DNA from: Okeania sp. SIO2F5
GTDB taxonomy: Bacteria; Cyanobacteriota; Cyanobacteriia; Cyanobacteriales; Microcoleaceae
Direction of reading: 5' to 3'
NCBI RefSeq assembly: GCF_010692685.1
Contig: NZ_JAAHGU010000008.1
Coordinates: 41,619 to 105,618, forward strand
Length of the DNA stretch: 64,000 nt
In this document: piece after piece, positions 1 through 64,000 of the stretch
Numbering within the stretch: the first letter of the stretch is position 1
Layout of the letters: the number at the start of each line of letters is the position of its first letter
The notes under the pieces: model-generated
The model's database searches: none
What the model was told of the DNA's origin: nothing
The model's input: only the letters and a program-made list of their open reading frames with translations
Program-made: the position numbers and the translations under genes

Positions 1-553
1 TCAATACTTAGTAGAAAAGTTAAAATCTACATTTAGAAAAAACTCAACTCAATTAAAAGTATTTAATCTTTTATCAGATAGAAAATGGCATTGTCGTAGT
101 TGTTAGGGTAAAAACATAGCATCAGAACAATATGTAGGTGGAGGTGGTATTCAAGGGTTACAAAGAGGCACAAAAAGTCGCCCTGGTTTAGAAATTAAAA
201 CAGAAAGAAAGTTCTGCAATAATTGTCAAAAACAAACAACATGGGATTGTTGGACAGGAAAAATTAAAGCAGCAAATGCTCCTGCTAATATTCCCTTAGA
301 ATTAGTCGAAAAAATATTATCTATCTATTCGTATGTAGATGTGATTGAACAAAGACAACGACCGCGACATGAAATTATTATTGACCATCGCTTTCCAATG
401 GAAAGATGGGGAAATATTGAAGAAACTCATAACTTAAATATGAGTGAAACTGAGATTAAACAAAAATTTCAATTGCTTAAAAAAGATAGTGGAGGTAATC
501 ATAATCTTTTAAAATCAAGAAGCTGTGAATTTTGTATTAAAACTGTTCATTAA
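1..553 (+). pseudogene. HNH-type restriction endonuclease remnant. It is truncated by the window edge and carries an in-frame TAG at 104-106, so the listed 70-aa ORF at 341-553 is only its tail.
   Basis: A continuous frame-2 translation from nt 2 has one internal TAG. It contains CNNCQKQ and a C-terminal GGNHNLLKSRSCEFC, which are an HNH-like zinc-finger signature. It is immediately adjacent to a C5-methyltransferase gene. Confidence 0.4.
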
Positions 554-856
554 TTGATAATTGATAATGGAACATGGATAATTATAGCAGGTTTAGAGTT
601 AGGTAGAAATAGGGAGATAAAATTAGGGATTTAAAAAACTCTTTCATTATCAATTATCAATTATCAATTATCCATTGGTAATGTACCTCAAGTTGGAAAA
701 GATGCTGAGACTGGATGTATCGGATGTGGTTGGTATAACTTTGAGATTTGGCGAAATACTCTTAATCAAAAACTAACTGAGTTTAAGCAGGATAATTAAC
801 TATTAGATATCTCCAAAAATAAAAAATACAATCAATTATCACCTATAAATTATCAA

Positions 857-2023
857 TTACTTCTTCCTTCTTCCTTCTTTCTTCTTCCTTTCATCAGCAA
901 TTTTATTTAAAAAAGGAATCAAAGCATAACCTATACATTCTCCTAAACGAGGAAGTACAGCATTACCAATTTGCCACATCGCTTTTTTCATAGAACCCTC
1001 AAAAATAAAAGAGTCAGGAAAACTTTGTAATCTTGCCATTTCTCTTGCTGAAATTACCCGATTAAGGTAAGGATGAATATGAGTACCACCATGATTTTCT
1101 TTAATAGTCATACTTGGTTTACCCAAATATTGTCGCTTAAAAGCATCAGCATAAGTTTTATATAAAGAACAACCAGGAGGAACTTTAGCAAGTCTTTTCA
1201 TGTATTCTTGTGAATGTCGAGTCCATTGATGATTAATTTCTGGAATAGGAGTTAATTCTGGAAGGTCAGAAATTGCTGATTCAATTGGTTTATATTGATG
1301 GGGTAATAGTTGAGGTTTTGGATAAGGATTTATCATGCCAAATTTATTGGCAATAAAAATAGTTCTAGGGCGAATTTGCGAAATTCCATAAGCAGCAGAT
1401 TCTAGAATTGCTACAGATACATTAGAATAACCAATATCGATAAATGCTTGACAAATTTATTTTTGAACACCACCTTTTTTCATAGTAATAATTCCAGGCA
1501 CATTTTCCATAACAATATACCAAGGACGAATTTAATTAACTACTCTCACAAACTCTCGAAATAAATTATTTATAGGGTCATCAGGATTATGTTTTCCGGC
1601 AACTGAAAAACCCTGACATGGAGGACCTCCTACTACTAAATGTATTTCTGGTGAACCAATTTGATTGAGCCATTCTGTAGAATTAAATTCTTTGATATCC
1701 CCAAAATGATGAGATGTAGGAAAATTTTTTCTATGGGTTGCTGATGCTATAGAGTTTTCTTCAACACTTGCTATTGGTTTAAATCCTGCTTGCACTAAAC
1801 CTTCTGTTATTCCTCCAGCACCGCAAAACAAGTCGATAAATTTATAATCAGATTTCAATATGTGTTTCTCTTCAATTTTAATGAATTTTTTATATGGGTC
1901 GCTGTCATTATTATTTAATTCATATTGATTTTTTTCATAACGTTCTAGTTTTGCTTTTTTATGAGAATTTTTATCGTTTTGATTCTCTAAATTAGGAAAT
2001 AAAGATAGTTGTTTTCCTTCCAT
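857..2023 (-). pseudogene. DNA (cytosine-5)-methyltransferase interrupted by two in-frame TAA stops at 1457-1459 and 1529-1531.
   Basis: Motif I is FCGAGGITEGL and motif IV is GGPPCQGFSVAG, both in ORF 1532-2023. Motif VI (ENV, in YIVMENVPG) lies in the unlisted middle piece. The C-terminal piece is ORF 857-1336. All three pieces are in one frame, separated only by nonsense codons. Confidence 0.8.
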
Positions 2024-2289
2024 TAAATTTTATCTGTATCTGTATGTTTTTTAGTATAGTAAAGAATCAGAAAATCTACAACTTTCTGCTGTTGTGCTGA
2101 AGCTAATTTTTTCAGTATTTCTCAATTATACCGCAATTAATTTCTATTATTAGACATCTCTAATAATCAAAAATAAAATCAATTATCCCACTCTTATTCA
2201 TCAATTCTTTCTCCCTGCTCCCTGCTCCCTACTCCCTATGGGTGGAGGAGATGTCTATATGATAGAATTTTTCCCTCCTAGTTAAATTT

Positions 2290-2841
2290 CTATTCAAACT
2301 CTGGTGCCCACACTTCTGCTACAGGTAATTTCCATCCAGGTAATATTTCTGCTACTTCTAAAACATCTCTATCTCTGAGGACAATTTTTTCTCTCATAAA
2401 CCGATAAACTTCCATTGTCCGATTGCGGGGATTTACTAATACACCGACAATAGTTCCTAACTCTAGAAAATCTTGTATTTTCTCACGCAATTGTGGTAAC
2501 TTATCGTTCTTAGATTTCACTTCAAAAATTAGGTCGGGAACTAATTCTGCATAATCTTCTGTAGGACGAGGTAATTTTTCTGCACTAATAAAAGAAGCAT
2601 CTGGTGCCCGGATATCTCCATCTGCATTTGGTAAGCGAAAACCTCCACTAGAAGCAATAACTCTACCTAACTTTCGAGGTCTTACCCAGTTTCGTAACTG
2701 AGCAACTATTTCTGCTGCTACTTCATCTGATTCTAAACCAGAAGGACTCATAACAATAATTTCTCCACTTACTAATTCCATCCGATAATCTGGATAGTCT
2801 ACTTGTAACTTTTTTAAATCTTTAACTGTTAAACCTGACAT
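2290..2841 (-). CDS. Uma2-family (DUF820) putative endonuclease.
   Basis: 183 aa with the typical Uma2 layout of abundant cyanobacterial paralogs. The assignment is by motif recall only. Confidence 0.65.
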   Translation of the reverse strand: MSGLTVKDLKKLQVDYPDYRMELVSGEIIVMSPSGLESDEVAAEIVAQLRNWVRPRKLGRVIASSGGFRLPNADGDIRAPDASFISAEKLPRPTEDYAELVPDLIFEVKSKNDKLPQLREKIQDFLELGTIVGVLVNPRNRTMEVYRFMREKIVLRDRDVLEVAEILPGWKLPVAEVWAPEFE

Positions 2842-3033
2842 AGTTATCTCTCCTTTTTTTGTGCTTAATTAAATGTTAAAATATCCCTCCCTCACCGAAT
2901 AATTAAAGTGGAAGTCTCTGAGTTAAAGAAAAAATAAATCTAACAAATTCTTTTAGTCAATCCTTTTCTTTTAAGAATAGGTAATTATTAATTTTTCAAA
3001 CCCTAAACCTAAGACCCACAATTTTCGTTTTTC

Positions 3034-4401
3034 TTATCTCTTTCTTCTTCCTTCACTAATAAGTTTTAAACACAACTCCCGAAAATGTTCTCCTCGTTGT
3101 TCAAAATTTTGATACTGGTCGAAACTTGCACAAGCAGGAGACAATAATACAACTTTTGCATCATATTTTTTTGCCAATGCTGCACCTCTAATTACTGCTC
3201 GCTCCATTTCTCCTACTATTTCATAATTATGAAAGTTAATTTTTTGTAGTCTCTTGGCAAAAGTTTCAGCGGCATCACCTATTAATAAAACAGCAGCAAC
3301 TTTTTCCTTAATTCGTCGCAACCAATCATTATCATTACCTTCTTTAGCTTCCCCACCAGCAATTAATAACACAGGTTCAGGTACAGCACTTAAACCAACT
3401 GCTGCTGCATCATAATTTGTTGCTTTACTATCATTGAGAAAATCTACTCCATTCCAAGTGCAAATATATTCTAAACGGTGGGGTACACCAGGAAATGTTT
3501 TCACCGCTTCAGCGATCGCCTCTTTTTCTATTCCTGCTAATTTCGCTACTGCCACTGCCATCAATAAATTCTGCTGATTATGATTTCCCAACATTGGCAG
3601 GGACTCCACAGAAACTGTTTTTTCCCCTCGCGCTACTACCCACCCATCCTCAATGTAAATTCCTTTGGCAATATCTCCCACTAAGTTAGCTTTACCTTTG
3701 ATACTTGTCCAGTGGGCATTATCTCCAAGATTAGCTGCATTTTGACTTATATACGAGTCGTCACTATTTAAAACTTGTGTTTTAGAGCGATTTAATAAGG
3801 CTGCTTTGATATTAAAATAATTTTCTATTGTATGGTGGCGACTCAGATGATCGGGGGTTAAAGTAGTCCAAACACCAATTTGAGGTGCAAGGGTACTAGA
3901 TGATTCTATTTGATAGCTGCTAATTTCTGCAATTACCCAATCTGGTGGAGTTTCTAATAAAGCTAATTCACAGGCAGCATAGCCAATGTTACCACAGGCA
4001 GGAGCATTCAATCCTGCGGTCTTAAAAATTGCAGCAACTAAAGAAGTAGTAGTAGTTTTGCCATTAGTACCAGTTATCCCTACCCAAGGGGAAGATTTGA
4101 GATATCGCCATGCTAGTTCCATTTCTCCAATAGTTTCAATTCCACTTTCTCTGGCGCGTTGGAGTGAGGATATATCCCAAGGTACACCGGGACTAACAAC
4201 GATTAAATCTAAAGATGTTTCCGGTTCAAACGAATAACCTAATTTAACAGTAATACCTTCTTGAGTTAATTGTTTTTGCTGTTGTTCAAGAGAGTCGGAT
4301 GTATTGCGATCGCTCAGTTCCACTTCCCAACCATTTTTCTTGAGCAGTCGCGCAGCAGCAATACCTGATTTTCCTAGACCAATAATATGAGTTTTTGGCA
4401 T
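3034..4401 (-). CDS. murD: UDP-N-acetylmuramoylalanine--D-glutamate ligase.
   Basis: N-terminal [13 protein letters not shown] Rossmann motif and the Mur ligase P-loop [12 protein letters not shown]. Length is 455 aa. Confidence 0.9.
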
Positions 4402-4749
4402 AATAAATATTTTTTGGTAGATATTTTGGTAAATTTACAAATTACCAAATGATAGTTATTTTTATTTTACAGCAGAGTGGGCTAAAAAGCTTTTGTTGGG
4501 ATGACTTTTCTCATCGTTAGATATCTCCAGAAAAGAGGGAGTAGGGGGTAGGGAGTAGGGGGAAATAATTGATAATTTCTATGTGATAATTTATTTTATT
4601 TTTTATGATTAGAGATGTTTATTAAAAACTGACAATTTTAACTTTCATAATTTCAACAAAAGCACTATTTATAGGGGTAACTATAGAGGCATTTCCTGGC
4701 AAAAAAAATCAAAATAATTGTCCCAAATTATTGCTTAATTAGTCTATAG

Positions 4750-4872
4750 CAGTAGGGTACGTTAATGAAATGTAACGCACCTAATTAGTTAATATTACTA
4801 ATTTTTGCAATTAGACACTAGCTATGTCAGTCCAGTAGAGTGCATTAATGAAATGTAAGACACCTAATTAGT
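4750..4872. repeat. Two direct copies of a ~40-bp unit (CAGTAGGGTACGTTAATGAAATGTAACGCACCTAATTAG and CAGTAGAGTGCATTAATGAAATGTAAGACACCTAATTAG), ~78 bp apart, in the murD upstream region.
   Basis: Read directly from the sequence. Each unit contains the short palindromes ATTAAT and CTAATTAG. Confidence 0.5.
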
Positions 4873-5166
4873 ATTTCCTTAACTAAATTTAGTATTTTCT
4901 TAACTAATAGTACTAAACCTACGCATCTAACATGGTGTCATGCGACGCATTATTAAATACCTTTGATAGCATATATTTTAGCCATAATAGCGCACCCTAA
5001 AATTATGAACTTTGAAGAAAGAGTCAGGAGAATGGGGTCGATGGGAATTCTCACTCCACCAACCGCATTTGCACCGCGGGTGACGGTGGGGTATAAAACT
5101 TATAAGGGATAAAGATAAACCTAGGAATAATTCACCTACGTCACAAAAAATTCTATCCGTATTTTC

Positions 5167-7326
5167 CTAACTTTTAACTATTTCTCCAAAGTCTGCCAAT
5201 ACTCGTGCATTATTACGGAGTAACCCTAACAAATTTAATCGATTCTGTTTAATTTTCGGGTCTGGGTCCATTACTAAAACACTTTCCGGCCCATCAAAGA
5301 AATTACTTACAGTTGGGGCAATTTTTGCCAAACCATCTACTAATTGTTGATAATTTCTGGTTTTTTGAGATATTTTTGTTTGAGGTACTAAATCAACTAA
5401 AGCATTATAAAATGCTAATTCTGATTCACTTTTAAACAAGTTTAAATCCACAACTTTTTCAGGTGCAAGTTGTATTTTATCTAACTCACCTTGAGCTGCC
5501 AAACGAGTTGAACGGTTTACAGTTTCATAGATTTGGTCAAGCAGACCATTTTGCCGAATATTTTGTAAGAAAATTGCACGGTTCCGTACATCTAATAAAT
5601 CTTTTAATGCTCGTTCAGTATATTCCGAATCATTATTGCCTAACACCGCATTTACCAGATCGTAATCAATATTTTTTTCCTCTTGTAAAATTGTTTTAAT
5701 TCGCTGCAAAAAGAAGTCATATAATTGGGGCAATAATTCTGATTCTGCTTCGGGATAAAATTTCGTAAAATCTACAGCAATTTGTGCTAATAACTGATGT
5801 AAATTTATCGATAAATCCGCTGACCAAGTAATATTTACCACCGCATTTGCTGCCCGACGTAAAGCGAAAGGGTCTGAGGAACCTGTAGGTAACATTCCCA
5901 ATCCAAAAATACTTACCAAAGTATCAAGTTTATCTGCCAAACTCACAACTTGACCGCTAATACTTTCCGGTAAAATATCTCCAGCACCCCTAGGCAAATA
6001 ATGTTCAAAAATTGCAGTTGCTACAGCTTCATTTTCCCCACAAGCACGAGCATATTTTTCTCCCATTATTCCCTGTAGTTCGGGAAATTCATAAACCATT
6101 TGAGTTACTAAGTCAGCCTTGCAAAGTAGAGCTGCTCTTTCTATATTTTTGCTTTCTTCTTGACTGACTTTTAACTGTTCAGCTATTAACTTAGCTATCT
6201 TAACAATACGTTCGACTTTTTTCCGCACCGAACCTAGTTTAGCTTGAAAAGTTACAGCTTCCAATTCAGGTAAATAACTTTCTAATGGTTTAGCTAAATC
6301 TGCCTTATAGAAAAATTGCCCATCAGCTAATCTAGCTCTAATTACTCGTTCGTTTCCTTTAGCAATAATCTCTGACTTTTCCGGGTCGCCATTAGAAATA
6401 GTAATAAAATATGGCAATAATTCAACTGTTGCTTTAGGAGTTGTTGTGGATTTCAAAACAGGAAAGTAACGTTGATGTGTCACCATAACAGTTGTTGTTA
6501 CTTCCGAAGGCAAAATCAAAAATTCTTCATCAATTTTACCAACTACTGCTGTCGGCCATTCGACTAAATTTGTAACTTCTGCTAATAATTCTGTCGGAAC
6601 TTCTGCTGTTCCTTGAACTTTTTTAGCTACAGTTTGTATTTGTTGTTCAACTTGACTCTTTCTTTGTTGAAAATCTACTTCTATATAAGCTTTTTTCAAA
6701 ACTTCTGCATAATCTTTTGCCTGCTCAATTTCTATAGATTCAGGATGTAAAACTCGATGTCCGTACGAGACACGACCAGAAGTAATTATCTCAGAGCCAT
6801 TTTCTAAATTTATCGGCAATATTTCCCCATCTAATAATGTTACTAACCATCGAATAGGACGAGGAAATTTAATATCTCCATCTGCCCAACGCATAAATCT
6901 TTTACCTTCAAGTTTATTAATCCATTCAGGTACTAATTTTATCAGAATTTCTGCTGTTTGTTTACCCTTAATTTTTTTATTGACGAAAACAAAATCACCT
7001 TTTTCAGTCGGGCGTATTTCCAGGTCTTTTAATTCTATTTCTTGTTTTTTAGCAAAGCCTTCCACCGCTTTTGTAGGTTTACCATCTTTAAAAGCTGCTT
7101 TTGCCGGAGGACCTTTAATTTCTTCTTCTCGGTCTGGTTGTTGAGTAGGTAAATTGTTGATGACGACAGCTAAACGTCTGGGTGTGGCATATATTTTAAT
7201 CCCATCATTTGTTAAGAATGCCTCACTCAAGGCAGTAGGGATAAGTTTTTCCCACTGTGATATAGCTTCAGAGACAAAAGTTGCGGGTAATTCTTCTGTA
7301 CCAATTTCTAATAAAAATGTCGGCAT
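5167..7326 (-). CDS. glyS: Glycine--tRNA ligase beta subunit. The start is probably the internal Met of [14 protein letters not shown].
   Basis: It has the canonical GlyS N-terminus and full length (~720 aa). The listed ORF extends 17 codons further upstream. Confidence 0.9.
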
Positions 7327-7364
7327 AGCAAAATATTGACAGATTTGGATATTATTATACCGTT

Positions 7365-8510
7365 TCACTAAAGTCAAAAGTCAAAATTCAAAAGTCAAAA
7401 TTTAAAAGTGATATTTTAAGTACTTAAAACTTCTACTATACAGTAATCTCAGCTTATTATTTGACTTCATCATTTACCAACTATTTGTCACATTTTTTAA
7501 GTGAAATGGTATTAGTTAATTAGGGCTTGCTGATTAAATCTAAAAGTATTTACAGATAAAGGTTTTCGCCTTTTTGGAGCCTTTAAAAAGTGCCTGGTTT
7601 TCAGCTCTTCATGCTCAAAAAGGAGCGTATTTTAGGCGCATAGTTAGGCAGAAAAATCAAAGGACAATTCTTACTGCTACCTCCTCGTTCATTCCCTTTT
7701 CTCCTGTCTTCCCCTCCACGGTCGGGGTTAGGGGTGGGTTGTCTCCTACCCTTACCCATAAGACTTTTTCAGCAAACCCTAATTACAACAGTTTACCGAA
7801 AAATTGAGTTTAAAGCTTTCCCCTTCTAATATCAAATCTCACGCATTTTTGCTACATCTTCTTCAGCGGGGGAGTAGGGGAGTGGGTAGGGACGTTGCAT
7901 GCAACGTCCCTACAGGGAGAAGTAAACATAAGAATAATTAACAATAACTGGAGTGCTAATTATCAAAAAAGTTATTCAATCTGTATTAATTACTTAATAA
8001 TTTAAGTGTCATTTAAGTTAAGTATTCTTTTTTCATGCTTGGTATAAAACCAAATATCACACATTTTTGCTGCGTCTTCTTGAAAGCAGGCAATAGTAGG
8101 GACGTTGCATAAGTGGTGGTGTATTGTCCCGCAACGTTTGTTAGGAGGTAGGGCAGTGGGAGCATCTTACTCCCGTGCCTAGTATTCCTTTTTGCTGTAT
8201 ACCATTATGCTTCTAAGGACTATCAGACCTAAGACCGTTTCACTAAAGTCAGAAGTGATACTTTAGGTACTTCAAAGCTAGGCATTGCTGAGGGGCGGGA
8301 TGAATATTCAGTGGGGTGGGTATCCTGCCTGGGGTGAAAATATAAGGAACGGGGAACGGGCAAGATGCCCCCAAACACAAAACTATTAAAATCATCCCGC
8401 ATTTATGCAACGCCCAAAGCTATACTCTACAGTAATTTCAGCTTATTATTTTACTTCATCAGTTACCAACTATTTGTGACATTTTTTAAGTGAATTGGTA
8501 TTAAGACCTA
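7365..8510. repeat. Segmental duplication of ~150 bp of glyS-upstream DNA, at 7365-7520 and 8235-8510. The second copy is split by a ~130-bp insertion. The region also holds palindromes GTAGGGACGTTGCATGCAACGTCCCTAC at 7890-7917 and 8098-8150.
   Basis: Direct alignment by eye of CGTTTCACTAAAGTCA...GGTACTTCAAA and of CTATACAGTAAT.TCAGCTTATTATTT.ACTTCATCA.TTACCAACTATTTGT.ACATTTTTTAAGTGA. Confidence 0.6.
7518..7784 (+). mobile_element. MITE family A copy 1, with TIR AATTAGGGCTTGCTGA ... TCAGCAAACCCTAATT.
   Basis: 16-bp terminal inverted repeats. It has a conserved core (GATTAAATCTAAAAG ... TTTTAGGCGCATAGTTGGGCAGAAAAAT ... TTCTTACT) shared with 6 other copies in the window. Confidence 0.7.
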
Positions 8511-9618
8511 AGACCTACCACCTAACACCTAATTCTGTGCAGTCTTAAATAAAATTGGTATAAGTTATAAGTTTTCAATTAACTATTCTATGACTATTAT
8601 TTGTATTTTTAAATATTCTATAATTATCTGGAATAAATATTTTTCATCTTTATAAAAAAGCATAATTTTTAATTAACATCTGCTATTTTTTATACCATAA
8701 TTAATCTTCTACTATAAGCTCGTAAATATATCATATTGAAGTTAGTTAAGCCAATAATAAGTAAATTCTTAATCCAGCACATACCTCTGGCAAAAATAAA
8801 AATTCAATCCTTTTTTCTTTCTAAATATTTATCTTTCCGGTCTTCCATCACCTATTCAGCAACTCTGGCAACAAGTTTAACTATTTTGTGTCTGAAGAGA
8901 CAGACTTCTTAAGCAAGACAATTTATTTAGCGATCGCTTTTATTCCCTATTATGTATATTAGTTAATAGTTTGAATACAAAATCATAACCGTACTTGGGT
9001 ACTAATAAGTACATCCTGGAGACAAAAAAATTTTGTGAACCATAAGCATAAGATCAGGGTTATAATTATGGTTAAAGATGTAGACTAAAATTATGCCAAT
9101 AACTTGCACTTGAGCCATCAATATTCATAACTCTGATGTTTGAAGCCAAACACTGAATAATCCGAAATTGAGTCAGGCAAAAATGAAGAAAATACTCAAG
9201 CACTAAAATATGTAACTTCTACCTCTACCTATTTACTATTTAAAGTATTTATTCTCATTCAATTCTCAGCAAATAGTATCTACCTATTCAATTTTATCTC
9301 TTACTTTAGGGCTGATTAGGCTAAAATAGAATTTGATGAAAATATATAAAGTTGTTCTTCAGGTGAGAGGCCATGATATTTGAATAACTCACAGACTTGT
9401 AACTTAAATTTTCCTATCATAAATGTTAGAAAGAGAACTCCCGTTATAATCGCGAGATTTAACTGTGAGAGTGTCAAAGAAATTCAATTATGATTATGTC
9501 CAAAGCAAAAAATTGGGTAACCAAAGACATTCGTATAATAATGCTTGCATAAGCAAACATTACCATGAGGTATATTCCTCTACCCCAGAAACACTCTAGC
9601 TTACTATAAAGTCACACT

Positions 9619-10404
9619 ATGACCACTTTCAATATGTACATGGCTGCCGCAACCAAAACTAAAAGCACTGATGTCTGCACTTATAGAGAGATTGCTAAAT
9701 TGAACACATCAGCAATTATGGCTTGTGGGTTGACAATGACCTACCAATCTGGAAAACAGTCATACCAGGTACTGAAGAATATTGACTTGACAGTAAACAA
9801 AGGTGATGTCCAGTTATTGATGGGACCATCTGGTTCTGGTAAAACTACTTTGCTGTCAATCTTAGCAGGATTATTAACACCCACATCTGGTAGAGTCTGT
9901 CTCCTGGGACAAGAAATCACTAAAATGTCCAGAAGCCAACTAGCCAAGTTTAGACTTAAGAATATTGGCTTTATCTTTCAGGGATTTAATTTGTTCCCTG
10001 CATTGACGGCAACAGAAAATATAGAAGTGGCTCTGAATATGAAGGGTATTAAAGGTAAGGCAGCAAAACATGAAGCTCAAATACTTTTAGAGCAAGTAGG
10101 ACTAGCACCTCAGGCCAAGTTACATCCAAGAGATTTGTCTGGTGGCCAAAAACAAAGAGTGGCTATTGCCCGCGCACTATGTGGCAGTCCTAGAGTTATT
10201 ATGGCTGATGAACCCACAGCAGCATTAGATTCTCACAGTGGTCATACAGTTATTGAGTTACTGCGTCGTCTTGCTAAAGAAGGTGGTTGTACAGTATTAA
10301 TGGTCACTCACGATCCTAGAATAGTAAGTTCTGCTGATAGAGTAGTTTATCTTGAAGATGGGGTTGTACAGGAAAATAAACAACTATCCGATCATATTCT
10401 GTAA
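9619..10404 (+). CDS. ABC transporter ATP-binding protein of the DevA/LolD/MacB-like family. The start is possibly the internal Met near 9717.
   Basis: Walker A is GPSGSGKTT, the ABC signature is LSGGQKQRVAIARAL, and Walker B is IMADEPT. No permease gene lies adjacent. Confidence 0.85.
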   Translation: MTTFNMYMAAATKTKSTDVCTYREIAKLNTSAIMACGLTMTYQSGKQSYQVLKNIDLTVNKGDVQLLMGPSGSGKTTLLSILAGLLTPTSGRVCLLGQEITKMSRSQLAKFRLKNIGFIFQGFNLFPALTATENIEVALNMKGIKGKAAKHEAQILLEQVGLAPQAKLHPRDLSGGQKQRVAIARALCGSPRVIMADEPTAALDSHSGHTVIELLRRLAKEGGCTVLMVTHDPRIVSSADRVVYLEDGVVQENKQLSDHIL

Positions 10405-10527
10405 TTTTAGTAATATATTCACATCTAGAATTATTGTAACTTTCCAGATATTAATCTAACCCTGGGAACTCATTTTTTTTGTTTACTTTTCTTTTTCTTT
10501 GTTTTTGTTGGCTACTTCTGTATTGTT

Positions 10528-11571
10528 TTATTTAATTGTAAAATTTGTTCCTCGATAACACCCTTGAAAAGAAGTTAAATTAGTATTAGTAATTTGCTCA
10601 AGCTTAGTTACTAATGAGGTAGTACTAGGATGGTGGTGAAATTTATTCCACTGATAGGCAAATTCACCAATATAGCTACCTGTTCCTTGATAACTAAACT
10701 CTTCTATAGGTATCCCAGAAATACCAGAAATTTCTTGGTCATGATATCCATTAATAATTACTTTCTCTAATTTAACTTCTTTACCCAAACTAACATTCCA
10801 ATGTACAGGTTCATAAGAAGAGAGAGCTAAAATGACAGGCTGATTTTTTCTTTCTATTTTGACATTAATTATGCCTGTGGGATGATATCCACCATAATGA
10901 TCTGAGCGTGCCTCATAAACACCTACCAAGTGTAACTCCTTCTCTCCATTAGAAGTATTAAAAAAAGATGAAAAATTATTACTACCTCCAACACCACAGG
11001 TAAAACCATCAACTACTGCTGTAGGCAATTCATTTTGATTAGCTTGCTGTTGAAATTTTGACCTCATTAATAACCAGCTACCAAAAGTAATACTAGCTAT
11101 TAAAACACTGGCAGTTATCACAATTAAAGATTTAATATTTTGGTCAAATAAGTTTATTCTAAGTCGTTTCTTTGGAGAATAATTAAAATTTTGACTAACC
11201 TCAGAAACTATATCTGCTTTTTCATCCAGACAAGCTAATAACTTTAAACTTTCTGGTTGTTCTAACATAGTAGAAACAATTTTTGCTGTTCCTACATATA
11301 GATTTCTATTTTTTCTATCTACAATTAACCAATATTGATCGGTTTCATTTAACTGATAATCTTGTACTTGAGAATTTACCAGAGGATGCTGAAGAAAAAT
11401 CTGCCAAGCAACACTAATACCAGCACCGATATTTTTACCGTCATTGTACATAACTTGGTCAATTTCTGGTTCCCAGTGAAAAGCTACCCAGGGATGGTTA
11501 GATTTATATCCTAATGACTTTTCTAACTGTGGGTTGGCAGTAAAATTTAAGAGTTTGACGAGATTAGACAT
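10528..11571 (-). CDS. Hypothetical single-pass membrane protein.
   Basis: 347-aa ORF with one predicted TM segment (LIVITASVLIASITFGSWLLM). No recognisable domain. Confidence 0.5.
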   Translation of the reverse strand: MSNLVKLLNFTANPQLEKSLGYKSNHPWVAFHWEPEIDQVMYNDGKNIGAGISVAWQIFLQHPLVNSQVQDYQLNETDQYWLIVDRKNRNLYVGTAKIVSTMLEQPESLKLLACLDEKADIVSEVSQNFNYSPKKRLRINLFDQNIKSLIVITASVLIASITFGSWLLMRSKFQQQANQNELPTAVVDGFTCGVGGSNNFSSFFNTSNGEKELHLVGVYEARSDHYGGYHPTGIINVKIERKNQPVILALSSYEPVHWNVSLGKEVKLEKVIINGYHDQEISGISGIPIEEFSYQGTGSYIGEFAYQWNKFHHHPSTTSLVTKLEQITNTNLTSFQGCYRGTNFTIK

Positions 11572-11683
11572 ACATCAGTTTCCAACTTGATGAACTGCAG
11601 ATGGGCGAGACAGTTGGGCTTTTTTGGAGAGATTTTTTCCGCTGCTGACATCAAACGTTAGGCAGACTTCTATAGCTCAATTC

Positions 11684-12011
11684 AGCAACGCCTAATTAGG
11701 GTTTACGCTCAAAAGTCTTTTAGTAGGGGTAGGAGACAACCCACCCCTAACCCCGACCGTGGAGGGGAATACAGGAGACAGGAGACAGGAGACAACCCAC
11801 CCCTAACCCCGACCGTGGAGGGGAGAAATGGATCGGGAGCGAGGAGGTAGGAGTAAGAATTTTCCCCAGATTGTTCTGCCCAACTATGCGCCTAAAATAC
11901 TAACTTTTTGGGCATGAAGAACTGAAACAGGCGCACTGCAATTCGACCCCAAAAAAGCACTTGTCTTTAATATGTCAATGCTTTTAGATTTAATCAGCAA
12001 CGCCTAATTTT
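11684..12011 (-). mobile_element. MITE family A copy 2, with an internal 40-bp unit duplicated in tandem.
   Basis: The ends are CAGCAACGCCTAATT / AGGGTTTACGCTCA. It has the family core and 2 copies of GGAGACAACCCACCCCTAACCCCGACCGTGGAGGGGA. Confidence 0.6.
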
Positions 12012-12080
12012 TTTGTAGTAGGGGTGAAACTGTGATATTAAGTTTACCCCTCAATTTTATCAATCAAAACAAACCAATAT

Positions 12081-13286
12081 TCAATTCACAGCAACCAACT
12101 TCATTGCCAAAATTTTATTAATAGTATCTTCAACAGCTTTATCTGGGGTTGAAGCACCAGAAGTCACACCCACAACTACCTCACCTTCAGGCAGCCAACC
12201 TGCGGATATTTTCACCTCATTTCCTAAAGGTTTATGTTCAATTCTATTCCCAGATAAAATCCTGTTAGCACCATCAATATGATAGGAAGGAATGCCATTT
12301 TCTATTGCCATTTCCTGTAAATGAGTAGTATTAGAAGAATTAAAACCTCCTATTACTACCATTAAATCTAACTTTTCATCGAATAAACCCGCCATTGCAT
12401 CTTGCCGTTCTTGAGTCGCGTCGCAGATAGTATTAAAATTTTGATAATGCTCATTTAATTTATCTGGTCCGTACTTTTTCATCATTGTTCGTTCTAGCAA
12501 CTTTCCTATTAGCTCAGTTTCACTTTTCAGCATAGTAGTCTGATTAGCAATACCAATTTGTTCTAAATCTAAATCCGGATCGAAACCTTCAGAATGAGCT
12601 AGTTTAAACTTATCCATAAACTCATCACGGTTGCCACCATTGAGAATATAATTAGAGACATATTCTGCCTGCGATCTATTCAGAACTATCAAATATTTAT
12701 CAGCAAAAGAGCTAGTAGCTATAGTTTCTGCATGACTATATTTACCGTGAATAATAGAAGTAAATTTTTTCTTTTTATGTTTTTCTACGCTATTCCAAAC
12801 TTTAGAAACCCAAGGGCAAGTAGTATCAACAATTTGGCAATTTTTATCCTTTAATATTTGCATTTCCTGAATACTTGCACCAAAAGCAGGTAATATTACA
12901 ACATCATTATCTCCAACTACAGAAAAATCTTTTTTACCATCAATTACAGGGATAAATTTAACTTTCATATCCCTCATATCTTGATTAACAGAAGGATTAT
13001 GAATTAGTTCATAAGTAATCCAAATTTGTTGGTTAGGAAAATGTTGACGAGTTTCATAAGCTATTGCTACTGACCTTTCAACACCCCAACAAAAACCAAA
13101 AGCTTTTGCGAGTTTGATAGTAACATCCCCTTTTTGCAGGGTATAATCATTATCTCTAATTTGTTGGATTAAGTTACTTTGATAAACAGACTGCATAACT
13201 GTGGCAACTTCTTCCCCATGACCAAACCCTTTGCGGTTATAATTCTCAGATTTTTTTAGTGCTCTGGTAAAAGCTTTTGTATCCAT
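12081..13286 (-). CDS. ispH: 4-hydroxy-3-methylbut-2-enyl diphosphate reductase. The start is probably MDTKAFT.
   Basis: LytB signature [10 protein letters not shown]. Length is consistent with cyanobacterial IspH. Confidence 0.8.
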
Positions 13287-14282
13287 GATTATTTTCAACC
13301 CTTGATAAATCTCTTTTATCTTATAGCAATTAGTACTTATAGCGTTACGGGTAGGGAGCAAGAACTAGGAAAGAGGAAGCAGGAATGATAGAGAAAAAAA
13401 TGTTTTGATCTCTAATTAAGCAGACATGGTATAAATTACACATAAACTGGGAAGTCGATGGGCAGAAATAAATATAATATGTTCCTAGTTTAGGAGATTT
13501 TATAACTACCTAATACCGGAAATAAAATTGGTATGATTTTCTGAATATTCCACATTCCACATATGAGTATAATCAAGTATTACAAAAACTGGTAAACCGC
13601 TAATTATTTCTATCAAAGTCAAAAAAAATAGTTACCGAAAAATTCAGTTTAAAGCTTCCCCATTTTAGGGTGTAATTTGTGTTTTGATATAAAAAGTGGA
13701 AAGTTATCCAAGCACTTTGAGAACTAAAATTATGGAGTTTTGCATAAAAAGGCTTATGTTATAGAAAAACTCTTTACCTTAAAATAATGGCCTAAAATCC
13801 CCGATTTTAAGGGTATAAAAAGCTGTCGATCTTCGGAGCTTCCTGTAGGGTAGGATGGCTAGGAAACCTGCTCTTGCAGAGCCACTCCGCTAACGCCATA
13901 TCCAATCGACCAAGAGAAAGAATATTTCAGATTTCAAGCCTCTTGTTTCAGCTAGATGTACTGATAACTGATAACTGATAACTGAAATTACTTATACCAA
14001 CTCTCAAAAGTAATGCTTTACTTAAGTAAAACTTCAGTTATTAAATAATTAATACAGACAAAATCCATTTTTGCTAATTAGCAGCTCAGTTAATATTAAT
14101 TATTTTTATGTTTACTCTGTAGGGACGTTACATGCAACGTCCCTACTCCCCCACTCAATAAAATGTAGAAAAGTTTTTGAGAAATGGTATTACATAGAAT
14201 CCGGTTATACAGTATATGTTTATAATTCTATCCACACTTCAATATTAAATCTCCCCCTAACCCCATATTCCCGTCCTGGGAG

Positions 14283-14602
<320 letters not shown>

Positions 14603-14664
14603 TAGGGGTTGGTCCCCATATCCCCACCCCCAAATATATGATAAGTATTCAACCGGATTTAATA

Positions 14665-15528
14665 TTACTGGGGTTCTTCTAATCTCATTTTGCTATACAT
14701 TTGGATCGCCGTACTCCAAATTTGATAACCATTATCATTTAGATGCAGACCATCGGTACTAAGATCCCCTCGGAGAAAACCTTGAGAGTCTGTAAATAGT
14801 GGGTGAAGATTTAAAAAAAATGCTCCTTCATCATCAGCTAACGCTTTTAGGTTACGATTTATTCTTCTGATGCGACTATTAGGTAGTTGTAAAAGATAAT
14901 CGCGACCTTCCCAGATAGCCGCCTCTCCACTATGGGGTAAAATAGATTGGATAACTATTTGACTCCCAGGATGAATGTATCGTAATTCGTTAATAATTCT
15001 TCTTTGATTTGCTAAAATCGCCCAATCGCTTTCTCCATGAATTAAATCATTAATACCAATCATCACAAAAATTGTTTCTGGCCTCGTACTATCAAATAAA
15101 TAAAGTCGCTTCAATAGGCCAGACGAAGTTTCTCCAGAAATTCCTTGATTTAACCAGGTTCTATCTCTAGGGAGAAGTTGCGATGGAAACCAAAGACTCA
15201 AAGAATCTCCCACCATAACAGTTAGACGATCAGGACGATTTTTAGCTGCAGCGATCGCCTCTCGCTGTAACTGTTCTACCCATTGTGCATAAGTCCATTT
15301 ATGGTTTCTGCCAATAGCCAGAAGCTCTTTCCTCGCTTCCCCAAATAGTGGACTTGGTCTATTAGTTCTAATCCTATCAGTAGCATAGTTGATTGTAGCA
15401 TTTGCTTGAGGCTCTTCTGACAATTTGTAGTCATTCATAACTAAAGTGGCCACTGTTAATAACAGTAGCCCGTTAGCAGCTAAAGAACACCAAGCCCAAG
15501 TTGGAACATTTTTAGATAAAGTAAACAC
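14665..15528 (-). CDS. SGNH/GDSL-family hydrolase with an N-terminal TM anchor.
   Basis: GDSLS block (VMVGDSLSLWF), a GINDL block and a DGLHLN block. Confidence 0.7.
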   Translation of the reverse strand: MFTLSKNVPTWAWCSLAANGLLLLTVATLVMNDYKLSEEPQANATINYATDRIRTNRPSPLFGEARKELLAIGRNHKWTYAQWVEQLQREAIAAAKNRPDRLTVMVGDSLSLWFPSQLLPRDRTWLNQGISGETSSGLLKRLYLFDSTRPETIFVMIGINDLIHGESDWAILANQRRIINELRYIHPGSQIVIQSILPHSGEAAIWEGRDYLLQLPNSRIRRINRNLKALADDEGAFFLNLHPLFTDSQGFLRGDLSTDGLHLNDNGYQIWSTAIQMYSKMRLEEPQ

Positions 15529-15605
15529 CGTAGCTGAATTAAATTAGTCTCCGATACTGAAGTAACTGATTTATGGCTATGGCTATTTTACCTAGAATTT
15601 TCCCA

Positions 15606-17063
15606 TTAGTGTTTTTGCACTATGCCAGTACCAAGGGCATCAGGTTCCTTCATAAACCCTGTATAAGCTTCCATACCATGTTCAGCAATATCCAAGCCTT
15701 CAAATTCTTGTTCTCCATGGACACGAATACCTGTAGTAGCTTTCAAAGCCAGCCAGAAGATAGTACTCATAATCACTGTAAACAATCCTACAGAGATAAT
15801 ACCTATGGCCTGAGTCAAAATATTAGCATCTTCAACGAAAATACCAACAGCTAAAGTACCCCAGATTCCACAGACTAAGTGAACTGATGTGGCACCTACT
15901 GGGTCATCAACTTTCAACTGGTCAAACAAAGGTACAGAAAACACAACAATGATGCCAGCAACAGCACCGATAATTACTGCCTCTAAATAAGATACGCCAT
16001 TACAACCTGCTGTAATACCTACCAGTCCAGCTAAAACGCCGTTAATAATCATTGAAAGGTCTGGCTTACCATCTTTCAACCAAGATGTAATAGTTGCGGT
16101 AGCTCCCCCTGCTGCTGCTGCTAAATTTGTAGTTACGGCGATATAGGCCACATTTTCGTTTGCTGCTAGTTCTGAACCAGGGTTAAAGCCAAACCAGCCG
16201 ATCCACAGAATTAAACAGCCCAAGGTAGCAAAACCCATATTATGACCAGGAATAGCTCTCGGTTGGTCATCCTCATCATATTTGCCCATTCTTGGCCCTA
16301 AAATATATGCTCCGACCAGTGCTGCCCAACCACCCACTGAGTGGACTGCTGTTGAACCGGCAAAATCACCGAAGCCCATTTCAGCTAGCCAACCACCACC
16401 CCAGATCCAATGTCCGGTAATGGGGTATGAAATACCTGTGATTAACAAGCTAAAGAATAAAAAGGCACTAAATTCAATCCTTTCAGCTACAGCGCCAGAA
16501 ACAATGGTGGCTGCCGTAGCGGCAAAAGCTGCTTGGAATAGAAAAAATACAGGCAATGGTAAACCAGAAGGAAATGGGTCTAGTCCGTAGCTAGTAGCTT
16601 CCCCAGTTAGGAAAAAACCACCCCCACCAATGAAGGGATGGTCCCCAGCAAACATTATGGAAAATCCTATAGACCAATAAACTAATGTAGCTAAGGCAAA
16701 TACAATTAGGTTTTTTGCTAAAATATTAACTGCATTTTTATGACGACAAAAACCTGTTTCTAACATTCCGAAACCAGCATTCATAAAAATCACAAATATT
16801 GAAGCTACCAAAATCCATATTGAGTCTAATACCCCTTTGACATACTCTGGGGTTAATTCTTGGTCTTGAGCTGTGGCAGCTCCTGCCCATAACGCAATAA
16901 TTATGAATACTAGGGGTATGCAGGCTAATGTCGCAGGGGAAAACCATCTTGTCCGATCTAACCTGTTTATCAGTGCTGTCGGTTCTAAGAAACTGCTATA
17001 TCTTGCTGATAATAACTGTTTCTTTTTTGTTCTATTGTTCTTGAACTTTACTTTAGATTTCAT
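15606..17063 (-). CDS. amt: Ammonium transporter.
   Basis: Amt/MEP signature regions ([33 protein letters not shown]) and ~11 TM helices. Confidence 0.9.
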
Positions 17064-17125
17064 TGTGAGAACTAATTAATAGTTTACAAGTGAAAATAGC
17101 GCATCAATTCTTGTATAGATTTTCT

Positions 17126-17139
17126 GTATCTCTTGCTAC
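17126..17139 (-). promoter_or_regulatory. Candidate NtcA box GTATCTCTTGCTAC (GTA-N8-TAC), 63-76 bp upstream of the amt start.
   Basis: Perfect GTAN8TAC palindrome. amt genes are classical NtcA targets in cyanobacteria. The spacing to a TAN3T-like -10 is not ideal. Confidence 0.3.
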
Positions 17140-17248
17140 TTTTATTTGATTTAGTAGCAATAGCTGTTTGAGTCTTTTCACAAAAGTCTCTGCCTGTAAC
17201 AATACCAATTATTTGTCAGATTTTTGCTCTCAAATGTTTGCAATTTAA

Positions 17249-17782
17249 TTAAATTTGTGTTAAATATTCCTGGTACCCCATTTCCTCTAATTTAGTTTGT
17301 TTGTCCATTACTGATTCAGCTAGGGTCTGACGATATTTTTGGACTCGTTCTAATAATTCTGGTTGGTGGGATGCTAATATTTGAATTGCTAATAAACCAG
17401 CATTTTTAGCATTGCCGATCGCTACTGTGGCTACTGGTATTCCTCTTGGCATTTGTACTATAGAGTATAGGGAGTCTATACCTTGTAATGTTCTGGTTTG
17501 TACAGGGACACCAATTACCGGTAGTGGCGTTAAAGATGCGACCATCCCTGGTAAATGTGCTGCACCACCCGCTCCGGCAATTATGACTTTTAATCCTCTT
17601 TGATGGGCAGTTTGGGCATATTCAAACATTCTCTGGGGCGTGCGGTGGGCAGAGACAATGGCGACTTCTGAGGGGACTTCAAATTCTTCACAGATAGCGA
17701 TCGCTTCTTTCATTGTGGGCAAGTCTGAGTCACTGCCCATAATAATTCCGATGATTGGGTTCATATTTATAGGAGTTTTCAT
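17249..17782 (-). CDS. purE: N5-carboxyaminoimidazole ribonucleotide mutase.
   Basis: [15 protein letters not shown] and the SAHRTP motif. Confidence 0.9.
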
Positions 17783-17872
17783 TAAAAATACAGAGATTTT
17801 AGCTTAAAGGCAGAAGGCAGAGGGCAGAGGGCAAAAGTTTTGTAGTCTACCTTTGTGAAAAGAAAATTTTTA

Positions 17873-17960
17873 TAATATCATCAGGACTTACGCAAAGGCA
17901 CTATGTATAGAGTATGATAACTATTGTCCAATAGTTGTGAGCGCTATATATAGCATATCT
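17873..17960. repeat. Family D palindromic element, with TIR CAGGACTTACGCAAA ... TCTGCGTAAGTCCTAAT.
   Basis: Inverted termini are seen directly. Related copies are at 46975-47645 and 60745-60842. Confidence 0.5.
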
Positions 17961-18100
17961 GCGTAAGTCCTAATCATGTCCGGATAATTAGCGATCAAAA
18001 AACTTTCTCCTTTTCCTCCTCTTCTTTCTTTCCTCCTGACTCCTGACTCCTAACTCCTAACTCCTGACTCCTGACTCCTGACTCTTTCATCGTTATTCCC
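17947..18100. mobile_element. MITE family B copy. The left TIR is CATGTCCGGATAATTAGCGATCAAAAAACTTTCTCC and the STRR cargo is CCTGACT/CCTAACT x7. The right end is missing or fused to the 3' end of the next gene.
   Basis: The left end is identical to the copy at 40351. No matching right TIR precedes the stop of ORF 18116-18829. Confidence 0.45.
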
Positions 18101-18115
18101 AGAAACCAGATTTTT

Positions 18116-18829
18116 TTAATCATGTTTAGAGGCTTTTCCTAATCCTAAACTACTTAATATAAATAACCCGAATAATATCGACGGTTCAGGAACTGCTTCA
18201 ATGCGATTAAAGGTTATAGGTGTGCCAAATAACAGATTACCATTACCATCAAAAATACTATCTAAAGAGTCAATACTATTAGGCTGAATAACAATATCAG
18301 AAACAACTTTACCTCCAGGAAAAGTCGTTGAACAACCTTCAGGGTCGTTAGTCCCTACATAGGTATTAGAAACAAAAGAAAGGTTGACTTCACAGTTAAA
18401 ATCATCTAAATTTGTAGCATTAATAAACTGTTCATATTCAGGGCGATCGCATAAACCAAATAAAGAAGTTTCGTTGAGGAAACGATTAATACTAATAGTA
18501 ACTTGAGAGTCATTATTACTAAAAAAAGAATACAAGCGCACCCGAAAAGGAAATCCTCCTGTTGTTTGTTCTAAATAAACAGTTTCTGTATTTTCCATCA
18601 GGTCACTGCCAATAAGTTTAACCGGACAATTTGACATTGTAATCTGAGGAATCATAGGATTATCAGCAACCTGTTTAGTATTATCAAATAAGCCAGTGAA
18701 CCATTGTGATACCTGCTCCACTTGAAATAAAATGGGAGGCATCATAGTTGCAGCATGACTTTTTTGAGCAAATGTCACACTTAAAAGTAGAGTGCTTAGA
18801 GTACAAAATTTAAGTTGATTTATCTGCAT
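18116..18829 (-). CDS. Secreted CpcT/CpeT-like (DUF1001) domain protein with a C-terminal PEP-CTERM sorting signal.
   Basis: Signal peptide (LLLSVTFAQKSHA). It has a DUF1001-like block (W.TGLFDNTKQVADNP ... VYLEQ ... PFRVRLYSF) and C-terminal VPEPS + hydrophobic stretch + KASKHD. Confidence 0.55.
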   Translation of the reverse strand: MQINQLKFCTLSTLLLSVTFAQKSHAATMMPPILFQVEQVSQWFTGLFDNTKQVADNPMIPQITMSNCPVKLIGSDLMENTETVYLEQTTGGFPFRVRLYSFFSNNDSQVTISINRFLNETSLFGLCDRPEYEQFINATNLDDFNCEVNLSFVSNTYVGTNDPEGCSTTFPGGKVVSDIVIQPNSIDSLDSIFDGNGNLLFGTPITFNRIEAVPEPSILFGLFILSSLGLGKASKHD

Positions 18830-19196
18830 TTTTCTACACTTCTTTTCATCAAAAATATCTTATTAAATTGCCACCTAGTTTAACACAGATTCTAATATTT
18901 TCCTAACTCTAATTTTTCTTAAAATTTTAATTTAATTAGGTGAGCATAAATAAACGTAATATTAAAGGGCGGGTTTTTAGAACTCGACCGCGCTGAAGTC
19001 AAAGCTTTCAGTTAAACCCACCCCTACAATTTTTTAACGTTTAATTACTGAAAAATTGTGGGTATGCGCCTCCCCTTTTAAGGGGATAATAAAGAAAAAT
19101 TTTCATGATTAGTCAATCCTCTCCTTTTTAAAGGAGAGGTAATTGTTAATAATTAATAATTAATAATTAATTGTTGAAATCTACCTACTTAAGCTC

Positions 19197-20420
19197 GTGA
19201 ATTTAACTACTAGAATTATTAACGCTAAAGTTCCTGGTTATCAAAACCTACAGCAGATTTTAATCGACTCTACTGGCAAAATTAAACAAATTATCTCTCA
19301 AACAGAAGAACTTTTACCTACCGCATCTACCACTATTGATGTTCAACAAGATTGGGTTTCTCTCGGTGGGTTTGACTTACAAATTAATGGTGCTTTAGGT
19401 TTAGCTTTTCCGGAAGTAGATGCAAATTCTACTACTAAAATACAGGAAATTTGTCAGTATTTATGGCAGCAAGGAATAGATGCTTTTTTACCCACTATTG
19501 TCACAACTTCTATAGATAATATTCAGCGATCGCTCCAAATCTTCCACAATTTTGCCTCACAACCTCAAGACCCAGAAATGGCAAAAATTTGGGGCGTTCA
19601 TTTAGAAGGTCCTTTTCTCAATCCAGAAAAGCGAGGCGCTCATCCATTGGAATATTTACTACCATTAACGCTCAAAAATGTCAAAGAAGTTTTGGGAGAG
19701 TATGCTGAGATAGTTAAAATCATTACTTTAGCTCCAGAATTAGACTCCACAGAAACAGTTATTCCCTATTTAAAAAATCTAGGAATTACAGTTAGTTTAG
19801 GGCATTCTCAAGCCACAGCAAATGAAGCAGAAAAAGCTTTTAAACTTGGAGCTTCAATGGTGACTCATGCTTTTAATGCGATGCCGAGTTTACATCATCG
19901 AAAACCAGGTTTATTAGGGGCAGCAATTACAAATTCGGATGTTATGTGTGGTTTAATTGCTGATGGTCAGCACGTCTGTTCAACAATGATAGAAATTTTG
20001 TTGAAAGCGAGTCAATATCGGCAGGGAATATTTTTGGTTAGTGATGCTTTATCGCCCTTGGGATTACCTGATGGAATTTATCCTTGGGATACTAGAGAAA
20101 TAGAAGTTAAAAATGGTACGGCAAGATTAAAAGATGGAACTTTATCAGGAACAACTTTACCTTTATTAGTTGGGGTTAATAATTTGGTGAAGTGGGGAAT
20201 TTGTGATATTGAGACGGGAATTTATTTGGCGACTATTGCACCCCGGAAGGCGTTAGGAATAGATAGTGAAATTATTGGTAAGTCTGGGAAAAATTTATTG
20301 AGATGGAGGGTAACGAAGTCAGAAGTCAGAAGTCAGAAGCGGTGCGACCCCGCGACGACACCAGTCGCAAGGGAACGCGCACCAAGAGAGTCAGAAGTTA
20401 TTTTTGTAACGAGGATTTGA
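19197..20420 (+). CDS. nagA: N-acetylglucosamine-6-phosphate deacetylase (amidohydrolase). The last ~30 codons run into an STRR/repeat insertion.
   Basis: Characteristic NagA N-terminal region and metal-binding blocks (e.g. LGHSQATANEA, VTHAFNAMP). The tail RSQKRCDPATTPVARERAPRESEV is encoded by GTCAGAA repeats. Confidence 0.75.
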   Translation: MNLTTRIINAKVPGYQNLQQILIDSTGKIKQIISQTEELLPTASTTIDVQQDWVSLGGFDLQINGALGLAFPEVDANSTTKIQEICQYLWQQGIDAFLPTIVTTSIDNIQRSLQIFHNFASQPQDPEMAKIWGVHLEGPFLNPEKRGAHPLEYLLPLTLKNVKEVLGEYAEIVKIITLAPELDSTETVIPYLKNLGITVSLGHSQATANEAEKAFKLGASMVTHAFNAMPSLHHRKPGLLGAAITNSDVMCGLIADGQHVCSTMIEILLKASQYRQGIFLVSDALSPLGLPDGIYPWDTREIEVKNGTARLKDGTLSGTTLPLLVGVNNLVKWGICDIETGIYLATIAPRKALGIDSEIIGKSGKNLLRWRVTKSEVRSQKRCDPATTPVARERAPRESEVIFVTRI

Positions 20421-20496
20421 GTTGGCAGAGAATATTTAGAGTTTGCTGAAAAAAGCAAAATGTGGGAAGTGTGGGGAGGGTGGGAAGACCGAGAAA

Positions 20497-20768
20497 GTAG
20501 TCGGAAGAATTGTTCGGGAGACTTTTTTGTTCCGGAATACTTTTGGAACGGGATACTATCCAAAGGTAAACCAGAGCATCTCAAAAAAAATCTGCTGAAA
20601 AATTTGGACAGTAACTTTTACTCCTTTATCATTACATATTGAGCACTACCAAAGTAGGAAGAATTGTTCGGGAGACTTTTCTGTTCCGGAATACTTTCGG
20701 AACGGGATGCTACGCAAAGGCAAACCAGAGCGTCTCAAAAAAAAATTTGCTGAAAGCTATCTGTAGGG
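20497..20768. repeat. Two tandem copies of a ~113-bp unit (AGTAGG(A)AGAATTGTTCGGGAGACTTTT.TGTTCCGGAATACTTT.GGAACGGGAT...) separated by ~45 bp.
   Basis: Direct alignment. Each unit has the hairpin GTTCCGGAATACTTTTGGAAC. A family D-like palindrome (GGCGAATGGC-type) follows at 20760-20850. Confidence 0.6.
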
Positions 20769-20861
20769 GGCGCAATTCGGAGCTTTACCTTAGCAAATGC
20801 CATTCGCCCCTACTAGATATGGCGCTTGGTGCGTAAGCCTTGTTAGACAAAGCAATATTTT

Positions 20862-20910
20862 TCTTCTTCCCTCTTCCCTCTTCCCTCTTCCCTCTTCCCT
20901 CTTCCTTCTC
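20862..20910. repeat. STRR heptamer array CCCTCTT x5.
   Basis: Read directly. Confidence 0.8.
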
Positions 20911-20912
20911 AA

Positions 20913-22757
20913 TTACAATTTAGTGCCACATTCAGGACAGAAATTATGAGTAACACTATTTTGTGCCCCACAATTACTACAAGTCATGAACTCCACAGCT
21001 TGTTCAAGTTGCTTGTGAATAGGTAAACCAAGCATTTGAGCATTATTCTTACCAGGTGCTATCATTGGATAACAATTCTCATCTTTAGTCACACGAACAT
21101 CCATCAACACAGGTCCATCGTGAGCCAACATTTGAGCGATCGCCTCTTTCAGCTCCTCCCGACAAGAAATCATCATACCTTTAATTCCATAAGCCTGAGC
21201 CAACATCACAAAATCAGGCATTCCCACCTCCATATTAGAAGAAGAATAGCGCTCACCAAAAAATGCCTCTTGCCATTGACGCACCATACCCTGCCAGCCA
21301 TTATTAATAATTACAGTTTTAACATTAATGCCATACTGTGCCAGAGTCCCCAACTCCTGAATATTCATTTGAATACTCGCATCACCAGCAATACAAATCA
21401 CCTCCCGGTTTGGCAGTGCCACCTTTGCCCCCATAGCAGCAGGCATCCCATAACCCATAGTCCCCAAACCTGCACTAGAGATCCATTGCCGAGGCCCATT
21501 TTTCAGAAATTGAGCAGCCCACATTTGATGCTGACCAACATCAGTTGTATAGTAAGCATCTGGAGCCATTTTGCCGATTTCGTTAATTACCTCTTGGGGT
21601 GAAATACTATCTGAATGTTGGGGGGCAACTAAAGGATAATCTTGTTTCCAGCGATTAATCTTTTCTAACCAAGGCTGAGTTTGATCGGGATTAACTAAAT
21701 CTCCTGTTTCTCGACAACGACGCAGCAAGTCTATCAAAACTTGGCGTACATCCCCAACAATAGGAACATCAGGAGTCCGGTTTTTACCTACTTCTGCCGG
21801 GTCAATATCAATATGAATTACTTTCGCATGACAAGCAAATTCGTCTAACTTTCCAGTTACCCGGTCATCAAAACGGGAACCAACAGCAATTAATAAGTCA
21901 CACTCGCTCACTGCAAAATTAGCATAGGCAGTGCCATGCATTCCTAACATTCCTACTGATAGGGGATGATGTTCATTAAAAGCACCTTTACCCATCAAAG
22001 TAGTAGTTGCAGGAATATTAAAATGTTCTGCTAATTCTTGAATTTCTGCATGAGCATCTGCGGATATGGCACCACCACCTATATATAGTAGAGGACGCCG
22101 TGCCTCTAGCATCAAATTTACAGCTTGGTTAATTTGCCGGGGGTTGCCTTTGACAGTCGGACGGTATCCAGGTAGTTTGATGGAACCTGCTTCCACGGGT
22201 TCATAGTCAAATTCTTCCAAACCTACATCTTTGGGAATGTCAATCAAGACTGGGCCAGGACGACCTGTACTAGCAATATGGAATGCCTCAGCAATAATTC
22301 CGGCCATATCCCTTGGGTCTCGGACAACATAAGAATGTTTAACAACTGGTAGAGTAATGCCATAAATGTCTGTTTCTTGAAAGGCATCAGTACCAATCAT
22401 TTTTCGGCCGACTTGGCCTGTAACTACTACCATAGGAATTGAGTCCATGTGAGCAGTAGCTATGCCTGTTACTAAATTTGTGGCTCCGGGACCAGATGTA
22501 GCAAAGCATACACCTACTTTACCAGTGGCACGGGCATATCCATCGGCGGCATGAGCCGCTCCTTGTTCGTGTCTGACTAGAATATGCTCTAGGTCTCCTG
22601 CTGCTTCTGAACGGTAAAGTTCGTCGTAAATTGGTAATATTGCACCCCCGGGATAGCCAAATATGTGTTTGACTCCATGACGCTTGAGACTATCCATTAG
22701 TGCAAAAGCACCCGTTGCTCGTTTTAGGGTAACTTTAGTTTGTAATTGCACAGGCAA
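20913..22757 (-). CDS. ilvB: Acetolactate synthase large subunit with a C-terminal ~30-aa zinc-ribbon extension ([22 protein letters not shown]).
   Basis: ThDP-enzyme N-terminus ([20 protein letters not shown]) and full-length ALS architecture. Confidence 0.9.
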
Positions 22758-23020
22758 TTCCTCTCTAGATACTATTATGTATAGTTAAAAGTATAATTTT
22801 AATCAAAAATGAGATGTAATAAAAAGTCTTTTTTTACATAATTTATAAAAAACTTTAAGATTTTCTAACAAGAGTAATTTTTTCGGTATTTTTAAGATTT
22901 TAGAAGCCTACTCAAAAAACTGCTGAGTAAATGTATTTTTCTTAACAAATCAGGCCCACTTGGCTGCGTTCTAAAAAGATGTCATCCTGATAAACTAGTA
23001 AACTAAAAAATTAAGTGTAA

Positions 23021-23371
<351 letters not shown>

Positions 23372-24175
23372 TTTTAGAGAGAGGTTTTTTCGTGTTAGGT
23401 GATAGGTAGTTAGAAGTTACTTTGAGACTTCTGGCAAAGAAAAATTTATGATTTTTGTCTTGTCATTTATTTGATTTTCAATTTGCTTAATAGGTCTAAT
23501 AATTGAAGTGTCAAAACTTTTTTATACCTCAAAACCTAACATTTAACGTCTAGCTTTTGTTAGACCTTCTAAAAACATTTATTGTAGTTATAGCTGTAGG
23601 TTGAATTGAGGGAAAGTAGCTGAAACAAATGTGGTTTTTTTTGTTGAGTATTACTGCCGTTTTATCCAACCTACGGTATATTAATAAATACCAACATCAA
23701 TGCCAAATTATTTACTTATTTCCTTCAGACGAGCAGCATAATTTTCCAATATTTTCACTCTCTGCTCATCGGTAATCCGAACAGGTGCATATAAAATTTC
23801 TGGTGCCAATACATCAAAACCAACAAACTGCAACATTCCTCTATGAATAGGCCTTCACATACTCCCCAACCTATGCGTGGAGTAGATGTCTAATTATTAT
23901 TAAATTTAAGCAACACCCATTTCTTCCTTCTTCCTGAAATGACCTTTTGCTATAACTAGAGTTTTTGAGTGGAGCTACAGGGTAAAAGCAAAGAAAGTAT
24001 AAATATTTCTTCAAAACATATTATAAGTATAATTAACTAAAGATAAACCAGGAAAAAATTTGTTCTCCAAATGTTGATTTCTATAATAATTCATTTTTCA
24101 AAACTGAATAAAATAATAAAAGTGCAATTTTGAGTTAATTGGGATTGAAAGTTTATATTTGATACAGTTGCTAGA

Positions 24176-27100
24176 GTGAGGATAGTCAAGATAAATATGA
24201 AAATACAGAAGAATCAAGAATATAGCTATCAAGTAGGTAATTATTTAGCATTAGAACATCCCACTTATGTTAGACGCTCGGCAGATAAAGAGTTATTTAA
24301 TGCTTTGAAGAAAGGTGAATATTGTTATGTATTAAGTTCTCCACAAACGGGAAAATCAAGTTTAAAAATTAGAACAATACAACTTTTGCAAGCAGAAAAT
24401 ATTATCTGTATTGCTTTAGATATGACTAGAGTTAATAATAAACTTTTGACTATAGAAGAATGGTATGAGCAAATAATTTTAACTTTAGAGAAGACTTTTT
24501 TATTTCCTCGACATTTCCCGGAATTATGGTGGGAAGAAATGGCATATCTGCCTGGGGATGAAAGATTATTTATTTTTATTGAAGAGGTATTGTTAGTTAA
24601 TACTCAAAATGAGAAAATAGTAATTTTTATAGATGAAGTTAATGATGAGAGTGTTGTTAATTCGGGCTTTAGTAGTTTAGGGGTATTAATTGATTATTGT
24701 ATTGAGCAAAGAACAAATAATCCAAAATTTCAACGTTTAACATTTGCTTTGTTAGGAACAACTATACCCGATAATTTAATAGATAGATGTAGATATATTG
24801 AACTTAATAGTTTCAAAAAAGAAGAAGTAGCTCATTTAGCGCAGCTATTTAAAGGCATAGTTAAAAAGCCACTACAAGTTATAGAAAAAATATTATATTG
24901 GTCGGGTGGACAACCATTTTTAACGCAAAAACTGTGTCAAATAGCGATTGACTATCTGGGAGAAAGAAGAGGAGAAGAAAATTATAATGAGATAGCTTTA
25001 ATAGAAGATTTAGTAAAAATTTGTGTTATAGAAAACTGGGATTCACAAGACTACCCAATTCATTTCAATAAAATACAAAATCTTTTGCTGAAGAATATAC
25101 AGAAATCTACCAGTCATTTAGAAATATATCAACAAATATTAAAACATGGTAGATTAAGACCGCCTGGTCAAGATAATCAAAAATTTAAAAATGATGCGAT
25201 CGCTAATCATCAATGGGAAATTAAAGAGTTATTGAGGTCTGGTGTAGCGAAAATAAATCGTGGTTTTTTAGAGGTATACAGTCCGATATATGCAGAAATT
25301 TTTAATCAAGAATGGGTACAACAATATTTACCAACAGTAACTACAGCTCCTCAAACTAATCCTCAAATATTAGAATTAAATGACCAGGAAAAAATATCTC
25401 TAATGGTATCTGATTTCTCTAATGAAGAAGGAAGAAGGAAGAAGGAAGAAGGAAGGAATAAAAAGTGGATAGGGACTCAAACCCTAACTAATTATCAAAA
25501 CCCTGTAGACGGCGGGGTATTAAACCCAAAAGAAAAAGATAATAAAAATAATAATTCAAATGAAATTCAGGTTCAGCAACAACATGAATTAGGGGAAATA
25601 ACAGCACATAAAAATCAGAATAATTCCCATAATATTCCGCTTAAATTACTAGAGAAACAACAGGAGAAACCAGTACAAAAAAATCAGAATAATCCCAATA
25701 ATATTCCGCTTAAATTACTAGAGAAACAACAGGAGAAACCAACAGAAAAAATTAATAACAAAGTTCAGAAAAAACAGATAGTTCGGAAAAAAGTCAAAAC
25801 ATCTTCAAATCAGCAGAATAAACTGAAACTAGGAGTGGCGGGTTTAGTTATAGTCTCAATAACAGCAATGACAGTAGTTGGTTGGGCAACTAAACTTTTT
25901 AAAGATACACAAAATCAACTTCAAAGAGCAGAATATCAACTAGAAAAAGCACAGTACGAACTTCAAGAAGCACAAGAAGGTACAAAACTAGAACACAAAG
26001 GAATTACTGCTTTAAGAAAATTTGAAATTGCAGAAATAGAAGCATTACTATCAGCAATGCAAGCTGGAAAAGAACTAAAAGAATTAGTTGGAGGCGATCG
26101 CCCACTTCAATATTATCCAGCTACAAGTCCCATATTTGCCTTACAACAAATACTCAACAATATTCACGAGAAAAATCAAATTCCCAACGTCAAAAAAATT
26201 ACCATGAGTCCTGATGGCCAACTACTCGCCACAGTTAACAATGATGGTACAGCCAAAATCCTCAAATACTCAGGTCAGTCTGTAGCTCAATTAAGAGGAC
26301 ATCAGGGCAAAGTTTCTCACATTAAATTTTCACCAGAAGGAAACATTCTAGCTACAGCAGGAGATGATAGTACAGTTAGAATCTGGGATTTTCTGGGTAA
26401 GCAGCAAGTAGAACTAAAAGGCCATGAAGGTCAAATTTGGCAAATTACTTTCAGTCCTGATGGTAAATATATAGCTACAGCAGGAGAAGATGGCACTGCA
26501 AGAATTTGGAATATATCAGGCAAGAAAATAGCGACTCTCAAAAAACATCAAGGTCGAATCTTAGATGTCACATTTAGCCCTGATGGTAAATATATAGCTA
26601 CTGCTGGATGGGATGGGACTGCGAGAATTTGGAATCGATCCGGAAGACAGTTGGCCAGACTCAGGGGGCATAAAGGTAGCGTCGAAAAAGTAATATTTAG
26701 TACAGATGGTCAACGTTTAGCCACTGCTGGATGGGATGGCACAATTAGGGTTTGGCGACGTAGTTCCGGTAAACTACTAACCAAACTTAAGGGAGGTGAA
26801 GGCGGGATCTGGAATGTTAGCTTTAGTCCGGATGGCAAAAGTTTGGCTACAGCAGGAGAAGATGGATCAGTCGCGATCTGGGATACTTCAGGCCAAGTAT
26901 TATCAAAACTTCCTGGACATCAAGGAATTGTCACCAGTGTTAGTTTTAGTCCAGATGGTGAACGTTTAGCTACAGCAGGTAGTGACGGCAGTGTGAAAAT
27001 TTGGAACAATAATGGTAATTTGTTAGCCAATCTTAGAGGACATCAAGGCAGGGTTTGGGAAGTTAACTTTAACGCTGATGGACAACGACTATTAACTTTG

Positions 27101-28075
27101 GGAGAGGATGGTACAGGTAGAATTTGGTCACTAGAAGGTAATCACGAGACAACTCTTCAGGGAAACTCCGATATTTTTGGGTCAGTAAGTTTTAGTTCTA
27201 ATAGTCAGAAATTAGCAACAGCAGCAGTTGATGGTACTGCCCGCATCTGGGATATTTCGGGAAAACCTTTAGCTCAATTTAATGGATATCTGGGAATGTT
27301 TGGGGATATGAGTTTTAGTCCTGATGGTCAACGTCTAGCTACTGCGGGAGATAGTGGTCAGGGGAGAATTTGGAAGATTTCAGGAGAAGAGTTGATAGAG
27401 CTAAAAGGTAAAAAGGGCAGAGCAAAGCAAATTGGTTTTAGCCCAGATGGGCAACGTTTAGCAACGGTGGGAGAAGATGGTGTTGCCCGCATCTGGAATA
27501 ATTCTGGTCAACAGTTGGCTGAGTCAAAAGGGCATAATGGTCGTGTGTTGGATGTGGTTTTTAGTCCAGACGGACAATATATTGGTACTGCTGGAGAGGA
27601 TGGTATTGCCAAAATCTGGGATAGTTCTTTTCAGCTTGTGTCAGAATTGAAAATTCTTTCAAGTTGGGTCGAGAGTATGGCTTTTAGTCCATCTGGAAAG
27701 TACATAGTGACGGGAGATAGCAATGGGGTAGTCAAAATTTGGGATTTTTCGGGGAATCAAATTGCTGATCTGAAGGGCAATATAGGTAGTGTGAATAATT
27801 TGACTTTTAGTGCTGATGGGGAGCAGGTGGCTAGTATGGGCAAAGATGGAATGGTAAGAATTTGGGATATTACTGGACGTCAATTAGCTCAATTTGAGAA
27901 TGCTAAGGCTTTAAGTTTGGATGGTAAATATGTGGCAACTTTGGTGGATAATAATTTACAGTTGTGGCGCGTGAAAGGATTAAATGATTTGTTGAAAGGT
28001 TCTTGTGATTGGCTTCAAGATTATTTTATTACTCATCCCAAGGTGAAGGATGATTTAGAAATTTGTGATATGTAG
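24176..28075 (+). CDS. AAA-like NTPase, repeat-rich linker, single TM, 14 WD40 repeats and a Cys-containing C-terminal tail.
   Basis: Walker A SSPQTGKSS and Walker B IVIFIDEV. TM is LGVAGLVIVSITAMTVVGWATKLF. There are 14 IW(D/N)xSG-type WD repeats. The tail is SCDWLQDYFITHPKV...EICDM. Confidence 0.85.
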   Translation: MRIVKINMKIQKNQEYSYQVGNYLALEHPTYVRRSADKELFNALKKGEYCYVLSSPQTGKSSLKIRTIQLLQAENIICIALDMTRVNNKLLTIEEWYEQIILTLEKTFLFPRHFPELWWEEMAYLPGDERLFIFIEEVLLVNTQNEKIVIFIDEVNDESVVNSGFSSLGVLIDYCIEQRTNNPKFQRLTFALLGTTIPDNLIDRCRYIELNSFKKEEVAHLAQLFKGIVKKPLQVIEKILYWSGGQPFLTQKLCQIAIDYLGERRGEENYNEIALIEDLVKICVIENWDSQDYPIHFNKIQNLLLKNIQKSTSHLEIYQQILKHGRLRPPGQDNQKFKNDAIANHQWEIKELLRSGVAKINRGFLEVYSPIYAEIFNQEWVQQYLPTVTTAPQTNPQILELNDQEKISLMVSDFSNEEGRRKKEEGRNKKWIGTQTLTNYQNPVDGGVLNPKEKDNKNNNSNEIQVQQQHELGEITAHKNQNNSHNIPLKLLEKQQEKPVQKNQNNPNNIPLKLLEKQQEKPTEKINNKVQKKQIVRKKVKTSSNQQNKLKLGVAGLVIVSITAMTVVGWATKLFKDTQNQLQRAEYQLEKAQYELQEAQEGTKLEHKGITALRKFEIAEIEALLSAMQAGKELKELVGGDRPLQYYPATSPIFALQQILNNIHEKNQIPNVKKITMSPDGQLLATVNNDGTAKILKYSGQSVAQLRGHQGKVSHIKFSPEGNILATAGDDSTVRIWDFLGKQQVELKGHEGQIWQITFSPDGKYIATAGEDGTARIWNISGKKIATLKKHQGRILDVTFSPDGKYIATAGWDGTARIWNRSGRQLARLRGHKGSVEKVIFSTDGQRLATAGWDGTIRVWRRSSGKLLTKLKGGEGGIWNVSFSPDGKSLATAGEDGSVAIWDTSGQVLSKLPGHQGIVTSVSFSPDGERLATAGSDGSVKIWNNNGNLLANLRGHQGRVWEVNFNADGQRLLTLGEDGTGRIWSLEGNHETTLQGNSDIFGSVSFSSNSQKLATAAVDGTARIWDISGKPLAQFNGYLGMFGDMSFSPDGQRLATAGDSGQGRIWKISGEELIELKGKKGRAKQIGFSPDGQRLATVGEDGVARIWNNSGQQLAESKGHNGRVLDVVFSPDGQYIGTAGEDGIAKIWDSSFQLVSELKILSSWVESMAFSPSGKYIVTGDSNGVVKIWDFSGNQIADLKGNIGSVNNLTFSADGEQVASMGKDGMVRIWDITGRQLAQFENAKALSLDGKYVATLVDNNLQLWRVKGLNDLLKGSCDWLQDYFITHPKVKDDLEICDM

Positions 28076-28080
28076 TTAGG

Positions 28081-28130
28081 AGGGAAGAAGAAAGAAGGAA
28101 GAAGGAAGAAGGAAGAAGGAAACTAGAGCA
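28081..28130. repeat. STRR array GGAAGAA / GAAGGAA x6.
   Basis: Read directly. Confidence 0.8.
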
Positions 28131-28342
28131 ACAGTCCAGTAGGGTGTGTTAGCGTTAGCGTAACGCACCGAAATCCTGTATACAGCACTTTCCGTTGTTA
28201 TGAGGTACACTCCGAAGCGGGCAAGATGCGCGCACTGCAATATTTTCACCATTCATCTTGTACACCATTTGCCCGAAATCTGCTGTATGTTGTCAGTGCG
28301 TAAGTCCTGATCAATTAAACTTAAAATCTACAACCTTAAATT

Positions 28343-28921
28343 ATGCTAAATTCAATACAACAATTTTCATGGCAAAAAATTATCTCCACTTTATTGAGTT
28401 TTTTATTAGCGATATTTTTATTACTGCTAATAGCTACACCCACTGCTTTAGCAAGTCTAAATGATGATAGATTTGATGGTAATATTTTTGCCCTTTATGC
28501 GGGTAATGGTTCTCTTGTACCTGCTAGAGTAACATTAAAAGAATCTCTCAAAAGTTCTAAACCTGCCCTATTAGTATTTTTTCTAGATGATAGTAAAGAT
28601 TGTAAACAATTTTCTACTGTAGTTTCTCAACTTCAAGCATTCTATGGTCGTGCAGCAAGTTTTATTCCTGTTAATGTGGATGCTATTGTTACTCCTATAA
28701 CTGATGATTCTACACAATCAGCTTATTATTATGAAGGATTTGTACCTCAAACTGTTTTAATTGACCAAGAAGGAAAAGTTGTTTTAAATGCTAAAGGTCA
28801 AGTTGCTTTTGAAAAAGTAGATGATGCTTTTAGAGAAGTTTTTGATTTATTACCTCGCTCTGAGTCTGTTGAACTTAAGCGTAGAATTCTTAATGAGGTA
28901 AATATTGAATTGAGTAATTAG
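28343..28921 (+). CDS. Membrane-anchored thioredoxin-fold protein (TlpA/thylakoid-factor-like). The assignment is tentative.
   Basis: N-terminal TM or signal segment, then a ~150-aa domain with a Trx-like beta-alpha-beta pattern (LLVFFLDDSKDCKQF). Confidence 0.45.
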   Translation: MLNSIQQFSWQKIISTLLSFLLAIFLLLLIATPTALASLNDDRFDGNIFALYAGNGSLVPARVTLKESLKSSKPALLVFFLDDSKDCKQFSTVVSQLQAFYGRAASFIPVNVDAIVTPITDDSTQSAYYYEGFVPQTVLIDQEGKVVLNAKGQVAFEKVDDAFREVFDLLPRSESVELKRRILNEVNIELSN

Positions 28922-28924
28922 ATA

Positions 28925-29195
28925 AGCATTCAGCGGTCAGCTATCAGCTATCAGCTATTAATTCATTTATTAATTCATTGCCTTTAATGTATTTTCGTCA
29001 TTGCGACCGATAGGGTTTGCGGAGCAGTCCGGAACGGAAAGCAATCTCATATCTTAGTCTTAGGTAAGCATTCAGCTATCAGCTATCAGCTATTAATTGA
29101 TTGCCTTTAACATATTTTTGTCATTGCGACCGACAGGGTTTGCGGAGCAGTCCGGAACGGAAAGCAATCTCAGCTCCTAGTTTTTCGTACTTCAT
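28925..29195. repeat. Two tandem copies of a ~140-bp unit (AGCATTCAGC..AGCTATCAGCTATCAGCTATTAATT...GTCATTGCGACCGA.AGGGTTTGCGGAGCAGTCCGGAACGGAAAGCAATCTCA).
   Basis: Direct alignment. Each unit has an AGCTATC heptamer triplet and a TCCGGA hexamer. Confidence 0.65.
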
Positions 29196-29377
29196 CCATA
29201 AGTCCTGATACAGCAGATTCCACTTTGATGAACTACACCCATCACGGGCAAGATGCTATAGCGGGCAAGATGCCCGCACTACAGGCATTGAATTGTTAAT
29301 ATCTGTAGCTAATATACACTATATCCTTGTGTTTGCTAATCTTTAACCCTGTTTTCCCTCCTTTACTGTTCCCTATT

Positions 29378-29412
29378 CCCTATTCCCTATTCCCTATTCC
29401 CTATTCCCTTTT
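29378..29412. repeat. STRR array CCCTATT x5.
   Basis: Read directly. Confidence 0.8.
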
Positions 29413-29421
29413 TAAGCGCCA

Positions 29422-30312
29422 ATGTATCCTGATTTTTTACCAAAATTAACTGAAAGTTTGACTGAATCTAAATCTGTTTCTTTTGCTCAAAATATTCAGT
29501 ATAAGTCAATTTCTACTCCTCTGAATTCTCAAGCAATTAATACAAGTTTTGTCTCTCAAGGTGAAGATAATACCCCGATTTTATTACTACATGGTTTTGA
29601 TAGTTCTATTTTTGAATATCGTCGTCTTTTACCATTACTTGCTGCTCAAAATCAAACTTTTGCTGTTGATTTATTGGGATTTGGTTTTACAGATAGATTA
29701 GCCAATTTAAAAATTAATCCAAAAGCGATCGCTACTCATCTTTATTATTTTTGGAAAAGTTTAATTAACCAACCTGTTATTTTAGTAGGTGCTTCTATGG
29801 GTGGTGCTGCTGCTATTGATTTTACTCTGACTTACCCGGAAGTTGTGAAAAAATTGGTATTAATTGATAGTGCTGGAATGCAAAATAATCCGATTATTAG
29901 TAAGTTTATTTTTCCTCCACTTGACTATTTCGCCACAGAATTTTTGCGTCGTCCCCAGGTTCGAGCAAATATTAGTCGTAGTGCTTATTTTGATAAAAGT
30001 TTTGCGACTTTAGATGCTAATATTTGTGCCAGATTGCATCTAGAAATGCCTGGTTGGAATCAAGCTTTAATTTCTTTTACTAAGAGTGGTGGGTATGGTA
30101 ATTTCAAACAAAAATTGCCTTCTCTACAACAGCAAACATTGATTTTGTGGGGAGAAAATGACCGGATTTTAGGTACTAGTGATGCTGGTAAATTGGAGGG
30201 CGCGATCGCTAATTCTCAACTGATTTGGATTCCTAATTGCGGTCATGTTCCTCACTTGGAAAAGTCACAAGTTACTGCTAATTATATTCTTGATTTTATT
30301 AGAGATAATTAG
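29422..30312 (+). CDS. Alpha/beta-fold hydrolase.
   Basis: The HG oxyanion motif (LLLHGFDSS), a nucleophile elbow GASMGG, and a C-terminal His (NCGHVPHLE). Confidence 0.8.
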   Translation: MYPDFLPKLTESLTESKSVSFAQNIQYKSISTPLNSQAINTSFVSQGEDNTPILLLHGFDSSIFEYRRLLPLLAAQNQTFAVDLLGFGFTDRLANLKINPKAIATHLYYFWKSLINQPVILVGASMGGAAAIDFTLTYPEVVKKLVLIDSAGMQNNPIISKFIFPPLDYFATEFLRRPQVRANISRSAYFDKSFATLDANICARLHLEMPGWNQALISFTKSGGYGNFKQKLPSLQQQTLILWGENDRILGTSDAGKLEGAIANSQLIWIPNCGHVPHLEKSQVTANYILDFIRDN

Positions 30313-31063
30313 TGATAGATTTATTAAGTAATTATTCTTGATTATCTATTACTTTTTATCAAAATTAATTCACTGTTTTCAGCAAGATTAGGTTCAGCTT
30401 CACTACAACCAATAAAGTCCAGTTTACTAAATTTTTCCAGATGGTTTTCAGAAGTATTCAAAAGTTATTGATAGTAATACTCTAGAGCAGATAGTAAAAT
30501 TTCATCTGTGCTTTGTTGATTTTTTTCCTGGATAAAGGCAAGTTTTTGCGCCTGTTCTTGAGTGAGTTTAGTAGCAATTTTCATTGTTGTATAAAATTGA
30601 TAGAATAATTTGAATATCCAAGCGTATATAAGCACAATACTTATATTACTTTCCTAATAGTAATTTTATTTCTGGAGAAAAGCAATAATGAGTAACTCGA
30701 AAGCAAAATGAGGTGCTGATGGCAGTGAGCTTCCTACAATAGACCCTCATACTAAAGCCAAGCATCAAATTATCGAAGAATATATAGAAAATTTGGGATT
30801 GGTGAATGCGTAATGCTTTTGTCTCAAACGCTTTTTATCCCCTTAAAAGGGGAAACTTGAGACAAAATTTTTTCGGTCATAATGAAAATTTTTCTGTTCA
30901 TCAATTACTTTAATTAGTTGATCATTCAGCATGCGGTGAATGACAGTCAAACCGACCATTATTCGATAAATGGTCAGCGTACTGTCACACATCCTACTCG
31001 ATCTTTTGTTGACAAATAATTTCTTAAAAAAAGAAAATAATTAACTACTTTTATGAATCTATA

Positions 31064-31228
31064 ATATCATGTTCCCCCTCCGGGGGAGCTACGCTAACGG
31101 ATAATCAGTGATAGAACTCCGTTACGCTCACGCGGCCAAAAAACTTTATCCCTTCTAACCTTTTCTTCCCTTCTGCCTTCTGCCTTCCTTCCTCCAAGGT
31201 GTAAGTCTTCAACCAAACATGATATAAT
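31064..31228. mobile_element. MITE family B copy (ATATCATGTTCC ... CAACCAAACATGATAT) carrying a nested ~25-bp insert and CCTTCTG STRRs. It abuts the 3' end of the GH13 gene.
   Basis: Termini and the CCAAAAAACTTTATCCC core match other B copies. Confidence 0.5.
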
Positions 31229-31232
31229 ACAA

Positions 31233-32708
31233 TTAATTATTAACGAAAATACAGCCTTTTCTAGGTAGTAAATTCAATTCTAATTGAGTAGATTCTTCTT
31301 GCCAGGAAATTTCACAACTACCATAAACAATTTTACTAGGTCGAGAATTAAACTGAGTAACAGAAACATTTACATTTGCTGCTTCCGTACCACTATTAAT
31401 AGTCACAATAATTTCCTCATCTCCTAAAATACGAGCAAATACATACACATTTCCCTCGGCAAATAAAACCTCATAAATACCAGTACGCAAAGCTGGATAT
31501 TGATTTCTAATAGCAATTAACTTTTTATGATATTCCAAAACTTGATTATCCAATTTTTCCCTAGCAGGAAAACCACGACGAGAGTCAGGGTCTAACTTCC
31601 CTGGTAAACCTACTTCATCACCATAATAAATACTAGGTGCGCCAGGAAAAGTCATTAACAACAGAGTAGCTAACTCAACACTTACTTGATCTCCTTGAGC
31701 AATACTCAAAACTCGAGCTGTATCGTGACTGTCTAATAAATTCAGTTGAGTTAGTTCAATTTCCCAAGGATAGAGTTGCAGCAACTCCTGCATTTTTTGA
31801 CCATATTCAACAGCAGATATACCTGGGTAAGCTGAATAGTCACAACCTTTAACTTGGTCAATATCTACGCGATCGCCCGCTGTAAAAGCAATAGTTGGGC
31901 CAGTAAACAAATAATTCATCACCCCATCAAACTGACTACCATCCAACCATTGTACGCAGTCACTCCAGACTTCACCCACAATATAAGCTTCCGGGTTAAT
32001 AGCTTTGACGCGATCGCGAAATTCTTGCCAAAACCCAGGGGTCTTAACTTCAAACGGCACATCCAACCGCCAACCATCAATACCAAACTCTAACCAATAT
32101 TCCCCAATTTGCATAATATATTCTTTCACTTCTGGGTTATCGTGATTGAATACAGGCAAAGCGCGGTTGCCTACCCACCCGACATAGTTTGCAGGTAAAC
32201 TACCATCGTAAGCAGATAGAGGCCAATTTTCAACTTTGAACCAATGTAACCAGGGTGAGTGGGGACCGTTTTCTAAGATATCGTTGAAGAAATAGAAACC
32301 GCGACTAGCGTGGTTGAAAACTCCATCCAGAACAACTTTAATATTGCGATCATGGGCAGCATCTATTAATACTCTTAAAGCTTCATTACCTCCTAAAATT
32401 GGATCGACTCGGTAATAGTCATGGGTATGATAGCGATGGTTACAAGCTGATTGAAAAATAGGGGTGAAATAAATAGCAGTGATCCCCAGGTCTTGAATAT
32501 AGTCAAGTTGTTCGATGACACCCCAGAGGTTGCCACCTTTGTAACCTTGGGGAGTAGGAGGTTCATCCCAAGGTTCTAGGGTAGAAGGATAATAACCTTT
32601 GTCTATACCTTTTCTGGTTTGGGTAGGTGGTTGACCTTTGGCAAAACGGTCTGGAAAAATTTGGTAAAATACGGCGTGTTTTACCCACTCTGGTGTTTGA
32701 ATTTGCAT
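31233..32708 (-). CDS. GH13 alpha-amylase-family glycoside hydrolase.
   Basis: GH13 regions: DGVFNH, GWRLDVPFEV, and LDSHDTAR near the C-terminus. Confidence 0.85.
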   Translation of the reverse strand: MQIQTPEWVKHAVFYQIFPDRFAKGQPPTQTRKGIDKGYYPSTLEPWDEPPTPQGYKGGNLWGVIEQLDYIQDLGITAIYFTPIFQSACNHRYHTHDYYRVDPILGGNEALRVLIDAAHDRNIKVVLDGVFNHASRGFYFFNDILENGPHSPWLHWFKVENWPLSAYDGSLPANYVGWVGNRALPVFNHDNPEVKEYIMQIGEYWLEFGIDGWRLDVPFEVKTPGFWQEFRDRVKAINPEAYIVGEVWSDCVQWLDGSQFDGVMNYLFTGPTIAFTAGDRVDIDQVKGCDYSAYPGISAVEYGQKMQELLQLYPWEIELTQLNLLDSHDTARVLSIAQGDQVSVELATLLLMTFPGAPSIYYGDEVGLPGKLDPDSRRGFPAREKLDNQVLEYHKKLIAIRNQYPALRTGIYEVLFAEGNVYVFARILGDEEIIVTINSGTEAANVNVSVTQFNSRPSKIVYGSCEISWQEESTQLELNLLPRKGCIFVNN

Positions 32709-33070
32709 AGATAATTATCTCTTTAATTAGGAAAGCAATACTATTTTGACAGGAAATTGATCTCAAAGTATCACAAATTAAAGTAATATTAAAATTTGTC
32801 ACAATGACTAGGCAGTTTGATGTAGAGAAGGGTTAGATTTGTACAGGACACATAATATTCTAGAATTTGCCAAAGCCACTGAAAAAAAATTAGTGAGTAT
32901 TATGGCCTATTAGCAAAGAATTATTTAAGGAAAAATCAAAATTACATTGTGATGGTGATGGCAGCAATAGCTCACGTCAATACTTGTTTAAGCAAGACTT
33001 GCAAGCTCTAATTAATGAATTAGGGATAAAAATTCCCATTCCAAAAATTTAATTACCAATCCATAAAACC

Positions 33071-36000
33071 ATGTCAGAATATTACAATGCCTTCATCTCT
33101 TACGGACGTGCCGACAGTAAATCTTTTGCTACAAAACTCTATGAAAAACTCACAGAAAATGTTCTAAAAATCTGGTTTGACCAAAATGATATTCCTCTGG
33201 GAGTAGACTTTCAAAATCAAATTGATGATGGCATCATAAAAGCTGATAATTTTCTGTTTATTATTGCGCCTCATTCTGTTAATTCTCCCTACTGTCTCAA
33301 AGAAATAGAATTAGCTATTAAATACAATAAACGAATTATTCCCCTGCTTCACGTCGAACAAATTAATTATGAAATTTGGCAAGAACGAAATCCTCAAGGA
33401 ACTTTAGAAGAATGGGAGGTTTATCAGGAGAAAGGTAAACATTCCAGCTTTCCCAATATGCACTCAGAAATAGGTAGAATTAACTGGGTTTATTTTCGGG
33501 AAAATATTGATAATTTTGATAAAAGTTTAACTGACTTAATCGCATTATTTAATCGTCACCAAGATTATGTAAAACAACATACTAAGATTTTAGTTAAAGG
33601 TTTAGACTGGGAAAATAATCAAAAACAAACTCGTTACTTGTTAATTGGAAAAGAACGTCTACAAGCAGAACAATGGTTAAAGATTAAATTTACAGAAGAA
33701 CAACCCCCTTGTATTCCTACAGATTTACATTGTGAATTTATCTGTGAAAGTGATAAAAATGCTAATAATTTAATGACTCAAGTTTTCCTGGCTTTTGCTG
33801 AAGCAAATAAAAGTTTTATGGAGCAAATCAGGAAAAGTTTAATTAGAGAAGGAATTACTGTCTGGAGTTCTCATGCCGATATTAAAACTGGAAAAGATTT
33901 TCAAATAGAAATTAATCAAGGAATTGCTGGAGCGGATAATCTAATTTATTTATTGTCTCCTGAAGCCATAAAATCTGAATATTGCCAACAGGAATTAACT
34001 TATGCTTTGAGTCTGAATAAACGAATTATTCCTCTTTTAATTTCTCCTACAGATTTAACAGAAATTTCTCCAGAAATAAGTAATTTACAATTCATTGATT
34101 TTACTGCATCAGAGCCAGAAGGAATAGATAAACTCCTGAAAGAATTAAAGTCAGAAGCTGTTTATTATCAACGGCATAAAATTTTATTAGTCAAAGCTTT
34201 GAAATGGCTGTCACAAAATCGTAACCCTAGTATTTTATTACGGGGTTATAATCTCGAACAATCTCAAAGTTGGCTGGAATTAGCTGGAAATAGAACGGCT
34301 AATTTACCTACATATTTACAAACAGAATTTATTGCCGAAAGTGCTAAACAACCACCTAATTTAGTTTTAGATGTTTTTGTTTCTTATTCCAGAGCAGATT
34401 CAGATTTTGCTAGACAGTTAAATGAGGCATTACAAACTCAGGGAAAAACTACTTGGTTTGACCAGGAAAGTATTGCTACAGGCACAGATTTTCAACAGGA
34501 AATTAATCGCGGAATTGAACAGTCGGATAATTTCTTATTTATTATTTCTCCAGATTCAGTAAATTCTCCCTATTGTGGAAATGAAGTAGAGTATGCCAAA
34601 AGTTTAAATAAACGTTTTGTGACAGTATTATATCGAAAAGTTGATAGTAAGGAGTTGCATCCAGAATTAGCAAAAGTGCAATGGTTAGATTTTCATCGGT
34701 ATGGAGGAGAATTTTATACTAACTTTAGCGAGTTAGTACGTTTTTTGGATACTGATAGAGATTATGTCAGAAACCATACAAAGTTTTCACAACAAGCATT
34801 GGACTGGGAGGAAAAAGCTAGTGAAGATTTATTGCTACGAGGAAGTGAACTGGCGATCGCTAAAAACTGGTTACAGGAAGCTCTTAACACTAACAAACAA
34901 CCCCCACTCAACAAGTTGCAAAAGAAATTTATTGAAGCTAGTGACGACCTACATACTAGCATCCAACAAGCAAGAGCAAAACGCAGACAACTTGATATCA
35001 CAACTGCTTGGGGAATTACAGTAGGTTCCCTGTTGGCAGTTATGATTAGCACTGGGTTGTGGCAAAATTCTAGACATGAGCATAAAAAAGCTCAACTTAA
35101 TTTAGCACAGTCTCTTGCTCGCTCTTCCTCCTCTCTATTTGTCGGTAACAAAGAATTAGAAGCATCGATTGAAGTTATTAAAGCGGGGAAAAATTTGCAA
35201 AGATACAAGGTGAAAGACGCAGAAGTGATCGACGCATTGCAACAGTCTGTTTATAGTGGCAGTGAAAGCAACAGATTACAAGGACACAAAAATTCTATTC
35301 GCTCTCTGAGTTTTAGTCCAGATGGCAAAATATTGGCATCAGGCAGCGATGATAAACAGATTAAGCTTTGGAATATGGAAACGGGAGCAGAAATACGAAC
35401 TTTCTCTGGACACGATCGCTCTGTTATTAGTGTTTGCTTTAGTGCGGATGGGAAAATTTTAGCATCGGCAGGAAAAGATAAGAAGATAAAACTTTGGGAT
35501 GTAGAAACAGGTAAGGAAATTGATACTTTCTCCGGACATACTGACTGGATAAATAGCATGAATTTTAGTCCAGATGGTAAGATTTTAGTATCAGGGAGTA
35601 AGGATAATACGATTAAACTCTGGAATGTAGAGACAGGCAAAGAAATTTACACCCTTTTCGGGCATCAGGATAGTGTAATTAGTATCAGTTTTAGTCCTGA
35701 CGGTAAAACTTTAGTATCGGGAAGTAAAGATAAAACAATTAAGTTTTGGGATGTAGAGACAGGTAGAGAAATTTACACCCTCTTCGGACATAATGGTTTG
35801 GTAAGTAGTGTCCGTTTTAGTCCCGATGGCAAGATATTAGCAAGCGGTAGTTATGATAAGACTGTTAAACTTTGGGATTTAGAAACAGGTGAGGAAATTC
35901 GGACTTTGACAGGACATTTTAGTTCAATTATGAGTGTGAGTTTTAGTCCGAATGGTAAACATTTAGCGACTGGTAGCAAAGACCGGATAGTTAAGCTATG

Positions 36001-37174
36001 GGATATAGAAACAGGAAATGAAATTCGCTCTTTTTATGGTCACGATGCTTGGGCATTTCGGGTAAGTTTTAGTCCAGATGGCAAGATATTAGCATCGGGT
36101 AGTGGTGACAAAACCATCAGACTCTGGAATTTAGAAACGAGAAGGGAACTTAGTACACTTAAAGGACATGATGATTCGATTCAACATTTAAGTTTTCCTC
36201 TAGCTTCATCCCCTCAAATATATAAATCTGAGAAAGAGATGATATTTGTTTCTGGTGGCGCTGATAAAACTGTCAAGATATGGGATTTGAAGACTAAAAC
36301 TCAAGATACTTTGAAGGGACATGATGACTCGGTAATGAAAATTAGCGTTAGTCCGGATGGCAAGACCATTGCTTCTGCGGGTGAAGATAGCACTATTATT
36401 TTATGGGATGTAGAAACAAAACAAGAGATTCATCGACTTGAAGGTCATACCGATGCAGTCAAGGCGATTAGTTTTAGTCCGGATGGCAACATCTTAGCTT
36501 CTGGCAGTAAAGATACTACTATCAAACTTTGGAATTGGATAACAAAAGAAGAAATAGGCAATTTAAAAGGTCACGAAAGCACGGTAATGACAATGAGTTT
36601 TAGTCCGGATGGCAAGACCTTAGCTTCTGGTAGTAAGGACAATATAATTAACCTCTGGAATATAGAAACAATGGAAAAAATGGAACCTCTCATAAACGAC
36701 AATCAGAGTTCTAATTTTAGTGTCAGTTTCAGTCCTGATGGTAAGACCTTAGCTGCTGGAGGCGATCGCAATCTTGTTACTTTATGGGATGTGGAAAAAA
36801 GAGAAAAAGTTTTCACTTTCAAAGGTCATAGTAGTTCTATTAACAGCGTTAGTTTTAGTCCGGATGGTAAGATTTTAGCTTCTGGAAGTTCTGACAAAAC
36901 AATTAAACTGTGGAACCCGAAACAGGGAAATTCTATTTTGACATTTCACGGACATGAAGACTCAGTTAATAGTGTCAGTTTTAGTCCGGATGGTAAAGTC
37001 TTAATATCTGGTAGTGATGATAAAACAATTAGACTTTGGGATGTAGAAAAACTAGATTTAGAGGTAGATTTAAACGACCTAATGCTCCGTAGTTGTAATT
37101 GGGTGCGTGGTTATTTACAGCATAATCCTTATGTGGAAGAGGAGAATAGAAACTTGTGCGATAATATTGGTTAA
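33071..37174 (+). CDS. Three tandem TIR domains, a single TM, 14 WD40 repeats and a Cys-containing C-terminal tail.
   Basis: TIR1 is aa 5-100 (FISYGRAD...SPYCLKEIELA). TIR2 is aa 235-325 (...SEYCQQELTYAL). TIR3 is aa 432-520 (DVFVSYSRADS...SPYCGNEVEYAK). TM is ITTAWGITVGSLLAVMISTGLW. There are 14 KLWD/NxETG repeats. The tail is SCNWVRGYLQHNPYV...LCDNIG. Confidence 0.85.
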   Translation: MSEYYNAFISYGRADSKSFATKLYEKLTENVLKIWFDQNDIPLGVDFQNQIDDGIIKADNFLFIIAPHSVNSPYCLKEIELAIKYNKRIIPLLHVEQINYEIWQERNPQGTLEEWEVYQEKGKHSSFPNMHSEIGRINWVYFRENIDNFDKSLTDLIALFNRHQDYVKQHTKILVKGLDWENNQKQTRYLLIGKERLQAEQWLKIKFTEEQPPCIPTDLHCEFICESDKNANNLMTQVFLAFAEANKSFMEQIRKSLIREGITVWSSHADIKTGKDFQIEINQGIAGADNLIYLLSPEAIKSEYCQQELTYALSLNKRIIPLLISPTDLTEISPEISNLQFIDFTASEPEGIDKLLKELKSEAVYYQRHKILLVKALKWLSQNRNPSILLRGYNLEQSQSWLELAGNRTANLPTYLQTEFIAESAKQPPNLVLDVFVSYSRADSDFARQLNEALQTQGKTTWFDQESIATGTDFQQEINRGIEQSDNFLFIISPDSVNSPYCGNEVEYAKSLNKRFVTVLYRKVDSKELHPELAKVQWLDFHRYGGEFYTNFSELVRFLDTDRDYVRNHTKFSQQALDWEEKASEDLLLRGSELAIAKNWLQEALNTNKQPPLNKLQKKFIEASDDLHTSIQQARAKRRQLDITTAWGITVGSLLAVMISTGLWQNSRHEHKKAQLNLAQSLARSSSSLFVGNKELEASIEVIKAGKNLQRYKVKDAEVIDALQQSVYSGSESNRLQGHKNSIRSLSFSPDGKILASGSDDKQIKLWNMETGAEIRTFSGHDRSVISVCFSADGKILASAGKDKKIKLWDVETGKEIDTFSGHTDWINSMNFSPDGKILVSGSKDNTIKLWNVETGKEIYTLFGHQDSVISISFSPDGKTLVSGSKDKTIKFWDVETGREIYTLFGHNGLVSSVRFSPDGKILASGSYDKTVKLWDLETGEEIRTLTGHFSSIMSVSFSPNGKHLATGSKDRIVKLWDIETGNEIRSFYGHDAWAFRVSFSPDGKILASGSGDKTIRLWNLETRRELSTLKGHDDSIQHLSFPLASSPQIYKSEKEMIFVSGGADKTVKIWDLKTKTQDTLKGHDDSVMKISVSPDGKTIASAGEDSTIILWDVETKQEIHRLEGHTDAVKAISFSPDGNILASGSKDTTIKLWNWITKEEIGNLKGHESTVMTMSFSPDGKTLASGSKDNIINLWNIETMEKMEPLINDNQSSNFSVSFSPDGKTLAAGGDRNLVTLWDVEKREKVFTFKGHSSSINSVSFSPDGKILASGSSDKTIKLWNPKQGNSILTFHGHEDSVNSVSFSPDGKVLISGSDDKTIRLWDVEKLDLEVDLNDLMLRSCNWVRGYLQHNPYVEEENRNLCDNIG

Positions 37175-37508
37175 ATCAAAGTGGGTATTCAATAATTAAC
37201 AATTATTAATGGCTTTGTTGCATGAATGTTGCGATCGCAGATGACTACCTTTAACTAAATTTTCTGGGGTTGCACATTATGGAATGATATTGCCAAAAAT
37301 TGGTTTAGATTTTGACTAAAAATAACCATTAATTAATCATTCTAGCAATTGATTAATCCACAATCCAATTCAATCAAAAATATCAAATCATTCGTCACTG
37401 TGCAACGCCAATTTTCTTATCGACTAGGGCAAATGTGGCTGCATCCAATTATAGATTTTTCTATTCCTCCAGAAGCAGTTTTTTTTTCGTTTACCAGCTT
37501 GGCAACTT

Positions 37509-38003
37509 TTGGAAAGTAGTAAAGACCAATTATTAGCCACAACTAAACTAGAAAAACTTTCATCAATAGTGATTATTGCTGCTGCATATAGAGATGCACA
37601 ATTAACTGTTGATAAACAAAATTTTCCTTTACCTGCTGCTGTTAGTTACTGGCGTTCTCAAAAACTGCGTAATGTATTTATAGGAGGAGAAATTCATGCT
37701 TATATGGTTCATCATTTCCTGAACCAAAGATTAGTTATACCTATTCCTGATTTATGGCTAATTGGGGTAGCTATTGTGTTAGGTAAAGGAATAGTATTAA
37801 TCTTAGAAAAAAAATCTCCATTACGCCAACAAAAAGGGATTTTTTTATTCCTATTTTTACTAAATATAATTTATGGTTTAGCTAGTCTACAAATTTATAT
37901 TACTGCTGCAATTTTATTGCCTTTGTTCTTGCCTAGTTTAACATTTTGGGTTTGTATATTTTTCTATTTAATAAAACCAAAATCGACAATTAAATTAGTT
38001 TGA
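37509..38003 (+). CDS. Small multi-pass membrane protein with no recognisable domain. It has a TTG start, so the true start is uncertain.
   Basis: 164-aa ORF whose C-terminal two-thirds are 3-4 hydrophobic helices. It sits between the TIR-WD40 gene and the cyclase gene. Confidence 0.4.
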   Translation: MESSKDQLLATTKLEKLSSIVIIAAAYRDAQLTVDKQNFPLPAAVSYWRSQKLRNVFIGGEIHAYMVHHFLNQRLVIPIPDLWLIGVAIVLGKGIVLILEKKSPLRQQKGIFLFLFLLNIIYGLASLQIYITAAILLPLFLPSLTFWVCIFFYLIKPKSTIKLV

Positions 38004-38007
38004 CAAT

Positions 38008-40311
38008 TTAAATGGAAGAGGAGTGTTTTCTATCAACCCCCATCCCCTCACCCCAAGAAGGTCGCACATGATAAGTAGGAAATGTACCATAACCCTTAGC
38101 CAAAGGAGTTTTTCCCACATAATCGCAAGTAAATTCCTTTACCCCCTCCGAAGCTACCATTGCAGCAAACTCCTGACTCGAATAAACTTTCCCTGGTGGA
38201 GTAATAGGTTCAATTCTGGCAGCATAATTTACATGAGTACCACTGTAGGTTGTATCCCCAGTGATGGGATTAGTATATTTATAAACCACCCCTGTATGTA
38301 ACGCTACCCGTAAATTCAAACTTGCAGGCAACCCTACTTTTTCCCAATCTGTACTCTGAACAAGATCACATACTTCTAAGGCAAATAAACCTGCATCCCT
38401 TACATTAGAGAAGACATAATATAAAGCATCTCCCCAAGTATTTTTCATCACTGGTTTATAAGAAGATTGAACCTCAAACTTTGCCACCGCACCGAAAAAA
38501 TGTTCTACAAATATACTAATCTGGTTTTCCTTCAACTTAGAATAACTCTTGACATCTGCAAATAACAACGCCATAATTAACCGATTTTCGTCCTCTGGCG
38601 CAGAGGTTGGTTGTAGGGGAGTTGTCGGTGTAGATAGTGTATTCAATATCTCTACTTTCTGTGTCATCACAGATTGTAAAATCTGCTGAATATCAATGAT
38701 TTCCACATTATCATTCCATTGTCGCCAAAATTCTACAGCCCTTGCTGTACCACCTATCCCACCAATTTGTTGATTCCAAACAGCCATTGGTATAAGTTCT
38801 GTATCCAACTGTTCTGCTCGCATTTTTGCCATCCCGTAGAGAATATTATTAGTGTATTCATAGGAAATATTGCTGTTTTCAAGATTATAATGAGTTGGAA
38901 TAATCACTTCTGTTGCTTTTTCCAAAACTTCATCAAATCGTTCTAGCCAAGTGCTATTAGGAATAATATCAATAGAATTTTTGATAAATTGTTCTCGCTC
39001 ATGGGGTAAGACAATATGAGCCTCTCCTTGAAGTTCATATAATGCTTCCAAAAATAAAATATCACTACCACAAGCTGCAGCAGCATAACCCAATCGAGCA
39101 TCTAACTGAATCAGGCGATCGCGAATCGCTTGATAAACCTGTAACTCTATTTCTGGAGGAAACCTCGGTGGTGTGCGACCTGGTTCATCAATCATGTGAC
39201 CGCTAAATACTACCACTCTAGGAATTTGAAAACAGTGCTTAATCAATTCCATATCCCCCTGGCGATATTGTACAATCAAAGTAGCATTACGACGAGTCGA
39301 TCTTAAATCCCCCAATTTCCCCCTAGCTAATTCCACCGCTTGATTATACCAATTTTCTGCCTCTAAATTTTCCCCTAAAATCAAAGCTACTTCTCCCAAA
39401 GTTGCCAGTAACCAGTAGTCATTCTCACTCCTATGGGAAACTGCTGGGAGTTTAGCCAGACATTTTTCCTGTACTTCAGCAGCGATCGCCTTTGCTATTT
39501 CAGCATCTCCCATCAACATTGTCATTGTCGCGGCATTTATCCCCGGATAATAATCCCCACTCATTTGATAAGCTTGTTGATATCGTTGAGCTGCCAATGC
39601 TATTTGTTGGGTACTTTCCTCTGGAGAGCTTGCTTGCTGCCACAAATCTTTATGAGTTCTGGCTAACAAACAAATAGTTTCCTCGTCATTTTTGCCAGAG
39701 TTTACTAACTCTAATAATAAATTATTAGCCCGTTGAGTTGCTCCACTTCGAGCTAAACTCAAAACTAAAAGTTGTTGTAAACGGATATCATTCGGCCATT
39801 CTTTTAACCCTTCCGATAAAATATCATAAGCCATTAATGGCTCCCCAAGTTTCAGGATATATTCACCCAAAATCCGAAAAATTTCTGGGTAACGCAAATG
39901 GAGATTAATAGTTTCTCGACGAATTGTTTGTAAACTTTTTAAATTTAGTTGGGATGATTTTTTTAAACTTTCTAAAATTAACGATAAATTATTATCATCA
40001 ACTGTAGCAGTTTTTTCAGTAGTAGTTTCGCTTCCTTCTATTCGATAACCTATGGCTAAAAGAGTTTTAATTACTCCCATAGAAACAACGCGGTCATATT
40101 CTTTTTCTGACTCTGGCAATTCTTCATAAGGCACTAAACCAGGATGTAATTTTTGGGCATCATCTCGATTTTTTCCATATTTCCAACCTTCAGAAATTCG
40201 CTGTTTTGCCCAAATGTCATGGGTATTTTTAGCCAGTAATTCAGTAATTTTTAAATGTTCTGTTGTCAGATTTACCTTGGAAGTATCTATTGGATCTGGT
40301 TTATAGTTCAA
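38008..40311 (-). CDS. RyR domain, TPR repeats, a Rossmann-like (SLOG/DprA-like?) domain and a class III nucleotidyl cyclase.
   Basis: N-terminus matches the RyR-domain consensus (ELLAKNTHDIWAKQRISEGWKYG..RDD..KLHP.LVPYEELPESEKEYDR). The C-terminal cyclase motifs are FADVKSYS, GDALYYVF and LRVALHTGVVY...GTHVNYAARIE. Confidence 0.8.
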   Translation of the reverse strand: MNYKPDPIDTSKVNLTTEHLKITELLAKNTHDIWAKQRISEGWKYGKNRDDAQKLHPGLVPYEELPESEKEYDRVVSMGVIKTLLAIGYRIEGSETTTEKTATVDDNNLSLILESLKKSSQLNLKSLQTIRRETINLHLRYPEIFRILGEYILKLGEPLMAYDILSEGLKEWPNDIRLQQLLVLSLARSGATQRANNLLLELVNSGKNDEETICLLARTHKDLWQQASSPEESTQQIALAAQRYQQAYQMSGDYYPGINAATMTMLMGDAEIAKAIAAEVQEKCLAKLPAVSHRSENDYWLLATLGEVALILGENLEAENWYNQAVELARGKLGDLRSTRRNATLIVQYRQGDMELIKHCFQIPRVVVFSGHMIDEPGRTPPRFPPEIELQVYQAIRDRLIQLDARLGYAAAACGSDILFLEALYELQGEAHIVLPHEREQFIKNSIDIIPNSTWLERFDEVLEKATEVIIPTHYNLENSNISYEYTNNILYGMAKMRAEQLDTELIPMAVWNQQIGGIGGTARAVEFWRQWNDNVEIIDIQQILQSVMTQKVEILNTLSTPTTPLQPTSAPEDENRLIMALLFADVKSYSKLKENQISIFVEHFFGAVAKFEVQSSYKPVMKNTWGDALYYVFSNVRDAGLFALEVCDLVQSTDWEKVGLPASLNLRVALHTGVVYKYTNPITGDTTYSGTHVNYAARIEPITPPGKVYSSQEFAAMVASEGVKEFTCDYVGKTPLAKGYGTFPTYHVRPSWGEGMGVDRKHSSSI

Positions 40312-40350
40312 AATCTACTCCTCGATCAAATAATAGTTAACGTAAGGATT

Positions 40351-40490
40351 CAGGGTTATATCATGTCCGGATAATTAGTGATCAAAAAACTTTCTCCTTC
40401 TTCATTCTTTCTACCCTCCTGTCTCCTGTCTCCTGTCTCCTGACTCCTTCGTCGTTTATTTATAACTGTTCAACCGGACATGATATTACT
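40351..40490. mobile_element. MITE family B, complete ~140-bp copy (TTATATCATGTCCGG ... CAACCGGACATGATAT) with CCTGTCT x3 STRR cargo.
   Basis: Perfect 13-bp TIRs. The core GATCAAAAAACTTTCTCC is shared with 17947 and 31064. Confidence 0.65.
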
Positions 40491-40861
40491 TAACATTCAT
40501 TGATGATAGTAACTATAAGTTATCAGCTATCAGTTTTTGTATTGACATACAAAATGTTTTTGGACTACTAATCCCAAATGATTTGTGAGAAAAAACTGTA
40601 GAGGTTTGATATTCACACCTAAGATTAAAGATTGGGTTTGGAAACAAAACCGCCACTATCAATCAAATATTACAACCTAATTTAGGATTGCTATAGGCGA
40701 TCGCTAAAGTATCTAGTTTGCTCGCTTCCAGTTTTTCACCTTCTAAAATATTCCTAAAAACAGTTGATTTTATACTTTATTTACCTACTATAAAATTTCA
40801 ACTACACTGTTTCGCTAGTGAGGATATTCTTCATCATCTTGAGAAAGTCTAGGATTACAGC

Positions 40862-41200
40862 CTAACCAAGCAAAAGTCCTTTATACCACCCAACGTCTGG
40901 GCAAAACTTTAAATCCTTTTTCAGTTCTGAATAGTTAATTTCCATCCACTTGCTCATTGCCACTGGCTTCTCTAGTTTTATTCTATAACCTTGATCTGCC
41001 CAAACAATTTTCAGATTCGGGGCCTCATTTGATGACTTGAAGAAATATAAACTTAGCTGCTGTACAATACCTATACAATTCCGGCAAAACTTGGTAAAAC
41101 CTGAGTAATGCCAGTCAAGATGTTTGCTTCTTGCTTCAACCTGGGAGGCCGCCCTCTTCCAGTTCACAAGCGTAAATTCGGGTACAGCCTACCCTATTTT
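40862..41200 (-). ncRNA. Putative TnpB-associated omega (right-end) RNA region.
   Basis: Inferred only by analogy. In IS605-family elements the guide RNA overlaps the tnpB 3' end and the right end. Boundaries were not determined. Confidence 0.2.
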
Positions 41201-42371
41201 TTTGATTAATTTCCCCATACTGAGATAACACCAGTGCTGCATTCAAGTCCCGGTCTATTATCATTCCAAAGTTAGGGCAATCAAAGGTGCGGTCTTTTAG
41301 CTTTAATTCTTGATGAATATGACCACAACTATGACAAGTTTTAGAAGATGGAAACCACTGGTCAGCTAGCACTACTGTCCCACCGGAGCTTACGATTTTG
41401 GTTGTCAATCGTTGCCGAAACTGATAAAATCCTTGCCTAGCTATTGATGCTGCTAATTTACCATTTTGCATCATTCCTTTCACATTTAAACTCTCTAAGC
41501 AGACGTGCTTGACTTGAGTCACTAATTTTGTAGTAGTTTTCTCTATGAAATCTCTACGCACGTTAGCAATACGACAATGGTACTTCGCGAGTTTTTTGTA
41601 ATATTTAATCGCATTTTTTGAAGGTGGTTTACCTTTACCTCCTACTTGTTTATTGCGATTGCGCCATTGAAACTTAGCCAGGTTTAATTGCTCTAGTTTA
41701 ATAGAGTCTGGGAGACTTACAACTTCATTTTCTCTCTTTTTTTGGTTTGCTATACTTGCAAATTGTTTGACTCCAACATCTATACCAAAAGTTTCGTATT
41801 GTCGCTTATCTAATAGGGGATGAACTGGCAACTTCTCAGCTTCAATACTAAAACTAACAAACCATTTTTCCCCTGTTCTACTAATAGTAAAAGTCTGACT
41901 TGCTGTGGTGTAAGGTATTGATTCCCATAATCGAAAAGTCCCTAGTGTTGGTATTTTAATTTTTTTACCAGGGTTAATTGTAACTTTTCCATTACCGTCA
42001 TAAACAGTAAAAGATTGTCTGTCTTTTTTCCTTTTCAACTTAGGATACTTACTGGTTCCTTCTTTATACCGTTTAAATGCTTCACCTAGATGTTGAAAAG
42101 CACTTTGATAAATGCGGGACGAATAATTGTTGATCCAGGCATATTCTGGCTGCTTTTTTACATAGTTAGTAAAGACTTTTTTAGCTTCTAAAATACGTAA
42201 TGCGTAACTCAAGCTCACTTCCTGACCACGTTTGTTAACTTTGGTCATGGCAGAAGTTCCATTAACCATACTGAGGCCATAGTTGTAAACAAAACGAGCA
42301 TAACCAGCACATTTCGCCATAAATGAGCGCTCCTGGTTACTGAGTTTTAATTCAAGTTTTTTGGCGTACAA
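41136..42371 (-). CDS. tnpB: TnpB (OrfB) RNA-guided endonuclease-like transposase accessory protein.
   Basis: N-terminal HTH (KCAGYARFVYNYGL), RuvC-like blocks, the zinc ribbon CHSCGHIHQELKLKDRTFDCPNFG, and C-terminal DRDLNAAL. Confidence 0.9.
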   Translation of the reverse strand: MYAKKLELKLSNQERSFMAKCAGYARFVYNYGLSMVNGTSAMTKVNKRGQEVSLSYALRILEAKKVFTNYVKKQPEYAWINNYSSRIYQSAFQHLGEAFKRYKEGTSKYPKLKRKKDRQSFTVYDGNGKVTINPGKKIKIPTLGTFRLWESIPYTTASQTFTISRTGEKWFVSFSIEAEKLPVHPLLDKRQYETFGIDVGVKQFASIANQKKRENEVVSLPDSIKLEQLNLAKFQWRNRNKQVGGKGKPPSKNAIKYYKKLAKYHCRIANVRRDFIEKTTTKLVTQVKHVCLESLNVKGMMQNGKLAASIARQGFYQFRQRLTTKIVSSGGTVVLADQWFPSSKTCHSCGHIHQELKLKDRTFDCPNFGMIIDRDLNAALVLSQYGEINQKNRVGCTRIYACELEEGGLPG

Positions 42372-42677
42372 TCAAATCACCTCCAACCACATTTTCAAAT
42401 ATTTTTTGTGGCTAAGTCAAAAAAATCCCCTTTTTTTTCAGTTCTTGCCGGAAATTGCCATAGATATTGATACTAGCAATCAGCTCCTTCTCAGTAATAA
42501 CCCTTGACTATACTACCAAATATTTGTTGTTTTCTTCCTTTTACCTAATTAAACCTACAAGGGAAAAGATAATTAGCGATCGCCCACCCATAACCAAAAT
42601 TTAACCTAACCATATCTACATATAACACCACAAAAATAGGGCGCGAACATTTATAAATGCTCAAACTCACTCAGGGA

Positions 42678-42720
42678 TTACTTCTAACTTCTAACTTCTA
42701 ACTTCTGACTTCTGACTTCA
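42678..42720. repeat. STRR array TTCTAAC x3 / TTCTGAC x2.
   Basis: Read directly. Confidence 0.8.
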
Positions 42721-42798
42721 TAAAATCTACCCCCTTGCCAACGATCCCTAACCATTGGACACTTAGAATGACAATGTTGTTGGCAGTGAGGTTCAACC

Positions 42799-44085
42799 GT
42801 GAAAAACGTACTAAGTATAATTCTAGGCGGTGGCGCAGGTACCCGCCTCTATCCATTAACAAAACTGCGGGCCAAACCAGCAGTACCCCTAGCCGGGAAA
42901 TATCGGTTGATAGATATTCCTATCAGTAACTGCATCAACTCAGACATCGAGAAAATCTATGTTCTGACCCAATTCAACTCAGCTTCTCTAAACCGTCATA
43001 TTACTCGCGCCTACAACTTCCCAGGCTTCAGTGAAGGTTTTGTAGAAGTTCTCGCAGCTCAACAAACTAAAGATAATCCAGAGTGGTTCCAAGGAACCGC
43101 CGATGCTGTCCGCAAATATATCTGGTTATTTAAAGAGTGGGATATTGACTATTACCTAATTCTCTCCGGAGACCATCTCTACCGCATGGACTATCGGGAG
43201 TTTGTCCAACGTCATATTGAAACAAAGGCAGATATTACCCTTTCTGTCTTGCCCATTGATGAAGCACGAGCATCTGATTTTGGTTTAATGAAAATTGATG
43301 ACTCTGGTCGGATTATTGAATTTAGCGAAAAACCTAAAGGGGACGATCTAAAAATTATGGCAGTGGATACCACTGTTTTAGGAGTTAGTCCAGAAGTCGC
43401 TAAAGAACAACCATACATTGCTTCTATGGGGATTTATGTCTTTAATAAAGATGTCATGGTCAAACTATTGGAAGAATCCGAAGCTCCAGATTTTGGTAAG
43501 CAAATTCTACCTAATTCGGCTAAAGATTATAATGTTCAAGCTTACCCATTTGAAGGTTATTGGGAAGATATCGGGACTATTAGGTCATTCTATGAAGCTA
43601 ATTTGGCTTTGACCCAACAACCTCAACCACCTTTTAGCTTTTATGATGAAAAAGCTCCTATCTATACTCGTTCTCGTTACTTACCACCAAGTAAACTTTT
43701 GGATTGTCAAATTACAGAATCAATTGTCGGAGAAGGTTGTATTCTCAAACAATGCCGCATTGACCATTGTGTCTTAGGAGTGCGATCGCGAGTTGAAGCT
43801 GGTTGTGTAATTGAGGACTCTCTGCTGATGGGGGCAGATTACTATGAACCCTTTGCAGAGCGTAAATCTGGGCTACAAAAGGGTATTGTTCCATTGGGAA
43901 TCGGTGCTGAAACTACTGTTCGTGGGGCAATCATTGATAAGAATGCCCGCATTGGTCGCAATGTCCAGATTATTAATAAAGATCGTATAGAGGAAGCTCA
44001 ACGTGAGGATGAAGGATTTATCATTCGTAGCGGTATTGTTGTTGTCTTGAAGAATGCCGTTATCCCAGATGGCACAGTGATCTAG
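42799..44085 (+). CDS. glgC: Glucose-1-phosphate adenylyltransferase (GTG start).
   Basis: N-terminus [41 protein letters not shown]. Full-length ADP-glucose pyrophosphorylase. Confidence 0.9.
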
Positions 44086-44154
44086 TCAGTGTTTGAGTTT
44101 TAGTGGTTAGTTGGTAGTAAATACCGCTAACCACTAAATGCTAATTGCTAGTTT

Positions 44155-44616
44155 ATGAGCAAACTAATTATTCTTATTGGACTTCCAGCTAGTGGTAAAT
44201 CCACTCTAGCAAGGAAAATAGTTACTAGATATCCTCAGTGTCAATTAATTTCTACTGATGCTATCCGTGCTCAGTTATTTGGTGATGAAGCAATTCAGGG
44301 GCCTTGGCTTCAAGTATGGCAGCAAGTACAGCAAAAATTTTACCAAGCTGTACGCCAGACATCTCTGGCCATATATGACGCTACTAATGTCCAACGTCGG
44401 CAACGACGACAAGTAATTGACCTGGCAAAGGAAAGTGGATTTACCCATCTAACTGGTTTATGGCTTGACAAATCATTAGAATTATGCTTAACAAGAAATC
44501 AACAACGACAGCGTCAAGTTCCTGAAGAAGTAATAATGAAAATGTATCGACAGTTAACAGATGCTCCTCCAAGTTGTGAAGAAGGATTAGATATACTCAA
44601 ACGAATTACTAAATAA
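44155..44616 (+). CDS. P-loop kinase-like ATP-binding protein (AAA_33 / zeta-toxin-like fold).
   Basis: Walker A GLPASGKST. Small size, 153 aa. Confidence 0.55.
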   Translation: MSKLIILIGLPASGKSTLARKIVTRYPQCQLISTDAIRAQLFGDEAIQGPWLQVWQQVQQKFYQAVRQTSLAIYDATNVQRRQRRQVIDLAKESGFTHLTGLWLDKSLELCLTRNQQRQRQVPEEVIMKMYRQLTDAPPSCEEGLDILKRITK

Positions 44617-44687
44617 GGTAGGCGTTGAAAATTATTGTTATCGCAAACCATAAAACTGAAGAGAAGAGGTTTTTTCGCACTTTACTG

Positions 44688-44998
44688 AATAATTAGGGTT
44701 TGCTGAAAAAGTCTTATTGGTGAGGGTAGGAGACAACCCACCCCTAACCCCTCCGGTGGAGGGGAATACTGGAGACAGGAGACAACCCACCCCTAACCCC
44801 TCCGGTGGAGGGGAGAAATAGGAATGAGCGAGGAAGTTAGGAGTAAGAATTGTCCCTGAATTTTTCTGCCCAACTATGCGCCTAAAATACGCTCCTTTTT
44901 GAGCGTGAAGAGCTGAAAAACAGGCACTTTTTTTGAACAAAAAAAGGCTAAAACCTTTATCTGTAAATACTTTTAGATTTAATCAGCAAGCCCTAATT
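44688..44998 (-). mobile_element. MITE family A copy 3, with its internal 40-bp unit duplicated.
   Basis: TIRs are AATTAGGGTTTGCTGA / TCAGCAAGCCCTAATT. The core is conserved. Confidence 0.7.
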
Positions 44999-45845
44999 AA
45001 GATTTAAAGCCTCTACGCATCAAAACAAGAAAAAAAAATCTTTTAGTCAATCCTCTGATTTTAAGGAAAGGGAGTTGTTAGTTATTAATTACTAAAATCA
45101 GATTTTCTCTACATAAAATATTCATTAAATTTCTCCCTATATTACAACTAAAAAAAATAGCTTTAATTCTGACATTTTTCATAATTCATAATTAACTTTT
45201 AATGTGGAGTCATAGAACTAAAATTTTTTAGTACAGCCATAAAAATTCAATACTTTGCAGGTAATAGTTTGAACTCAAGCTGATAGATGATAGCTGAGTG
45301 CCTATAGATAAAGTATAAATAAATATAGAGAAATATAGAGTACGGCAATTGCTATTACTCTTTCAGGAAAAACCGAACTTAAATAAATATTAAACCTTGA
45401 TAACTTGAAAGAAGTAAAGTCAAAAATTAAAATTCAGCCCGATTGATTAGTTACTAATATCTGGCAGTAGTTTTTTTATAAAAAATGTTGCCAACTAGGA
45501 GATGGGTTGAAACTAACTTCTACTTAAGAAAGCATAACAATCTTATCTGAGTTGATGAATATTGCATCTGAAAAATCAAAAAAACACTTGAAACTAGATA
45601 TACAGCAGATTAGGTTGTATATGAAGTACAGATGTTAACGAGGGAATTTCTACAGTATGGGCATCTTGCCCGCTATGGGTGTGCCTCACACCTGATGAAA
45701 TCTGATGTATATATAAAATATATATTACTTTTGACTTTTAAGACTTGACATTTATCATTAATGGTTTTCTTATAATTAATCATTAAGCAATCATAATATT
45801 ACATTCACATTAATCTGAAAAATATTAAAATAAGGAGATAGATAA

Positions 45846-46859
45846 ATGGCTACAACTGATTTTAAAGACTATTATTCAATCTTAGGTTTAACTAAAAGCG
45901 CTACTGCCGAAGAAATAAAAAAAGCTTATCGTAAATTAGCAAGGAAGTACCACCCAGATATGAACCCGGGTGACAAGAAAGCAGAAGCTCGTTTTAAAGA
46001 AGTTAATGAAGCTTATGAAGTTTTATCAGATCCAGAAAAACGTAAAAAGTATGACCAATTTGGTCAATACTGGAATCAAGTCGGTTCCACAAGTGGCGGA
46101 TGGCCTGGAGGTACTGGTGGTACTACCGTAGATTTTGGAGGTTTCGATTTTAGTCAGTATGCCAGTTTTGAAGATTTTATCAATACCTTATTAGGGCGTG
46201 GTGGAACTCCAGGTAGTGGTAATGTTGGTGGACGACAAACTTATACCTACAAGACTAATACAGGTTGGCCAGGGGGATTTAATAATGGATTTGATGGTTT
46301 TTCTAATTTTGAAAATCGTCAGTCAGGAGCTTCTCTGAATTTAGAAGCTGATATTACTCTTACTTTTTCAGAAGCTTTCCGAGGAACACAGAAACGTGTG
46401 GGTAGTGGAGAAGTTTCTATTCCTCCAGGGGTAAAACCAGGAAGTAAAATTCGAGTTAAAGGTAGAGGTCAATTAGATCCATACACTAAGAAAAGAGGAG
46501 ATTTGTATCTAAAGGTAGAAATTCAGTCTCATTCTTTTTTCCAGTTTGATGGAGAGAACTTACTTTGTGAAGTACCAATAACTCCTGATGAAGCTGTATT
46601 AGGTACATCTATTGAAGTACCAACTCCTGATGGTATGGTGAATGTTAATATTCCTGCGGGTATTCGTTCCGGTCAGTCTTTACGGTTACGAGGTAAGGGA
46701 TGGCCAAAAGCTAAGTCAGGGGGACGTACTGACCAGTTAGTACGGGTTACTATTACTGTCCCCAAAGATATTAGTGCTATAGAAAAAGAGTGCTACGAAA
46801 AAATTAAAGCTAATCGCACTTTCAACCCTCGTAGTCATTTACAAAATATATTTTTGTAG
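45846..46859 (+). CDS. DnaJ-family chaperone of type II/III: J domain, G/F region and C-terminal substrate-binding domains, with no CxxCxGxG zinc finger.
   Basis: DYYSILGL ... [15 protein letters not shown] ... YDQFG, followed by a Gly-rich region. Confidence 0.8.
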
Positions 46860-46874
46860 TTTAAGTCCACTTGG

Positions 46875-46912
46875 GAGATGGGGAGATGGGGAGATGGGGA
46901 GATGGGGAGTGG
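46875..46912. repeat. STRR array GGGGAGAT x4.
   Basis: Read directly. Confidence 0.8.
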
Positions 46913-46974
46913 AAAAAACTGTTCCTTATCAATCGTTATCTTCTAAAGAATATCAAGATAATTTTCTCTACAAA

Positions 46975-47645
46975 TAAACTCAGGACTTACGCAAATTGAC
47001 TTTTAACCCACCATCTGTAGGGGCGAATACCATTCGCCCTCGCTATATGTAGGGCTTGCTGAATAGCATTGTAATCAATACCTACAAATGCTTCCAGGGT
47101 TAAATAGGGCTTACCGATCTAATCTAAAAGCATTGACATATAAAGATTTTAGCCTTTTTGGGGCTTTGAAAAAGTGCGCCTGTTTCAGTCTAAAACGCTC
47201 AAAAAGGAGCGTATTTTAGGCGCATAGTTGGGCAGAAAAATTCAGGGACAATTCTTACTCCTAACTTCCTCGCTCATTCCTATTTCTCTCCTCCACCGGA
47301 GGGGGAGGGGCGAGGGGTGGGTTGTCTCCTGTCTCCAGTATTCCCCTCCACCGGAGGGGGAGGGGCGAGGGGTGGGTTGTCTCCTACCCCAGCAAAAAGA
47401 CTTTCCATACGCAAACCCTAAATATTGCTGAAAAAGTACAAGGTTTTTGGCTCAATTTGCATCAAAATGCTAATATTTTTCCCCTGACTATCAGAAAATT
47501 TGGCCGTAGCAGATAGTCTAAACTTTTACCTGTTGCCTATCATCACCATCAGACTTTTTCAGCAAACCCTAAATATAGTGAGGGCGAATGCCATTCGCCC
47601 CTACAGATGGTGTTTAAAAGGTTGATTTGCGTAAGTCCCGATCTA
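46975..47645. mobile_element. Composite nested element. A family D palindromic element is split at its centre by a MITE family A copy (copy 4, 47050-47573), which itself has partial TIR duplications.
   Basis: Outer ends are AGGACTTACGCAAAT...TTTGCGTAAGTCC. The inner arms are CTGTAGGGGCGAATACCATTCGCCCTCGCTATAT | family A | ATATAGTGAGGGCGAATGCCATTCGCCCCTACAG. Confidence 0.6.
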
Positions 47646-47733
47646 TAAATCTATTCCTTATCAATCGTCATCTTCTATAGAATATCAAGATACAAGATAA
47701 TTTTCTCCACAAGTAAAACTACTTCATTTCTTC

Positions 47734-50145
47734 TTAACGTGGCTGAATATACTCATAATCATAATATCTCTGATAATAAGAATCAGCTTGATCCCCATTA
47801 CCAACTATTCCCAACATTGGTACTCCTGCCATACTCAAGTCATCTAGAGCTAAACTTAAAGCTTCTCGCTCTGTCTTACCTAACCCCACTACTAACATTA
47901 ATCCATTAGTACAAGCTGATAATAAACTAGCATCTGCTCGGCCCAATAATGGTGCTGTGTCGCAAATAACTAAATCAAAATTTGTAGCTGCATCTTGAAT
48001 TAATTGGTGCATCTGCGGTGAGGACAAAATTTTCGTTGGGTCTGGCGGAATTGGGCCAGATGTTAAAACAAATAGATTTTCATCCACAGGCGATCGCTGA
48101 ATTGCTGTTTCTATTGGCACACCATCGGCAATTATACTACTCAAACCCTGTTGATTAGAGAGTCCCATCATATTATGAATTTGTGGACAACGTAGGTCGC
48201 CATCTATTAATAGTACCCGTTGACCCATAGCGGCAGCTGCCCTGGCCAAATGACCTGCTACTGTAGATTTACCATCCCCTGGTGTTGCGGAACTAATAAC
48301 AAAAGAATGAATGGGATTTTCTATATTTAGGAGACGAATATTAGCATTTAAAGTGCGGAAGGCTTCTTGAAAAGCTGAAGGATATAATACTAAAGATGAA
48401 CTGTTATTTTCTTTTAGTTCATCGTTCATCCAGTTTCTTTGTTCATGTATAGGAATTATTCCTAACAATGGCAACCCAATAGATTTTTTGACTTCTTTTG
48501 GTGTTTGAAAAACGTCTTGTTGAAATCCTTCTCCAAATTTAGCTAATAATATTCCTAATAATAATCCTGTTACTCCTCCGAGGGCAAGATTTAATATCAT
48601 ATTTGGAGAGATTGTTACTAACTCGCCATTTTGAGTTTTTAGTAATTCTGGTGGTGCAATTAATTCCCAAGGTTGTACTTTTTCAAAGACTACTTCTATC
48701 TGTAATTGCTGTTGTTTTTCTAATAAATCTTTGAGTATATTATTTGAGTTTTTCAATTCTTGCTGAATTTCTTGATAACGCCTTACTACTTCTGGCATTT
48801 TTGAAATATATTCATTTAATTTTGCCTCAGCTTCATCTAATACTTTACTCCGGACTTCGAGAACTTCAATTTGATTAGCTGCCAAGATCATTTTATGAAT
48901 TAACTCTAAGCGAACCGAGTCTTGAAAAGCTAAAGCTTTTTTACTTACTTCTTCTATATCTCTACCAATAACTTTTTCTGCTTCTTGATTTAATAAAGGC
49001 AGTAATTTTTCTCGTTGTTGATATAAAGCTCGCATTTGCGGTGCTTTTTCTTTAAACCGAGCTGATTCCAGAGCAATTGTTGTTTCTACTTCCTGTAATT
49101 TATTTAGTAATGATTGATATCTTGCTGCTTGACTTAAAGCTGAAGCCATCAAAGCTTCTTCTGGATTAATTCCCAACTGACTCTGTAATATAGCATGGAG
49201 CGATCGCTGTTGGTCTAGTAATATTTTATTCTCTAGTTTTTGTGATTGAATTTGATTACTTTCTGCTGCTATTTCTTGACTTTTGAGTTCTGGGTTAATA
49301 AACAGATATTCTTGTTGTAGTTGCTGTGACTCCTTCCGTAATTCTTTGATTTTTTGTTGATTTTTTGAAATTTGTTCCTCAATAAAATCCAATCCTTCAT
49401 CAGTATTAGTTTTCTGGTCATTTTGACCATACTCAGTGTAAGCTGCTGCTAGTTTATCTAAGACAAACTGAATTTTTTTGACATCCGAATCTCGATAGCT
49501 AACTTCTATAATTTTTGTATTATCTAATCTTTGAATTTTTAATTTCTCTTGACTAAAAAGTTGTCTCTCTGGTTTTTTAAACAAAAAATTATAATTTATT
49601 TCCGGATATTCTTTTTGTATCTCCCCAATTATTGACTGCATAAATTGCGGACTTTTTAATACTTGAATTTGAGATTGATAATCTAAGCCATACTTATCTA
49701 ATTCTTGATTTTGTTGAATATTTTGGTTGGGAGATGAAGTGATTTTCTCTTGCCCTGTTCCATAAATAATTTGTGCTGCTTGTTGTTCCCAATTTTCTTG
49801 ATTGTTTGTAGTTAAATTTCGTGTTTCTGTACCTAATTGATAATTAACTGGATTAGTAATTGTAACTGGTTCAACTAATATTTTAAATTTTCCCTCATAT
49901 ATAGGAATCTGATTTAAAGTCCAGAAATATGCTCCTGTTGTTGTGGCAGTTGCGACACTGAAAATCAAGAAAAAACGATGACATACTAAATTCCAAATTT
50001 TATTTTCTTTTTGAGATAATTTTTCCTCTAGTTGATGAAATTCAGCTTCATAGATATATTGATTCTGATTAAAATTTTTCCTCCGGTCTAAGAGTTTACC
50101 GTGATTATTATATAAAGATAATTGAGAAATTTTTTCTGGTTCCAT
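47734..50145 (-). CDS. Polysaccharide co-polymerase / tyrosine autokinase (Wzc/GumC-like).
   Basis: N-terminal Wzz-like domain with a TM. The C-terminal BY-kinase has Walker A ATPGDGKSTVA, a DGDLRCPQ motif and a C-terminal Tyr cluster YYQRYYDYEY. Confidence 0.85.
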   Translation of the reverse strand: MEPEKISQLSLYNNHGKLLDRRKNFNQNQYIYEAEFHQLEEKLSQKENKIWNLVCHRFFLIFSVATATTTGAYFWTLNQIPIYEGKFKILVEPVTITNPVNYQLGTETRNLTTNNQENWEQQAAQIIYGTGQEKITSSPNQNIQQNQELDKYGLDYQSQIQVLKSPQFMQSIIGEIQKEYPEINYNFLFKKPERQLFSQEKLKIQRLDNTKIIEVSYRDSDVKKIQFVLDKLAAAYTEYGQNDQKTNTDEGLDFIEEQISKNQQKIKELRKESQQLQQEYLFINPELKSQEIAAESNQIQSQKLENKILLDQQRSLHAILQSQLGINPEEALMASALSQAARYQSLLNKLQEVETTIALESARFKEKAPQMRALYQQREKLLPLLNQEAEKVIGRDIEEVSKKALAFQDSVRLELIHKMILAANQIEVLEVRSKVLDEAEAKLNEYISKMPEVVRRYQEIQQELKNSNNILKDLLEKQQQLQIEVVFEKVQPWELIAPPELLKTQNGELVTISPNMILNLALGGVTGLLLGILLAKFGEGFQQDVFQTPKEVKKSIGLPLLGIIPIHEQRNWMNDELKENNSSSLVLYPSAFQEAFRTLNANIRLLNIENPIHSFVISSATPGDGKSTVAGHLARAAAAMGQRVLLIDGDLRCPQIHNMMGLSNQQGLSSIIADGVPIETAIQRSPVDENLFVLTSGPIPPDPTKILSSPQMHQLIQDAATNFDLVICDTAPLLGRADASLLSACTNGLMLVVGLGKTEREALSLALDDLSMAGVPMLGIVGNGDQADSYYQRYYDYEYIQPR

Positions 50146-50653
50146 ATCTATAAATTTCCAAGTTAAAAATAAAGTTATTACTGTGACTCAAGCAAGATAA
50201 TTTTAAAAATATCCATGGCATACCTGCAACTATTATATACAGCAGATTCGGCGGTATATGAGGTACAAAAATTAACGCTCGAATTTTTGCATTGTCAGAT
50301 GAAAAGATGAATTATAGCGAAATTGGCTTTTTCCTCGATCAAATTTTATAGAACCCATTTGAGATCTATATAATTATGGTAGTCAAGTATTTTTGCGCAT
50401 CAATTTTGAGGAAAAATCATCTGAAGGAGTGTTGAATTTTTTGTATTATTTCTCCCCACATATTCCCTCTTTTCTGTTATACCAATTCCAAAAAATAATA
50501 CTATACTTCCGATGAACTTCAGTTATTAAGTAATAATAATGATTCAGTAATCAATGTAGAGGATTATCGGCATTAATACAAAATATCTTGTGCCTTTGAA
50601 CCCTACTACCTACTGCCTAGGAGATGTAGCAAAACTTTTGAGAAATGGTATTA

Positions 50654-50688
<35 letters not shown>

Positions 50689-51039
50689 GCTAAAAAAACT
50701 TAGTATTTATGAAGATACCAAATGGGTTCTATAATTTACCATTCTCTCAATCATCTTCTCTTTTGACAACGCACGAATTTTTGTATTGCAGGCATATTAT
50801 CCGCCACAGATACACATCACTGAGATGAAACACCCTGTATCTTCATTCAATAATTTTAATTCTAAACTAAGACGCATCTTAATTTTATATTCTCTGTTGG
50901 GGAATTTTTTTCGAGTTTCATATTTATAAATTTAACAGTTAAAAATAAGACGTTGTACAGTGACGAATGATTTTAGATTTTTGATTGAATTTGATTTTGG
51001 ATTAATCAATTGCTAGAATGATTAATTATTCCTCTGCTG

Positions 51040-51254
51040 ATTAAATCTAAAAGTCTTTACAGATAAAGGTAAGTGTTTTTTTAAGTATCAAAAAGTGCTA
51101 GGTTTTAGGTGGTAATAGTTCAAAAATTTAGGATTTTGGTCAAGAGTTGGGCAGAAAAATCACTCTTATGATTCTTCCTACTATCTCCTCTATAATTCCC
51201 CTAACTCCTGACTCCTCCCCTCACTCACAAGACTTTTTCAACAAACCCTAATTA
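51040..51254 (+). mobile_element. MITE family A copy 5, with a degraded left TIR.
   Basis: Core CTGATTAAATCTAAAAG ... GGGCAGAAAAATCA ... and right TIR TCAACAAACCCTAATT. Confidence 0.5.
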
Positions 51255-52049
51255 ATGGTTTTTTTAGTCAAAGTCTAACTAATTTTTGGCAATATCATTC
51301 CATAGCGTGCAAACCCAAAAATAAAGTTATTACTATGACTCAAACAAGATAAATTTAAGAATATTTCATAGCAGACCTAGAACTGCTACATATCTTTATT
51401 CAATAATTTTATAGCGGTTTTCACAAAGGTAGACTACAGACAAAATATAAGTATGTTTGAAGTCCAGATAATTCACACCTAATAGCTGTATTCTATGTTA
51501 ATGAAAACCGCTATAATTCTCAGCTAAGACCAAATTTAGTTTTATACTATCTTTTGCCTGTTGGCTTTCCCAAAATTGAGATATATAGCTTAAATTTTTA
51601 ACAGTTTAATAAACATCTCTAAAATTATATAAAGCTTTGAGCAAATACTTGTATGAGGAAAAGTTTTTCCCACTAACTATTGTATTTTCCCTACTATGAT
51701 ATGGAGCTTCTGATATATCAAAGGAAAAGTTGGCGTTGGTAAAGAGCGTGTATGATATTAATCTTAATTCTTTAGGAGTCAGGAGTCAGGACAGAAGAAA
51801 TAAGAAGAAAGAGTAGTAGAAGAGAAAGTCTTTTGTTAACGCTCTGATCCAGGCATGATTCATACCTCAAATTACCAACGCCGAAAAGTTTCCCACTATT
51901 GCCTGTTCCCTAATATATATGGAGCTTCTTAATATAGCACTCGAAGTAAATGTTAGGAACATCAAAAGCTTAAACAACGCAATATTTTCCCTTCTTCCTT
52001 CTTGCCTCTTCCTTCTCTCCTAGATAACTAAAGCCTTCTTCCTTCCCAG

Positions 52050-53705
52050 CTAATCAAAAATATCTAAAAATACCCCTAAAATTCTATTAATAGGACTGAA
52101 AGGAGCTAAAACACCTCTAACATTATCAGTCAAAGCTGCCCTACCAGAACGACCAACTAAAATTACATCATTATTAAGTAAAGTAGGGTTAGTTTCTTCA
52201 TTAACTTTTGCAGAAAAATCTACCTGTACCTGACGACGAGTAACCGTACCATTCGGGTTGAGACGAATAAGCTCCACTTCTTCAGTTTCAGCTCTTCCCT
52301 GGTTAAAACCCCCTGCCGCTAATAAAGCTTGATTAAGCGTACTATTAGGAACCATAGAAATTATCCCAGGATTAACAACTTCTCCAATAAGATTAATTTT
52401 TAGATTGCCAGGAGAAAAACTTGATGCGGTAACTTCAGCTAATTCATCCAAGTTAACTTCATCTGCTACTGGCACATAAATTGTATCTCCTGACTCTAAA
52501 ACTAGGTCTTGGTTTAAATCTCCATTTTGCAGAAGTTGCCAAAGGTCTACTTTTATAACTTGTTCTGTACCAGCACGAGTTAGTCGGCGTACCATTATTT
52601 GCCGAATATCTGCAGATGGAGTAATACCTCCTGCCATTTTAATCGCTTTAGTGACAGTATGCAAATTAGTATTTTGAGAAGATGAAATATTGTTATCTGC
52701 TTCCGTAGAATCTGAGTTTTCTTCTGTAGCTGAAAGTTGACTTTGGTCAATACCTGTTTCTAATATATATGGACCAGGCCGTGCCACCTCTCCCACCACT
52801 GCAATATTGAGAGGTTGAGTATTAGTACCAGCAAAGTTAGCATTTACTAATTGAGAAGACTCTACTGGATTAACTTCAGTAATACTAGGGACAAATAAAG
52901 TATCCCCATCCCGCAGAGGAATATCTTGACGCAAGTTACCATCTTGCAGTAGTTCCCATAAATTAATATTGATGACTTGCTCTGGAGCATTGAGTTGGGT
53001 GCGACGAATTTTGATTTGCCTGACATCTGCTGAAGTTGTCACTCCACCTGCTACCTGTAATGCTTTAGTCACTGTAGGTAATTGAGTCCCACTTTGAGTA
53101 TCCTCCCCTCCATCGACAATGGGAGAAATAGTATATGAACCTGGATGTTGGACTTCTCCAGCGATCGCTATTTTTAATGGACGTGCTGCTAGGAGATTGA
53201 GATTAACTATAGATATTTGTAGATATTCGCTGTATTTTTCTTGAATTAATTCTTTTGCTTCATCTAGAGTCTTTCCCTCAACTAATACGTTACCTACCAA
53301 TGGCAAATTAAGAGTCCCATCAATTTGCACTTGATGTTGGCCATTTTTCCCACTATATTCTGGTATGTTAAAGATATCTATTTGAATGCGATCGCCGCCG
53401 CCCAGTGTATATGCTGTTGAGTCTGGTAAAGGAGTTTCTGGTTCAGGAATAGATATTGGTTCTGGTGCTGGAGCAAGCAGTGGTGGTTTTGCTTCCGTAC
53501 CTTCAGGCAAAGGTTCTGTGAGTTTTGGTAAAGTTGAGTTTGCTGGTGCTTTCTGAAATTTTTGAGAGAGGGGTTGAGCTTGTGCAGAATATGCCAATCC
53601 CCAGCAACTGGATAATAAAACTATTATTCCATAACTTAGATTTTTGGACAAAGATATGATTAGCAAAATGTCATCTTCCCAGTATCTAGATTTATTTTGC
53701 CTCAT
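52050..53705 (-). CDS. Polysaccharide export protein (Wza/GumB-like) with tandem SLBB domains.
   Basis: Signal peptide, a Poly_export-like block, and three SLBB-like repeats (V/ITKAL..AGG.T..ADVRQI). Confidence 0.75.
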   Translation of the reverse strand: MRQNKSRYWEDDILLIISLSKNLSYGIIVLLSSCWGLAYSAQAQPLSQKFQKAPANSTLPKLTEPLPEGTEAKPPLLAPAPEPISIPEPETPLPDSTAYTLGGGDRIQIDIFNIPEYSGKNGQHQVQIDGTLNLPLVGNVLVEGKTLDEAKELIQEKYSEYLQISIVNLNLLAARPLKIAIAGEVQHPGSYTISPIVDGGEDTQSGTQLPTVTKALQVAGGVTTSADVRQIKIRRTQLNAPEQVININLWELLQDGNLRQDIPLRDGDTLFVPSITEVNPVESSQLVNANFAGTNTQPLNIAVVGEVARPGPYILETGIDQSQLSATEENSDSTEADNNISSSQNTNLHTVTKAIKMAGGITPSADIRQIMVRRLTRAGTEQVIKVDLWQLLQNGDLNQDLVLESGDTIYVPVADEVNLDELAEVTASSFSPGNLKINLIGEVVNPGIISMVPNSTLNQALLAAGGFNQGRAETEEVELIRLNPNGTVTRRQVQVDFSAKVNEETNPTLLNNDVILVGRSGRAALTDNVRGVLAPFSPINRILGVFLDIFD

Positions 53706-53731
53706 TGCTGAATCCCTCCCTATTCTTTAGA

Positions 53732-54259
53732 TTACGCTAAATGACCTGATTTTTCTAAACTATTAATTATATGAGCCACACTTTCTTCTAATGTTTCTTT
53801 ATCTGTGTGGCAAGTAATTTCTGGATTTTCTGGTGCCTCGTAAGGGTCGTCAATACCAGTAAAATTTTTAATTTCTCCTGCCCTAGCTTTGGCATATAAT
53901 CCTTTTACATCCCGTGTTTCACATACTGCTAAAGGTGCGTTTATATAAACTTCTATAAAATTTTCATCCATTTCCCTAATTTGATTGCGTATTTCTCTGT
54001 AGGGACTAATTGCTGCGGTAATTGCTACTACTCCGTTACGACTGAGGAGATGAGCTACAAATCCAATTCTCCGGACATTTATATCTCGGTCTTCTTTGCT
54101 AAAAGTTAACCCTTTTGATAGATTTTCTCGAACTATATCTCCATCTAATATCTCTACTTTACGACCTCTTTCTCTTAATTTTTCTGCCACAACCTTACTA
54201 ATAGTTGTTTTCCCAGCTCCACTTAAGCCTGTAAACCAAAGAATAAACCCTTTTTCCAT
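53732..54259 (-). CDS. cysC: Adenylyl-sulfate kinase.
   Basis: P-loop GLSGAGKTT and the APS-kinase family pattern. Confidence 0.9.
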   Translation of the reverse strand: MEKGFILWFTGLSGAGKTTISKVVAEKLRERGRKVEILDGDIVRENLSKGLTFSKEDRDINVRRIGFVAHLLSRNGVVAITAAISPYREIRNQIREMDENFIEVYINAPLAVCETRDVKGLYAKARAGEIKNFTGIDDPYEAPENPEITCHTDKETLEESVAHIINSLEKSGHLA

Positions 54260-54718
54260 TTTAACTTAATTTTTGTGAGTTTTGACTAATTTTACATTTT
54301 ACCGGAATTTGTGAATTAGTAGTTAAGCAATACCCAATGTAACTAAATTTTTTGACAAACACAAATAAAATTTTAGGCCACCAACCTGTTAATAATTTTA
54401 TTTACTGAATGAGGACTATCTAAACCGGATAATCATGGGTAGGTAGTTGAAACATAGTTTTTGTTCTTTCATAATCTATAGAATTAATTTAGGTCTTAAC
54501 TTTACATACCCTTCTCTTCGTAAACCCACTTTAATAGCTTTTTACTCAACCCCTTTTGGGGATTTTAGTATTACTCACTCTCCACAATTATTGGCTTTTT
54601 TTTTAGTATTAAAAATCGGTATAAAAGAAGATTATATTCATAAATTATTAGTTAAATATCCTGATTGTATCTTTAATATTCGTATCAGATAATAGACACT
54701 ATCACACGGATTTGACCT

Positions 54719-54970
54719 ATGCAAAGTTATACAGCGATTATTCTTTCTGTTTTATTATTACTAAGTAATACTCCTAGTAGCAAAGCTTTAGTAATTGAAA
54801 ATGAAGTGGCATTTTCTTCTATATTTTTCAGAGGATCTGCTAAAATTAAAACTTGTGACGATCCTCCCAAAAAGGGAAAGACACGAGCTTTTGTAAACAC
54901 AATTAGTACTTCTGATTCTGATTGTGAGGTTGAAAATGACAAACGTCCTCATCGTGGTAGTGGACGCTGA
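54719..54970 (+). CDS. patX: PatX-like small secreted protein ending in HRGSGR, immediately upstream of hetR.
   Basis: Signal peptide or hydrophobic N-terminus, a Pro/Lys-rich middle, and the C-terminal pentapeptide RGSGR (the PatS/HetN inhibitor motif). It has the conserved position 5' of hetR. Confidence 0.65.
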   Translation: MQSYTAIILSVLLLLSNTPSSKALVIENEVAFSSIFFRGSAKIKTCDDPPKKGKTRAFVNTISTSDSDCEVENDKRPHRGSGR

Positions 54971-55496
54971 AGCTTATCAAAATGTCTCTTGCTGTATTAA
55001 GTTTTAATTCTTAATTACATCTTTGTTAAAGTTACTTAAGGCTTTGGTTTTACGATCTTAACTCTCTGAAAATTTGTCAAAAATTCTCTTGTTAATTAAC
55101 GAGAGAATTTGATTGTTTAATATCGTAGTAAGCTATGGGGTATTTAAACTATATAACTTCAGACCTTTAAGTGTTAACAGAGAACATCAAATCTCAATGC
55201 ATTATTAACCTTAGTAACCATTGATACTACTGCTATTTAAGTGTTATCTATAGTACTTTTGTATGTTATATTGATATAAATATGCATGTCAGTCAAAAGT
55301 ACACAGGGTGTAAAAATCTACTAAGATAACAATCTATTCGCACACTTAATTTGCGTGCCTGCTCTTACGCCAAATGCAAAAAGTCTCAAAGAAATATACT
55401 TGCTTGGTGCAAGAGTTATATTTGGCTGAATTTCTATTATTGAATTATCATCATAGTCAGCATATTTTTAATAGAGGATGATACTATGCCTCTTAA

Positions 55497-56420
<924 letters not shown>

Positions 56421-57191
56421 TCTAATTACTTGTAAATTCCGATCATTGAGGAGTTAGAAGTTTTCTAGCTCCTGATTTAATTTAATTTTAAAGTGAAGGT
56501 TGGTAATTTGTAATTTGTAATTAGCAAACTTCTCAAATAGCTTCACTGTAAAATTATTCAGATAAATTTTCATTACTTAGCAAAATTTTCTATAGTCTCC
56601 TTCAGCATATTCTAGTAAATCTTCCCTAGTCATCCTACTAACTTTCCGCAAATCAATACTTTTTCCACTCCTAAAAATTATTGTCGCTCTTGTTCCTATA
56701 ATTTTTCTTGAATATCAACCACGAGATAATTCCGTTTATCTTTTCCCCAGTGAATTTCAGCTTCATTCTTTCACTTTTAAACATTTGATTTTCCATCCAT
56801 TTATCATCCCATTGGTAAGGATGCCAATAGTCTTTAACTAGCTATCAGCATTTTAGCACTAAGCTTTCAGCACGCTAAAAGCTTGAGTTTACAGCAGCTT
56901 CGGAGTTAGTGAGGTACAAAGTTTGATCGCTTTAGTAAATATAAATCTCCAGAAAAGGTTCTTAAACCTTTATAGTACTGTTCCAAAATCGGTATTTTTG
57001 GAGAGGTCTAATAGGGAAGATAGATTTAGTCTTCAATTGTACCTCACAATCCTCAAAAGTGCTGTAAATCCCCGACTTCTATAAGTCGTTTAATTTTACA
57101 GAGGGGTTGTCCCTTCTAAAAAGCTGACTACTAAATGCCAATCAGCTGTTTGCGCAGCATTCTGTCAGGAAACGCTTTTTAAGTGCTTTAA

Positions 57192-57449
57192 TTAAAAAAA
57201 TATTTGTGCATCAAAATCTTCTCCATTATTTTGTTTCCAATACCAATAAGAGATCGTAGTCCTCAAAGCATCTTCCAAATCCTGATAACAGTAATAAATT
57301 GCTTCTTCTACTTCTGAATTTAAAAAATCTACACCTATGTTAGTCAAAGCAGAAGCATACTTTTTAATTATTTCTTGGATACCTTCATCTAAATTGCAAA
57401 TAAAGCAAAATTTTGCCTCCATTTTATAAACCAGATAATTAATTTGCAC
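57192..57449 (-). CDS. Hypothetical small protein.
   Basis: 85-aa ORF with no recognisable motif. Its coding status is uncertain. Confidence 0.3.
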   Translation of the reverse strand: MQINYLVYKMEAKFCFICNLDEGIQEIIKKYASALTNIGVDFLNSEVEEAIYYCYQDLEDALRTTISYWYWKQNNGEDFDAQIFF

Positions 57450-57740
57450 AACTAAAAGGGCAGATTTTAAGTATTATTTTCCCCTCTTAATTGGCATCCA
57501 ATTATTTGATATTATTTTGTACTTTTTATTTTGGGTTTAATATCAAATCCGATAGCATCGGTGCTATTCAGTGTTAAATATATGTACGGGTGAACGGCCG
57601 TTCACCCCTACTCCCATACTCAATAAAATGTAGAAAAATTTTTGATAAATTGTATATTAATTCCGGTCTAGACGGTGTTGACAATTAGTTGAGGTTTGTA
57701 GACAAGAAGTAGCTTGTTGAAGACTATCCCCATCCACTTT

Positions 57741-57790
57741 TTTCTTCTTCCTTCTTCCTTCTTCCTTCTTCCTTTTTTCTTCCTTCTTCA
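57741..57790. repeat. STRR array TTCCTTC x6.
   Basis: Read directly. Confidence 0.8.
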
Positions 57791-57796
57791 AGACTT

Positions 57797-58000
57797 AATT
57801 AGGGTTTGCTGAAAAAGTCTGTTTTAAGGAGTAGGGGAGCGGGGGAGTAGGGAAGTAGGGGAGTAATTTTTGGGCTACTCTCCTGCCCAAAATGCTGACT
57901 TTTTGAGCATAAAGAGCTAAAAACTAGGTACTTTTTCCAGAGCTAAAAAGGCTAAAACTTTTATCTATAAATGCTTTGATATTTAATCAGCAAGACTTAA
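57797..58000 (-). mobile_element. MITE family A copy 6, abutting the stop codon of the substrate-binding protein gene.
   Basis: TIRs AATTAGGGTTTGCTGA / TCAGCAAGACTTAATT. The element ends at 58000 and the gene stop codon is at 58001-58003. Confidence 0.65.
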
Positions 58001-59791
58001 TTACTCATTCTCAGGTGATGGAGAAACTTCTACTTCTTGCTCATTTATTGGTGAAGAAATAGACTCTTGATCCTGTTGACTTTCTTCTGTGATAACTGGC
58101 TGTTCTGATTCTTCTTTTTCCGAACTTACAGGAGACTCAACTGCTTCTTTTTCTTCTATAGTATTAGAAAATTTTACATCATTAAATAAAGGTCGATTAA
58201 AAGCACCTATCTTAAAACCTTCAACATCTGAACTACTAACATAATTCCACATCCAACCAGGACTATAAAGTGGCATCATCACTGCATTTTTCAACAAATA
58301 TTTCTGAACTTCTATAACTTTTTCTTGTCGTTCTTCTAAATTAGTTGTAGTTCGCATTTCTGTTAGTAATGTATCCAGTTCATCACTTTGATAACCCCCC
58401 ATCCAACCAGGAGAATGCCACAATGTATAAAGAAAATCTGGGTCATACCAAGACCACCCCATCATATCAATAACACCATTACCTTCTGTTTGACTATTTT
58501 CCTGTTTTATTCTGGCATTAAGAGTACCAATATCCATTGTTTCTAACTTAGTTTTGATTCCTACTTCTTCTAGTTGAGTTTGAAGGTTTTCTATTACTTT
58601 TTGACGGTTTCCTCCTTTCCAGGTTAAAAGAGTTATTTCTAATGGTTGATTCTCACTATAACCAAGTTCCTCTAATAAAATTTTTGCTTCTTCTGGATTT
58701 GGTTTAATACTAAACTCGGAACAAAGTTTTTCATCACTAGGAAACATCACATCTGCGATCGCGCATTCGGAAGGTTTAACTAAACCTGCAAATACTTCCT
58801 CCGTTGCTTTTTTGGGATCTATGGCATAAGTTACTGCTTGTCTTGCTCTATCATCATCAAAGGGAGGTCGAGAAGTAACGAACTCTAAAAATACTATTTG
58901 ACCAGTATTTTCAGCAGTATGAAGTTTGAATTTTAAGTCTTCCTTGAGAGCAGAAATTTCTTCTAGTGGGGGTTCAGTTAAATGAATTTCTCCAGACTTG
59001 AGTGCTGCTAAACGTGCTTCCCTTTCTGGCATAGTTTTAATTATCAATTTTTTGATGTAGGGAGTACCAGAGTTTTCTACTTGTCGCCCATAATTTTTGT
59101 AGTCTGGGTTGGCCTCTAGTACAAGTTGTTCCCCTTGAGTCCACTCAGTAAATTTGAATGGACCTGTACCTATTGCTCCTTCTATGCCAAATTTGTTGTT
59201 ATAGGTTTGAATAGCAGAAGGACATATCATGCTGGAGTAAGGATCGGCGAGAAAGCGGAGAAAGGGGCTAAAAGCTTGAGACATTTTGACTGTAACTGTG
59301 AGGTCGTCTACAACTTCGACAGTTTCTATCGGTCCCCAACTGTCTTTGGTGTAGTTTTCTGTCTCAGGGTTGATCGCTCTGTCAATAGTAAATTTGACCG
59401 CTTTAGCATCAAAGATTGTGCCGTCATGGCATTTGATATTTTCGTTGAGTGTAAAGGTATATTCTTGGCCATTATTGCTGACTGACCATTCTTTGGCTAG
59501 GTTTGGTTGAATTTTACCTTGGTCATCGAAGGCCAAAAGTGTTTCGTAGATTTGATCGATTATTTGTCTAGATAAGGGTGATGTTGATTTGTGGGGATCG
59601 AGGGTGTCAGAGTCACTGTAGCGTGCCCAAACAAGGGTACCTGGTTCGGGGGTTGTTGGTGTTTCTGAGTTTCTGGTGGTTTGAGTGTTGTTGCAGGCGA
59701 TCGCTAAGGTGGCAACTATTGATGCTACTGCTATGAAACGCCAAATTTTTTGATGAGTTAGTTTCTTGAAAAAATTCTTTAGGGAAAACAT
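58001..59791 (-). CDS. ABC transporter substrate-binding lipoprotein, family 5 (peptide/nickel type), with an acidic Ser/Glu-rich C-terminal tail.
   Basis: Lipobox LAIAC and SBP_bac_5-like length and blocks. The last ~50 aa are low-complexity E/S/P. Confidence 0.8.
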   Translation of the reverse strand: MFSLKNFFKKLTHQKIWRFIAVASIVATLAIACNNTQTTRNSETPTTPEPGTLVWARYSDSDTLDPHKSTSPLSRQIIDQIYETLLAFDDQGKIQPNLAKEWSVSNNGQEYTFTLNENIKCHDGTIFDAKAVKFTIDRAINPETENYTKDSWGPIETVEVVDDLTVTVKMSQAFSPFLRFLADPYSSMICPSAIQTYNNKFGIEGAIGTGPFKFTEWTQGEQLVLEANPDYKNYGRQVENSGTPYIKKLIIKTMPEREARLAALKSGEIHLTEPPLEEISALKEDLKFKLHTAENTGQIVFLEFVTSRPPFDDDRARQAVTYAIDPKKATEEVFAGLVKPSECAIADVMFPSDEKLCSEFSIKPNPEEAKILLEELGYSENQPLEITLLTWKGGNRQKVIENLQTQLEEVGIKTKLETMDIGTLNARIKQENSQTEGNGVIDMMGWSWYDPDFLYTLWHSPGWMGGYQSDELDTLLTEMRTTTNLEERQEKVIEVQKYLLKNAVMMPLYSPGWMWNYVSSSDVEGFKIGAFNRPLFNDVKFSNTIEEKEAVESPVSSEKEESEQPVITEESQQDQESISSPINEQEVEVSPSPENE

Positions 59792-60059
59792 TATTAGAAT
59801 ATTAATTTTCTTTTAATTTAGCGAGCAAAATTTATAATCACATCACAAAATGTGCTGTATATTTTTTGATTTTTAGTTAAACTTTTAGACTTGACTATAG
59901 CAAGGAACGAGTTGGCATTTGACTTATGTTGATGATGAATCTTAGACAGAGAAATTCTTTTCTATTGCCTGTTACCGAAAAATTAATAATTAATAATTAT
60001 TAATTAAATAATTCAGCTTACTCTGTCTCCCCTTTCAAGGGGAAAAAAGCGGTCGAGGG

Positions 60060-60170
60060 ATGGCGAGGAGACCTCGCCATATCCAATCGACCAAGAGAAG
60101 AAATAATATTTCCTGATATTCCATTCCGTAACGGTTTTAACCAGAGGTAATTATCCATTATCCATTAATG
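60060..60170 (+). repeat. SDR family E copy (CCAAGAGAAGAAATAATATTTCCTGATATTC...ACGGTTTTAACCAGAGGTAATTATCCATTATC). It forms an inverted pair with 63890-64000.
   Basis: The reverse complement of 63898-64000 aligns over ~90 bp. A partial third copy is at 13880-13930. Confidence 0.6.
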
Positions 60171-60256
60171 AACTGTTCCCTGTTCCCTGTTATACAATGG
60201 GTTAAGTTTTGTTAAAATATCAAATGTAAACTTCATTAATAATATTAGGTAAAACT

Positions 60257-60736
60257 TTGTTAGACGAACAGGCGAAGAAAACAATATTGCGTAAGATTCC
60301 TCACGGATTATACATCTGTGGTGTTAAAGATGGTGAGGAAGTTAATGGTTTTACGGCCAGTTGGGTAATGCAAGCATCTTTTGCGCCTCCCCTAGTTGTT
60401 AATTGTGTAAACAAAGATTCTATATCCCATGCCATGATTAAGGCTAGTGGAGTATTTTCTCTGAGCTTTTTAGCAGCAGGACAAAAAGATTTAGCTCAAC
60501 AATTTTTCAAACCTCAACGTCGTGTGGGAAATAAATTTGAGGATATAGAATTTTATCTGGGAGAAACTGGATGTCCAATTATTTCAGATACTCTTGGTTA
60601 TGTGGAATGTAAAGTTGTTGGTGCTGTAGAAGAGGGCGACCATACTGTATATGTAGGAGAAGTAATTGCTGCAGGTGTACATCGTGAGGGAGACCCTCTA
60701 TTGTTAGAAAGTACAGGTTGGAATTATGGTGGTTAA
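60257..60736 (+). CDS. Flavin reductase-like (FMN-binding split-barrel) protein.
   Basis: Flavin_Reduct pattern (GLYICGVKDGEEVNGFTASWVMQASFAPPLVV). Confidence 0.75.
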   Translation: MLDEQAKKTILRKIPHGLYICGVKDGEEVNGFTASWVMQASFAPPLVVNCVNKDSISHAMIKASGVFSLSFLAAGQKDLAQQFFKPQRRVGNKFEDIEFYLGETGCPIISDTLGYVECKVVGAVEEGDHTVYVGEVIAAGVHREGDPLLLESTGWNYGG

Positions 60737-60744
60737 TTGTCATA

Positions 60745-60842
60745 TATCAGGACTTACGCAAGTTTACCTTGAAAACGCCATATGTAGGGGCGAATGGCAT
60801 TGGCCTTCTCAATTTATTGTCCGTGCGTAAGTCCTGATATAT
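60745..60842. repeat. Family D palindromic element (ATATCAGGACTTACGCAAG ... CGTGCGTAAGTCCTGATAT) with an inner GTAGGGGCGAATGGCATTGGCC palindrome remnant.
   Basis: Read directly. Confidence 0.6.
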
Positions 60843-60961
60843 TAATTAGCACTCAGCAATCGGCTTTTTGATGTTTATGAGTGCTATATAGATATAGTTT
60901 TGATGAATAGCTCTTTAGCTCATATCTACTAGATTAAGCTATAACCATTTTTTTTTGTTAA

Positions 60962-61198
60962 TTATTGCTTTGCCGATTAAATCTAAAAGCATTGACATAT
61001 AAAGACAAGTGCCTTTTTGGGGTCTTTCAAAAGTGCAAAAGTTTCAGCTCTTCATGCTCAAAAATTTGATATTTTAGGCGCATAGTTGGGCAGAAAAATC
61101 ATTCTTGCAATTCTTACTCCTACCTCCTCTAAATTCTCCTGTCTCCTGTCTCCTGTCTCCTAACCCCTACTAAAAGACTTTTTCAGCAAACCCTAATT
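60962..61198 (+). mobile_element. MITE family A copy 7. Its right TIR ends 12 bp before the MIF-like gene start.
   Basis: Core and right TIR TCAGCAAACCCTAATT. The left TIR is degraded. The internal cassette is TCTCCTG x3. Confidence 0.6.
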
Positions 61199-61210
61199 AT
61201 TGATTGATTT

Positions 61211-61567
61211 ATGCCACTAATTAAAGTTCAAACTTCTGTTTCTCAACCAGAAAAAGATAAAATTGACAGCCTCTTAAAAAACCTTTCCTCTGGCATGGCG
61301 AAGCATTTTGGCAAACCAGAATCTTATGTAATGACTACTTTTGAATCAGATATTCCTATGACTTTTGCTGGTAGTAGTGATGAACCTGTCTGCTACATGG
61401 AGATTAAGAGTATTGGTAGTATGAACCCTCAGCAAACAAAGGGGATAAGTCAAGATTTTTGTCAACAAATTAATCAGGCTTTAGGCGTACCAAAAAATCG
61501 AATTTATATAGAATTTTCTGATGCTAAAGGTTCGATGTGGGGCTGGAATAGTTCCACATTTGGTTGA
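61211..61567 (+). CDS. Macrophage migration inhibitory factor (MIF)/tautomerase-superfamily protein.
   Basis: Begins MP (catalytic Pro-1). MTFAGSSDEPVCYMEIKSIG and the C-terminal WGWNSSTFG are close to eukaryotic MIF. Confidence 0.85.
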   Translation: MPLIKVQTSVSQPEKDKIDSLLKNLSSGMAKHFGKPESYVMTTFESDIPMTFAGSSDEPVCYMEIKSIGSMNPQQTKGISQDFCQQINQALGVPKNRIYIEFSDAKGSMWGWNSSTFG

Positions 61568-61774
61568 ATTTTCTACCTTTTTTCAGAGAATTATATAGGG
61601 TAGTTTTAACTAATAATTTAGTCACTCTAAATTATTAATAACTATTGTTAAAACTGCCTTTGTCAAAATATTAAAAATCCGGTTATACTTTTTTGATAAA
61701 TTTTTACTACAAATATTTCAGTTATTACTAGGAGTCAGGAGTCAGGAGGAATAGTTTTTCAGCATTTATTTATA

Positions 61775-61885
61775 TTATGTCCGCATTTGTTAGTAATCAA
61801 AAACATCATCTTCTGACTTCAACGGTAAATCTCTCCATACTCCCTGCTCCGGTGCTCCCTTATTTATAAGTATTTAACCGCACAT
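61775..61885. mobile_element. Diverged MITE family B-like copy (ATATTATGTCCGC ... GCACATAATAT).
   Basis: Co-varying inverted termini. The inner structure is similar, with CTCCCTGCTCC heptamer-like repeats. Confidence 0.35.
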
Positions 61886-62660
61886 AATATTATTGAGTTG
61901 AAGCTTGATTTTTAGTCAAAGAGAAATTATGGGTAAAGTCTAGAAATATAGTAATTTCAAATAAGAATGAAATACTTTTTCAGCTAAAAGTCTTTCAATG
62001 GAAGAAACGCTTGTCTCAATCTAAAATTGAAATGACTATAACTCAAATTCTGCGTAACATTATTTTTTGATCGATGGTATTAATGTCAAGAGATTTTTGA
62101 AATCAACTCAATAGGACTACAAAATAGTATTACTTTGACTAAATAGCATTGTAAAGCTTCGCCAAAATTAAAAAAATATCTATAGCACTACCCATTAAGA
62201 CTAGGACAGTTAAAAAACTTCAAAACATTACAGTTAAAAGTTTTTGCTCTAGCTGATAGCTGATACTAAATCCGGTTTAGAAAGAACCGTTATAGCGCTG
62301 CGCGCAGGTAACAGCTCATTTGGAACTCATTTGGGGGAATAAAAAGCTGATAATATAAGATTTTAGCTATTGGACACTTCCTGCAATTTGTAAATATGCC
62401 AGCGCACATTGCTATATTATGAAGGTAAGGCAGTTATGCTGAGGGCAGAATGCAGAAGGGTTAGAGAGTAAGAGCGAAAAACGGACTTTTGATAACCGGA
62501 TTTGGTATGATAACTGAATGCTTATAGCTGAATGCTTATAGCTATATCTTGAATTTATTTCAGTGTAAAAATCCGCCTAAATCAATCAACAAGGCGGAGT
62601 AATTAATTCAAGAAATAATACTTATATTGAATAATTCCTCTAGGAATTTATGGAAATACT

Positions 62661-63764
62661 TTAACTTACTTTTAACATGGAAGTATTCAATAAATTACAT
62701 TCTGAATCTTCTGAATGCCAAGCTAAACCATCAAAGGCAATTTTCTCAATCAAACTAGCTAACCGTAATGCTTTAAGAGCTTGTTCTCCTCCAACTGAAG
62801 GTTGATTTCCTCCACCCACACAATGAATAAAATGCTCTAACTCTGCATGAAGAGGTTCAATATTGCTAGTATAAACCTTTTCAATTAAACCATCCTGACG
62901 ATAAAGAACCTGACCATAATCTGTCACATAATCTGCTGTTGTTTGCCGATGAATCAGAATTTCATTATTCAGAAAATCTGCTTCTGTCAAAGAATTTTTA
63001 CAGTGAGCAACAATAGAACGTAATTTTTTATGTGTCACCTTACTAGCAGTTAAAGTCGCTACAATACCATTGGCAAAACCAAGAGTAGCTGTTACATAAT
63101 CTAAATTTCCAGAACTAGAAACACTACTTCCACTAGCAGTTAGTTTGACAACTGGAGAAGCAACTAAATCTAGTAACAAATCAATATCATGGATCATTAA
63201 GTCCAAAACTACAGACACATCATTAGCTCGATGAGAATAAGGACTCATCCGATGAGCTTCTAAGGCCAATAAATCTTCAGTTTTTAGGACTTTAGTAAGT
63301 TCTTGAAAAGCAGGATTAAATCTTTCTATGTGACCCACTTGTAAAATTCGGTTAGCTTCAGCAGCAGTATTTACCAAAAATTCGGCCTCGGCGATACTAG
63401 CAGCAATAGGCTTTTCCATTAAGACATGGACTCCTGCTTCTAAGCAAGTCATTCCTACAGCGTAATGCTGAAGAGTGGGAACTGCTACACATACAGCATC
63501 AACGTGAGGTAAAAGGTCTTTGTAATCCTCAAAAAAACGAACTTGATATTTACTGGCAGTGTCGAGTCCTCTTTCTACATTAATATCTGCTACACCGACT
63601 AATTCTGTATCTTTGAGCAAATTTAGGACGCGGGTATGATGCTGTCCCATATTACCAACCCCAATAACTCCTACACGAAGAGATTCTGGTTGACTATGTT
63701 TAGTAAAAACGGATGAATATACTTTAGACATTCTATTTAGCACTCCTAGATTCTCCTCCACCAC
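62661..63764 (-). CDS. Gfo/Idh/MocA-family NAD(P)-dependent oxidoreductase.
   Basis: N-terminal Rossmann motif VGVIGVGNMGQHH and the C-terminal alpha/beta domain. Confidence 0.85.
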   Translation of the reverse strand: MVEENLGVLNRMSKVYSSVFTKHSQPESLRVGVIGVGNMGQHHTRVLNLLKDTELVGVADINVERGLDTASKYQVRFFEDYKDLLPHVDAVCVAVPTLQHYAVGMTCLEAGVHVLMEKPIAASIAEAEFLVNTAAEANRILQVGHIERFNPAFQELTKVLKTEDLLALEAHRMSPYSHRANDVSVVLDLMIHDIDLLLDLVASPVVKLTASGSSVSSSGNLDYVTATLGFANGIVATLTASKVTHKKLRSIVAHCKNSLTEADFLNNEILIHRQTTADYVTDYGQVLYRQDGLIEKVYTSNIEPLHAELEHFIHCVGGGNQPSVGGEQALKALRLASLIEKIAFDGLAWHSEDSECNLLNTSMLKVS

Positions 63765-63889
63765 ACCTAATTTAGAGTAAGGTAATAGGTTTTTTGTTCA
63801 GTCTTTGCAAATTTATCTTATATTTGCTGACTGGGGCTAGTGCTATAACATTCTAAGTAGGTGGCGTTAAAAATTATTGTGATGAAAAA

Positions 63890-64000
63890 GTAGGTAGGGA
63901 ATCTGTCCTATTGGCGACGTTCATCAATTGATAATGGATAATTACCTCTGGTTAAAACCGTCCTTGATTGAATATCAGGAAATATTATTTCTTCTCTTGG
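63890..64000 (-). repeat. SDR family E copy, inverted partner of 60060-60170. It is cut by the window end.
   Basis: See 60060-60170. Confidence 0.55.

What the first reader, a model, noticed from the sequence alone, without database searches (positions are those of the whole stretch)
33083..34630. Three consecutive TIR domains, each with the catalytic-glutamate context intact
All three TIRs have the FISY/FVSY beta-A strand and a W/Y-C-x-x-E motif (CLKEIE, CQQELT, CGNEVE) where plant and bacterial TIR NADases carry the catalytic Glu. This suggests all three are enzymatically competent rather than decayed duplicates. TIR NADases must self-associate to become active. Three TIRs in cis could give a pre-assembled or cooperative active site, which is unusual.
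Basis: partly seen in the sequence, partly recalled or inferred. Interest (0 to 1): 0.6.

Follow-up and report, generated by a model that had tools for sequence, protein, structure and literature searches.

The report
Three-TIR output cassette of a cyanobacterial receptor
The gene really does start with three TIR domains that all keep the catalytic glutamate, but this is the standard front end of a very large, unstudied family of membrane receptors found mostly in cyanobacteria, and the middle TIR is a systematically altered version that may not be an enzyme.

Summary

TIR2 reads FLAFAE, not FISY. It also lacks the Asp equivalent to SARM1 D594 (W-S-S here, W-T-N across the family).

The cassette is not rare. 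It occurs in 435 stretches of species-level genomes, and one unit matches 1342 50%-identity clusters at E<=1e-30. The sensor half varies (WD40, CHASE2 and others). Unit number ranges from 2 to 7, most often following (type1-type2)n-type3. All three TIRs are under purifying selection.

About a third of related loci encode LSDAT-SLOG and/or DUF4231/SLATT partners, often operon-like, which points to NAD-derived signalling. This window has none.

BB-loop tips of TIR1 and TIR3 are disordered in the monomer model. I therefore favour activation in trans over a pre-assembled cis active site. A CHASE2 remnant downstream records a recent sensor swap.

The parts
33071..37174 (+). Complete ORF, 1367 aa: [TIR+helical]x3, hydrophobic segment, ~13 WD40 repeats
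   Evidence: ORF; Pfam TIR_2 x3, WD40 x13; 96% nucleotide identity and collinear with the Okeania hirsuta locus L001
33080..33550 (+). TIR1 (aa 4-160), 'type 1' unit. FISYGR, W-F-D37, BB-loop QNDIPLGVDF, Y74-C-L-K-E78 (Glu codon 33302-33304). Carries a ~28-aa insertion (aa ~100-128) absent from TIR2 and TIR3
   Evidence: motifs invariant or nearly so in 118 homologues; profile alignment to BtTir, AbTir, SARM1; fold
33551..33766 (+). Helical module 1 (aa 161-232): DYVxxHTxxLxxxLxW...LLxGxxxxxAxxWL...PP
   Evidence: repeats after each TIR; invariant H170, W180, L190-L191, W202; helices 164-182, 193-203, 218-231; no Pfam family
33767..34150 (+). TIR2 (aa 233-360), 'type 2' unit. Beta-A FLAFAE, W-S-S267 in place of W-F-D, BB-loop HADIKTGKDF, Y304-C-Q-Q-E308 (Glu codon 33992-33994)
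   Evidence: profile vs PDB; hhalign vs SARM1: E308 on E642, S267 on D594; dN about twice that of TIR1 and TIR3, omega<0.5
34151..34354 (+). Helical module 2 (aa 361-428)
34355..34750 (+). TIR3 (aa 429-560), 'type 3' unit. FVSYSRADSDF, GKTTW-F-D464, BB-loop QESIATGTDF, Y501-C-G-N-E505 (Glu codon 34583-34585)
   Evidence: last unit in most arrays classified
34751..34990 (+). Helical module 3 (aa 561-640). The sensor-swap breakpoint lies inside it (nucleotide homology to the CHASE2-type orthologue ends at nt 34876)
34991..35062 (+). Predicted single membrane-spanning segment (aa ~641-664); borderline hydrophobicity
   Evidence: best 19-aa Kyte-Doolittle window 1.62 at aa 641; flank net charges +3 N-side, +2 C-side
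35234..37102 (+). WD40 beta-propeller region (aa ~722-1344), the variable sensor half
   Evidence: WD40 E=5e-170, 13 stretches
37409..37991 (+). Frameshifted remnant of the 3' end (CHASE2 C-terminus plus TM helices) of a TIRx3-CHASE2 gene. Left behind when TM+WD40 replaced the CHASE2 part. Includes orphan ORF 37509..38003
   Evidence: P0001 aa 870-895 and 896-1067 match 37409-37486 and 37488-37991 in two frames at 81-88% identity; P0001 aa 665-869 absent; weak CHASE2 hit

Best explanation
The gene encodes a membrane-anchored receptor of a large family found mostly in filamentous cyanobacteria. The family's constant cytoplasmic output is a rigid array of three [TIR + three-helix] units, and its C-terminal half is an exchangeable sensor: WD40 propellers here, CHASE2 in the syntenic orthologue of another Okeania. 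TIR1 and TIR3 carry the full signature of NAD+-cleaving TIRs and are the likely catalytic units. TIR2 keeps the Glu and the BB-loop but has lost the Asp equivalent to SARM1 D594 throughout the family, and here also the beta-A Ser and Tyr. It is more likely a structural or regulatory partner, or a nucleotide-binding pseudo-enzyme, than an equal third enzyme. Proposed mechanism: sensor engagement brings receptors together; the exposed BB-loops of TIR1 and TIR3 then dock on TIRs of neighbouring chains; composite active sites form and cleave NAD+ into an ADPR-type signal, or simply deplete NAD+. In many relatives that signal would be read by adjacent LSDAT-SLOG and DUF4231/SLATT two-TM proteins. 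Shown: domain identity, motif conservation, purifying selection, family size, modularity, and the neighbourhood association in relatives. Inferred: catalysis, activation in trans, the product, and the topology (WD40 outside the cytoplasm).
Against: No enzymology exists for any family member. The residue before the Cys is Tyr, not the Trp of AbTir and SARM1. No SLOG, SLATT, Macro or SIR2 partner lies in this 64-kb window. The neighbourhood association holds in only about a third of loci, these are not phylogenetically independent, and there was no control set. A pTM of 0.86 shows a fixed inter-unit geometry that could include cis TIR-TIR contacts, which I could not inspect. The hydrophobic segment is borderline, so the membrane topology is uncertain. 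PADLOC and NCBIfam give only generic, sub-threshold TIR hits.
Confidence: 0.55

Rival explanations
1. One reading: all three TIRs are active NADases, and being linked in one chain gives a pre-assembled or cooperative active site that needs no further oligomerisation.
For: The Glu is conserved in all three units. All units are under purifying selection. A high pTM implies fixed inter-unit geometry. Arrays of 2-7 units in which type-2 units usually alternate with type-1 or type-3 units suggest the units work as neighbours.
Against: TIR2 lacks the D594-equivalent Asp family-wide, and here also the beta-A Ser and Tyr; the corresponding SARM1 mutants lose activity (PMC8266388). The BB-loop tips of TIR1 and TIR3 are disordered in the monomer model. 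A ~70-aa helical spacer separates consecutive TIRs. A constitutively assembled NADase would be toxic unless otherwise gated.
Confidence: 0.15
2. A non-enzymatic scaffold. The TIR array is a homotypic interaction platform, as classically described for TLR/MyD88, that recruits other TIR proteins or effectors after the sensor is engaged.
For: The best structural matches include adaptor-type TIRs: TRR-2, MyD88, TIRAP, IL-1RAcP. TLR1/2/6/15 TIRs match the profiles as well as the NADases do and share WCxYE. TLR2 has the Glu but no detected activity (bioRxiv 10.64898/2026.04.20.719644). The architecture of sensor, TM and cytoplasmic TIR resembles a TLR.
Against: TIR1 and TIR3 keep essentially the whole NADase pocket signature invariant across the 118 full-cassette members drawn from diverse genera of cyanobacteria. 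Relatives sit beside SLOG and SLATT proteins, which sense small nucleotide signals rather than TIR scaffolds. Bacterial TIRs tested so far are generally enzymes (Essuman 2018, as cited in PMC8195603).
Confidence: 0.15
3. Division of labour with TIR2 as a ligand sensor. TIR1 and TIR3 make the nucleotide signal. The altered TIR2 pocket binds NAD+, ADPR or a cADPR isomer and allosterically gates or amplifies the array (feedback).
For: TIR2 retains its fold, BB-loop and Glu but has a remodelled pocket that is itself conserved (W-T-N, S-Y-A/S-E/D) and under purifying selection. Type-2 units lie between canonical units in most arrays. Inactive TIR/SLOG-class domains are proposed nucleotide sensors (PMC9503650).
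Against: There are no binding data. Retention of the Glu in 114 of 118 sequences is not required for a pure binder. In this protein TIR2 has diverged further than the family consensus.
Confidence: 0.15

Closest known systems
Thoeris-type TIR signalling (ThsB TIR plus a SLOG- or SLATT-containing effector; type VII = TIR + SLATT with cADPR; type III = several TIR proteins + SLOG effector)
   Same: TIR domains with the catalytic Glu. In about a third of related loci the TIR gene lies next to LSDAT-SLOG and DUF4231/SLATT genes, often under 400 bp away on the same strand.
   Different: Thoeris TIR proteins as described in the preprint consulted (bioRxiv 10.64898/2025.12.03.692087) are separate TIR-domain genes paired with an effector gene; none is described there with several TIRs in one chain (type III uses several separate TIR proteins). 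Here three TIRs share one chain, fused to a TM segment and a large sensor. This window has no effector. The NCBIfam ThcB4 score of 114 is below the 220 cut-off. There is no evidence of anti-phage function or of a defence island.
SARM1 / TIR-1 (NAD+ hydrolase TIR)
   Different: No ARM or SAM domains. There is one TIR per SARM1 chain versus three here. Tyr replaces W638. TIR2 lacks the D594 equivalent.
Toll-like receptors, including mollusc Tolls with tandem TIRs (PMC4929906) and Dictyostelium TirE with two tandem TIRs (PMC13142454)
   Same: Repeat-type sensor, single TM and cytoplasmic TIR(s). More than one TIR in cis has precedent. TLR TIRs match the profiles strongly.
   Different: The order is reversed (TIRs N-terminal). 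The sensor is WD40 or CHASE2 rather than LRR. Each TIR is followed by a dedicated helical module. Unit number reaches 7. The protein is bacterial.
TIR-STAND/NLR-like proteins of multicellular bacteria and plant TNLs (TIR, NTPase, WD40/TPR/LRR)
   Same: An N-terminal TIR output and a C-terminal repeat sensor. Enriched in filamentous, multicellular bacteria (PMC7159879).
   Different: No NTPase domain lies between the TIRs and WD40. A hydrophobic segment sits there instead.
SPARTA TIR-APAZ
   Same: Best Foldseek hit (E=5e-6). The PADLOC Aga_TIR-PNTD profile matches aa 435-602, which extends past the TIR into the helical module.
   Different: No APAZ domain or Argonaute partner. The similarity is limited to the TIR and a following helix.

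Membership tests
TIR domain superfamily (Pfam TIR_2, PF13676) | Sequence match above the Pfam gathering score | tested here: met
   270.6 bits against a cut-off of 28, three stretches
TIR domain superfamily (Pfam TIR_2, PF13676) | Flavodoxin-like beta-alpha fold superposable on solved TIRs | tested here: met
Catalytic (NAD+-cleaving) TIR | Glutamate at the alpha-C catalytic position (SARM1 E642, AbTir E208) | tested here: met
   E78, E308 and E505 align to it. Conserved in 118, 114 and 111 of 118
Catalytic (NAD+-cleaving) TIR | Asp after beta-B (SARM1 D594) and beta-A Ser-Tyr (SARM1 S567/Y568) | tested here: not met
   Met for TIR1 (FISY, WFD37) and TIR3 (FVSY, WFD464). Not met for TIR2 (FLAF, WSS267; family WTN)
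Catalytic (NAD+-cleaving) TIR | Intact BB-loop with the conserved Gly (SARM1 G601) | tested here: met
   G44, G274 and G471; the loops are equal in length in all three units
Catalytic (NAD+-cleaving) TIR | Glu-dependent NAD+ cleavage | not testable with these tools
   Requires enzymology
Thoeris defence system | TIR gene adjacent to an effector gene with a signal-binding domain (SLOG, Macro, SLATT and others) | tested here: not met
   No LSDAT or DUF4231 homologue in the 64-kb window (tblastn). Present in 26 of 76 related loci
Thoeris defence system | Match to curated ThsB/ThcB models above their cut-off | tested here: not met
   NCBIfam ThcB4 114.5 bits against a cut-off of 220. PADLOC gives ThsB-like partial hits only
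Thoeris defence system | Protection against phage | not testable with these tools
   Requires experiment
TIR-STAND / NLR-like receptors | STAND NTPase (NB-ARC/NACHT) between the TIR and the repeat sensor | tested here: not met
   Only TIR and WD40-type families found. Only about 80 residues, including a hydrophobic segment, separate the cassette from WD40
Cyanobacterial [TIR+helical]n receptor family (unnamed) | Full-length collinear match to the 1-2-3 unit cassette followed by a variable sensor | tested here: met
   The top 120 homologues cover 76-100% of aa 1-645 (117 of them the whole cassette) at 42-92% identity. 230 of 271 proteins classified have the 1-2-3 architecture

The most novel reading that the evidence does not exclude
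The [TIR + three-helix] array is a covalently pre-organised TIR strand. Canonical units (types 1 and 3) alternate with Asp-less type-2 units, so that each canonical/type-2 pair forms an asymmetric composite active site in cis, with type 2 as the non-catalytic, BB-loop-donating or ligand-gating partner. Array length (2-7 units) would tune output. This would be a single-chain equivalent of the TIR filaments of SARM1, AbTir and TIR-SAVED, coupled to exchangeable extracytoplasmic sensors in multicellular bacteria.
Probability: 0.15. Interest if true: 0.8.

Novelty: new variant of a known kind. Interest (0 to 1): 0.5.

Why it matters
TIR domains signal or kill by cleaving NAD+ once they self-associate. 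All well-studied cases bring single TIRs together through separate oligomerisation domains or filaments. Here evolution has fixed several TIRs in one chain with dedicated spacers. The unit order is conserved and the middle unit is reproducibly remodelled. The array has been attached to different sensors, with one such swap caught in the act at this locus. The family is very large in filamentous cyanobacteria and also occurs in Ca. Parabeggiatoa and a Gemmatimonadota MAG. I found no description of it in the searchable literature. Working out whether the array acts in cis or in trans, and what the type-2 unit does, would add a new assembly logic to TIR signalling. It would also give an experimental handle on cell-death or immune-type signalling in multicellular bacteria.

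Tried and rejected
(1) An exact look-up of the protein in public assemblies found nothing. The source was inferred from the 95-96% identity to Okeania hirsuta instead. (2) The Foldseek afdb50 library was unavailable, so I could not look for whole-array structural relatives. PDB searches matched single TIRs only. (3) The prediction tool returns no coordinates or PAE, so cis TIR-TIR contacts could not be examined. Only pLDDT and pTM could be used. (4) The helical modules have no Pfam family. (5) Literature searches for 'three/triple/tandem TIR' found only mollusc Tolls and Dictyostelium TirE. 'LSDAT + SLATT + TIR' gave nothing, and the 'TPR-S' search was uninformative. (6) I considered and rejected a TIR-STAND/NLR reading, because there is no NTPase. 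I also rejected membership of Thoeris for this locus, because there is no adjacent effector and the model scores are below cut-off. (7) I considered the idea that TIR2 is a decaying duplicate and rejected it. Omega is below 0.5, and its altered motifs are themselves conserved across the family.

Full report
**What is there.** The finding lies inside one intact ORF, 33071..37174 on the + strand, 1367 aa. Pfam finds three TIR_2 stretches (E=4e-80 for the whole protein; E=2e-81 on aa 1-645) and 13 WD40 stretches.

Aligning the N-terminal region to itself shows that the repeating unit is longer than a TIR. Each TIR is followed by a helical module of about 70 residues with its own conserved motif (DYVxxHT...LxW...LLxG...AxxWL...PP). 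Unit identity is 30-40%. The modules have no Pfam family.

The cassette ends at about aa 640. It is followed by a borderline hydrophobic segment, aa ~641-664, and then the propellers.

**Checking the observation.** C-x-x-E occurs at aa 75-78, 305-308 and 502-505, each preceded by Tyr. I built a family profile for each TIR and searched the PDB.

- All three profiles align without gaps from beta-A through alpha-C to BtTir (7uxr), AbTir (7uwg/8g83), Cat1 (9mud) and SARM1.
- In each case the Glu falls on the W-x-x-x-E glutamate.
- hhalign of the TIR2 profile against the SARM1 TIR puts E308 on E642.
- The BB-loops are the same length in the three units and keep the Gly equivalent to SARM1 G601.

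So the Glu context and the BB-loop are confirmed. The claim that all three have FISY/FVSY is wrong. TIR2 reads VFLAFAEANK.

**Structure.** AlphaFold2 on aa 1-645 with a 50-sequence alignment gives mean pLDDT 89.9 and pTM 0.86. That pTM points to a fixed arrangement of the six sub-domains rather than beads on a string. The only segments with pLDDT below 50 are residues 42-44 and 469-471, which are the BB-loop tips of TIR1 and TIR3.

**The three TIRs are not equivalent.** In 118 full-cassette homologues:

- TIR1 and TIR3 keep F-I/V-S-Y-x-R-x-D-S, W-F-D and the BB-loop almost invariantly.
- TIR2 has the consensus VFLSY(A/S)(E/D)xD and W-T-N. It lacks the Asp that aligns with SARM1 D594 in the whole family.
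- In this protein and a minority of family members (17 of 118 have Ala and 9 of 118 Phe at the two beta-A positions), TIR2 has also lost the beta-A Ser and Tyr (FLAF) and reads W-S-S.
- The Glu is nevertheless kept: 118/118 in TIR1, 114/118 in TIR2 and 111/118 in TIR3.

D594A, Y568A, G601P and E642A all reduce SARM1 NADase activity (PMC8266388). The Glu alone is not diagnostic either. TLR2 and IL-1R9/10 carry it without detectable activity, although the TLR4 TIR can make cADPR (bioRxiv 10.64898/2026.04.20.719644). TLR1/2/6/15 match my profiles as well as the bacterial NADases do.

Codon-level comparison with ten related genes gives dN/dS of about 0.1-0.2 for TIR1 and TIR3 and 0.14-0.44 for TIR2. 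None of the units is decaying, but TIR2 evolves about twice as fast.

**How common it is.** The cassette is the constant front end of a very large family.

- A word-indexed search returned 823 proteins at E<=1e-10. The top 120 cover 76-100% of the 645 residues (117 of them the whole cassette) at 42-92% identity. They come from Okeania, Dapis, Nostoc, Anabaena, Calothrix, Coleofasciculus, Lyngbya and others.
- Their C-termini carry WD40, CHASE2, FHA plus pentapeptide, or an AAA-like domain.
- In one genome per species, 435 stretches encode it. Every named record among the 76 loci listed is cyanobacterial; two are labelled only 'uncultured bacterium'.
- Several genomes have two or three copies in tandem.
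- An exhaustive phmmer search with a single unit found 1342 50%-identity clusters at E<=1e-30.

Unit number is not fixed. I counted 2 to 7 units per protein. Of 271 proteins classified, 230 are 1-2-3, 15 are 1-2-1-2-3, and rarer forms include 1-2-3-1-2-3 and 1-2-3-2-3-2-3. In most arrays type-2 units alternate with type-1 or type-3 units and type 3 comes last; a few proteins (for example 1-1-2-3, 1-2-2-3, 1-3-1-2-3, and some that may be truncated) depart from this. Long arrays occur in Leptolyngbya PCC 7376, Ca. Parabeggiatoa and a Gemmatimonadota MAG. I found no paper describing this architecture.

**Context.** The window is from an Okeania-like cyanobacterium. The O. hirsuta locus L001 is collinear at 96%. 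Nothing in the 64 kb resembles a Thoeris-type effector.

The picture is different across the 76 related loci.

- 26 encode an LSDAT_prok SLOG protein (E=1e-66) and/or a DUF4231/SLATT two-TM protein (E=3e-30) within 10 kb.
- 11 of these lie under 400 bp from the cassette gene on the same strand.
- SLATT_1+TPR-S proteins (8 loci) and patatin-like phospholipases (6 loci) also recur.

SLOG and SLATT proteins are the established readers and effectors of TIR-made ADPR-type signals. Type I Thoeris uses a SLOG domain. Type VII Thoeris pairs a TIR with SLATT and signals with cADPR (bioRxiv 10.64898/2025.12.03.692087; predicted earlier by Burroughs et al. 2015, as cited in PMC7159879 and PMC9503650). 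This is the strongest indirect argument that the family's TIR arrays make a nucleotide signal.

**A sensor swap at this locus.** In Okeania sp. SIO3B5 (L003) the syntenic gene is a 1067-aa TIRx3-CHASE2 protein (P0001).

- Its first ~600 residues match the window gene.
- Its residues 665-869 are absent from the window.
- Its residues 870-1067 match window 37409-37991, just downstream of the WD40 gene's stop codon, in two reading frames.

The orphan ORF 37509..38003 is therefore the stranded 3' end of a CHASE2-type gene whose sensor was replaced by TM+WD40. Okeania SIO2C9 (L008) has two cassette genes between the same flanking genes. The constant-output, variable-sensor design is thus directly visible here.

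**Mechanism.** I favour a receptor whose sensor half drives clustering. Clustering would let the exposed BB-loops of TIR1 and TIR3 complete active sites on TIRs of other chains. The product would be an ADPR-type signal or NAD+ depletion. TIR2 would be a structural or regulatory partner.

- Shown: the domains, motifs, selection, modularity and neighbourhoods.
- Inferred: catalysis, the trans mode, the product and the topology.

The predominantly alternating unit order and the high pTM keep it alive at about 15%.

**Verdict.** It overstates three things: the equivalence of the three TIRs, the diagnostic value of the Glu, and rarity. The object is a new, uncharacterised variant of TIR signalling architecture, and of moderate interest.

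Noticed in passing
window 37409-37991 (ORF 37509..38003): Frameshifted remnant of the C-terminus (end of CHASE2 plus TM helices) of a TIRx3-CHASE2 gene, directly downstream of the WD40-type gene. It records replacement of the CHASE2 sensor by TM+WD40. The intact CHASE2 version sits at the syntenic locus in Okeania sp. SIO3B5 (L003, P0001).
   Followed up: yes
window 24176-28075 (+): A second large receptor-like gene, 1299 aa: AAA_35 (PF14516) ATPase-like N-terminus, a low-complexity region, a hydrophobic segment and ~11 WD40 repeats. It ends in the same C-terminal cap motif (SC[DN]W...Y...P......CD) as the TIR gene. PF14516 is also one of the alternative partners of the TIRx3 cassette (P0070).
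   Followed up: partly
window 38008-40311 (-): A convergent 767-aa neighbour: RyR domain, TPR-S, MAP3K_TRAF_bd (DUF4071), an unassigned ~200-aa region (VVVFSGHMIDEPGR..., no Pfam hit), then a class III nucleotide cyclase. It is syntenic in L003 and L008. TPR-S also occurs in the SLATT_1+TPR-S proteins found next to cassette genes elsewhere (L035). It may be a second nucleotide-signalling protein; any link to the TIR gene is untested.
   Followed up: partly
window 41136-42371 (-): An IS200/IS605-family TnpB (OrfB_IS605 plus Cas12f1-like TNB). TnpB-like ORFs also recur near cassette genes in 9 of the 76 related loci.
   Followed up: no
L004 9772-19436; L051 77-14689; L058 5042-18572; also L002, L008, L025, L052, L062: Cassette genes occur as tandem arrays of two or three paralogues with different C-terminal sensors in several genomes.
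   Followed up: partly
L003 vs window 33071-34990: Mosaic synonymous divergence along the cassette: dS is about 0.1 for TIR1 through helical module 2, 0.37 for TIR3 and 1.9 for helical module 3. This suggests recombination or gene conversion between paralogues close to the sensor junction.
   Followed up: no
L020 14234-15790 (also L022, L028, L033): The DUF4231/SLATT-like neighbour, immediately downstream of the cassette gene, carries a C-terminal region with a weak Glyco_hydro_19 (lysozyme/chitinase-like) match. It could be a membrane and cell-wall-directed effector.
   Followed up: no
window 33368-33454 (aa ~100-128 of TIR1): TIR1 has a ~28-aa insertion between beta-D and the following strand that TIR2 and TIR3 lack. 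It is conserved in the family (W103 and W115 invariant) and is predicted as two short helices.
   Followed up: no
P0125, P0139, P0143 (long arrays): In some 5-unit arrays individual units have lost the catalytic Glu (replaced by Gln or absent) and other motifs. So not every unit of longer arrays is kept enzyme-like.
   Followed up: partly

What the first reader, a model, noticed from the sequence alone, without database searches (positions are those of the whole stretch)
38008..40311. Class III cyclase with N-terminal RyR domain, TPR array and an unassigned Rossmann-like domain
I do not know a RyR-TPR-(SLOG/DprA-like?)-cyclase among the described cyanobacterial adenylate cyclases (CyaA-E). The central domain (VVFSGHMIDEPGR ... 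GYAAAACGSDILFLEALYELQGEAHIVLP) has a Rossmann-like beta-alpha pattern reminiscent of the SLOG/DprA nucleotide-binding family. I cannot assign it confidently. If it is a ligand-binding SLOG, the cyclase would be gated by a nucleotide-derived signal.
Basis: inference. Interest (0 to 1): 0.6.

Follow-up and report, generated by a model that had tools for sequence, protein, structure and literature searches.

The report
TIR-linked RyR–TPR-S–SLOG adenylate cyclase
This cyanobacterial gene encodes a cAMP-making enzyme preceded by three modules that each belong to families tied to NAD-derived (cyclic ADP-ribose type) signals, and across many phyla it sits next to a TIR enzyme that makes such signals, so it looks like an undescribed relay from an ADP-ribose signal to cAMP.

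Summary
ORF 38008..40311 (−) encodes 767 aa: RyR domain (3-92), TPR-S/MAP3K_TRAF_bd array (~142-353), a domain that no Pfam, NCBIfam or PADLOC model matches (~361-555), and a class III cyclase domain (~576-752).

New here: TPR-S–SLOG–cyclase is a conserved core found in many phyla, and RyR is an optional N-terminal add-on. A TIR-domain gene lies directly beside it far more often than chance (29/153 flanking ORFs against 2/454 distant ones, p ≈ 1e-16). This window has such a gene, TIR×3–WD40 at 33071..37174. An nSTAND1 NTPase is a frequent third partner.

Recent work ties RyR domains to 2'/3'cADPR binding or cleavage, TPR-S effectors to cADPR, and the ThsA SLOG to 3'cADPR.

Best reading (about 0.55): a Thoeris-like system in which a TIR-made ADPR-type signal switches on an adenylate cyclase. 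I found no description of this effector. Biochemistry is untested.

The parts
38008..40311 (-). Gene for the 767-aa RyR–TPR-S–SLOG–class III cyclase protein (TTG start at 40311)
   Evidence: ORF. Pfam. More than 1300 homologues with the same architecture.
40036..40305 (-). RyR (R12-type) domain, residues 3-92. H31, W34, H56 and D73 have the same spacing as the RyDEP ligand and catalytic residues H75, W78, H100 and D117.
   Evidence: Pfam E 3e-33. phmmer to RyR1-3 Repeat12 and the B. thetaiotaomicron RyR-like protein. Conservation 117, 114, 113 and 90 of 117. RyDEP residues from PMC13232231. The residue mapping is an inference from spacing.
39253..39888 (-). TPR-S / MAP3K_TRAF_bd (ASK-type) TPR array, residues ~142-353
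   Evidence: Pfam TPR-S E 9e-25 and MAP3K_TRAF_bd E 1e-12. Present in nearly all family members.
38647..39231 (-). SLOG-fold domain of the YpsA clade, residues ~361-555, not covered by any Pfam model
38056..38586 (-). Class III nucleotidyl cyclase catalytic domain, residues ~576-752 (D586, K623, D628, T688, N695, R699)
33071..37174 (+). Partner gene: 1367-aa protein with three tandem TIR domains, a TM helix and a WD40 array, convergent with the cyclase gene
   Evidence: Pfam TIR_2 ×3 and WD40. PADLOC ThsB-type TIR hits. CxxE catalytic Glu present in all three TIRs (sequence). Same pairing in Okeania L005, and TIR–WD40 directly downstream in Nostocales L002 and L018.
37409..37991 (+). Non-functional remnant of the ancestral 3' end (CHASE2-like/TM part) of the TIR gene. 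It fills most of the spacer between the two genes.
   Evidence: tblastn of the L005 TIR protein: residues 870-895 and 896-1067 match in two different frames at 81-88% identity.

Best explanation
The gene encodes the receiver and output protein of a two-gene (elsewhere three-gene) TIR signalling system of the Thoeris type.

Proposed sequence of events:
1. The neighbouring TIR protein has its own sensor module: a WD40 array here, CHASE2 in the closest relative, and TPR, Sel1 or a separate nSTAND1 NTPase elsewhere. Once triggered, it is inferred to convert NAD+ into an ADP-ribose-derived messenger.
2. The conserved TPR-S + SLOG core of the cyclase protein is inferred to bind that messenger.
3. 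The optional N-terminal RyR domain is inferred to act as a second binding site, or as a glycosidase that resets the signal.
4. Binding is inferred to rearrange or oligomerise the protein so that two class III cyclase domains form the head-to-tail dimer that creates the active sites.
5. Lys623 together with Thr688 predicts ATP as substrate and cAMP as product.

Shown here: the domain identities, intact catalytic residues in the cyclase and in the TIR domains, and the conserved gene linkage. Inferred: the direction of signalling, the identity of the ligand, which module binds it, and the product. The receptor for the cAMP is not encoded in the locus.
For: - Catalytic set: D586, D628 and R699 are invariant, K623 is Lys in 109/117, and N695 is present.
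- Core module: TPR-S–SLOG–cyclase in 83/150 representatives and RyR added in 30/150. Among 80 genome loci, 39 lack RyR and 36 have it.
- TIR linkage: 42/80 loci have a TIR gene within 10 kb. 29/153 ORFs at ±1 are TIR against 2/454 at distance ≥5 (odds ratio 53, p 1.5e-16).
- The linkage appears in Cyanobacteria, Acidobacteriota, Verrucomicrobiota, Deltaproteobacteria, Lentisphaerae, Spirochaetota, Burkholderiales and Gemmatimonadales, with varying gene order and orientation.
- All ten partners sent to Pfam contain TIR. Six also carry WD40, TPR or Sel1 repeats.
- All 50 TIR domains keep the catalytic Glu.
- nSTAND1 NTPase is a recurrent third gene and is fused to the core in P0173.
- Literature: the ThsA SLOG binds 3'cADPR. 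The type VIII Thoeris effector with the TPR predicted by Aravind responds to cADPR. Phage RyR-domain proteins bind or cleave 2'/3'cADPR.
Against: - No ligand binding, cyclase activity or phage-defence phenotype has been measured for any family member that I could find.
- About half of the loci have no TIR gene within 10 kb. Most cyanobacterial loci lack one.
- The window locus is flanked by housekeeping genes (GlgC, α-amylase, a TPP enzyme) and an IS element rather than a defence island.
- PADLOC has no model for the protein.
- No conserved cNMP-binding effector sits nearby, so the output pathway is unknown.
- Asn695 is Ser in 82/117 homologues and position 688 varies, so substrate and product are not secure.
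- Stand-alone homologues of the SLOG domain occur in metabolic neighbourhoods, which is compatible with an enzymatic rather than a sensory SLOG.
- In the window the two genes are convergent, so they are not co-transcribed.
Confidence: 0.55

Rival explanations
1. Reverse direction, as in Pycsar/Pucsar. The multi-domain cyclase is the sensor and signal generator, and its cNMP activates the neighbouring TIR protein as an NAD+-depleting effector.
For: Cyclase + TIR gene pairs are the known Pycsar/Pucsar layout (bioRxiv 10.64898/2026.08.12.744502). The TIR domains keep the catalytic Glu. TPR arrays can act as sensors.
Against: None of the ten TIR partners scanned has a cNMP-binding domain. Six of them carry WD40, TPR or Sel1 repeats instead. 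No cNMP-binding family is among the frequent neighbours. The cyclase domain is structurally closer to housekeeping-type purine cyclases than to Pycsar cyclases and has no PADLOC PycC hit. The receptor-type modules for ADPR signals (SLOG, TPR-S, RyR) are on the cyclase protein, not on the TIR protein.
Confidence: 0.12
2. The SLOG domain is an enzyme that processes or generates a nucleotide, not the receptor. TPR-S and/or RyR would be the sensor. The protein would then act as a double nucleotide-modifying effector, with the cyclase possibly serving to drain ATP rather than to signal.
For: Many invariant polar residues in the SLOG domain: H372, D375, R379, R383, E389, D417, E422, H432, R458, T522. 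SLOG members such as LOG are hydrolases (one search hits). Stand-alone homologues occur in metabolic neighbourhoods. The type VIII Thoeris effector pairs the same TPR with a hydrolase-type domain. No downstream cNMP receptor is encoded nearby.
Against: The position of the Glu in LOG's PGGxGTxxE motif is not conserved here (position 527 is E/K/Q/A). That this Glu is catalytic in LOG is from my own knowledge. The closest structure, YpsA, has no known enzymatic activity. The ThsA SLOG is a pure sensor.
Confidence: 0.15
3. An ordinary physiological cAMP sensor. The protein would monitor an endogenous nucleotide or metabolic state (NAD+, ADPR, ADP/ATP) and feed the cell's global cAMP network. The TIR linkage would reflect only one of several inputs, or none in this genome.
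For: Housekeeping neighbourhood in the window and in many Verrucomicrobiota loci. Half of the loci lack TIR. N-terminal GAF, and a receiver domain in place of the cyclase, occur in relatives. The RY12 domain of RyR1 is described as an ADP sensor (title of PMC13642953). The closest relative's TIR protein carries an extracytoplasmic CHASE2-like sensor.
Against: The 53-fold enrichment of TIR genes at the flanking position across phyla. Linkage and fusion with nSTAND1 NTPases, typical of conflict systems. Occasional LSDAT and calcineurin-like neighbours, named as partners of TPR-core assemblies in a preprint that summarises Burroughs & Aravind 2020.
Confidence: 0.15
4. The TIR adjacency in this window is coincidental, because filamentous cyanobacteria carry many TIR–WD40 genes.
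For: The genes are convergent and separated by 834 bp. The TIR gene has been rearranged. Most cyanobacterial loci lack TIR.
Against: The same pairing occurs in Okeania L005. TIR–WD40 lies directly downstream on the same strand in two Nostocales genomes, with 83-90 bp gaps. Family-wide enrichment has p about 1e-16.
Confidence: 0.03

Closest known systems
Type I Thoeris (ThsB TIR + ThsA SIR2–SLOG)
Type VIII Thoeris effector ThsI and the TPR-centred systems attributed to Burroughs & Aravind 2020
   Same: [quoted passage not shown] The system responds to canonical cADPR. YpsA, LSDAT and calcineurin-like partners are reported for these TPR-core systems, and LSDAT and calcineurin-like neighbours are seen here too. 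That this TPR is Pfam's TPR-S (PF20308) is my own reading, because the original paper was not readable.
   Different: ThsI has an N-terminal CMP-hydrolase/DRHyd-type domain before the TPR. Here the TPR-S precedes a fused SLOG and a cyclase. I found no cyclase effector in the 2025 survey text or in its held supplementary files, one of which was cut when stored.
B. subtilis YpsA (DUF1273, PDB 2nx2)
   Different: Only 17% identity. No Pfam DUF1273 hit for any of 40 members. YpsA is a stand-alone protein linked to cell division and oxidative stress, not a domain of a cyclase.
Phage RyDEP and the RyR Repeat12 (R12) domain
   Same: Same Pfam family, PF02026. The four ligand and catalytic residues have the same spacing (H31/W34/H56/D73 against H75/W78/H100/D117). 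RyDEP homologues bind or cleave 2'/3'cADPR.
   Different: RyDEP is a viral counter-defence protein acting as a homodimer. Here a single repeat is the N-terminal module of a host signalling enzyme. Whether it binds or cleaves a signal is unknown.
Pycsar / Pucsar cyclase–TIR systems
   Same: A class III-fold cyclase gene next to a TIR gene.
   Different: There the cyclase is small, the TIR carries a cNMP-binding domain and the TIR is the effector. Here the TIR partners scanned lack that domain. The cyclase also resembles CyaB, Cya2 and Rv1264 more than the Pycsar cyclases.
Animal ASK1-3 (MAP3K5/6/15) regulatory region
   Same: Pfam MAP3K_TRAF_bd and TPR-S both match residues 165-353. The layout is the same: a TPR-S scaffold, then a small globular domain, then a C-terminal signalling enzyme. 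The ASK layout is from my own knowledge.
   Different: ASK has a PH-like domain and a kinase where this protein has a SLOG domain and a cyclase.

Membership tests
SLOG superfamily (YpsA clade) | Rossmannoid α/β fold with SLOG topology | tested here: met
SLOG superfamily (YpsA clade) | GxD/E motif of the predicted nucleotide pocket, plus the C-terminal Gly-rich GGT loop | tested here: met
   G415 and D417 are invariant in 117 homologues. G520/G521/T522 are at least 91% conserved and T522 is invariant. All are also ≥90% conserved in the 40 most diverse members. Motif definition from PMC6459960. The GGT loop comparison with LOG is from my own knowledge.
SLOG superfamily (YpsA clade) | Sequence-profile membership in a catalogued SLOG family (DUF1273, LOG, DprA, LSDAT, TPALS, LD_cluster) | tested here: not met
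   No Pfam hit at E ≤ 10 for any of 40 members. A profile search of PDB sequences finds nothing. This is therefore an uncatalogued subfamily, recognisable by structure. HHpred-type profile-profile comparison was not available.
SLOG superfamily (YpsA clade) | Binds or processes a nucleotide ligand | not testable with these tools
   Needs binding assays or a ligand-bound structure.
Class III nucleotidyl cyclase | Cyclase homology domain: sequence family and fold | tested here: met
Class III nucleotidyl cyclase | Two metal-binding Asp residues | tested here: met
   D586 and D628 are invariant in 117/117. They align with the FADxxGYS and GD motifs of 3mr7.
Class III nucleotidyl cyclase | Transition-state Asn and Arg, and substrate-specifying residues | tested here: met
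   N695 and R699 are present. R699 is invariant, while position 695 is Ser in 82/117 homologues. K623 is Lys in 109/117, which is AC-type. Position 688 is Thr here and varies (N/S/T/D/G) in the family. The product is therefore predicted, not shown.
Class III nucleotidyl cyclase | Cyclase activity and identity of the product | not testable with these tools
   Needs an enzyme assay with ATP, GTP, CTP and UTP.
RyR / R12 domain (PF02026), RyDEP-like | Family membership and the H/W/H/D ligand-contact set | tested here: met
   Pfam E 3e-33. H31 117/117, W34 114, H56 113 and D73 90 of 117. The equivalence to RyDEP H75/W78/H100/D117 rests on identical spacing, not on an alignment with the RyDEP sequence.
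RyR / R12 domain (PF02026), RyDEP-like | Binding or cleavage of 2'/3'cADPR | not testable with these tools
   Needs EMSA, ITC or TLC assays as in PMC13232231.
Thoeris-type TIR signalling system | TIR gene genomically coupled to the effector gene | tested here: met
   The window pair is 33071..37174 and 38008..40311. 29/80 loci have TIR at ±1 and 42/80 within 10 kb (odds ratio 53, p 1.5e-16). Pfam confirms TIR in all 10 partners scanned.
Thoeris-type TIR signalling system | TIR catalytically competent (conserved Glu) | tested here: met
   Glu is present in 50/50 TIR domains of the loci. The CxxE motif is present in all three window TIRs (sequence). The role of that Glu is from my own knowledge.
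Thoeris-type TIR signalling system | Effector activated by the TIR product; anti-phage protection | not testable with these tools
   Requires biochemistry and phage challenge.
Thoeris-type TIR signalling system | Match to a known effector family, or location in a defence island | tested here: not met
   There is no significant PADLOC hit for the effector. The window neighbours are housekeeping genes plus a TnpB element. If this is a Thoeris, it is an undescribed type.
Pycsar / Pucsar | Adjacent effector with a cNMP-binding domain | tested here: not met
   The ten TIR partners scanned lack cNMP_binding. It is not among the frequent families in 149 other neighbours.

The most novel reading that the evidence does not exclude
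A new Thoeris-type pathway whose effector is not a killer enzyme but a second-messenger synthase. A TIR-made ADP-ribose-derived signal would be read by a protein that stacks three different ADPR-signal modules (RyR, TPR-S, YpsA-type SLOG) and converted into cAMP. That would be a two-tier nucleotide relay linking NAD+-derived immune signalling to the cell's cAMP network. It would also give a bacterial setting in which the RyR domain and the ASK-type TPR scaffold can be tested as cADPR-type receptors.
Probability: 0.45. Interest if true: 0.8.

Novelty: new variant of a known kind. Interest (0 to 1): 0.7.

Why it matters
- Effector type: Thoeris effectors described in the text I read are NADases, pore- or membrane-disrupting proteins, proteases and predicted nucleotide hydrolases. 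A cyclase effector would show that a TIR signal can be translated into another messenger (cAMP), allowing amplification or a transcriptional rather than a suicidal response.
- Receptor modules: the protein joins three modules whose ligand roles are only now being worked out. RyR domains were linked to 2'/3'cADPR in 2026 and the TPR-S-type scaffold to cADPR in 2025, while the YpsA-type SLOG has no known ligand. It is a compact test bed for all three.
- Links to animal proteins: the same modules occur in animal RyR channels, ASK kinases and TRPM channels.
- Annotation: the work defines a large SLOG subfamily (more than 2800 cluster representatives) that Pfam does not cover. It also gives a functional hypothesis for proteins now labelled 'TRAFs-binding/DUF4071 domain-containing protein'.

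Tried and rejected
- Sequence-only assignment of the central domain failed. Pfam, NCBIfam and PADLOC gave nothing for the protein. A 40-member profile against PDB sequences and single-member Pfam scans gave nothing either.
- A word-indexed homologue search with the central domain alone returned only 6 proteins and was uninformative. The exhaustive phmmer search and the profile search were needed.
- The afdb50 fold library was unavailable.
- The key papers that define SLOG families and TPR-S could not be read: Burroughs 2015 NAR and Burroughs & Aravind 2020 J Bacteriol. I therefore cannot exclude that the fused TPR-S–SLOG–cyclase architecture is drawn in one of their figures.
- Searches for 'TPR-S/DUF4071', 'RyR domain + cyclase' and 'Thoeris + adenylate cyclase' found no description.
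- I looked for a conserved downstream cNMP receptor among 149 neighbours and found none. S8 peptidase, sigma factor, CobW, IspD and GT9 neighbours are lineage-specific synteny.
- A GAF–PP2C neighbour cluster (10 loci by clustering) was labelled in only one locus by a stricter BLAST comparison and was not followed up.
- Considered and rejected: a CHASE/GAF-type fold for residues 361-555, a Pycsar-type pyrimidine cyclase, and the 164-aa ORF 37509..38003 as a real third gene. That ORF is a remnant of the TIR gene's former 3' end.
- Promoter, terminator and Rfam scans of 37100..42800 gave nothing above chance.
- An exact-sequence look-up of the window protein found no record.
Full report
**1. The observation**

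An intact ORF of 767 codons lies at 38008..40311 on the minus strand, with a TTG start. Pfam finds RyR at 3-92 (E 3e-33), TPR-S at 165-263 (E 9e-25), MAP3K_TRAF_bd at 175-353 (E 1e-12) and Guanylate_cyc at 581-749 (E 3e-6; 27.3 bits against a cut-off of 21.9). NCBIfam and PADLOC give nothing significant.

The protein has more than 1300 homologues. The best 120 share the whole architecture and come from Cyanobacteria, Chloroflexota, Acidobacteriota (Pyrinomonadaceae) and Bipolaricaulia. They are named only 'TRAFs-binding/DUF4071 domain-containing protein' or 'class 3 adenylate cyclase'. The nearest are 91-92% identical and include Okeania sp. An exact copy is not on record.

**2. The central domain**

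I modelled residues 350-575 with an alignment of 76 homologues. The model has pLDDT 91 and pTM 0.86, and is an alternating β/α Rossmannoid.

The family conserves the three pocket loops expected of SLOG domains:
- F369-x-G371-H372-x-x-D375 after strand 1.
- G415-x-D417 at the start of helix 2. This is the GxD/E signature that mutagenesis showed to matter in YpsA (PMC6459960).
- G520-G521-T522 after strand 5.

R379, R383, E389, E422, H432 and R458 are also invariant in 117 homologues. The loop residues stay ≥90% conserved in the 40 most divergent members.

At sequence level the domain is invisible to Pfam and to PDB sequences, even with that 40-sequence profile, so it is an uncatalogued subfamily. 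It is large: 2864 cluster representatives at E ≤ 1e-3. Stand-alone ~185-aa versions also exist, and UniRef calls one of them a DUF1273 (YpsA-family) protein.

**3. The cyclase**

phmmer aligns the C-terminal domain with 3mr7, P. aeruginosa CyaB, trypanosomal GRESAG4 and Spirulina CyaC. The correspondences are:

| Residue | Role | Conservation in 117 homologues |
|---|---|---|
| D586 | metal-binding Asp | invariant |
| D628 | metal-binding Asp | invariant |
| K623 | substrate-specifying Lys | 109/117 |
| T688 | second specificity position | variable (N/S/T/D/G) |
| N695 | transition-state Asn | Ser in 82/117 |
| R699 | transition-state Arg | invariant |

**4. What the unit of function is**

I classified the 150 best central-domain representatives by their other domains. 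There were 83 TPR–SLOG–cyclase and 30 RyR–TPR–SLOG–cyclase proteins; most of the rest are fragments.

Other additions to the same core are GAF, an nSTAND1 NTPase, and a second cyclase with an NB-ARC-type NTPase, all N-terminal. One protein has RyR at the C-terminus. One protein has a receiver domain instead of the cyclase. TPR-S + SLOG + cyclase is therefore the conserved core, and RyR is an accessory.

**5. Genomic context, the main new result**

A scan of one genome per species returned 80 loci from at least ten phyla. ORFs in the 10-kb flanks were called and searched with an iterated TIR profile seeded from the window's neighbour.
- 42 of 80 loci carry a TIR gene within the flanks, and 29 carry one at the immediately flanking position.
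- TIR ORFs are 29 of 153 at ±1 but 2 of 454 at five or more genes away (odds ratio 53, Fisher p 1.5e-16).
- Gene order and orientation differ between lineages: upstream, downstream, divergent or convergent. That argues for functional coupling rather than inherited synteny.

Pfam confirmed TIR in all ten partners tested. Six also carry C-terminal repeat modules: WD40 in the Nostocales, TPR or Sel1 elsewhere. One pairs TIR with DUF4062, and three showed TIR only. All 50 TIR domains keep the catalytic Glu.

In Acidobacteriota and other phyla, a ~500-aa TIR protein is accompanied by an nSTAND1 NTPase with TPR or WD40 repeats. This is the same NTPase found fused to the core in P0173.

Among 149 other close neighbours, no cNMP-binding family recurs. 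Rare LSDAT-type SLOG and calcineurin-like neighbours appear.

**6. The window itself**

The gene next to the cyclase gene, 33071..37174 (+), encodes three tandem TIR domains, a TM helix and a WD40 array. Each TIR has the CxxE motif. The TIR domains hit ThsB models in PADLOC.

The genes are convergent and 834 bp apart. The spacer is not a third gene. It holds an out-of-frame remnant (37409..37991) of the CHASE2-like C-terminus that the orthologous TIR×3 protein of Okeania sp. SIO3B5 still has. In the window a WD40 module has replaced that part.

The same TIR–cyclase pairing is present in that Okeania genome. In Tolypothrix PCC 7910 and Nostoc sp. 106C, a TIR–WD40 gene follows the cyclase gene on the same strand after 83-90 bp. 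The wider neighbourhood in the window is housekeeping (GlgC, α-amylase, a TPP enzyme) plus a TnpB element, so it is not a typical defence island.

**7. Literature that bears on the modules**

- SLOG: in type I Thoeris, the ThsA SLOG binds TIR-made 3'cADPR and activates the fused SIR2 domain (summarised in bioRxiv 10.64898/2025.12.03.692087).
- TPR-S: the same preprint shows that the type VIII effector ThsI responds to canonical cADPR. [quoted passage not shown] The authors suggest that the TPR perceives the signal. Another preprint, summarising Burroughs & Aravind 2020, lists YpsA, LSDAT, patatin and calcineurin partners of this TPR core.
- RyR: PMC13232231 (May 2026) shows that phage RyR-domain proteins (PF02026) either cleave 2'/3'cADPR (RyDEP; H75/D117 dyad, W78 stacking, H100 on the phosphates) or bind them at nanomolar affinity. 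Here H31, W34, H56 and D73 have exactly the same spacing and are conserved in 117, 114, 113 and 90 of 117 homologues.

All three non-catalytic modules therefore belong to families now tied to ADPR-derived signals.

**8. Mechanism proposed**

- Shown: domain identities, intact catalytic residues in the cyclase and in the TIR domains, and the conserved TIR (± nSTAND1) linkage.
- Inferred: the TIR partner, triggered through its own sensor module, makes an ADPR-derived messenger. The TPR-S/SLOG core binds it. RyR adds a second site, or hydrolyses the signal to reset it. Binding drives formation of the active cyclase dimer or oligomer, and cAMP is produced.
- Unknown: what reads the cAMP. It could be a global receptor, or the cyclase could act by consuming ATP.

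I put this at about 0.55.

Rivals:
- Reverse, Pycsar/Pucsar-like direction (0.12). This is weakened by the absence of cNMP-binding domains on the TIR partners scanned and by the type of cyclase.
- An enzymatic SLOG with TPR-S or RyR as the sensor (0.15). The stand-alone homologues and the many invariant polar residues leave this open. The position of the Glu in LOG's PGGxGTxxE motif is not conserved, though.
- A physiological nucleotide-state sensor largely independent of TIR (0.15). Half of the loci lack TIR.
- Coincidence in this window (0.03).

**9. Known or new**

The sequences are abundant in databases but are annotated only by their TPR or cyclase part. I found no experimental work, and no description of a cyclase effector, in:
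- the 2025 Thoeris survey, searching its text and its held supplementary files, one of which was cut when stored;
- the 2026 cyclase phylogeny by Aravind and colleagues, which mentions neither SLOG nor RyR;
- full-text searches.

The two Aravind-lab papers that define SLOG clades and TPR-S could not be read, so prior computational mention cannot be excluded.

I classify the finding as a new variant of a known kind: Thoeris-like TIR signalling with an undescribed cyclase effector and an uncatalogued YpsA-type SLOG subfamily. Interest 0.7.

Noticed in passing
window 37409..37991 (+), with 33071..37174: The spacer between the TIR and cyclase genes holds an out-of-frame remnant in two frames, 81-88% identical to residues 870-1067 (CHASE2-like/TM C-terminus) of the orthologous TIR×3 protein of Okeania sp. 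SIO3B5. The window gene matches that protein only over residues 1-664 and then carries a WD40 array. A sensor-module swap (CHASE2 to WD40) has left the old 3' end behind. ORF 37509..38003 is part of this remnant.
   Followed up: yes
window 41136..42371 (-) and 40862..41167 (-): A TnpB / IS605 OrfB-type gene (Cas12f1-like TNB, OrfB_IS605, HTH_OrfB) lies 825 bp upstream of the cyclase gene, with a short overlapping ORF. No Rfam family matched the spacer.
   Followed up: partly
window 24176..28075 (+): A second large WD40 protein (1299 aa). The listed Pfam matches (top 25 of 52 families) start at about residue 670, so the N-terminal part, possibly a STAND-type NTPase or effector domain, was not resolved.
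   Followed up: no
L005 8807..11176 (Okeania sp. SIO3B5): The orthologous cyclase gene is split into a 381-aa ORF upstream and a 384-aa SLOG–cyclase ORF. The upstream ORF was not domain-typed; it is presumably the RyR–TPR part. This is either a frameshifted pseudogene or an assembly error.
   Followed up: no
L084/L085 6001..6567 (Paraburkholderia azotifigens), L087 6001..6549: Stand-alone ~185-aa homologues of the SLOG domain (35-38% identity over about 92% of it) sit among oxidoreductase, transporter and regulator genes with no TIR nearby. UniRef names one of them 'DUF1273 family protein'.
   Followed up: partly
L020, L025, L026, L028, L033, L035 (mostly Pyrinomonadaceae); also L021, L030, L059, L064, L081: Recurrent three-gene layout: an nSTAND1 NTPase with TPR or WD40 repeats (900-1500 aa), a ~500-aa TIR protein (TIR plus DUF4062 in the one example scanned, L030), and the RyR–TPR-S–SLOG–cyclase gene. 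A sigma-70-type factor and an S8 peptidase follow in most of the Pyrinomonadaceae-type loci.
   Followed up: partly
P0143, P0233, P0219, P0173 (relatives): Variants of the core. A receiver domain replaces the cyclase (P0143). N-terminal GAF (P0233). N-terminal cyclase plus NB-ARC-type NTPase (P0219). N-terminal nSTAND1 (P0173).
   Followed up: partly
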